Of a DNA stretch of 25,340 bases, positions 1 through 25,340 are shown piece by piece. The notes below the pieces were generated by a model. That model ran no database searches. It saw nothing but the letters and a program-made list of their open reading frames with translations, and was not told the origin of the DNA. The DNA lies in the NCBI GenBank assembly GCA_016763165.1, contig JAESUJ010000096.1, positions 1-25,340 of the forward strand, written 5' to 3'. The first letter of the stretch is position 1. Every line of letters starts with the position of its first letter. The position numbers were made by a program, and so were the translations under genes. This DNA comes from Candidatus Babeliales bacterium (GTDB taxonomy: Bacteria > Babelota > Babeliae > Babelales > CAZZPM01).

Positions 1-2
1 AA

Positions 3-560
3 ATCATAGGTGGGAATTTCCCATTTGATGACGGAGCAGGCGGATATGAAGTCGAACCAATCAGAGGGGTCAATCCTAAGCTATCAGCGTTACTTAGCTA
101 CCTTGACGGAGCAGATGTTGGAACCAAATACATTATCTGGGCAAGATTCAGACCAGAAATCGCAGCGATCAGCGAATCTTTACGCTCGGCGTTCGGGGAG
201 GGAGCAGTTGTCGAATTTCATGGAGGAATTGACGACATTGGGCGTAGTGATGCTTCAAACGCCTTCCAACACGATAGTACCGTTCGATTTATGGTCAGCA
301 ACCAAACAGTTGGAGGTAAAGGACAGGAATGGTCAGCCGCCGATGCAATGGTCTACTTCTCCAATACATTCAGCTATGAGGATAGAAAACAAAGTGAGGA
401 GCGCGCGATTCACACCGATAAGCGCACTTCCATTTTCTATTTGGACTTGGTAGCCAACCATCCTGCAGATAAGATGATAACTACTGCATTGAAGAAGAAG
501 TTAACGATGGCACAGTGGGTGGAAGACCAACTCGAAGAAGGCAAGAGGATAGAATTATGA
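3..560 (+). CDS. SNF2-like (SF2) helicase, C-terminal RecA-like domain (5'-partial; frame is open from the window start)
   Basis: Frame 3 is stop-free from position 3 and reads ...NPKLSALL...KYIIWARF...VEFHGG...RFMVSNQTVGGKGQEWSAADAMVYFSNTFSYEDRKQSEERAIH, matching the helicase-C motif IV-VI layout of phage SNF2 proteins. The track ORF 291..560 is only its distal part. Confidence 0.85.
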   Translation: MIGGNFPFDDGAGGYEVEPIRGVNPKLSALLSYLDGADVGTKYIIWARFRPEIAAISESLRSAFGEGAVVEFHGGIDDIGRSDASNAFQHDSTVRFMVSNQTVGGKGQEWSAADAMVYFSNTFSYEDRKQSEERAIHTDKRTSIFYLDLVANHPADKMITTALKKKLTMAQWVEDQLEEGKRIEL

Positions 561-874
561 AAATATGTAATAAGTGCGATGAAGAAAAGCCGCAATCCGA
601 TTTCCACAAGGCGAAAACCACTCCTGATGGCAGATGCTACACATGCAAAGATTGTAAAAATGCCGAAACCAAGGTTCGCTATGAAAGAGCCAATGACCGT
701 AACTATAAGCTGAAAGGCGACGACTTTGCGATACTCGATATGCATAAAGACTATCAAGTGACAAAGGCTTACGTTGGCACTGGACATGGCGTAGTAGCTA
801 GTGACCATGCTGATTGGCGAACCAAAGCAAATAAACGACGTTTGGTCGTGACAGTGACACAGCGCAGGGTCTAG
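557..874 (+). CDS. Zn-ribbon (CxxC...CxxC) protein, 105 aa, with a C-terminal domain of unknown function
   Basis: ATGA overlap with the helicase stop and GAGGA RBS at 545-549. KICNKCDEEKP.SDF...DG...TCKDC is the Zn module seen N-terminal to HNH/EndoVII homing nucleases, but no HNH motif follows. Confidence 0.7.
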   Translation: MKICNKCDEEKPQSDFHKAKTTPDGRCYTCKDCKNAETKVRYERANDRNYKLKGDDFAILDMHKDYQVTKAYVGTGHGVVASDHADWRTKANKRRLVVTVTQRRV

Positions 875-940
875 ATAGCCTTAAACGCGAGAGGCCACTG
901 CTCGTGCGCGTACGTGGTGTGGCACAATTAATAGTTGGGG

Positions 941-970
941 TTGACACGATATGTCGTCCCATGTTATAAT
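941..970 (+). promoter_or_regulatory. sigma70 consensus promoter for the replication/Z-synthesis operon
   Basis: TTGACA (941-946), 18-nt spacer, TG extended -10 and TATAAT (965-970), in an intergenic gap. Confidence 0.85.
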
Positions 971-975
971 AGGTA

Positions 976-1272
976 TCGGTCGCGGTGACGTGGCCTAAAG
1001 AATCTCCCACTTTAGTCAATCGTATGAAATAGGGATGAGAAGGAAAACTAAAGGTTCCAACTCCATCATGGATATGTATTCGCAGTGAAGAAACCTACTG
1101 CACAAGGCCACCATGAGGTATGCAACTCGATTGATTACCGTAAGTAATCAGTGGAAACGCCTAAATAATCCACTACTTAAATCAAAAGCCGACTTGCAGA
1201 CGTAATCTGCACTTTATTCGCGGTAAAAGCCCGAATCCACTGTCACAAACCCAACAGTCCTAGGAGGACGCC
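976..1272 (+). ncRNA. Candidate structured 5' leader / cis-regulatory RNA
   Basis: About 300 nt without an ORF between the promoter and the next gene, tiled with hairpins: 995-1015, 1034-1067, 1082-1101, 1132-1150, 1195-1211, 1216-1236, 1239-1258, 1257-1269. Long-range pairings 990-996/1105-1111 and 1014-1022/1128-1136. Confidence 0.5.
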
Positions 1273-1692
1273 ATGAATACAGAATTTTCAACTAAGAGTA
1301 CCTTTAAAGAGTTAGCACTTGAAATGTACGTGCTATCCAAAGCCATAGCCGAATTAGGCTCTGACAAGTCTGCGTTACAGAAACGATATGATCTATTACG
1401 TCATAAAATCGTGCCTGATAAGCTTGACGAAGAAGAAATGCAGAACATCACCATCAAAGGCATCGGTCGTCTTGGCGCTACTCCTCAACTTCGAGTTAGT
1501 GTCCTAGCAGGCAATCGTGAAAAGCTCCAATCATGGATGTGTGAAAACGGATTCGAAGACCTAGTACAAGGCACTATCAACTCGTCTACCCTGAAAGCGT
1601 GGGTAAAAGAGCAGATGGAAGCAGGCAATGAAATACCTGATGACCTAATCAAAATTGACCCGTTCATGCTAGCAACATTAACTAAAACCTAA
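1273..1692 (+). CDS. Conserved phage replication-module protein, 139 aa (N-terminal coiled coil), function unknown
   Basis: Strong AGGAGG RBS. Coiled-coil N-terminus and a W...GF.DLV...IN..TLKAWVKE pattern typical of proteins preceding SSB/Pol A genes in such phages. Confidence 0.75.
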   Translation: MNTEFSTKSTFKELALEMYVLSKAIAELGSDKSALQKRYDLLRHKIVPDKLDEEEMQNITIKGIGRLGATPQLRVSVLAGNREKLQSWMCENGFEDLVQGTINSSTLKAWVKEQMEAGNEIPDDLIKIDPFMLATLTKT

Positions 1693-1790
1693 CCCCTTGG
1701 GCTTCCATTCGCGAGAGTGGGGTGCTCATTGGTTCTTAAATTAGGAATCAATGAGGACAAACCTGTCCCTATAACATAGAGAAGAGAATA

Positions 1791-2552
1791 ATGACTAAAT
1801 CAACAGAGTTAGCAGTAAACGAGAACCTACCTGCGTTTTTAAAGAAAGATTCAGCACGTGGCTCAGAAGAAGTATCATCAAATGACGTATCGATTCCGCG
1901 CATGTCAATAATCCAAGATTTAAGCCCACAGCGTAAAAAGAATGATGATAAATACATCACAGGTGCAGAAGAGGGCATGTCCTTTAACACCGCCACGTTG
2001 GAGCTATTTCAAAAAGCAATCAACATCATTCCAATTTACTTCCGCAAAGAGTGGATAATTTGGAAAGATATCAATAAAGGCGGCGGTTTCTTCGGTTCAT
2101 TCGATAGCGAACCGTTAGCGGTAGCAGGAATGCGTGACCTTGAAGGCAATGCCAATGACTACGAAATCGTAGACACGCATCAGCATTTCGTGCTTTTATT
2201 GAAAGAGGGTTCAACCAACGATAATCCAATCTTGGAAGAAGTGGTTATCAGTTGCTCCAAGTCCCAAATGAAGCCGAGCCGACAGTTGAACACCCTAGCT
2301 AAAATGGCAGGCGGTGACCGATTCAGCCGTCGTTACAAGCTTGAAGTCATAACCGATGAAAATCGTGCAGGTCAGAAGTTCTTCAATTGGAAGTTCACTG
2401 GTCAAGGTTTCGTTAGTGAAGCAATGTTCATCGCGGCAGAAAAATCGTACGAAGCAATCGCCTCTGGCCAACGTACAGTTCGCCAAGATTCTGAATCGTC
2501 AACGGGTCAGACAGTAGATAGTACTGCTGAAACAATCGAAGACGAATTCTAA
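1791..2552 (+). CDS. Putative phage ssDNA-binding/annealing protein, 253 aa
   Basis: Beta-rich core (IPRMSIIQDLSPQ..., IPIYFRKEWIIW), a disordered acidic tail ending ETIEDEF like T7 gp2.5-type SSBs, and position upstream of the polymerase. Confidence 0.55.
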   Translation: MTKSTELAVNENLPAFLKKDSARGSEEVSSNDVSIPRMSIIQDLSPQRKKNDDKYITGAEEGMSFNTATLELFQKAINIIPIYFRKEWIIWKDINKGGGFFGSFDSEPLAVAGMRDLEGNANDYEIVDTHQHFVLLLKEGSTNDNPILEEVVISCSKSQMKPSRQLNTLAKMAGGDRFSRRYKLEVITDENRAGQKFFNWKFTGQGFVSEAMFIAAEKSYEAIASGQRTVRQDSESSTGQTVDSTAETIEDEF

Positions 2553-2611
2553 GTAAAGAGTTTCATGGTCGCCCAAGGATGGGCACTCCCTCTTCCCAAT
2601 AAGGTACAATT

Positions 2612-2878
2612 ATGAGTGACTTCGATAATACTAATAGCGGAGCGTTACACAAGAACGACCGCAAGTCAACCCCAACCCAACCAGATTATAAAGGTGATGC
2701 AGCCCCCGTTTGCGTCCACTGTGGAGCGAAGCAAGATTTTTGGCTCTCAGCATGGATTAAAACAGCACGTAGTGGCAAAAAATGGATGTCAATAGCGTTC
2801 CAAGCGAAAGACGACCCACGCGAGAAACAAGCTCAGAAGCCATCGGACATTGACTACGACGATGACATTCCATTTTAA
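2612..2878 (+). CDS. Small SSB-like protein with a bacterial SSB C-terminal tip (DDDIPF)
   Basis: N(S)GAL.KN..K...PDYKG...W.SAW.K...G.K.MSIA pattern of small phage OB-like proteins; ends DYDDDIPF. Confidence 0.7.
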   Translation: MSDFDNTNSGALHKNDRKSTPTQPDYKGDAAPVCVHCGAKQDFWLSAWIKTARSGKKWMSIAFQAKDDPREKQAQKPSDIDYDDDIPF

Positions 2879-2903
2879 ATAACATAGAATCTGAGGGGGT
2901 TCA

Positions 2904-4751
2904 ATGGATATTTTCAAAAGTCCTGTTATAGGGCTTGATACTGAGACTACTGGTCTGCGCTACCCACGGCACAAGGCCTTCTCTCTTTCAATAGCGACAC
3001 TTGACGCAGCCCAAGGCTTCGACTTCCGCTCGCAACCACAAGACATCGAATGGCTACAGGCTCAGTTCAATGAGTATACTGGCCGTATCGTTTGTCATAA
3101 CGCATCATTCGATTTCCGCATGTGTGATTCTGCGGGTCTTGTTCTACCTATCAACCAAATGGACTGCACTAGTATACGTGCATGCCAAATCAACGAACAT
3201 GAGGGGACAATCTTCCCTTGGACTAAGCGCGCAGGATCATTCAGACTAGACGACCTTGGTTCCAAATACTTAGACGAACGCAAGTCTCAAGAATTCTATG
3301 AAGAAGCAAGGGCGTGGTTCGGCAAGAAATTGACCGTTAATCAAATCATGGCTCGGATAAGCGAATTACCGCGTGAGATAGTTGAGCCGTATCAAAACCA
3401 AGATGCGCTCCTTGCCCTGCGTTTATGGCATTGGCAAGAAAAAGAAATAGAAAGGCAAGGAATTGAGGATATAATCGCATTTGAGAGAAAGGTCATGCCT
3501 ACTCTCATAAGGGCTGAAATGCGAGGCGTAGATGTCGATATAGAAGAAGCGGAACGCGCCCAACCTAAATTAACGGCAGAAATAGACGTACTGCAATCCC
3601 AACTAAACACAATAGCAGATGGTGAATTCAATGTTAACAGCACACCGCAGGTTAGAAAATTATTTAACCCAACCGAAACAGATAATGGATGGATTGCTTG
3701 TGATGGCACTCCTCTTGAGAGCACGAAAACAGGGAATGCCTCGTTTGGAGGCGACGCACTTAGACACATTAGTCATCCTGCGGCTCCGCTCATTGTGGGA
3801 ATACGGTCGCTTATCAAAACAAGGGATACTTTCCTTGGTTCCCACATACTTAAACATGAGTACAACGGAAAGGTGTATCCTACTATCAACCAATGCAAAG
3901 GCGAGGACGGAGGCACTGGCACTGGCAGGTTATCCGTTACAACTCCTGCGCTCCAACAAATACCTGCCCGAAACAAAAAAGTTGCTGAAATCGTTAAACC
4001 TTGCTTTCTTCCTCCGTTAGGAATGAAGTGGTTGGAAACCGATTTAGCGTCATTTGAAGTACGGGTATTTGCTCATTTGGTATCGGCCTACAACGATTCA
4101 CTGGTACATGCGTACGAAGCGAAGCCAGACATGGACTTCCACCAATGGGTAGCTGATTTAATGGGCGTACCAAGGAATGCATCGTACGGCGGTGAAATAA
4201 ACGCCAAGCAATTGAACCTAGGTATGATATTCAACCAAGGGAACGGCACGATAGCACAAGATTTACAATTACCGTGGGAATGGCAAGAATTCACATCTGG
4301 CGGCGACCTCATTCGCTATAGAAAAGCGGGCAAAGAGGCGATGGAAGTAATAAACAACTACCATCAAAGGGTACGGGGCGTAAAGACGTTAGCCGAAAGA
4401 GCTAAAATGAAAGCAGAAGCAGTGGGCTTTATTAAGACTTTCACTGGCCGCAGATTACGGTTTCCTAAGGGATATAAATCATATAAGGCATCGGGGCTAC
4501 TGATACAAGCCACGTCCGCCGACATAAACAAACAAAATTGGATGCTGTGTGAAGAGGCATTAGGCAATGACGGCCACTTAATGCTAAACACACATGATTC
4601 CTATTCTATGGCCGTCCCAGAAGATTGGCGTCCAGTATTCAATAGAGTAAAAGAAGCCATAGAGCAACCCCGACTGAAAGTCCCCTTGATATTGGACTTG
4701 GATGGGGCAGGGCGCAACTGGTGGTCAGCTAAAAACGGAGAAGAAAAATAA
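2904..4751 (+). CDS. dpoZ: Family A DNA polymerase with 3'-5' exonuclease, DpoZ type (Z-preferring)
   Basis: Exo I DTETTG, Exo II HNASFD, Exo III YQNQD; motif A DLASFEVR; motif B KQLNLGMIF (L439/F443 where Pol I has F/Y); ASGLLIQ (G531 for N); motif C HDS (S566 for E). Sits in the same operon as purZ. Confidence 0.9.
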   Translation: MDIFKSPVIGLDTETTGLRYPRHKAFSLSIATLDAAQGFDFRSQPQDIEWLQAQFNEYTGRIVCHNASFDFRMCDSAGLVLPINQMDCTSIRACQINEHEGTIFPWTKRAGSFRLDDLGSKYLDERKSQEFYEEARAWFGKKLTVNQIMARISELPREIVEPYQNQDALLALRLWHWQEKEIERQGIEDIIAFERKVMPTLIRAEMRGVDVDIEEAERAQPKLTAEIDVLQSQLNTIADGEFNVNSTPQVRKLFNPTETDNGWIACDGTPLESTKTGNASFGGDALRHISHPAAPLIVGIRSLIKTRDTFLGSHILKHEYNGKVYPTINQCKGEDGGTGTGRLSVTTPALQQIPARNKKVAEIVKPCFLPPLGMKWLETDLASFEVRVFAHLVSAYNDSLVHAYEAKPDMDFHQWVADLMGVPRNASYGGEINAKQLNLGMIFNQGNGTIAQDLQLPWEWQEFTSGGDLIRYRKAGKEAMEVINNYHQRVRGVKTLAERAKMKAEAVGFIKTFTGRRLRFPKGYKSYKASGLLIQATSADINKQNWMLCEEALGNDGHLMLNTHDSYSMAVPEDWRPVFNRVKEAIEQPRLKVPLILDLDGAGRNWWSAKNGEEK

Positions 4752-7048
4752 TGAGAATAGACAAGCAGACGGTACGCGAAATTGACTCAATATCGGATTT
4801 CGCGGAACGTATATTTGCTGCTGCCACGATGTATGCGAATCAAGGCATGTATATACTACCCATAAGGATGGGGTCTAAATTGCTGCCGCCATCGAGATTT
4901 GGCATCAGCTATCAGCATGCGTCACGCAATCCCGATACAATGAAAAAGTGGTTCCATCCTGAAACAGGTAAGTTCGCAGGATGGAATATAGCACTGGCCT
5001 GCGGCAATGAAGAAGGCATAGTAGCCATCGACATAGACCCAATGGATAAGAAAGGGAACAAAGGCTTTGAATCGTTAGACGAGCTAGAGAAGGAACATGG
5101 CAAGCTAGAAGCTCCTCACCAAAGAACACCGTCAGGTGGAAGGCATTACATATATGAATTCGATGGCGTGATAGGATGCTCTTCGGGCAAGTTGGCCAAG
5201 GCCATCGATACCCGTGGTGGAGACGGTCAAGCTAGGGGACATATAGTGGCATGGCCAAGTTCGACCCCCGACGGTGACTATGTTTGGGACTTAGGTGGCG
5301 AAATTGGCGAAGCTCCTGAATGGATAGGCCAATCATTAGGCCAACCGTGGGATAGACAAACTCCCGCCCCCTCAGGTCGCGGAAGTGAGAATGTAGAAGA
5401 CGACGACGGTGAACGGATAGCAAGCCCCAAAGAAATATGGGGTATGCTACAATGTATCGACATCGACGAGCTTGAGTACGACGAGTGGGTTAAAATCGGA
5501 CAAGCGATACACAGTCAGCATCCCGATAGCGAAGGCTTGAGATTATGGGGTCGTTGGTCAGCAGGCGGAGCAAGATTCGAAAAGGGCGAATGCTCAATCA
5601 GATGGGATAGTTTCAGTTCGGGCGGCAATATCCGAATGGGGACTCTTATCCACATAGCCAAGCAGTACGGATTCAAGATTAAGCCAAAAGTGGTTGACAT
5701 AAATGGCGAACCTGCCGAATTCGCTGATATCATAGAAGCAATGAACAAAGAATGGGGAGTCATTGTCATAGGCGGCAAGACCAGAATAGTGCCAATGGGC
5801 AGAATCACCCCCAAGTCCAAGTCCATCCAATTGATGGAAATGCAAGCGTTTCAACAGTGGATGAACAATCAACGCATGGCAATAACCGATGCTAAAGGGA
5901 ACCTTAAATACGTGGAAAAATCTAAAGTGTGGCTAGCTGACGAAGACCGAAATCAATACCTAGGCGGCATGACATTCCGTCCTGACAAGACCCCCGAATT
6001 CGAAGATGACTACGGATGCCGAACACTGAACACGTGGCGCGGTTGGTCAATCGAACCCGAAGAGGGTGATTGGTCGTTAATGGAAACCCATGTGCTAGAA
6101 GTGGTCTGCAATGGCGATAAGGAGTTATGCTGTTGGGTACTGGATTGGATGGCTGACTTATTCCAAGACCCCGCCAACCCCAAAGGGTGTGCATTGGTAC
6201 TGAAAGGGCTTGAGGGGACTGGTAAGGGAACATTGATCGAAGCGATGGGCAAGACCATGGGCAGACATTATGTACACGTGACCCAAGAAAACCATCTAAT
6301 AGGGAACTTTAATGCTCACCTACGCGATGCGCTGATAATCTTCGCTGATGAAGTGGTGTACGGCGGTAGTAGGAAGACAGCAGGAACACTAAAGGCATTA
6401 GTCACCGAACGGAATCTCACGGTAGAAATGAAGGGCTTTGATGTTATGCAGTATCGCAATTGCGCACGATTGGCCATAGCATCGAACGAAGATTGGGTAG
6501 TACCTGCAGGGTCGCAATCAAGACGTTGGATGGTATTGGAGGTATCGCCCCATAGAGCCAATGACGTGGCTTACTTTGGTGCCTTGTATAAGGAATTGAA
6601 CAACGGCGGATACGAAGCAATGATATACGGGCTAATGGAGCGCGAAATAACCAGTAATCTTACCAAAGCCCCCGTGACTGAGGCATTGCAAGAACAAAGA
6701 GCGATGTACAGTTCACACGATTCGATGGCACAATGGGTATATCACGTCGTAATGAAGGGCGAAATAAAGGTAAATGACCCGACCGATGATTCATTGGAAA
6801 CAGCATGGCCGAATTATTCCGCATGGGACGATTTAATGGCTAATTACATGGAATTCTGCGAGGGAGGAAAAATGAAACCTAAACCCTCCAATTTAGCGAT
6901 ACAAGAAATGGCTAAATTCGGATTCGCCAAGAAAAGAGTAACCGTAGGAACTAGCAGGCCGTGGTTGAGACAAGTCCCGACTAGACAGGAACTAGCAGAC
7001 GCCTTGATGCAAATCAAGGGAATGAAAGTGGAGATAGAAGATGAGTAA
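4751..7048 (+). CDS. Bifunctional primase-polymerase (AEP Prim-Pol) + PriCT-2 + SF3/D5-like helicase
   Basis: AEP motifs IVAIDID, TPSGGRHY, IDTRG..HIVAWPS; PriCT-like YDEWVKIGQAIH; Walker A GLEGTGKG, Walker B IIFADE; TAATG coupling to the polymerase. Confidence 0.9.
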   Translation: MRIDKQTVREIDSISDFAERIFAAATMYANQGMYILPIRMGSKLLPPSRFGISYQHASRNPDTMKKWFHPETGKFAGWNIALACGNEEGIVAIDIDPMDKKGNKGFESLDELEKEHGKLEAPHQRTPSGGRHYIYEFDGVIGCSSGKLAKAIDTRGGDGQARGHIVAWPSSTPDGDYVWDLGGEIGEAPEWIGQSLGQPWDRQTPAPSGRGSENVEDDDGERIASPKEIWGMLQCIDIDELEYDEWVKIGQAIHSQHPDSEGLRLWGRWSAGGARFEKGECSIRWDSFSSGGNIRMGTLIHIAKQYGFKIKPKVVDINGEPAEFADIIEAMNKEWGVIVIGGKTRIVPMGRITPKSKSIQLMEMQAFQQWMNNQRMAITDAKGNLKYVEKSKVWLADEDRNQYLGGMTFRPDKTPEFEDDYGCRTLNTWRGWSIEPEEGDWSLMETHVLEVVCNGDKELCCWVLDWMADLFQDPANPKGCALVLKGLEGTGKGTLIEAMGKTMGRHYVHVTQENHLIGNFNAHLRDALIIFADEVVYGGSRKTAGTLKALVTERNLTVEMKGFDVMQYRNCARLAIASNEDWVVPAGSQSRRWMVLEVSPHRANDVAYFGALYKELNNGGYEAMIYGLMEREITSNLTKAPVTEALQEQRAMYSSHDSMAQWVYHVVMKGEIKVNDPTDDSLETAWPNYSAWDDLMANYMEFCEGGKMKPKPSNLAIQEMAKFGFAKKRVTVGTSRPWLRQVPTRQELADALMQIKGMKVEIEDE

Positions 7049-8111
7049 CTTTAACCCAACTAGAGTGAGAGAACAGATGAAGAAAGTAGATTTGATAATA
7101 GACTTACAATATGGCTCAACGGGCAAAGGCTTGATTGCAGGATACTTAGCTGAGACAAACGGCTATGATACCGTAATCAATGCTAATATGCCGAACGCAG
7201 GCCATACGTACATCAACGTTGAAGGACGTATGTGGATGCATAAGGTACTACCTAACGGTATTGTATCACCGAATTTGAAGCGTGTCATGATTGGCGCAGG
7301 GTCGGTATTCAGCATTAAACAATTGCAGAAGGAGATTGAAGGTTCCAAGGACTTACTGGATGGGGTGGAAATCTTAATCCATCCTAATGCCGTAGTCCTA
7401 CAAGACGAGCACAGTGCAATGGAGCGAAATAACCTGAGTCGCATTTCGTCCACCATGCAGGGTTCAATGGCAGCCACTATCGCTAAAATGATGCGTGACC
7501 CTGAAAACAACCCCACTGCGGCAGGCGAAATTGCAGAATACGGGCACGGATCGCAAATTTCTGAATACGTATGCACTATTGAACAGTGGCATCACGCGCT
7601 GATGAATTCCACTAAAATCTTAGCTGAGGGAGCACAGGGTTACAGCCTTGGCTTGAACGGCAAATTTTGGCCTTTTTGTACATCACGAGATTGCACTCCT
7701 GCAAGATTTATGGCCGACATGGCGATACCTTTGCCTTACCTCAATAAAGTCATCGGAACAGCGCGTTGTCATCCAATCCGCGTGGGAAACACAGCAGACG
7801 GATACAGTGGTGACGTCTATTCCGACCAAGTGGAAATCTCATTTGAACAGCTTGGTCAAGAAACTGAGCTTACTACAGTAACCAAACGCCCACGCCGTAT
7901 ATTCAGTTACAGCAGTCAGCAGATGAAAGATGCGATATTTGATTGCATGCCTGATGAAGTTTTCCTTAACTTCTGTAATTATACTGATACATATGGTCAC
8001 ATAGTACATGATATTAATATCACTGCAGAACGAATCATGGGCAGACCAGTAGTGCGCTATCTTGGTTTTGGCGCTGCGTTTCAAAACATAAAGGACAAAC
8101 TCAATGACTAA
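7041..8111 (+). CDS. purZ: N6-succino-2-amino-2'-deoxyadenylate synthase (PurA paralog, PurZ); alternative start at ATG 7077
   Basis: DLQYGSTGKG (Ser where PurA has GDEGKG), PNAGHT, EGAQG, YPF-like WPFCTSRD, RCHPIRVG, aspartate loop ELTTVTKRPRR, NFCNY (where PurA has TKLD). Confidence 0.95.
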   Translation: MSNFNPTRVREQMKKVDLIIDLQYGSTGKGLIAGYLAETNGYDTVINANMPNAGHTYINVEGRMWMHKVLPNGIVSPNLKRVMIGAGSVFSIKQLQKEIEGSKDLLDGVEILIHPNAVVLQDEHSAMERNNLSRISSTMQGSMAATIAKMMRDPENNPTAAGEIAEYGHGSQISEYVCTIEQWHHALMNSTKILAEGAQGYSLGLNGKFWPFCTSRDCTPARFMADMAIPLPYLNKVIGTARCHPIRVGNTADGYSGDVYSDQVEISFEQLGQETELTTVTKRPRRIFSYSSQQMKDAIFDCMPDEVFLNFCNYTDTYGHIVHDINITAERIMGRPVVRYLGFGAAFQNIKDKLND

Positions 8112-8361
8112 CTACGAAGAAACAATCAATATCCTCAATAATATGGCCAAAGTAAAAATGGCCATGAATTCCCACAAGGGGAGTATTGAGTCGGGCAAAA
8201 GTTTAGTCATTTTGCAACAAACGTTCGACGAGTTGAAAGAACTCGAAGAAGCAATGAAAGAAGAAAATTTGATGCACATTATTGAAGAAGCTGCAGATGT
8301 CCAAAACTTCCTAATAGCCGTCGTACATCAACAAATCGAAAGATATAGGAGCAGAAAATGA
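8104..8361 (+). CDS. Short MazG-like NTP pyrophosphohydrolase (MazZ functional candidate)
   Basis: All-helical 85 aa protein with DELKEL...EEAADV (ExxE...ExxD metal site); translationally coupled between purZ and datZ. Confidence 0.75.
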   Translation: MTNYEETINILNNMAKVKMAMNSHKGSIESGKSLVILQQTFDELKELEEAMKEENLMHIIEEAADVQNFLIAVVHQQIERYRSRK

Positions 8362-8801
8362 AGTTAGATGAACTATTAATGTGCCAAGGAATACAGCGAT
8401 GGCACATCGTCGACACTAGTCGAACCCAATCGGTGGCGGAGCACTCATTCAACGTAGCCATGATAGTATGTAAGTTCATGGAGAAAATGGGCTGCAAAAA
8501 TGAAGACATCGCCCAGAATATGGTGATGGCGTTAGCGCACGATGCCGATGAAGTCCATGAGGGCGACGTCCCTGCAATAGCTAAAAAACCGCCTATTCTC
8601 AAATTATCACTGGCGGGAAGAGCAATCCAAATAGCCGATAAATTAGAAGCTTACTGGTTCTCCCATCACTTTGTTATTGGTCCAAGACGCAGGTTCGTAA
8701 TGGAGGACACGCGCCTTAGATTCACACGTTTATTAGAACAATCCAAGCACAACGAGCGTGGTATGTGGCTTGAAGTGGAACAGGAGATGCATTGTGAGTG
8801 A
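8358..8801 (+). CDS. datZ: HD-domain phosphohydrolase, DatZ-like dATP triphosphohydrolase
   Basis: RWHIV...QSVAEHS, AHDADE..GD.P, ADKLE (H...HD...D); adjacent to purZ. Confidence 0.85.
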   Translation: MKLDELLMCQGIQRWHIVDTSRTQSVAEHSFNVAMIVCKFMEKMGCKNEDIAQNMVMALAHDADEVHEGDVPAIAKKPPILKLSLAGRAIQIADKLEAYWFSHHFVIGPRRRFVMEDTRLRFTRLLEQSKHNERGMWLEVEQEMHCE

Positions 8802-9204
8802 AAAAACATTGCGTAAATACATCACCAAGGGACTTAAGCCATTCGGTCACTTGAGCCAAATAGAAAGCCATGCTACTTCGGTTGGCTTCCCTGATACTAA
8901 CTTCTGTTTCGACGGGATAGAGGGCAATATTGAACTCAAGTATTGGTCGCCCAAGAAGGGATACGTCCTTCGCAAAAACCAAATTGCGTGGATACGTGAT
9001 CGAATCAAGGCTAAGGGTCGTGTTTTCCTATTGTTCCTACGAGAGCAGGACGGTAAGCACTACTTCTTGATAGAAATGGATGCTATGTCATTAGCGGCAG
9101 TATCGAAAACGTCGAAAGCAGCAGAATGGGAAGCTCAATCCTGTGTACAGTGGGACGGACGCATAGACTTTGAAGAACTAGAGGAGTTTTTAATCGATGA
9201 ATAA
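8794..9204 (+). CDS. PD-(D/E)xK nuclease, Holliday-junction resolvase/VRR-NUC-like (GTG start at 8794 preferred over 8758)
   Basis: SEK.L...IE...GFPD...IELK...Q..W motif; CAGGAG RBS at 8781-8786; overlaps the datZ stop. Confidence 0.8.
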   Translation: MSEKTLRKYITKGLKPFGHLSQIESHATSVGFPDTNFCFDGIEGNIELKYWSPKKGYVLRKNQIAWIRDRIKAKGRVFLLFLREQDGKHYFLIEMDAMSLAAVSKTSKAAEWEAQSCVQWDGRIDFEELEEFLIDE

Positions 9205-9445
9205 ATTAGATAAGATATTAGAAGAACGCGGTAAGACGAATGGTGATTTCACTGAAATGTGCACTACGATACAACGGTTGAAGCAGGCCATGCTGATGGG
9301 GCATATGAAACGTGAATCATTCCACAATGAGGCAATCGATATGATATGTCATAAACTAGGTCGTATTGCGGCGGGAGACCCAAACAAAGAAGACCACTGG
9401 CGCGACATAGCAGGCTATGCGACACTAGTGGCCGATCGAGTTTAG
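9197..9445 (+). CDS. DUF6378-like small helical protein (nucleotide-metabolism associated)
   Basis: LEERGK..GDF...IDMICHKLGRI..GDP...DHWRDIAGYATL matches the family pattern as I recall it; coupled to the nuclease gene. Confidence 0.7.
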   Translation: MNKLDKILEERGKTNGDFTEMCTTIQRLKQAMLMGHMKRESFHNEAIDMICHKLGRIAAGDPNKEDHWRDIAGYATLVADRV

Positions 9446-9732
9446 TCTTCTCTTCTCTTGGGTAGACTCGCTACAGCAATCTTGATGGCCGTGACGTCCT
9501 TGGCCATATCAGATTGCTGTATTTTTATGTCTTCCAACGTTTGCATATAATGCTCTTGAATCGAAGATATCTTAGTCTCAGCCACGCTAAGTCTAGTTGC
9601 CCCATCCCTCTGACGGTCTATTATAACATCCAACCTTTTATCGGTCTTATTCTTATCATATCGCCAACCAAAGAGAACTACAGTCGCAAGTATTCCCATT
9701 ATCCAAGTTACTAAATCGGTTACGTCTTTCAT
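9442..9732 (-). CDS. Putative holin-like/XhlA-like membrane protein (one N-terminal TM + coiled coil)
   Basis: Hydrophobic LVTWIMGILATVVLFGW, then a coiled coil and basic C-terminus; last gene of the late arm. Confidence 0.5.
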   Translation of the reverse strand: MKDVTDLVTWIMGILATVVLFGWRYDKNKTDKRLDVIIDRQRDGATRLSVAETKISSIQEHYMQTLEDIKIQQSDMAKDVTAIKIAVASLPKRRED

Positions 9733-9733
9733 G

Positions 9734-10270
9734 CTAAACCTCTAATGTAATCAATTGCGCACTGTGGCCTCTAATCCATTCATCATAGAGGTCGCTTTTA
9801 ATCCTAGAGTATTCAGAAAATTTATAGCTTATTGACCAATGTTCTGTTATCGAGTAGTCAACCCGTATATTAAACCCTTCGTCGTCATCCCTATCCTTTC
9901 TTTCTAAAGTGCCGTCTAAGTAGTAGACGTTTACTGGAATTAAGTATGTTCCTACGCCTAAAATGAGCCTTAAGTCGTCAGTTATTTGGTACTTATATAG
10001 CAATTCAAGACCTGCTATGTATTTCATATCAACTTCAAGTAACTTATATCTGCCATCAGTACCAGACAAACCGCCGTCAGCATAGCTGCCTCTGATGCCG
10101 ATTCTGCCTCTCCACCAAGTTATCCCTATTGATGGCATGTCATACTGGAAAGTCGCAATGTTGTCTGGACCGCGCCAAGCATGCTTGATGTGCGAATAAC
10201 CCACATCAATTTCATATTCCGCATTGACCCCTCCAGTGAAGAGGAGCAATATTAAAAGTAAGAGTCTCAA
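9734..10270 (-). CDS. Exported beta-barrel-like outer membrane protein (Ail/Lom/OmpA-barrel-like), TTG start
   Basis: Signal peptide MRLLLLILLLFTGGVNA followed by alternating amphipathic strands (EIDVGYS, IGIRGSY, LELLYKY, FNIRVDY, WSISYKF). Confidence 0.6.
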   Translation of the reverse strand: MRLLLLILLLFTGGVNAEYEIDVGYSHIKHAWRGPDNIATFQYDMPSIGITWWRGRIGIRGSYADGGLSGTDGRYKLLEVDMKYIAGLELLYKYQITDDLRLILGVGTYLIPVNVYYLDGTLERKDRDDDEGFNIRVDYSITEHWSISYKFSEYSRIKSDLYDEWIRGHSAQLITLEV

Positions 10271-10271
10271 G

Positions 10272-10730
10272 TTATTCCCCTATGCGAGATATTCGTCCAT
10301 TAGTATGTTGTAAGTCATATTCAACAATCCACTGGAACTGAGCCAAATCATTCCCGTCAATAGGGAAGGAGAGGTCAGGCTCCTCCTCCAACGAAGCAAG
10401 GAATGCATTAGCAACAGGAAGGAATTGCTCATCTACCCAGCGCTTAGTCCCTAAGTCTGCAATGACGGAAGGCAGCACCATGACATAAGCTTGTGTGTAG
10501 GGTACATAGATTCCATTAACTAAGTCAGGTATTGCTAAGTACATAGCCCGTGGTACTGGGTCTTCTTCACTATAGATACTCATATAGACGAAGTACTCTT
10601 GTTCTCCTACCCAGAAATGCCAAGTGGGTTGCCCATTTACATTGTCAATAGGTGTGGCAGTATTAGCACTGACCTCTGTAGTTGCTAAGGTCGCTAGCAT
10701 AAACATTATGACCATTATTAATATTTTCAT
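10272..10730 (-). CDS. Hypothetical protein with a predicted Sec signal peptide
   Basis: MKILIMVIMFMLATLATTEVSA cleavage-like site with no lipobox Cys; acidic mature part; tightly coupled to its neighbours. Confidence 0.65.
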   Translation of the reverse strand: MKILIMVIMFMLATLATTEVSANTATPIDNVNGQPTWHFWVGEQEYFVYMSIYSEEDPVPRAMYLAIPDLVNGIYVPYTQAYVMVLPSVIADLGTKRWVDEQFLPVANAFLASLEEEPDLSFPIDGNDLAQFQWIVEYDLQHTNGRISRIGE

Positions 10731-11308
10731 TATACGAATTCTCCAGTTTGTGTTGAGTAAATTAGGGCATCACCTATATTGCCTCCATCTTTCTTTATAA
10801 CTATGAATTCACCCCATATCTCTTCTATTACATTTGTATTTCTAACTACTGCGGCGTTAAAGTAGAGAGGGGCAACTAAGAAACCAGAACCCCAGTTGAT
10901 ATCATTTGATAAGGTCTGAGGAGGTAATACTTCTACTCCATCAACTTCTATACTAATCCCCGATTGTGTCAAACCCGCTGCAACAACTAAGTAAGTTAAC
11001 TTAGTTATCTTACCTGCTGTGCCTAATGTCACTAATATACCTGTTTGTCCTGCTGCTATATTTTGATTGAATAAGTATGACTCTGCTTTAAACATGCCTC
11101 CACTTCCTCCTGTATCAAATGGGTTAGCAAATAACCCGTTGTCTAAGGAGAGGGCACCCTCAGTTGCTACAGCGGCTAGGAGATAAAATCCTAGAACTCC
11201 GTCTGTAACAACGGCACACATGGTGCCCTCTCTTAGGTTGCTTTCTTTCATATCAGGGTCGAATTGTTTAAAGAATCCGTCCTGCTCTGTTAGTCCTCTA
11301 ATAACCAT
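10730..11308 (-). CDS. Hypothetical beta-rich protein, possibly tail-fibre associated/structural
   Basis: Directly downstream of the tail fibre; two domains joined by a GGSGG linker; TAATG coupling. Confidence 0.6.
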   Translation of the reverse strand: MVIRGLTEQDGFFKQFDPDMKESNLREGTMCAVVTDGVLGFYLLAAVATEGALSLDNGLFANPFDTGGSGGMFKAESYLFNQNIAAGQTGILVTLGTAGKITKLTYLVVAAGLTQSGISIEVDGVEVLPPQTLSNDINWGSGFLVAPLYFNAAVVRNTNVIEEIWGEFIVIKKDGGNIGDALIYSTQTGEFV

Positions 11309-11315
11309 AAGTCAC

Positions 11316-13859
11316 CTATATCGTTTCATCAATAAACTTAGTCTGTGCATTGAAGCTATTAAAGCTAGACCAACCAATGCCTTCATTATAGAACAAGATT
11401 CGCTTCTCGCCACCTAACGCCATCTCTGGTCTATAGATAATATTACGTTGGCTTATTAGTACCTCGTCAGTGAGTACATTGGCATGAGCTGCATCTAAGG
11501 TTACACGATGTAGTCTATGCTGAGTCGTATCATCACCAACTCTGTCACAATAATATACGATGGGCTCTAAGTCGGTGTAATCCTTACCTCTATAGAAGCT
11601 AGCACCAAATGCATAAGTCGTACCTTCAACGCCAGTGCCACCTGTAGGTGTTCCTCCTACATTAAGAGCGCTACCGAACTTGTTATATCCTAAATCACCA
11701 CGTATTCCTGCGGCTATAACCGTAGTACTGGTACTTGCTCCATCAAATTCAATTAGGATTAAATCGTAGGTAGTACCAAGCGGCATAGTCTGAGGTAATT
11801 GCCAAGTCTCTTGCCATTGAGCGATAAGCGCTCTAGGCGTGTCCCCATACTGAACGTCTAGCAGTCTTGTCCTGTACCCTGCTGGTGGCGAATATGCTAC
11901 ATCCATTTCGGATAACCCAAACTCCTGAAAGGTTCCATCCATACGACCGGTTGCACCACCAAGGGCATTGCCATTTGACAACTTGCTTAAGTAGAACCCA
12001 CCAAAGTCTCTAGTAGGGTCTGCGGGATTGCTACCAGCTGGTATATAAGTTCCTCTCGCATATAGTAAATCAGACCTAGCATTATTAGTAGGATGAGGAT
12101 TCCCAAAGAAGTGAGCTATGGTTCTATTGACTGCACTTGATGGGTCATTAGTTGCTGACTTATCAACACAGCTAATGGCAAAATAGAACTGACCTGCTAA
12201 TCCAGCTTCTGCTGCTGCACTGAATGGTGTAGGTGTTCCGTAATTCTGACCACCGCTTCCTCTTACGAAAGACCATGCTCCTACATCCGTTCTCTTGAAG
12301 AGAAAAGAAGTGGAACCAATAAACATACCTTGGGCGTATCCACTGAGCTCTCCGTAGTCCTGTGTTTCCGAGCTACCTAAGGTATTAGAGTCCTTGCCGT
12401 AACGTACAAGCCCTATATTGGACTCTACAGACCCATCTTGATTTCTTGAAGAATTACGATTACCCCAAGAAGTTATCAACTGACCATTGAGATTATTATG
12501 CCATACAGCGGGCTGGTGATGTTCATCCTCACGATGAGAAATAAGCTTATCATTCAAACCTACATGACTAAACTCAAATCCACTGGTGAGTTCAACTAAT
12601 CGGGTAAGCTTGATGACAGCCTCGCCTAATCTCTTATTAGTGTGCAAGGTGACATCCTCCCCTTCCCCTTGTTCACGTTCTCTGTCTTCGGCCGTCCCGT
12701 AAGTGTCACCACGGTAGATGACGTTCTTCCCATCCTCTATCCTACCTATTACACAAGGGCGTACCCACCAAGTAGAACCACCGTAACCAATACAATTATC
12801 AGCAATAAGACTACGCATCTCATCTGTCTCTTGTTGATTAATAGGGTAGCTATATTCATAAGGGAAATTAGGGTTTTTATCGTTCCCGCTGTTGTTGTCT
12901 GGAGCTTGATACATAAGTATGCCTTTTTTATCGCCTAAATTTAAAATGTAAAAACCGTCTGGGTCGCCTGCATCCTCTGCGTTGACCAGATAGTAAGTAG
13001 CGTTTTTGCCATCGCATTTCGTGGTTTCGCCTAAAGTGTAAGCCCAATCTTCCGTGTACATACTTGCACTTGCACTTACAAGGTTGAATATCGTATCGAA
13101 TAAGAATGGGTTGCCTAAGCTGCCTTTTCTGTCTCCGCTTTCAATTGGTAGTCCTGCAACATCATACCATACAGATAATATTTGCCCGTCGAAAACATCA
13201 AACAACAATGTTAATTCACTATCAACTAGCGTGTAATCTCTTTGCTCTCTACCGTCAACGTAAAGCGCGTGTGCTGATGTTGCCTGCCCAACTATAGTAT
13301 AAACTCTTTCGCCTGTCACAGCGGTTATTAACGGGGCTTTAAGTACGCTCGGTTGTACTATTTCCGGCGTATCTATATTAACTGCTAATACTTGCCCGTC
13401 AGCACCAAACGCCATATATTTATTGGCTCGACTACCAACAGAGCCAAACGTCAATTGCGGTTGAGTCGCTGCGTCGCCCTCAGGGACTCTCAATGACCTT
13501 TCTGCAGTGGATACTGAATCATCAATGCGTTTGATCATCTGCAGGTCGCGCATTGCGGACAAATCCAAGGCAGTCTCATGGCTCTGGGCAGGGAATGCAT
13601 CGTATGCCTCATAATCCATCAGCTGAGTAAACGGAACTACTCTTTCTAATATCACTGACCCCACTGGTGCTGAATCGAATAACACTTGGCCTCCCAACGG
13701 TTCGCCTAGTCCACTAATAGACCATCCCTCTGTAGTTTCAATATCGTTGACTTTAACGGTCATATGTGATTCAAGGTACACTAGGAAATCATAAGCAAAG
13801 CTCGTTACGGAACCGTTCCCCGTATGCGATATGCTTAATTTTTCGTTTTCAACAGTCAT
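11316..13859 (-). CDS. Tail fibre/tailspike: T7-like N-terminal adaptor, tailspike-like linker domain, C-terminal BNR-like beta-propeller
   Basis: N-terminal HTGNGSVTSFAYDF adaptor motif; YTLGETTKCDGKNATYY resembles the tailspike T.G....DGG.A.Y motif; EDEHHQPAV...GQL resembles BNR_4-family propellers. Confidence 0.8.
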   Translation of the reverse strand: MTVENEKLSISHTGNGSVTSFAYDFLVYLESHMTVKVNDIETTEGWSISGLGEPLGGQVLFDSAPVGSVILERVVPFTQLMDYEAYDAFPAQSHETALDLSAMRDLQMIKRIDDSVSTAERSLRVPEGDAATQPQLTFGSVGSRANKYMAFGADGQVLAVNIDTPEIVQPSVLKAPLITAVTGERVYTIVGQATSAHALYVDGREQRDYTLVDSELTLLFDVFDGQILSVWYDVAGLPIESGDRKGSLGNPFLFDTIFNLVSASASMYTEDWAYTLGETTKCDGKNATYYLVNAEDAGDPDGFYILNLGDKKGILMYQAPDNNSGNDKNPNFPYEYSYPINQQETDEMRSLIADNCIGYGGSTWWVRPCVIGRIEDGKNVIYRGDTYGTAEDREREQGEGEDVTLHTNKRLGEAVIKLTRLVELTSGFEFSHVGLNDKLISHREDEHHQPAVWHNNLNGQLITSWGNRNSSRNQDGSVESNIGLVRYGKDSNTLGSSETQDYGELSGYAQGMFIGSTSFLFKRTDVGAWSFVRGSGGQNYGTPTPFSAAAEAGLAGQFYFAISCVDKSATNDPSSAVNRTIAHFFGNPHPTNNARSDLLYARGTYIPAGSNPADPTRDFGGFYLSKLSNGNALGGATGRMDGTFQEFGLSEMDVAYSPPAGYRTRLLDVQYGDTPRALIAQWQETWQLPQTMPLGTTYDLILIEFDGASTSTTVIAAGIRGDLGYNKFGSALNVGGTPTGGTGVEGTTYAFGASFYRGKDYTDLEPIVYYCDRVGDDTTQHRLHRVTLDAAHANVLTDEVLISQRNIIYRPEMALGGEKRILFYNEGIGWSSFNSFNAQTKFIDETI

Positions 13860-13868
13860 GCTGCTCTC

Positions 13869-16800
13869 CTAAAATTTAACATTAGAGCTTCCGCCTAACG
13901 CTTTAGCTGTTTCTTCTTCCACGACATCAAAACCCTTTTTGAGTACGTAATTATTTTGGAATGGTGTCAATCTTCTTAATGCTTCGGCTGTTTGTTCAGG
14001 CGAAGCATCGCCTTTGCCGCTAGAAGCCAGAGTCAAAGCATTATTAAGTAACCCAATGGTTGGACCCATCACGCCATCTGCTCCCCTGCGCAGTGAGTCT
14101 TCCTCAAATCCTAGGCGGTAAAGCTCCATGGCATAGCCAGTAAGACCAGTAGCCGCTAGCGCTTCTTCCATTTGGTTCTCAGGGGCTATCTCATCACCAC
14201 GCATTGCGGCTTTAAAGTTAGCGATTCCAAGTCCCAAACCAACCGAAGTGGCTACTTCCATCCAAGGACGTATGCCGCCTTCTTGGAGTAATGGCAACAT
14301 GACTTTATTAGTAGATGCCACGATAAACGATTTAAATTGGAACAACGTTTTACCGTACTCAGTGGTCGCGTAAAGTGGCTTATCGCCAACACTCGGCGTA
14401 ACAATAAGTCTATCCGCTTCTTTAACCGCCGCAGCTTCAACTTTTTCAACTAAAGCTCTATCCGACCAACGGTCAAGGTTTAAATTCCATAATCCGTCTT
14501 CATCGATAGCATGCTCATCAATAGCTTTCTTCAAGTCTTTGATTCTGACATCGGAAAATCCCAATCCTTTTAAAACTTTCGTGTCGCCTTTCATAGCAGA
14601 CAATGCGATCTTATCTCCTATTAGGTGACCACTCACGGTTTTCATGACTGAATTCCAATGTTTCATTCCTGAAAATGTGATGACTTTATCGGCAACCTTA
14701 TGCGCATATTTATCAAATGCAGTATGCACCACACCATCCTCAACTTCCGCTAATTGCTGCATACGATACGATGCCGTACGCTCGAAAGCAGAAGCTACCT
14801 TGGCCATGTCGCCCTTAGGCATGTTGCCGCGCAATAATTCTTTGCTGAAAACTGAACGAGAGAACGCCTTAGCTAAAGCACTAAATCTGCCATGGGTTAT
14901 CAACCGTGCCAAATCAGGAATAGACGAAATAACTACATTACTTAAGCTAGTGGCTATATTCCAAGACCTTGCCGCTCTAAGCCCCGATAGAAGACCGCGA
15001 TTTTCGGGGTTCATCATGCTTGGCTCTTGAGTCGTATTTAGTAGTCTATCCCTCATTACTTCAATATCACGGATTTGACCACGTTGTTCTTTCAATAACT
15101 TGTCTTTCTGCTTGTGCAATTCCTTCTTATCGCCAGTCGACGGGTCAGAAATTTTTTTATCTAATGTACTTATGCGACGGTTGAAGCGATCGTTGACTTG
15201 CTTAATCGCAGCCGACATCATGAAATCACCGTTTTCGTTTCCGAATTTTTCAGCTAGACGAATGCGAGGAGCCATAGATTTAATATAGCCTTCCATGTTC
15301 GCCTCCCAATCCTTAATTAAATAAGGTTCGACATATTCATCACGGATATCAAGTCTCTGTTTAAAAACCTTACCGCCACTAGCGCCAACATCATAGTGGG
15401 CGTCGCCAACCTTAAGGCCGAATACGCTTTCATATATTCCATCAGCCACATTATAGTAATTAAAGTTACTAGGAACTTCGCCCGCTTTAGCATGTTGGTC
15501 TTTCATTCCCGCTATCCAAGCGCGTTTGAATCCCTCAGGGTCTTGACGAACTGCATTCATATCGTAGCGTCTTGTCATCCAAGATGGAGCAGTCTCAGAA
15601 CGGAGAGGCTCAATAGTATCTTCTCCGCCGTCTTTGCCCTTAACTCTAGTGTACGTGCCTTCAATTTGCAATTCAGCAGCCTTAGCCCATTTTTCATCAA
15701 CTATGACACGTAATTTTTGAGCAGCTTGTTGTACGGTAGCATTTTCACTCAAATCGCCACGTCTCATTGCAGCATCCAATTGTGCATTGAACGCGCGTTT
15801 ATCTAAACCAGTTTCCTTGATGAATTTCTTCTCAAGACCACGTACGCCTGATTGGACTTCCGCCCATTTAGCGTAGTCCAATTTTATCAACGACTCAACA
15901 GCAGTTGGAACAAAGTCACCTTGCAAATGAATACCAGATTCAACCATATCCTGTACCAATGAACGGACTGACTTCTCACTTGACTGTAATGTACGCCCTA
16001 GGGGAGTGATTAGAGCGAGCTTGGCTGCCATGTTGGCTCCTAGTCCTCTCTTGATCACATTACCACTAGCACTTTCGCCCGTTACGATTCTGCGTTCAGC
16101 AGCACCCGCAGAAGTAGAAGTCGAAATCGCTTCTTCAATTTGGCGAGTTATGATTTCTCGTTGGCCTTTGGCCAGTGTAACAGCAAGGCCGCCGATGGCT
16201 CCGTCAAAGATAGCTGTCGCCGCCAAATTAAGTGCCGTCTCTTCCATTGTACGAGTTTCTTGCGTCGCATGCAGTATCCCCTCACTTATGGTAGTGGCTG
16301 CTAAGCCCGCCCCTACTATCTTGGCTACGCCTACTTCTGCAGTTAAGGGAAGAGCTATAAGCGCCAAATTGATGGGGTCGGTGAGGCCAGAAGCAATAGA
16401 AGCAATTACGCCTTGTGCTCCGCCTTGCGCTAAAATTTCGCGGTGGTTGTTTTCTTCATCGATTCGTTGTTTAAGTACCGCCGTCATTTCGGGACTAGTA
16501 CTACCTACGAATGCCTTCCAATATTCTTCATACCCATCAATATCGACAAGACCATCTTCGGCTTTGTCAAACGGACTATAGTCATCTACAATAGGGAAGT
16601 CACCCATGGGGGCTTGGACGATGGCTGACATAATCGGATTATTCAAAGCCATGCCATGGGCAAATTGCTCACCGAACGATACTTCGAAATCATCTGATTT
16701 TTTGGCTCTTCGTTCAACTACATCGAGACTATGTTTCCATTGAGAAGTGAACTCAACTTCATCCGCATACCATAATTTACGGGTGTTCGCATTCGAGCTT

Positions 16801-16955
16801 CTCCCCGCGTCTCCTTTGGTATCTGATATAGGCGGGGTATGCATGCCCCCCCCGATATCGCTAGGCACGACGGCGGACGACGGCGACACGTGTGTCGGGT
16901 CGTCGGACATCATAGATATGGCTCTTTCGTCCTCAGCGGATTTAGGAATCAGCAT
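13869..16955 (-). CDS. Large internal virion/ejection protein (T7 gp16-like position)
   Basis: 1028 aa, mostly helical, third of three core genes before the tail fibre; C-terminal LFQFKSF segment. Confidence 0.7.
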   Translation of the reverse strand: MLIPKSAEDERAISMMSDDPTHVSPSSAVVPSDIGGGMHTPPISDTKGDAGRSSNANTRKLWYADEVEFTSQWKHSLDVVERRAKKSDDFEVSFGEQFAHGMALNNPIMSAIVQAPMGDFPIVDDYSPFDKAEDGLVDIDGYEEYWKAFVGSTSPEMTAVLKQRIDEENNHREILAQGGAQGVIASIASGLTDPINLALIALPLTAEVGVAKIVGAGLAATTISEGILHATQETRTMEETALNLAATAIFDGAIGGLAVTLAKGQREIITRQIEEAISTSTSAGAAERRIVTGESASGNVIKRGLGANMAAKLALITPLGRTLQSSEKSVRSLVQDMVESGIHLQGDFVPTAVESLIKLDYAKWAEVQSGVRGLEKKFIKETGLDKRAFNAQLDAAMRRGDLSENATVQQAAQKLRVIVDEKWAKAAELQIEGTYTRVKGKDGGEDTIEPLRSETAPSWMTRRYDMNAVRQDPEGFKRAWIAGMKDQHAKAGEVPSNFNYYNVADGIYESVFGLKVGDAHYDVGASGGKVFKQRLDIRDEYVEPYLIKDWEANMEGYIKSMAPRIRLAEKFGNENGDFMMSAAIKQVNDRFNRRISTLDKKISDPSTGDKKELHKQKDKLLKEQRGQIRDIEVMRDRLLNTTQEPSMMNPENRGLLSGLRAARSWNIATSLSNVVISSIPDLARLITHGRFSALAKAFSRSVFSKELLRGNMPKGDMAKVASAFERTASYRMQQLAEVEDGVVHTAFDKYAHKVADKVITFSGMKHWNSVMKTVSGHLIGDKIALSAMKGDTKVLKGLGFSDVRIKDLKKAIDEHAIDEDGLWNLNLDRWSDRALVEKVEAAAVKEADRLIVTPSVGDKPLYATTEYGKTLFQFKSFIVASTNKVMLPLLQEGGIRPWMEVATSVGLGLGIANFKAAMRGDEIAPENQMEEALAATGLTGYAMELYRLGFEEDSLRRGADGVMGPTIGLLNNALTLASSGKGDASPEQTAEALRRLTPFQNNYVLKKGFDVVEEETAKALGGSSNVKF

Positions 16956-18964
16956 TAGAAGCCCACCTCGCCTGCTTTAATACGAGCTACTTTTTCTTTT
17001 CGTTTAACACGAGACTTTTTGCCTTCCGCAACTAAACGTGCTTTTTCATTTGCCTTAGCTTGTTTAGCGTCCCAAGAAAATCTCGGTAGCGGAACCGCTT
17101 CGCCATCTTGACTAACGAAAGCTTGATAAGTAGGCTCTAATCCTCGACTAACTTGGATTGCCGTCAACGAATCAGAGGCAATGCGTACATCTTTGACCGC
17201 CATTCCATCAGGCATTAAATCCTTGTATTGCTTGGATATCTGTCTACGAATCACTTCGGTTTTACCCTGTGGGGCGAACTTCATCAATGCGTGGTCACCG
17301 TTAATATCGGTCAACTGCCATCTTTTTGATACATCGGCAAACGCCATATTCTGAGCGACTGCCATATCAAAGCCAACATCAGGCAAATGGCGTTTCACCA
17401 TGGCCGTATATTCAGAATCCATAAAAATAGGAATATCAGGCTCAAATACGCTCCAAGGAATGTCATAAGCGGGATGATCGCCTATTTTATCATCCAATGC
17501 TGTTGTATTTTCGCCCGCAATTTCTTTTGATTTACGACTTAAAGTGGCTTTTTGGTCTGGACTTAATTGTGCATATGAATTAACAGCCGCTATTGCGTCA
17601 GGAGAACTCATGCCCAATCTCATATTTGCCGCCACTTTAGATACTACATCGATTTCGTTATCTTTAAAGTCGGCTAGTGACTGAGGTGCGTAATCTTGGG
17701 CATATATCAGCATGTCCGCAGCTTGCTTCATTTGGGGGGCATCGGCACGATTATTGGCTCTGAATACAGATATTATCTGATCAGGAACTATTTTAAATTG
17801 ACGCATGGTGTCAATAGCCACAGTCTTAGGGTCAGCATCGGGTTGGGTTAATGCTTCTTCATATAAAGCATTAACTGCATCGCGCGAATCCTTATCCCTA
17901 GGGTCAATGGGGTTTCCACTGAGGACATACTGTTTCGTTGTTTGAGCATCGACCGCTGCTTGGCGATTGCGGTCAAGAGTACGAAGCATATTCGTCATTT
18001 CGCCGCCCGATATCAAATCGTCGTCGAATAAAGTCTGAATAGTATGTTCATTTGCGTTTGTGCCTAAAGTATCAATTTGACGCCAAGTGTCACTTACTAT
18101 TTGAGCATCCTCGCGCTTGTCCCTAGAAATCATAGCAGCTTCATGTTCCTTAGTAGCTGCTTCTAATGAGTTGGCATAGCCCTTGCGCTCAGAAACGGAC
18201 AATTGGCCATCATAGCCATCTGAACGAAGATTGGCGATGGCGGATTCTGCGTCTTCTAAATCTTCATTGGTTTCAGCACCCGCCATCAATAGGTCATCAT
18301 AGCCATCGACTTCTTGCTGCTCCAAAATAGCCTTTTTGATTTCCTTCCGTTTGTTCTCGTTCGGAATATCTTCGGCAAGATGAGTAGCAACCGCATAGTT
18401 TCGATCATCGACAGCTGATTTGACTTGTGCATCAGTCTGCACGTTAATAAAATCTTCTTGGGCAGCAGATGAAGCGATAGCGCGTTTAGTATACTGAGCG
18501 TCGCCAACTATAGTAGCATTAGTCAACCATTTGTCACGAGACTCATCATGGTCGATTTGCGTAGACAGTGCATTTCTGGTTTTAGTAGCGAAATCACGGT
18601 ACATATCAGCATACACTTCATATGCAGGTATATCTTGGCGTACTTCTTCGGTTTCAATTCCGTCAAGCCCTACTCTTTTTTCAGTTCTACGTACAGTGAT
18701 GTTTTCAGGGATTCTATCTGCAGGTATGAATTCTTTCCCTGCGTATTCAGAGTCAAAATCCGCCATAGCAGCAGAGTATTCTAAGTCGTTTTGGCGCAAT
18801 TGGCTTTCACGGCTTTTTTGCTTATTCTGTTCATGAATATTGAACAAACCTGCGGATGCTTGACTCGCAACAGACGCAAATGCCTGCCCAGTACGCAATG
18901 CGCCCTGAACGTCGTGGCCTTGGAGTTGTTGAACTCCCGATCGTATTCCGCTAGGTAATTTCAT
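16955..18964 (-). CDS. Internal virion/ejection protein (gp15-like position)
   Basis: 669 aa, Ala/Gln-rich helical N-terminus; synteny. Confidence 0.7.
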   Translation of the reverse strand: MKLPSGIRSGVQQLQGHDVQGALRTGQAFASVASQASAGLFNIHEQNKQKSRESQLRQNDLEYSAAMADFDSEYAGKEFIPADRIPENITVRRTEKRVGLDGIETEEVRQDIPAYEVYADMYRDFATKTRNALSTQIDHDESRDKWLTNATIVGDAQYTKRAIASSAAQEDFINVQTDAQVKSAVDDRNYAVATHLAEDIPNENKRKEIKKAILEQQEVDGYDDLLMAGAETNEDLEDAESAIANLRSDGYDGQLSVSERKGYANSLEAATKEHEAAMISRDKREDAQIVSDTWRQIDTLGTNANEHTIQTLFDDDLISGGEMTNMLRTLDRNRQAAVDAQTTKQYVLSGNPIDPRDKDSRDAVNALYEEALTQPDADPKTVAIDTMRQFKIVPDQIISVFRANNRADAPQMKQAADMLIYAQDYAPQSLADFKDNEIDVVSKVAANMRLGMSSPDAIAAVNSYAQLSPDQKATLSRKSKEIAGENTTALDDKIGDHPAYDIPWSVFEPDIPIFMDSEYTAMVKRHLPDVGFDMAVAQNMAFADVSKRWQLTDINGDHALMKFAPQGKTEVIRRQISKQYKDLMPDGMAVKDVRIASDSLTAIQVSRGLEPTYQAFVSQDGEAVPLPRFSWDAKQAKANEKARLVAEGKKSRVKRKEKVARIKAGEVGF

Positions 18965-18966
18965 GC

Positions 18967-19377
18967 TTAAGTTCCAAATGCCTGATACGCACTAAATCCT
19001 GCGTTCGCTGCTGTGCCGAGTGCGCCTGCTTGAGCTTGACTACGGGCATTGCTTCCGCCTTGGCGAGTAACAGACGCTTTCTGCTTACCTGCGCTCTGGA
19101 GCCAAGCAAGCTCTTTCGAATGCTCTGCTTTCATGTCCGATAAGAACATAGCTTGTGAGCCTTCCACTGTAGCGCCGCCCGCCGCTGCACGTGCTTTAGC
19201 CGTAGACTCAACCTTCTTCTGTTCTCTTGCGAGACGACGAGATTCCTCAGCCGTCTGCTTTTCTTGCAGTTTAGCGTTGGCATCAGCAAGCCTATCAGCT
19301 TTATTGCCCGCTTGTATTTGCTTCACTGTGCTCACCCCTGCTAGGGCAACTGCTATGTACGGTATTGCCTGAGGCAT
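18967..19377 (-). CDS. Small internal virion/ejection protein (T7 gp14/P22 gp7-like)
   Basis: Hydrophobic N-terminus, Ala/Gln/Gly-rich, A.AGG..EGS motif, amphipathic C-terminus. Confidence 0.75.
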   Translation of the reverse strand: MPQAIPYIAVALAGVSTVKQIQAGNKADRLADANAKLQEKQTAEESRRLAREQKKVESTAKARAAAGGATVEGSQAMFLSDMKAEHSKELAWLQSAGKQKASVTRQGGSNARSQAQAGALGTAANAGFSAYQAFGT

Positions 19378-19378
19378 A

Positions 19379-19777
19379 CTATTCTCCTATCATACTCATG
19401 ACCCAACAATCCGAACCATCAGGTAACATTTTTTCTAGTTTAGTTTCAGCTTTGAGGCCGCAAATTCTTGCCCATCTCAAACTTCTGTAATTATTCCCTA
19501 TCATAGCATGTACTCTATGATATCCACAAGCGATCATTTCTTCTTTAAGCAACTTTCTTGCTAATCTTGTAAAGGCCAAGGGATGATGTATTACTTCATC
19601 CGATACCATTGCCCAAACGTGTCCGACTCCAGTCCAAAAAGGATATATGCCTAGTATAGCCACGACTTTATCATTTACTAATATAGTCCGTGCTCCCTCG
19701 ACAGACCTGTGAGTTATCTGCTCCCTGAAATCAGCAGCATCAAAATCGCAATCCAGTGTTTTCCTAGAGGCTATCAC
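19379..19777 (-). CDS. GNAT-fold acetyltransferase-like protein (T7 gp13-like position)
   Basis: VAILGI..FW.GVG.VW...N.RS.RW...G...E pattern; lies between the nozzle and ejection genes. Confidence 0.75.
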   Translation of the reverse strand: MIASRKTLDCDFDAADFREQITHRSVEGARTILVNDKVVAILGIYPFWTGVGHVWAMVSDEVIHHPLAFTRLARKLLKEEMIACGYHRVHAMIGNNYRSLRWARICGLKAETKLEKMLPDGSDCWVMSMIGE

Positions 19778-21909
19778 AAATTACTTTGTCCCATGTCACC
19801 GAATCTTCCTACAATAGTCATCTTAAGAGGCTTATCTTGTACTATTGATATCTGCGCTCTGTCATCATATCCTAGATTAGAAACTTCAATGTCTTTGGTA
19901 ACAGAAGCTTCTCTAGTGTTCATCAATGTTTGGGGCGTTCTGTCAGCAGGGCGTTTGCCGTTTATAAGGGGCATTGCACTGGATAGTATACGTAATATTA
20001 TCTTATTCCATCTTTTCCTGAAACCCATTCCTGAACCCTCTTCGCTACCTGCGTCTTCTGGCATGGTAATCATTTCTTGCGTGAATGAATGTCCTATTTG
20101 TACTACAGAACCTACGTAATTCAAAGTCCCGTTGCCGTTCAAGTCCAACGAAATGTCGGGGTGAACAGCGCCGTCAACAACAGGAGTAACAGTGTTACCC
20201 GCTAAGGCAGATACCCCAACAATATCTGCGCTCGGCGTATCATTGTTTATTACGACGGCGCTATCCAATACTATGGAAGAAGACATGTTTTCCACAACTA
20301 AGGTGTCGACACCATTTATTTTCCTAATCACAACTAGTGTGACGATGGACATGCCCGCTTTTTCTACTACAGAGGCATCTAACACAAACCCATTGGTTTC
20401 GTGTCTATGCCAACCCATTTGACCCGTCGACGGTTCAAAAGTACATGCTAATAGTTGGCCATTTTCAGATGCCATCCATATAACATTCTCTGGGTTTTTA
20501 GCATATGCTAAATCTAAAATCTTGTTGCCGTCTGTCAAATGCTCGGCAGTAAACGTAATGTCTTGGCCAAACCATGCGTCTTCCGTCCATTTGAACGTTG
20601 AGACAAAAACTTTTCTTCCATCGCTGCTGACGTACATCACGGAATTACCGATAGCGGTGGGTTGAACGTTAGAGCTACCATTGGCGCTTTGCATTTCAAT
20701 CCCTACGTCAGATGGCGTTACTATTGCGCCCTCCGATGTAACGATGAATTCGCCTGATGTAGTTCCAATAAGTAAATTTCTGACGCCTTTCATCCAACGG
20801 ATGCGGCCTCTTCTATTGATCGTATGCTCCATAGCATTAGCGTCGGTTACGCCCGTTGTTAAGTTTTCGAATTCAGCTGATTTCGAACCCCAAAACGTCT
20901 CTGCTTTATCTCTTGCTCCGCCCCACCAACTACGACCTTGGAAAAAGGCAACGGTAGAGGGATAACTGTTATCGACCCAAGACGCAGGTTGGTTGATGAA
21001 TGCGACTTCACCAAATGCCCATACATTAGTGCCTGCATTATACGTTAGTTTACTCACAGGATTGGTTGCAGAAGTAATATACATCACATCTTCCGATGGA
21101 GTCATTTCAGCTTGTAGATTTCTAATATCTGTAGCGGTATACGAGTGACTAAATATGATAGGTGAATCATTAGTATTAGTCAACGTTACGTTTGTTATTT
21201 TGCGCAAGGTTTCGGTAATAATAATGAAATCCCCTATTTCCTCTCCCTCAGGGAATACGCCATTTATTCTAATAGTCACCCATACTACTGGATTAGCCAA
21301 AGTATCGAATTGTACTGTATTAGTCCCCTCGGCTATTTCAGCGCCGAATTGACTCGTTCCTATTCGTATTTTTCTTATTCCTGTAATGCCTCTCACTATA
21401 GGCTCAACAGTATATGAAGCAATGTGGATCACATCAGTATCTACGAGGATTTGCTGCGTTATTTCAGCAAAACTAGAAGGACTCGTGCCCCCATCAAGGA
21501 GAGCTTTGCCCGCGACCCAATTTACTGATGACCCCGACCCCGACGAATTAGTAGTCCATCCATTTAAGCCTCCGCCAAATTGACCGTTGACCACTAATTC
21601 CGTTCCGCCGACTATTCCCGATGCTCCAATGACAAAAGCCTTTCCTGAATCAGAAATTACGAAGCTAAATCCCTCGCCAATTACGCTGTCAGGAGTTAAT
21701 TGGAACGGGAAAACACGAGCAAAAGTACCTTCAATAATTCGAGCAAAAACAGTACCATCGCGGGTTTGCATTGGTCCATGCTTTAGCGGAACCATATTCA
21801 AAGAGTCTTCTACTCCTGAATTGAAAGCTTCCGCATCAGAACGCGCATGCAAACGTGGAGAAAGAATCCCTGCTGTAAACTTGTTCTGAATAGGATGAAG
21901 TTTAGCCAT
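19774..21909 (-). CDS. Tail nozzle / tail tubular protein B (T7 gp12 / P22 gp10-like)
   Basis: NKFTAGILSPRL..R.D start, YPSTVAFFQGR, LLIGT..GEF, C-terminal P..MTI pattern. Confidence 0.85.
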   Translation of the reverse strand: MAKLHPIQNKFTAGILSPRLHARSDAEAFNSGVEDSLNMVPLKHGPMQTRDGTVFARIIEGTFARVFPFQLTPDSVIGEGFSFVISDSGKAFVIGASGIVGGTELVVNGQFGGGLNGWTTNSSGSGSSVNWVAGKALLDGGTSPSSFAEITQQILVDTDVIHIASYTVEPIVRGITGIRKIRIGTSQFGAEIAEGTNTVQFDTLANPVVWVTIRINGVFPEGEEIGDFIIITETLRKITNVTLTNTNDSPIIFSHSYTATDIRNLQAEMTPSEDVMYITSATNPVSKLTYNAGTNVWAFGEVAFINQPASWVDNSYPSTVAFFQGRSWWGGARDKAETFWGSKSAEFENLTTGVTDANAMEHTINRRGRIRWMKGVRNLLIGTTSGEFIVTSEGAIVTPSDVGIEMQSANGSSNVQPTAIGNSVMYVSSDGRKVFVSTFKWTEDAWFGQDITFTAEHLTDGNKILDLAYAKNPENVIWMASENGQLLACTFEPSTGQMGWHRHETNGFVLDASVVEKAGMSIVTLVVIRKINGVDTLVVENMSSSIVLDSAVVINNDTPSADIVGVSALAGNTVTPVVDGAVHPDISLDLNGNGTLNYVGSVVQIGHSFTQEMITMPEDAGSEEGSGMGFRKRWNKIILRILSSAMPLINGKRPADRTPQTLMNTREASVTKDIEVSNLGYDDRAQISIVQDKPLKMTIVGRFGDMGQSNL

Positions 21910-22508
21910 TATCTTAATCTCGCATTAACTAGACTACTTGAACGGATTCGTTTGCTTCGACCTTGTAGTCCATCAGCATTTGCGGCATCCTTAAGAGAAC
22001 GCAAGTACAAATTCATCATGTCTGTTTGTAATGATTTGCTCTGTGCCAACGGGATGGCTAGCTTATATGCTAAATAATGCGAAAGCGCATCGACGAATCC
22101 TGCCGAATAACGGCTAGTTACTTCAACACGCTTGATATATCTAATGAATACTGAACCTTGGGTATCAGCACTTATATTGTTTTCTTCTCTTTCCCACTCT
22201 AGCGGGTTAGGTCGATCACGGAACATCATATCATCAGCTGATTCCCAGACCTCCATTACTCTTAAACAATCAGAGGGAAGAGTAAAAGAGCCTTGATAGC
22301 CGAATATGGGGTTAACCGCATTCTGCGCTATCTCGGCTCTAGAAGTAGCAAAAGTCCAATCTTTATCGGCAAGTACTTTATCCCTTGCTGCGTCATAATG
22401 GACTTCACACGCAATGGCCTCAGTAGAATCTTCGGTAATAGATGATATCTTACTACCGCCAACATGAATTATAGCCATGTTGCAAATCTTAGTTATATTG
22501 ATGGCCAT
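21909..22508 (-). CDS. Head-tail adaptor / tail tubular protein A (T7 gp11-like)
   Basis: ICNMA...G...I.S..., YD..RD..L...W.FA, F.LP.DCLRV, F..ALS..LA..LA motifs. Confidence 0.85.
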   Translation of the reverse strand: MAINITKICNMAIIHVGGSKISSITEDSTEAIACEVHYDAARDKVLADKDWTFATSRAEIAQNAVNPIFGYQGSFTLPSDCLRVMEVWESADDMMFRDRPNPLEWEREENNISADTQGSVFIRYIKRVEVTSRYSAGFVDALSHYLAYKLAIPLAQSKSLQTDMMNLYLRSLKDAANADGLQGRSKRIRSSSLVNARLR

Positions 22509-22516
22509 ATTATGCT

Positions 22517-22720
22517 CTACTTAGCTTTTTTAGCTGCTTCGGCTTTAGCTTCAGCAGCAGCTTTCGCACGTGCTTTAACTTTAGCCACGTTTTCAGGACT
22601 AAATGCATTGATGACACCTTCATCAATGCTTAATGCCTGAGAAATCGCTTTCGTGGACTTTTTACCCGCGTACATCTTCGCGATTTGACGTTGGTCTGAC
22701 TTATTTGCGCCTATTTTCAT
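22517..22720 (-). CDS. Small basic protein, possible HTH followed by an Ala/Lys-rich tail
   Basis: GK.ST.AISQAL.I.E.VI pattern and KAAAEAKAEAAKKAK tail; AGGA RBS. Confidence 0.6.
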   Translation of the reverse strand: MKIGANKSDQRQIAKMYAGKKSTKAISQALSIDEGVINAFSPENVAKVKARAKAAAEAKAEAAKKAK

Positions 22721-22730
22721 GATAATATTC

Positions 22731-22973
22731 CTATACTAGTGGGGTTAGGGGTGAAGTATTCAAAGCCGTGGTCATTTCACGAGCAACAGCATCGTTACCT
22801 GCTGCGTTCAGTGCTTTACCGAAAAATTGGCTTGGGGCTGATAGAACTGCCGAACTTGACTCACGAGTGACACCGCCAACGGCGATTGTCTGCGTTAAAT
22901 CAGTACGAATGCCTGAACCTTGGTTCGCGACATTAGATTGCTTGAGTTCGGTACGAACGCCTATAATGGACAT
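22731..22973 (-). CDS. Small hypothetical protein downstream of the capsid gene (possible head decoration)
   Basis: AGGAG RBS; internal repeat GVRTELKQ/GIRTDLTQ. Confidence 0.65.
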   Translation of the reverse strand: MSIIGVRTELKQSNVANQGSGIRTDLTQTIAVGGVTRESSSAVLSAPSQFFGKALNAAGNDAVAREMTTALNTSPLTPLV

Positions 22974-22989
22974 TTCTTTCTCCTATTAA

Positions 22990-23006
22990 GGCGGGACTAG
23001 CCCGCC
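22990..23006 (-). terminator. GC hairpin after the major capsid gene (weak terminator or mRNA stabiliser)
   Basis: GGCGGG-5nt-CCCGCC immediately after the capsid stop, followed only by TTAAT on the - strand (poor U-tract). Confidence 0.45.
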
Positions 23007-23012
23007 ATTAAA

Positions 23013-23876
23013 TTAGGTTACTGTGTCAGCTACGTGTAAACGAACAACGTGTTCATCTTCAACTCGAACTGCGCCCATTACCATCATACAGTAGATGCGC
23101 CAAGCAAATGATAAGCTTGGGTCTTCTGCGACTTTCGCCGTGATGTCTTTGTTCACTTGTAAGCCGATGCCACGAGAACTAAATGCTAAACAATCAAGTT
23201 GGCTTACCGCAGGAGCCAATAATCGATTCGAAACAACCCAATCAAAGCCCATCCAATCAGGCAGCATGCCCGTTGATAACGCCTTGCTGTTTTGGAAATC
23301 GCCTGAGGTGACTTCCATCAATTGCATCAATTTACGTTGTTGGATTGGCGAAATGACCATAACTTTCTTTTCATCAGGGTCGATATCGTTTTCGTAAAAC
23401 TTCTGTTGAACTTGAAGAATCAAGTCAAGTGAAATCTCAGCAAGACCGTTACCGACAGTTTGACCTGCAGTGAATGCAGAAGAAGAGCCGTCACCGTTCA
23501 ATGCAGAAGCGGTAGCCGATTCAATGATAATATCATCAATTTGACGTTTCATCGCCATCGCTAAATTCAAAGCGACATTAGAGTTAGGGTCAACTAACAT
23601 CTGTACGATATCTTCTGGCTCAACCGTCTCACCTGCATGGTAAGTTTTGGCCAACGTCACACGACGTGTCCAAGGTAAATCAGAAGTCGGGGTAGGTGTA
23701 CGTGCAGAAGTTTTTTCTGCCGCTTGGCCTGCGCCTAAGCGTTCCCAGTTGTGTTTTTCGCCACCTGTTGCGCGTTCAGTTACGAAACGGCGAAGGCGAG
23801 ATTCCATTTGTTGTGCTAAATGGCGTAAATTACGTTCGAATGTCTGGATGTAGACATTACTGATGGTGATGGCCAT
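23013..23876 (-). CDS. Major capsid protein (HK97 fold)
   Basis: Located after the scaffold; TWTRR-like LPWTRR, GLSVDAIL-like region, GFDWVVSNRL, C-terminal MGAVRVEDEHVV; AGGAG RBS. Confidence 0.85.
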   Translation of the reverse strand: MAITISNVYIQTFERNLRHLAQQMESRLRRFVTERATGGEKHNWERLGAGQAAEKTSARTPTPTSDLPWTRRVTLAKTYHAGETVEPEDIVQMLVDPNSNVALNLAMAMKRQIDDIIIESATASALNGDGSSSAFTAGQTVGNGLAEISLDLILQVQQKFYENDIDPDEKKVMVISPIQQRKLMQLMEVTSGDFQNSKALSTGMLPDWMGFDWVVSNRLLAPAVSQLDCLAFSSRGIGLQVNKDITAKVAEDPSLSFAWRIYCMMVMGAVRVEDEHVVRLHVADTVT

Positions 23877-23909
23877 GATAGGCTCCTAAGTAAGTTAGAT
23901 TATTTTCTC

Positions 23910-23968
23910 GGACTCAGGAAGCTACCCGATACTTTTAGTGTTGACTGATGGACTCGGACGAGCTACCC
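23910..23968 (-). repeat. Two imperfect direct repeats GGGTAGC-N5/6-GAGTCC in the capsid 5' leader
   Basis: + strand ggactcaggaagctaccc (23910-23927) and ggactcggacgagctaccc (23950-23968). Confidence 0.8.
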
Positions 23969-23984
23969 ACGTGTGTCTAAATTT

Positions 23985-24013
23985 ATTATAACACATGGGG
24001 AGCCGTTTGTCAA
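23985..24013 (-). promoter_or_regulatory. sigma70 consensus promoter for the capsid gene and downstream genes
   Basis: On the - strand: TTGACA (24013-24008), 17-nt spacer, TG extended -10, TATAAT (23990-23985), just downstream of the scaffold stop. Confidence 0.85.
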
Positions 24014-24024
24014 GTATCTGGATA

Positions 24025-24981
24025 TTACGAGGAGTGGGACGACCTCAGGTCGTTGAAATCAGTCGATGCGTTTGGATCGGCAAATCCTGCCAATTTTATC
24101 ATCTTCTGGATAGCTGCTGCGTTGTCAGGGTGATGCGAGTCCCAATACGGGTGCTGTCTATTGTTCATCATATCACTGATTTGAGCTTGAGCGTCCGCAG
24201 GAGTCATTCGACCGTTATTGTTACCACTGTCATGGTTAGCAGTACCTTCACCGCCGCCAATTTTAGTGGCCAATGTATGCATCCATTTGAGCGTGTCGCC
24301 GCCAATTTTGCCGTCTTTAGCCATTTGAATGATGGCTTCTGGAGCGCCTGTGGCTTCCGCAGCTGCAATAGCTTGAGATTCGCGTTCTTTAAATACCGCA
24401 CCCCACTCTTGCTCTATGGCTTGTCGACTGGTCACAGTGGCTTCGTTCATAGCCGTTTGTGCCTGAGCATCCACAGCCAAGACATCGCCTAACATACCGT
24501 TGAACTGGTCTTTAGTCAAGCCGTGCTTATGAGCCATTTCTTTGAATGCCGTCATTCGGGCATCATCAAAAGTTAGAACGTCAGGAATTTCAACGTTTTC
24601 ATATCCCGTTGATTCATCAGGGCGACCTAATGCTGTCAATACTGCATCTAGCGACTCTTGATTCCCTGCTTCTGGGCGGGGCATTAAATGAGGCGCATGC
24701 TTTTGAATCTTTTCGAAAAACTTCTGTTGGTCTTCCTTGCTAGCGTCTTCGCTTGGTACACGAATAGCACTACCTAAGTACGACTGTTGGTCAACAAATT
24801 GTTGTGCCAATGAAGCGACGTCTTTAACGTCAGCAAGGGCAGATGAACCTTTTAATTCGTCACCTAATCCGTCTCGCCAATTGGCTACTTCTTGCTCAGC
24901 ACCGCCGCCTTCACCGCCGCCACCTTCGCCGCCGTTTTCTTCATCACGCAAAACTCTAAAAAATTGATTTAATCTGAACAT
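24025..24981 (-). CDS. Capsid scaffolding protein
   Basis: Gly/Glu-rich N-terminus, NWRD.L.DEL motif, coiled coil, EW G..F; lies between the portal and capsid genes. Confidence 0.8.
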   Translation of the reverse strand: MFRLNQFFRVLRDEENGGEGGGGEGGGAEQEVANWRDGLGDELKGSSALADVKDVASLAQQFVDQQSYLGSAIRVPSEDASKEDQQKFFEKIQKHAPHLMPRPEAGNQESLDAVLTALGRPDESTGYENVEIPDVLTFDDARMTAFKEMAHKHGLTKDQFNGMLGDVLAVDAQAQTAMNEATVTSRQAIEQEWGAVFKERESQAIAAAEATGAPEAIIQMAKDGKIGGDTLKWMHTLATKIGGGEGTANHDSGNNNGRMTPADAQAQISDMMNNRQHPYWDSHHPDNAAAIQKMIKLAGFADPNASTDFNDLRSSHSS

Positions 24982-24984
24982 AAC

Positions 24985-25215
24985 TTACTCCGTTGGGTTG
25001 TTTACTCTCATCATTTGTCGTATATACATGATAACATTATGCTCGCCTATGTTGACGAACGTCGCGCTATCACTGTTGGGGTTAAATAGTTGGGCAGGGT
25101 CAAATTCTGCTATTAAAGCCTTTAACACCTTTTCGCCCGTGGCTGTACTAAAAGTCACCTGAAAGTCCATTCCTTTGACTTTCAGTGCTGCAGTTGCTAT
25201 TTCTTTACTACTCAT
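24985..25215 (-). CDS. Bbp19-like small protein following the portal
   Basis: F...G..VL..L...G...V...I pattern; synteny. Confidence 0.65.
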   Translation of the reverse strand: MSSKEIATAALKVKGMDFQVTFSTATGEKVLKALIAEFDPAQLFNPNSDSATFVNIGEHNVIMYIRQMMRVNNPTE

Positions 25216-25339
25216 TTTGTGCTCCCTGTTGTAACGATGCTGCGCCTTTGCCTACGGCTTCCATTGCTTTTCCGCCTTCTTGAGCAGCAAGTATATCATT
25301 TTGCTGCTTTTGAGCCGCTTGCTTGGCTTGACGATCACT
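25208..25339 (-). CDS. Portal (head-tail connector) protein, C-terminal fragment (5'-partial)
   Basis: Open frame SDRQAKQAAQKQQNDILAAQEGGKAMEAVGKGAASLQQGAQNE*: a Gln/Ala-rich helix typical of podovirus portal ends, in the expected position. Confidence 0.6.
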   Translation of the reverse strand, partial: SDRQAKQAAQKQQNDILAAQEGGKAMEAVGKGAASLQQGAQNE

Positions 25340-25340
25340 G

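What the first reader, a model, noticed from the sequence alone, without database searches (positions are those of the whole stretch)
941..9445. Complete 2-aminoadenine (Z-genome) operon in a podovirus-like phage, with an atypical accessory set
Seen: one translationally coupled run of DpoZ-type polymerase, PrimPol-helicase, PurZ, short MazG-like protein, DatZ-like HD hydrolase, resolvase and DUF6378-like protein. Known: PurZ makes the dZMP precursor from dGMP + Asp, DatZ removes dATP, MazZ supplies dGMP and DpoZ favours dZTP. Inference: the virion DNA has Z:T three-H-bond pairs, so each A in this sequence may be Z in vivo. The pathway is known, but this combination of accessory variants may be undescribed.
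Basis: partly seen in the sequence, partly recalled or inferred. Interest (0 to 1): 0.85.

Follow-up and report, generated by a model that had tools for sequence, protein, structure and literature searches.

The report
Standard Z-base module, marine podophage
This is part of the genome of an uncultured marine phage that carries the already published gene set for replacing adenine with 2-aminoadenine in its DNA, in the same order as in the well-studied Vibrio phage phiVC8, so it is a new example of a known system rather than a new one.

Summary
On the + strand, a perfect sigma-70 promoter (941-970) precedes DUF7307, Pam3-gp34-like and small SSB-like genes. An unbroken run of overlapping genes follows: DpoZ, PrimPol-helicase, PurZ, an 85-aa MazG-like protein, a 147-aa DatZ, a RecU/Hjc-like nuclease (start corrected to 8794) and DUF6378.

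PurZ and DpoZ pass NCBI's curated PurZ and DpoZ models. They are 65% and 55% identical to the crystallised phiVC8 enzymes and keep the published marker residues. A Z-substituted genome is therefore the best inference, though base composition cannot be tested here.

The "atypical, possibly undescribed accessory set" is not supported:
- Every gene has an ortholog in the same order in phiVC8, Alteromonas phage ZP6, Vibrio phage K300 and two ~38-40 kb marine metagenome contigs.
- The short MazG-like protein is the published "MazZ-2" variant.
- DUF6378 is common in phages without PurZ.

The one real deviation is a compact DatZ. It lacks about 20 loop residues and has P79I and K116Q. A metagenomic clade shares this form, and it is under purifying selection.

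The contig is a GC outlier in a small 35%-GC bin and is probably mis-binned. The scan has reported phiVC8-like Z modules before on other DNA. Verdict: new member of a known kind.

The parts
3..560 (+). C-terminal 185 aa of an SNF2/SF2 helicase. The N-terminal part lies on contig C17 of the same bin.
   Evidence: phrog_62 DNA helicase. 84% identical to the L007 helicase and 43-47% to those of phiVC8, ZP6 and K300. A 129-nt exact overlap joins the window to C17.
941..970 (+). Perfect sigma-70 consensus promoter with extended -10 (TTGACA-N18-TATAAT, TGn), in the only large intergenic gap upstream of the replication/Z module.
   Evidence: 12 of 12 matches. 0.00 exact sites expected in shuffles. 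A site at the same place occurs in L007, phiVC8 and K300.
1273..1692 (+). DUF7307 (Pam3 gp33-like) protein, ortholog of phiVC8 p33.
   Evidence: PF23984 E 5.9e-32. 37% identical to phiVC8 p33 and 82% to L007.
1791..2552 (+). Pam3 gp34-like protein, ortholog of phiVC8 p32.
   Evidence: PF23977 E 1.2e-67. 42-52% identical to the phiVC8, ZP6 and K300 proteins.
2612..2878 (+). Small (88 aa) SSB-like protein.
   Evidence: phrog_18154 and phrog_7364, single-strand DNA binding protein. 47% identical to ZP6 gp26. No Pfam hit.
2904..4751 (+). DpoZ, a family A DNA polymerase with 3'-5' exonuclease, of the phiVC8-like subfamily.
   Evidence: NF038380 phage_DpoZ_1 scores 822.8 bits against a cut-off of 500. 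PDB 7PBK scores 756 bits. Markers L439, F443, G531 and S566 and all three insertions are present.
4751..7048 (+). PrimPol with PriCT_2 and a DUF5906/VapE-like helicase domain (primase-helicase).
   Evidence: PF09250, PF08707 and PF19263. 44-46% identical to the phiVC8, ZP6 and K300 primases.
7041..8111 (+). PurZ, succino-amino-deoxyadenylate synthase.
   Evidence: NF038379 scores 362 bits against a cut-off of 300, while the PurA models fall far below theirs. 65% identical to phiVC8 PurZ, PDB 6FM1. S26, T278, F311, N313 and Y314 are retained. It sits inside the PurZ clade in a tree.
8104..8361 (+). MazZ-2, the short (85 aa) MazG/HisE-like NTP pyrophosphohydrolase of phiVC8-type Z clusters.
   Evidence: PF01503 scores 22.7 bits against a cut-off of 21.3. 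51-58% identical to phiVC8 p26 and ZP6 gp22 in the alignment. E43-x-x-E46 and E62-x-x-D65 are invariant. The variant is named in PMC8342488.
8358..8801 (+). Compact DatZ (147 aa), an HD dATP triphosphohydrolase homolog lacking about 20 residues after the GD...K segment.
   Evidence: PF12917 and phrog_7076. The predicted fold matches S-2L DatZ (6ZPA) best, TM 0.76. Residue map. Relatives of 146-154 aa share the compact form. dN/dS is 0.09 against L007.
8794..9204 (+). PD-(D/E)xK nuclease with a RecU/Hjc Holliday-junction-resolvase-like fold (136 aa), ortholog of phiVC8 p23 and ZP6 gp20.
   Evidence: Model pLDDT 85.8. Best PDB matches are RecU 5FDK and 1RZN (TM 0.64-0.65) and Hjc 1HH1. D34 and E47-L-K49 are invariant. 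Orthologs.
9197..9445 (+). DUF6378 protein (82 aa), the last gene of the run. Ortholog of phiVC8 p22 and ZP6 gp19.
   Evidence: PF19905 scores 35.3 bits against a cut-off of 27.1. Orthologs. Homologs in 285 phage records, many from phage groups without PurZ.

Best explanation
The window is about two thirds of the ~39 kb genome of an uncultured marine podophage. It belongs to the phiVC8 (Enhodamvirus) / ZP6 (Mareflavirus) group and carries that group's standard replication and Z-base module.

Inferred mechanism, by homology to characterised enzymes:
1. Host RNA polymerase starts at the consensus promoter at 941.
2. MazZ-2 turns dGTP into dGMP.
3. PurZ condenses dGMP with aspartate, using ATP, to make dSMP.
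4. Host PurB and nucleotide kinases carry dSMP on to dZTP.
5. DatZ removes dATP.
6. DpoZ, working with the PrimPol-helicase, SSB and SNF2 helicase, copies the genome with Z opposite T.

The RecU/Hjc-like nuclease and DUF6378 are general replication-module genes and not Z-specific parts.

Shown here: gene content, order, family membership, marker residues, purifying selection, and recurrence in independent samples. Inferred: all enzyme activities and the presence of Z in the DNA.
For: - **PurZ:** it passes NCBIfam NF038379 (362 bits, cut-off 300) and fails the PurA models. It is 65% identical to phiVC8 PurZ (474 bits to 6FM1, against 38 bits to E. coli PurA). It keeps Ser in the P-loop where PurA has Asp, and keeps T262, F295, N297 and Y298. 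It nests in the PurZ clade.
- **DpoZ:** it passes NF038380 (823 bits, cut-off 500). It carries all four marker substitutions and all three clade-specific insertions described in PMC8599892.
- **DatZ:** the metal ligands and the R19, W20, I22 and K81 equivalents are retained. The best fold match is 6ZPA.
- **MazZ-2:** it is orthologous to phiVC8 p26 and keeps the four acidic residues.
- **Synteny:** gene order is identical in phiVC8, ZP6, K300, L007 and L008.
- **Selection:** dN/dS is 0.04-0.14 for six of the seven genes against L007; MazZ-2 gave no ratio because synonymous sites are saturated.
- **Recurrence:** the same sequence is found in four runs of three studies.
- **Precedent:** per PMC8342488 and PMC8599892, phiVC8 PurZ and DpoZ are biochemically characterised, and the papers treat phiVC8 as a ZTGC-DNA phage.
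Against: - No direct data on base composition exist for this phage.
- DatZ deviates from every characterised DatZ. It lacks about 20 residues and has P79I and K116Q, at positions reported as conserved and substrate-contacting.
- DpoZ has Val where R161 (R or K in its relatives) sits on exonuclease helix E2.
- In the papers I read, I found no direct assay of the short MazZ-2 variant.
- The contig is incomplete, so further nucleotide-metabolism genes cannot be excluded. None was seen in the adjoining contig C17.
Confidence: 0.85

Rival explanations
1. The module is only partly functional. The compact DatZ has lost or changed its dATPase activity, so adenine is excluded only by DpoZ's preference and the genome is a mixed A/Z genome.
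For: DatZ lacks about 20 residues next to the flexible lid over the base. It has I in place of the base-stabilising P79 and Q in place of the gamma-phosphate-binding K116. DpoZ alone gives a preference, not absolute exclusion.
Against: The metal ligands and the R19, W20, I22 and K81 equivalents are intact. The fold still matches DatZ best. The compact form is conserved in relatives at 44-82% identity, with dN/dS 0.09. An Arg three residues upstream (R88; Arg in seven of the eight compact sequences, Lys in P0008) could take over the role of K116 (inference).
Confidence: 0.1
2. The accessory set is a new, undescribed combination.
For: Megablast finds no near-identical phage record. DatZ is shorter than in any isolate. 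The phiVC8 HNH gene p30 and the small ORF p24 are absent.
Against: All eleven + strand genes from the helicase to DUF6378 (all but the small HNH-like ORF) have orthologs in the same order in phiVC8, ZP6 and K300 and in two metagenome contigs. The module is described in PMC8515928 and PMC8342488, and MazZ-2 is a named variant.
Confidence: 0.04
3. The PurZ-like gene is an ordinary PurA-type auxiliary metabolic gene that boosts AMP synthesis, and the DNA is normal ATGC.
For: Pfam sees only the general Adenylsucc_synt family.
Against: PurA models score 100-117 bits against cut-offs of 368-395, while the PurZ model passes. The protein has the PurZ Ser in place of PurA Asp13 and sits deep inside the PurZ clade. 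It is linked to DatZ, MazZ-2 and DpoZ.
Confidence: 0.01

Closest known systems
Vibrio phage phiVC8 (Enhodamvirus VC8, NC_027118) replication/Z module: p34 helicase to p22
   Same: Same genes in the same order: SNF2 helicase, p33, p32, SSB, DpoZ, primase, PurZ, MazZ-2 (p26), DatZ (p25), nuclease (p23), DUF6378 (p22), followed by convergent tail genes. A consensus promoter sits upstream of p33. Protein identities: PurZ 65%, DpoZ 55%, MazZ-2 51%, primase 47%.
   Different: This phage has no HNH gene between SSB and DpoZ and no p24 ORF. Its SSB is 88 aa rather than 171 aa. Its DatZ is 147 aa rather than 170 aa, with a loop deletion, I rather than L at the I22 position, and Q rather than K at K116. 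DNA identity is only about 65% over 38% of the 5.9 kb query. The host is unknown.
Alteromonas phage ZP6 (Mareflavirus ZP6, NC_070953)
   Same: A marine podophage with the same module and order. It is the closest isolate for DpoZ (64%), MazZ-2 (58%) and gp34-like (52%). Its PurZ shares the ISSTMQGS loop and the GYSGD insert. The module is described in PMC8515928.
   Different: ZP6 DatZ is full length (171 aa). ZP6 has an endolysin and extra small ORFs in the early region. DNA identity is about 66% over 47% of the 5.9 kb query.
Uncultured marine contigs: ENA ERZ510998 NODE_1202 (39.6 kb, L007) and Tara ERR594346 contig (38.2 kb, L008)
   Same: Identical gene order, including the compact DatZ (147 and 154 aa). 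L007 is about 80% identical in DNA over 8.3 kb and 76-90% in protein for the module genes (the small HNH-like ORF only 62% over part).
   Different: They are unannotated and unnamed metagenome assemblies with no published description that I found. L008 keeps Lys at the K116 position.
Cyanophage S-2L Z-cluster (DatZ 6ZPA, MazZ 7ODY, PurZ 7ODX)
   Same: The same pathway logic. The DatZ specificity pair W20/I22 is identical here (W15/I17).
   Different: S-2L is a siphovirus with MazZ-1, no DpoZ (PrimPol only) and a 175-aa DatZ. Its PurZ is only 38% identical.

Membership tests
PurZ (succino-amino-deoxyadenylate synthase) | Scores above the curated cut-off of the PurZ model and below those of the PurA models | tested here: met
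   NF038379 scores 362.2 bits (cut-off 300). PurA models score 117, 100 and 85 bits against cut-offs of 368, 395 and 402.
PurZ (succino-amino-deoxyadenylate synthase) | [quoted passage not shown] | tested here: met
   S26, Y24 (Tyr, as in S-2L) and T278.
PurZ (succino-amino-deoxyadenylate synthase) | ATP-type donor pocket (phiVC8 F295, N297, Y298), as opposed to PurZ0 or PurA | tested here: met
   F311, N313 and Y314; the NFCNY motif is identical.
PurZ (succino-amino-deoxyadenylate synthase) | Falls inside the PurZ clade in a phylogeny rooted on PurA | tested here: met
   IQ-TREE LG+G4 with 13 sequences places it sister to L007 (98/91), inside the clade that holds phiVC8, ZP6 and S-2L PurZ and apart from PurZ0 and E. 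coli PurA. A first PMSF tree was unresolved.
PurZ (succino-amino-deoxyadenylate synthase) | Uses dGMP plus Asp to make dSMP | not testable with these tools
   Needs an enzyme assay.
DpoZ, phiVC8-like subfamily (DpoZ-2 in PMC12884076, NCBIfam phage_DpoZ_1) | Scores above the curated cut-off of the DpoZ model | tested here: met
   NF038380 scores 822.8 bits (cut-off 500). DNA polymerase I models score 156 bits against a cut-off of 720.
DpoZ, phiVC8-like subfamily (DpoZ-2 in PMC12884076, NCBIfam phage_DpoZ_1) | Marker substitutions L455, F459, G548 and S583, and three insertions (349-353, 442-448, 473-491) | tested here: met
   L439, F443, G531 and S566. The GEDGG insertion is identical; the ASYGGEI and PWEWQEFTSGGDLIRYRK insertions are present.
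DpoZ, phiVC8-like subfamily (DpoZ-2 in PMC12884076, NCBIfam phage_DpoZ_1) | Active 3'-5' exonuclease (D26, E28, D85) with helix E2 residues R161 (R or K) and M165 | tested here: inconclusive
   D12, E14, D70 and M149 are present, but R161 is V145 here. The paper reports only R or K at this site.
DpoZ, phiVC8-like subfamily (DpoZ-2 in PMC12884076, NCBIfam phage_DpoZ_1) | Prefers dZTP over dATP | not testable with these tools
   Needs a primer-extension assay.
DatZ (dATP triphosphohydrolase, HD / YfbR-like) | HD metal ligands H34, H66, D67 and D119, and phosphate-binding R19 and K81 | tested here: met
   H29, H61, D62, D94, R14 and K76; invariant in 14 sequences.
DatZ (dATP triphosphohydrolase, HD / YfbR-like) | Specificity pair W20 (deoxyribose) and I22 (excludes the 2-amino group) | tested here: met
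   W15 and I17, the exact S-2L pair, which was seen only in dZ-enriched contigs in bioRxiv 10.1101/2025.10.22.683976.
DatZ (dATP triphosphohydrolase, HD / YfbR-like) | P79 (base-stabilising) and K116 (gamma-phosphate), reported as conserved among DatZ homologs, plus the full-length segment between K81 and K116 | tested here: not met
   I74 and Q91. About 20 residues (S-2L ~83-103) are absent. Metagenome relatives P0001, P0002 and P0006 share both substitutions (P0003 and P0004 keep Pro but have Gln at K116), and all eight compact sequences share the deletion.
DatZ (dATP triphosphohydrolase, HD / YfbR-like) | DatZ-like fold | tested here: met
   AlphaFold2 model pLDDT 81.8. The best PDB match is 6ZPA (E 8.9e-5, TM 0.76), ahead of YfbR and OxsA.
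MazZ-2 (phiVC8-like short MazG/HisE NTP pyrophosphohydrolase) | Orthology to phiVC8 p26 and a position between purZ and datZ | tested here: met
   51-58% identical to phiVC8 and ZP6 in the alignment. The gene overlaps purZ by 8 nt and datZ by 4 nt.
MazZ-2 (phiVC8-like short MazG/HisE NTP pyrophosphohydrolase) | Four conserved acidic residues (EXXE...EXXD) and a C-terminal basic residue matching S-2L R83 | tested here: met
   E43, E46, E62 and D65, with R82, R84 and K85; invariant across the three aligned sequences (this phage, phiVC8, ZP6), and the motifs are visible in K300, L007 and L008.
MazZ-2 (phiVC8-like short MazG/HisE NTP pyrophosphohydrolase) | Hydrolyses dGTP to dGMP | not testable with these tools
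   Needs an assay. I found no direct assay of this short variant in the papers I read.
Z-genome (ZTGC-DNA) phage | 2-aminoadenine replaces adenine in virion DNA | not testable with these tools
   Sequence data read Z as A. LC-MS or restriction-resistance enrichment is needed.

The most novel reading that the evidence does not exclude
The compact DatZ is shared by this phage and a marine metagenomic clade. It lacks about 20 residues beside the lid over the base, and in this phage and its closest relatives has P79I and K116Q. It could be a functionally distinct DatZ subtype, for example with a different substrate range (dADP or dAMP), different kinetics or a different oligomeric state.

Separately, the clade's uniformly perfect sigma-70 promoters with extended -10 could be an adaptation that lets host RNA polymerase open -10 boxes made harder to melt by Z:T pairs.
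Probability: 0.2. Interest if true: 0.45.

Novelty: new member of a known kind. Interest (0 to 1): 0.25.

Why it matters
It adds an uncultured, recurrent marine lineage to the phiVC8/ZP6 group of Z-genome podophages. The lineage was found in seawater, marine and subsurface metagenomes from three studies. It also shows that the published module is conserved gene for gene in that lineage.

Practical value is modest:
- A natural short DatZ variant that could be tested to map which parts of DatZ are dispensable.
- A caution that this phage contig should not be read as part of the small 35%-GC genome it was binned with.

It does not change the understanding of the pathway.

Tried and rejected
- Megablast of 941-9445 against phage records gave no match. 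Relatives appear only at the protein level or with sensitive blastn.
- Rfam at gathering thresholds and a tRNA scan of the window found nothing.
- A first PurZ tree under a mixture model was unresolved, with very long branches. It was replaced by an LG+G4 tree.
- The DatZ C-terminal half gave no family hit, so I considered a frameshift or truncated gene. This is rejected. The alignment resumes after a clean in-frame deletion, relatives share it, independent assemblies show no indel, and dN/dS is 0.09.
- I briefly read minus-frame hits in contig C17 as an inverted diverged duplicate. They are antisense-frame matches of the same helicase region, so there is no duplication.
- The large terminase, portal, small terminase, p10 and endolysin of phiVC8 found no match in the bin by tblastn; only the window's own structural genes matched. 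Pfam later found a small-terminase N-terminus on C17.
- No PurA other than this PurZ was found in the bin.
This is rejected. ZP6, BCSR129, L007 and L008 share them, and phiVC8 and K300 are the exceptions.
- DUF6378 as a Z-pathway component is rejected as a Z-specific part. It is widespread in Brucella, Salmonella, Klebsiella and Nitratiruptor phages.

Full report
**What is there**

The window is a whole contig, C80 of a 0.74-Mb, 117-contig bin. Its + strand carries these features:
- the 3' end of an SNF2-type helicase (3-560)
- a small HNH/EndoVII-like ORF
- a 400-nt gap holding a perfect sigma-70 promoter with extended -10 (941-970)
- DUF7307 (1273-1692)
- a Pam3-gp34-like gene (1791-2552)
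- an 88-aa SSB-like gene (2612-2878)

An uninterrupted run of seven genes follows, with junctions that overlap by 1, 8, 8, 4, 8 and 8 nt:
- a family A polymerase (2904-4751)
- PrimPol-PriCT-helicase (4751-7048)
- an adenylosuccinate-synthetase homolog (7041-8111)
- an 85-aa MazG/HisE-like protein (8104-8361)
- a 147-aa HD hydrolase (8358-8801)
- a small nuclease
- a DUF6378 protein (9197-9445)

The nuclease most likely begins at GTG 8794, behind an AGGAG, and not at 8758. Independent gene calls agree. The minus strand carries podovirus structural genes: tail fibre, internal virion proteins, tail tubular A and B, major capsid and scaffold. The coordinate 941 is the promoter, not a gene.

**Is it real?**

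Contigs from four public runs in three separate studies (seawater 2019, subsurface 2017, marine 2015) match 941-9445 with no indels and only three single-base differences. Several of them span the short HD hydrolase.

**Family membership**

*Polymerase.* It passes NCBI's curated DpoZ model, NF038380, with 823 bits against a cut-off of 500. Ordinary Pol I models are far below threshold. It scores 756 bits to the phiVC8 DpoZ crystal structure 7PBK. It has all four substitutions (L439, F443, G531, S566) and all three insertions that PMC8599892 lists for phiVC8-like DpoZ, and the exonuclease carboxylates are intact. One helix-E2 residue differs: R161 is Val here.

*Synthetase.* It passes the curated PurZ model, NF038379, with 362 bits against a cut-off of 300, and fails every PurA model. 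It is 65% identical to phiVC8 PurZ (6FM1). It has Ser where PurA has Asp13 and keeps the T262, F295, N297 and Y298 equivalents. It sits inside the PurZ clade in a tree rooted on E. coli PurA. The ISSTMQGS loop and GYSGD insert that looked unusual are the majority state in this clade.

*MazG-like protein.* It is the ortholog of phiVC8 p26 and ZP6 gp22 (51-58% identity). Its EXXE...EXXD acidic residues and C-terminal basic residues are conserved. This short form was named MazZ-2 (phiVC8-like) in PMC8342488.

*HD hydrolase.* It keeps the DatZ metal ligands, the R19 and K81 equivalents, and the exact W20/I22 specificity pair of S-2L DatZ. Its predicted structure matches 6ZPA better than any other PDB entry.

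*Nuclease.* The predicted fold is closest to the Holliday-junction resolvases RecU and Hjc, with an invariant D...ELK motif. "Resolvase" is therefore a fair fold-level label.

**Is the accessory set atypical?**

No. A tblastn of all twelve + strand proteins finds orthologs of all but the small HNH-like ORF in the same order in phiVC8, ZP6 and K300, and most of them in Burkholderia phage BCSR129. K300 has an unannotated MazZ-2.

Two uncultured marine contigs of 39.6 and 38.2 kb have the identical layout. The first is about 80% identical in DNA over 8.3 kb.

The ZP6 paper (PMC8515928) already describes this module and its conservation in Enhodamvirus and ZP6-like viruses.

DUF6378 homologs occur in 285 phage records, dominated by Salmonella, Klebsiella and Brucella phages. 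These groups are absent or rare among the 210 PurZ-bearing records, so DUF6378 is not a Z-specific gene.

**The one deviation**

DatZ is 147 aa, against 170-194 aa in isolates. About 20 residues that follow the GD...K segment are missing (S-2L roughly 83-103). P79 is Ile and K116 is Gln. PMC8065100 reports P79 as conserved or conservatively substituted and K116 as strictly conserved; both contact the substrate.

Eight metagenomic relatives of 146-204 aa, at 29-82% identity, share the deletion. dN/dS against the closest relative is 0.09. This is a maintained subtype and not decay. Its activity is unknown.

**Mechanism**

By homology:
1. MazZ-2 supplies dGMP.
2. PurZ makes dSMP.
3. Host PurB and kinases finish dZTP. 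As for phiVC8, these steps are not phage-encoded (PMC8342488).
4. DatZ removes dATP.
5. DpoZ, with the PrimPol-helicase, replicates with Z.

All activities, and the presence of Z in the DNA, are inferred. I put 0.85 on a largely Z-substituted genome.

**Context**

The contig has 44.9% GC in a bin with a median of 35.0%, and it is the longest contig in the bin. A second outlier contig, C17 (7.5 kb, 47% GC), joins the window's left end through a 129-nt exact overlap. It carries the helicase N-terminus, early genes and the start of the small terminase. Together the two contigs give about 32.7 kb of a ~39 kb genome. The large terminase and portal are not in the bin. The phage is probably mis-binned, and the host is unknown.

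**Verdict**

This is a new member of a known kind. The scan has already reported several phiVC8-like Z modules on other DNA.

Noticed in passing
window 941-970 (+) and 23985-24013 (-); L018 (contig C17) 2142-2170, 3372-3400, 5299-5327, 6160-6188 (-), 6480-6508, 7001-7029 (+): There are eight exact TTGACA-N16-18-TATAAT sites in about 33 kb, where shuffles of the window expect 0.00. All have an extended -10 (TGn), and most have TTGGGG just 5' of the -35. The site upstream of the DUF7307 gene is conserved in place in L007, phiVC8 and K300. RNAP-less Z-genome podophages may need maximal promoters because Z:T pairs make the -10 box harder to melt. This is speculation.
   Followed up: partly
contig C17 of the same bin (L018 1-7521), joining window 1-129: A second contig of the same phage (47% GC). 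It overlaps the window's left end by 129 identical bases. It carries the helicase N-terminus, early genes, a tandem-repeat-containing ORF and the N-terminus of the small terminase.
   Followed up: partly
whole bin G000 (117 contigs): The bin has a median GC of 35%, but several contigs are outliers: C80 45%, C17 47%, two at 52% and C53 at 60%. The bin is therefore contaminated. No PurA homolog other than the phage PurZ was found in it.
   Followed up: partly
window 1070-1128: In runs X1 and X2, a contig matches only this 59-nt piece of the long leader and continues into unrelated sequence on both sides. The piece may therefore be a short element shared with another genome. No Rfam family matches the window.
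   Followed up: no
window 515-874 (likely start ATG 557): A small Cys-rich HNH/EndoVII-like ORF overlaps the helicase stop (ATGA). The closest relative L007 has two small ORFs at this spot, and the phiVC8 HNH gene sits elsewhere, between SSB and DpoZ.
   Followed up: no
L004 (Vibrio phage K300) 10064-10312: The public annotation of K300 leaves the MazZ-2 gene uncalled. tblastn finds it between purZ and datZ, at 48% identity to this window's protein.
   Followed up: partly
window 3336-3338 (DpoZ residue V145): The helix-E2 residue equivalent to phiVC8 DpoZ R161 is Val here. It is reported as R or K in relatives. The R161A/M165A mutant lowered proofreading and raised Z-over-A selectivity.
   Followed up: no

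Follow-up and report, generated by a model that had tools for sequence, protein, structure and literature searches.

The leader of the replication and Z-base operon in this phage carries a short hairpin, here called hairpin 1, that belongs to a covarying RNA module found in otherwise unrelated phage contigs. The initial annotation had proposed the whole leader as a candidate cis-regulatory RNA. This was supported in part, as hairpin 1 is conserved and covaries but the ~300-nt leader as a whole is not a conserved RNA. Taken by itself, the leader is an ordinary, variable 5' UTR of a phage. By the window we mean the whole stretch of DNA analyzed (25,340 nt), an entire 25.3-kb contig of a Z-genome phage that was binned in a 742-kb, 75%-complete MAG; that MAG need not be the host. 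Coordinates are those of the window, and all leader features lie on its + strand. Upstream of the leader are the end of a SNF2-type helicase gene and an endonuclease VII-like gene. The first gene of the operon encodes a DUF7307 / Pam3 gp33-like protein (1273..1692, + strand) and is followed by genes for a gp34-like protein, a small single-strand-binding protein (SSB) of 88 aa, a family A DNA polymerase, PrimPol, PurZ, and an HD hydrolase. No tRNA genes were found in the 25-kb window.

Conserved core, insert and predicted folds of the leader

Consistent with the earlier proposal that the leader heads the replication and Z-base operon, it is a real 5' leader behind a consensus sigma-70 promoter. 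The promoter (941..970, + strand) reads TTGACA-18 nt-TATAAT with an extended -10 TG (12/12 matches). It was retained at an equal position in all relatives compared, and its sequence in L010 is almost the same as in the window. From this perfect promoter we infer a transcription start near 977, so that the leader would extend ~296 nt to the ATG at 1273, and host RNA polymerase would transcribe the operon leader from here. Just 5' of the -35 box, we also observed a conserved hairpin (884-935) with the loop GGCCAC, which can pair with a downstream GUGGC. Its stems are compensated in relatives (CGAGC/GCUCG, CCAAGC/GCUUGG), and more distant relatives have another sequence with the same layout of hairpin plus loop pairing. 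This element may fold at the 3' end of the preceding transcript, or it may serve in regulation.

We compared the leader with loci whose encoded proteins are 69-84% identical (eight) or 45% identical (one) to the gp33-like protein; their gene order was the same. In these relatives, the promoter is retained, the transcript likewise opens with a short hairpin, and the final ~26 nt of the leader are kept, including a hairpin that masks the ribosome-binding site (RBS). The two ends are shared, but the leader is 296 nt long in the window compared with 44-101 nt in relatives (44 nt in L008, L009, and L010, 45 nt in L011, 65 nt in L006, 100 nt in L003, and 101 nt in L002). The 5' hairpin of the window (978..995) is GGUCGCG-GUGA-CGUGGCC, with a GNRA loop and a predicted energy of -11.9 kcal/mol, and relatives have a hairpin at the matching place, such as UGGUC-GAGA-GGCCA in L008. 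The 3' core common to relatives (1247..1272) consists of AACCCAACAG and then the RBS-masking hairpin GUCCU-AGG-AGGAC (1257-1269; pair probability ~0.9), which overlaps the Shine-Dalgarno sequence AGGAGG at 1262-1267. This hairpin shows compensatory changes and was retained in all relatives. As judged from sequence comparison, the truly conserved regulatory feature of the leader is this predicted Shine-Dalgarno-masking hairpin.

Between the two ends, the window contains ~250 nt (996..1246) that were absent from L003-L011 and L002. Since the leaders of relatives are short and share both ends, this stretch is an insertion specific to the window phage. The view of the ~300-nt leader as a conserved structured unit was contradicted by relatives at 70-84% protein identity, which have 44-100-nt leaders without the insert. 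Given that close relatives lack it, the insert is not essential to the operon. We propose that the ancestral core was small, comprising the 5' GNRA hairpin and the RBS-masking hairpin, and that in the window lineage ~250 nt would have been inserted between these two core hairpins and partly duplicated. Two pairs of internal repeats were found, one joining 993..1019 with 1159-1185 (21/27 identical; 3 of 2000 shuffles score as high) and the other 1076..1113 with 1214-1256 (2 of 2000 shuffles). The two pairs are collinear, which suggests that the insert grew by a local duplication of about 140-166 nt. No coding remnants were detected in the leader or insert, Tandem Repeats Finder reported nothing on the leader, and a small upstream ORF ending in the hairpins was rejected as inconsistent across contexts. 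For the study of Z genomes, this is a negative but useful result, as it places the long leader outside the conserved Z-base machinery.

All of the sequence elements described in the initial annotation were found where it had placed them. GUGGCCU (990-996) is complementary to AGGCCAC (1105-1111), and AGUCAAUCG (1014-1022) is complementary to CGAUUGAUU (1128-1136). The minimum free energy (MFE) of the leader was -74.7 kcal/mol (z = -1.9), with 7 of 200 shuffles folding equally well, so whole-leader folding was only modestly better than in shuffles and is unremarkable. The leader contained five hairpins with stems of at least 6 bp compared with a shuffle mean of 1.9, and 201 of 5000 shuffles reached five. 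Two such hairpins sharing an identical loop did not occur in any of 5000 dinucleotide shuffles. The twin CGUAA hairpins noted earlier are thus present and not due to chance, and these two, hairpin 1 and hairpin 2, are the only CGTAA-loop hairpins with stems of at least 6 bp in the 25-kb window. Against shuffled controls, it was this shared-loop pair that stood out and not the folding energy.

Pair probabilities were 0.74 for hairpin 1, 0.98 for hairpin 2, 0.36 for the helix 990-996/1105-1111, and ~0 for the helix that crosses it. When the 5' hairpin (978-995), whose formation is suggested by the comparison with relatives, was enforced, the best fold lay 2.7 kcal/mol above the MFE, used the crossing helix (1013-1022/1128-1137), and also paired CUCC (1004-1007) with the Shine-Dalgarno sequence. 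Alternative leader folds are plausible by this modeling. The mutually exclusive helices proposed earlier are therefore tenable in energy but have no comparative support; the other copies of the ~300-nt leader are all identical and so provide no covariation data for long-range helices.

Several further hairpins were predicted within the insert. GCAGUG-AAGAAACC-UACUGC (1082..1101) occurs in both the MFE and constrained folds. Directly after hairpin 1, AGUGGA pairs with UCCACU around an A-rich loop (AA...AUAA; 1150..1174). Hairpin 2 (1190..1211) comprises C1190, GAC-U, and a stem at 1195-1200/1206-1211 closing the loop CGUAA. Its hairpin sequence UGCAGA-CGUAA-UCUGCA (1195-1211) is followed by CUUUAUU, and with a 6-bp stem containing three G-C pairs it is weakly terminator-like. 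Terminator-like sites were not commoner than in shuffles (4 versus 2.8 +/- 1.7). The last of these hairpins, AUUCG.GGU-AAAA-GCC.CGAAU (1216..1236), has no U-tract behind it.

Sequence and covariation of the hairpin module

Hairpin 1 is a canonical copy of the module (1128..1150). It consists of C1128, GAU at 1129-1131, and the hairpin UGAUUAC-CGUAA-GUAAUCA at 1132-1150, with the stem at 1132-1138/1144-1150 and the loop at 1139-1143. We found exact matches of 19-25 nt to this region in otherwise unrelated phage contigs. The exact 19-mer was present in 13 IMG/VR contigs and a 21-mer in 36 contigs from metagenomes, none of which is related to the window beyond this match. A degenerate pattern of the module matched 107 viral loci. 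The consensus is N-GAU-[UGRUURC]-C-N'-UAA-[GUAAYCA]. We note that module instances were gathered by sequence patterns, so the stem diversity seen is limited.

Covariation was assessed in 56 distinct instances, excluding the window. The stem pair that the pattern left free was A-U in 29 instances, G-C in 27, and mismatched in none. The base 4 nt 5' of the stem covaried with the second base of the loop (GC in 31, CG in 22, UG in one, and other combinations in two). This flank column lies outside the search pattern, so the flank-loop covariation was not imposed by the search. Overall, 97.8% of cells were paired in the module alignment compared with 13-51% in slid controls. The covariation that the initial annotation proposed to look for was therefore found in the hairpin 1 family, both in the stem and in the flank-loop pair. 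Both states of the tertiary pair are seen among primase leaders and again among SSB leaders, which implies several independent switches. We interpret the module as having the topology of a miniature H-type pseudoknot, in which the 3-nt linker GAU would cross the 7-bp stem. The predicted fold is a 7-bp hairpin with the loop C-S-UAA, and the base 4 nt upstream would pair with loop base 2 across the GAU linker.

A covariance model of the 56 instances, built without the window (R1), gave a single significant match on the 25-kb window, at 1119-1157 (34.1 bits, E = 7.5e-8; E-values for this model are rough). Window positions 1129-1150 have the 7-bp stem UGRUURC/GUAAYCA, the loop C-S-UAA, and the GAU 5' flank, and C1128 and G1140 fit the predicted tertiary pair. 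Hairpin 2 (1190-1211) was not matched by R1. It has in common with the module the loop, a C-GAY-U flank, and the hairpin form, and differs in the stem; from these shared features it looks like a diverged module copy. The insert contains one canonical copy and one divergent, module-like copy of a small RNA fold that is common among uncultured phages. Exact patterns of hairpin 2 and of the junction between hairpin 1 and its downstream flank had no matches in viral contigs. Likewise, no homologs were found of the rest of the leader outside hairpin 1, and a second model derived from SSB-type leaders (R2) aligned with the hairpin alone in the window.

The module appears to be uncatalogued. As the initial annotation had anticipated, the leader matched no Rfam family, permissive thresholds included. 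At such thresholds, a search of the leader, the T7-like loci, an intergenic region of Erwinia phage Pastis, and 16 further module loci returned true GOLLD RNAs only. We found no paper containing the motif sequences. Among GenBank phages, there was no match to the window region or to module-bearing leaders, and the hairpin occurred in Pastis only. A 17-mer scan of prokaryote genomes gave 81 matches, about the number expected by chance; none had a CGATT flank, and most look coding. E. coli genomes showed no similarity to the module and no sign of rRNA or tRNA mimicry. We also considered whether hairpin 2 mimics the anticodon arm of tRNA-Tyr and rejected this, as the tRNA-Tyr stem in the bin differs (ACGGA/UCCGU).

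Relation of the module to GOLLD RNA

Three true GOLLD RNAs also contain the module hairpin, which falls at positions 305-323 of the Rfam model for this family (RF02032), and the GOLLD RNAs of L114 and L129 have 21 nt identical to window 1129-1149. As far as the literature shows, this link between the module and GOLLD is new. GOLLD and the hairpin family of the window share a GA(U/G)U 5' flank, a stem starting with GAUU or GGUU, and a loop ending in UAA, and both are phage-borne. To our knowledge, the function of GOLLD has been unknown since 2009. By our own stem count, unchecked against the published figure, we take the GOLLD hairpin at 305-323 to be stem P23 of the cryo-EM structure. By a mapping of our own that is likewise unchecked, P23, J24/26, and L27 presumably correspond to the module hairpin, the AAAG linker, and the last loop. 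A preprint on the GOLLD cryo-EM structure describes a tertiary hub formed by stem P23, linker J24/26, and loop L27 (doi 10.1101/2024.12.08.627333).

The window leader is not itself a GOLLD RNA. The RF02032 model found no match in the leader at E <= 10, and in the whole assembly it gave nothing but noise (7.5 bits, on a different contig); scores of true GOLLDs are 160-275 bits, and the gathering score of the model is 150 bits. There was no significant similarity outside the hairpin and no adjacent tRNA. GOLLD is also a free RNA of ~800 nt, whereas the window has ~300 nt within an mRNA leader. Downstream of hairpin 1, the leader contains, in GOLLD order, GUGGA.A, an A-rich-loop hairpin ending AUAA-UC, AAAAG, and GUAAUCU. 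The hairpin at 1150-1174 resembles the A-rich-loop hairpin near the GOLLD 3' end by regular expression, but the unbiased alignment was not significant. Local alignments to three GOLLD 3' ends had scores that 407, 1028, and 64 of 2000 shuffles reached, and unbiased alignment of the upstream half of the leader with GOLLD showed nothing. A regular expression of GOLLD consensus letters, shaped after seeing the window, matched only one true GOLLD and the window leader in 3.4 Mb.

These collinear motifs raise a reading in which the strong promoter would give rise to a small RNA of its own, related in miniature to the 3' end of GOLLD and ended or processed at hairpin 2, with read-through yielding the operon mRNA. 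The motif order found by regular expression, the terminator-like form of hairpin 2 with CUUUAUU, and the parts of the tertiary hub (P23, J24/26, and L27, mapped without a check against the figure; doi 10.1101/2024.12.08.627333) are consistent with it. We nonetheless consider it distinctly unlikely, given that RF02032 failed to match, that the alignments to GOLLD 3' ends were not significant, that the regular expression was fitted to the window, that no tRNAs are nearby, and that the terminator is weak and of a kind no commoner than in shuffles.

Genes downstream of the module and its putative role

Where the module occurs, it is always in sense orientation before a gene. It usually ends 17-36 nt before the start codon and is followed by an A/U-rich linker, often with an RBS-complementary pyrimidine tract on the 5' side of the module. 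The genes that follow encode T7-like primase-helicases, PF00436-type SSBs (behind at least three types of leader), a small SSB that is a homolog of the one in the window (E = 1e-14), a pyrophosphatase, and several small proteins without assigned function. In T7-like primase leaders, the module adjoins a covarying H-type pseudoknot. Relatives of the primase leaders at 76-77% identity have a compensated A-U to G-C variant with the loop CCUAA, and an 85%-identical primase relative (L155) has no module.

The module-bearing leaders have further structure of their own. Primase-helicase leaders of uncultured T7-like marine phages (L017-L029, L159, and L160; for example L017:5360-5520, minus strand) contain ~125 nt of structured RNA without an Rfam match. 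It consists of an H-type pseudoknot with 5-bp and 7-bp stems, both showing compensatory changes, then a CUCCCUCCUCCUC tract complementary to the RBS, then the hairpin module, and 97.3% of cells were paired compared with 23-41% in slid controls. The identical hairpin with its CGAU flank is found in both these leaders and the window, but neither the H-type pseudoknot nor the RBS-complementary pyrimidine tract is present in the window. Leaders of the SSB type (L122, L126, L130, L237, L238, L262, L284, and others; alignment A8) look, from their aligned sequences, like a larger leader family. They have a box CCUCGUUAG-(U)UAAAGACAAA ~10 nt upstream of the module and a pyrimidine tract complementary to their own RBS, with a perfect 9-nt match in L262. 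In the N4-like Erwinia phage Pastis (OQ818705.1, 62974-63511 = L030:2744-3281), the module lies in an intergenic region of 540 nt, without annotation, where the early genes begin; it occurs there as a variant with a G-U pair among many stable hairpins, and the region has no Rfam match.

The recurrence of the module in phage SSB and primase leaders is best fitted by the protein operator that the initial annotation had listed among its possibilities, although binding is putative. We propose that the module is a compact recognition or structural element and that a trans-acting factor, or the fold itself, would tune the translation or stability of replication-gene mRNA. The most plausible factor would be a single-strand-binding protein or a host component. 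We judge the chances of such a functional operator, acting at the RNA level, to be about even. In phage T4, the SSB gp32 binds a translational operator of gene 32 in which a pseudoknot precedes an unstructured, A/U-rich stretch that covers the RBS. The module in other phages resembles this arrangement in having a small pseudoknot and a G-poor, A/U-rich linker with UAAA-type repeats at an SSB or primase RBS. There is no sequence relation to the window, however, where the module is far from the RBS with structured RNA behind it and SSB binding is hypothetical. The boxB pentaloop hairpins to which N protein binds in lambdoid nut sites offer a second parallel, as they also combine a short stem and a 5-nt loop early in the leader, and the window has two copies. 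The loop sequence differs, though, and no boxA-like element or N-like protein was identified. The module was also found in T7-like and N4-like phages, which do not use N antitermination.

A more general proposal is that the ~25-nt GAU-hairpin mini-pseudoknot represents a new class of regulatory RNA widespread among phages, which would bind a protein or ligand and, as an operator, coordinate translation of replication genes (SSB, primase-helicase, and the Z operon), and that GOLLD cages would then display or compete for the same partner. We advance this tentatively and think it rather less likely than the operator role alone. If it were true, GOLLD would gain a first functional handle. If the module is an operator, a small, sequence-defined RNA element would be common to T7-like, N4-like, and Z-genome podovirus-like phages and to GOLLD, and a common partner, if real, would connect a giant RNA that forms cages with the post-transcriptional control of replication genes in phages.

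The near-invariance of ~21 nt and the fixed distance to genes, as in phage promoters, could instead reflect a signal at the DNA level, either a promoter for a T7-type phage polymerase or a single-strand origin hairpin. The Syn5 promoter reads ATTGGGCACCCGTAA, then G at +1 (PMC3950665). The module reads ...ACCGTAA and then G, so the two share CCGTAA-G and are of similar length. The T7-type RNA polymerase domain (PF00940) was, however, absent from the genome of the window (G000), from the complete relative G155, and from the complete module-bearing genome G004, so that no cognate polymerase is encoded. Moreover, there is one copy per contig, the covariation of stem and flank-loop pair fits a folded single strand and not a duplex promoter, the element is a covarying hairpin inside GOLLD RNA, and in both the window and L025 it lies within a transcript from a host promoter. 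We therefore rejected the phage-polymerase promoter, and the DNA-level reading, to which we give very little credence, is already largely refuted. The earlier suggestion of a single-stranded DNA origin is not favored either, considering the constant sense orientation before a gene and the RNA-type tertiary covariation.

A nucleotide-sensing switch had also been suggested, and we considered a nucleotide- or purine-sensing riboswitch that would couple the Z-base pathway to metabolite levels. The position of the leader at the head of a PurZ/DatZ/polymerase operon, the near-isoenergetic alternative folds (including one with CUCC 1004-1007 paired to the Shine-Dalgarno sequence), and the compact pseudoknot of the module, similar to small aptamers, would all suit such a switch. 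However, neither the insert nor the module is present in the relative G155 (the record of L002), although its genome, complete at 36.9 kb and bounded by direct terminal repeats, encodes PurZ (59% identity); it encodes no T7-type RNA polymerase. G004, conversely, has the module and no PurZ. The module is therefore not tied to Z-base genes. It also precedes SSB and primase genes of ordinary phages, and no known riboswitch matches the leader. Together, these observations make nucleotide or Z sensing very improbable.

In the window, the module is far from its usual place. Hairpin 1 ends 122 nt before the ATG at 1273 and hairpin 2 ends 61 nt before it, compared with the usual 17-36 nt, and hairpin 1 is followed by structured RNA and not by an A/U-rich linker. 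Given this spacing and the missing linker, the present role of the window module is uncertain. It may have been recruited to this atypical position or left over there, and it may act via alternative long-range pairings or be a relic. The latter corresponds to a neutral origin, in which illegitimate recombination with the leader or noncoding RNA of another phage, followed by local duplication, would have left hairpin 1 without a role. Relatives that function with 44-101-nt leaders, the duplication within the insert, the misplacement of the module relative to the RBS, and the high variability of leaders in both phage groups (such as L155, without the module) all point this way. On the other hand, hairpin 1 is a perfect copy that includes the flank-loop pair, and at a distance of 63 nt there is another module-like hairpin with matching loop and flank (a shared-loop pair arose in none of 5000 shuffles). 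Weighing these points, we regard neutral debris as a possible but less probable account than an RNA operator.

Conservation among copies of the phage bears on this question as well. Five other metagenomic copies of the window phage, from different studies, were 100% identical over 850-1700. This block is identical while neighboring patches vary, which would argue against debris, but the variation is mosaic and thus uninformative. The near-identical copies L013-L016 differ from the window only in dense patches (17-71 differences each), located at window 130-292 and 2432-3002, and the block at 293-2431, including the leader, is identical. This distribution suggests recombination rather than uniform drift. 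The sequence of the window phage was present in DNA metagenomes from seawater, marine, and subsurface sources, with no RNA run among those listed. Within the same operon, the small SSB gene of the window is preceded by a short leader (2553-2611) that has no module but contains a CUCCCUCUUCC tract resembling the RBS-complementary tracts of module-bearing leaders.
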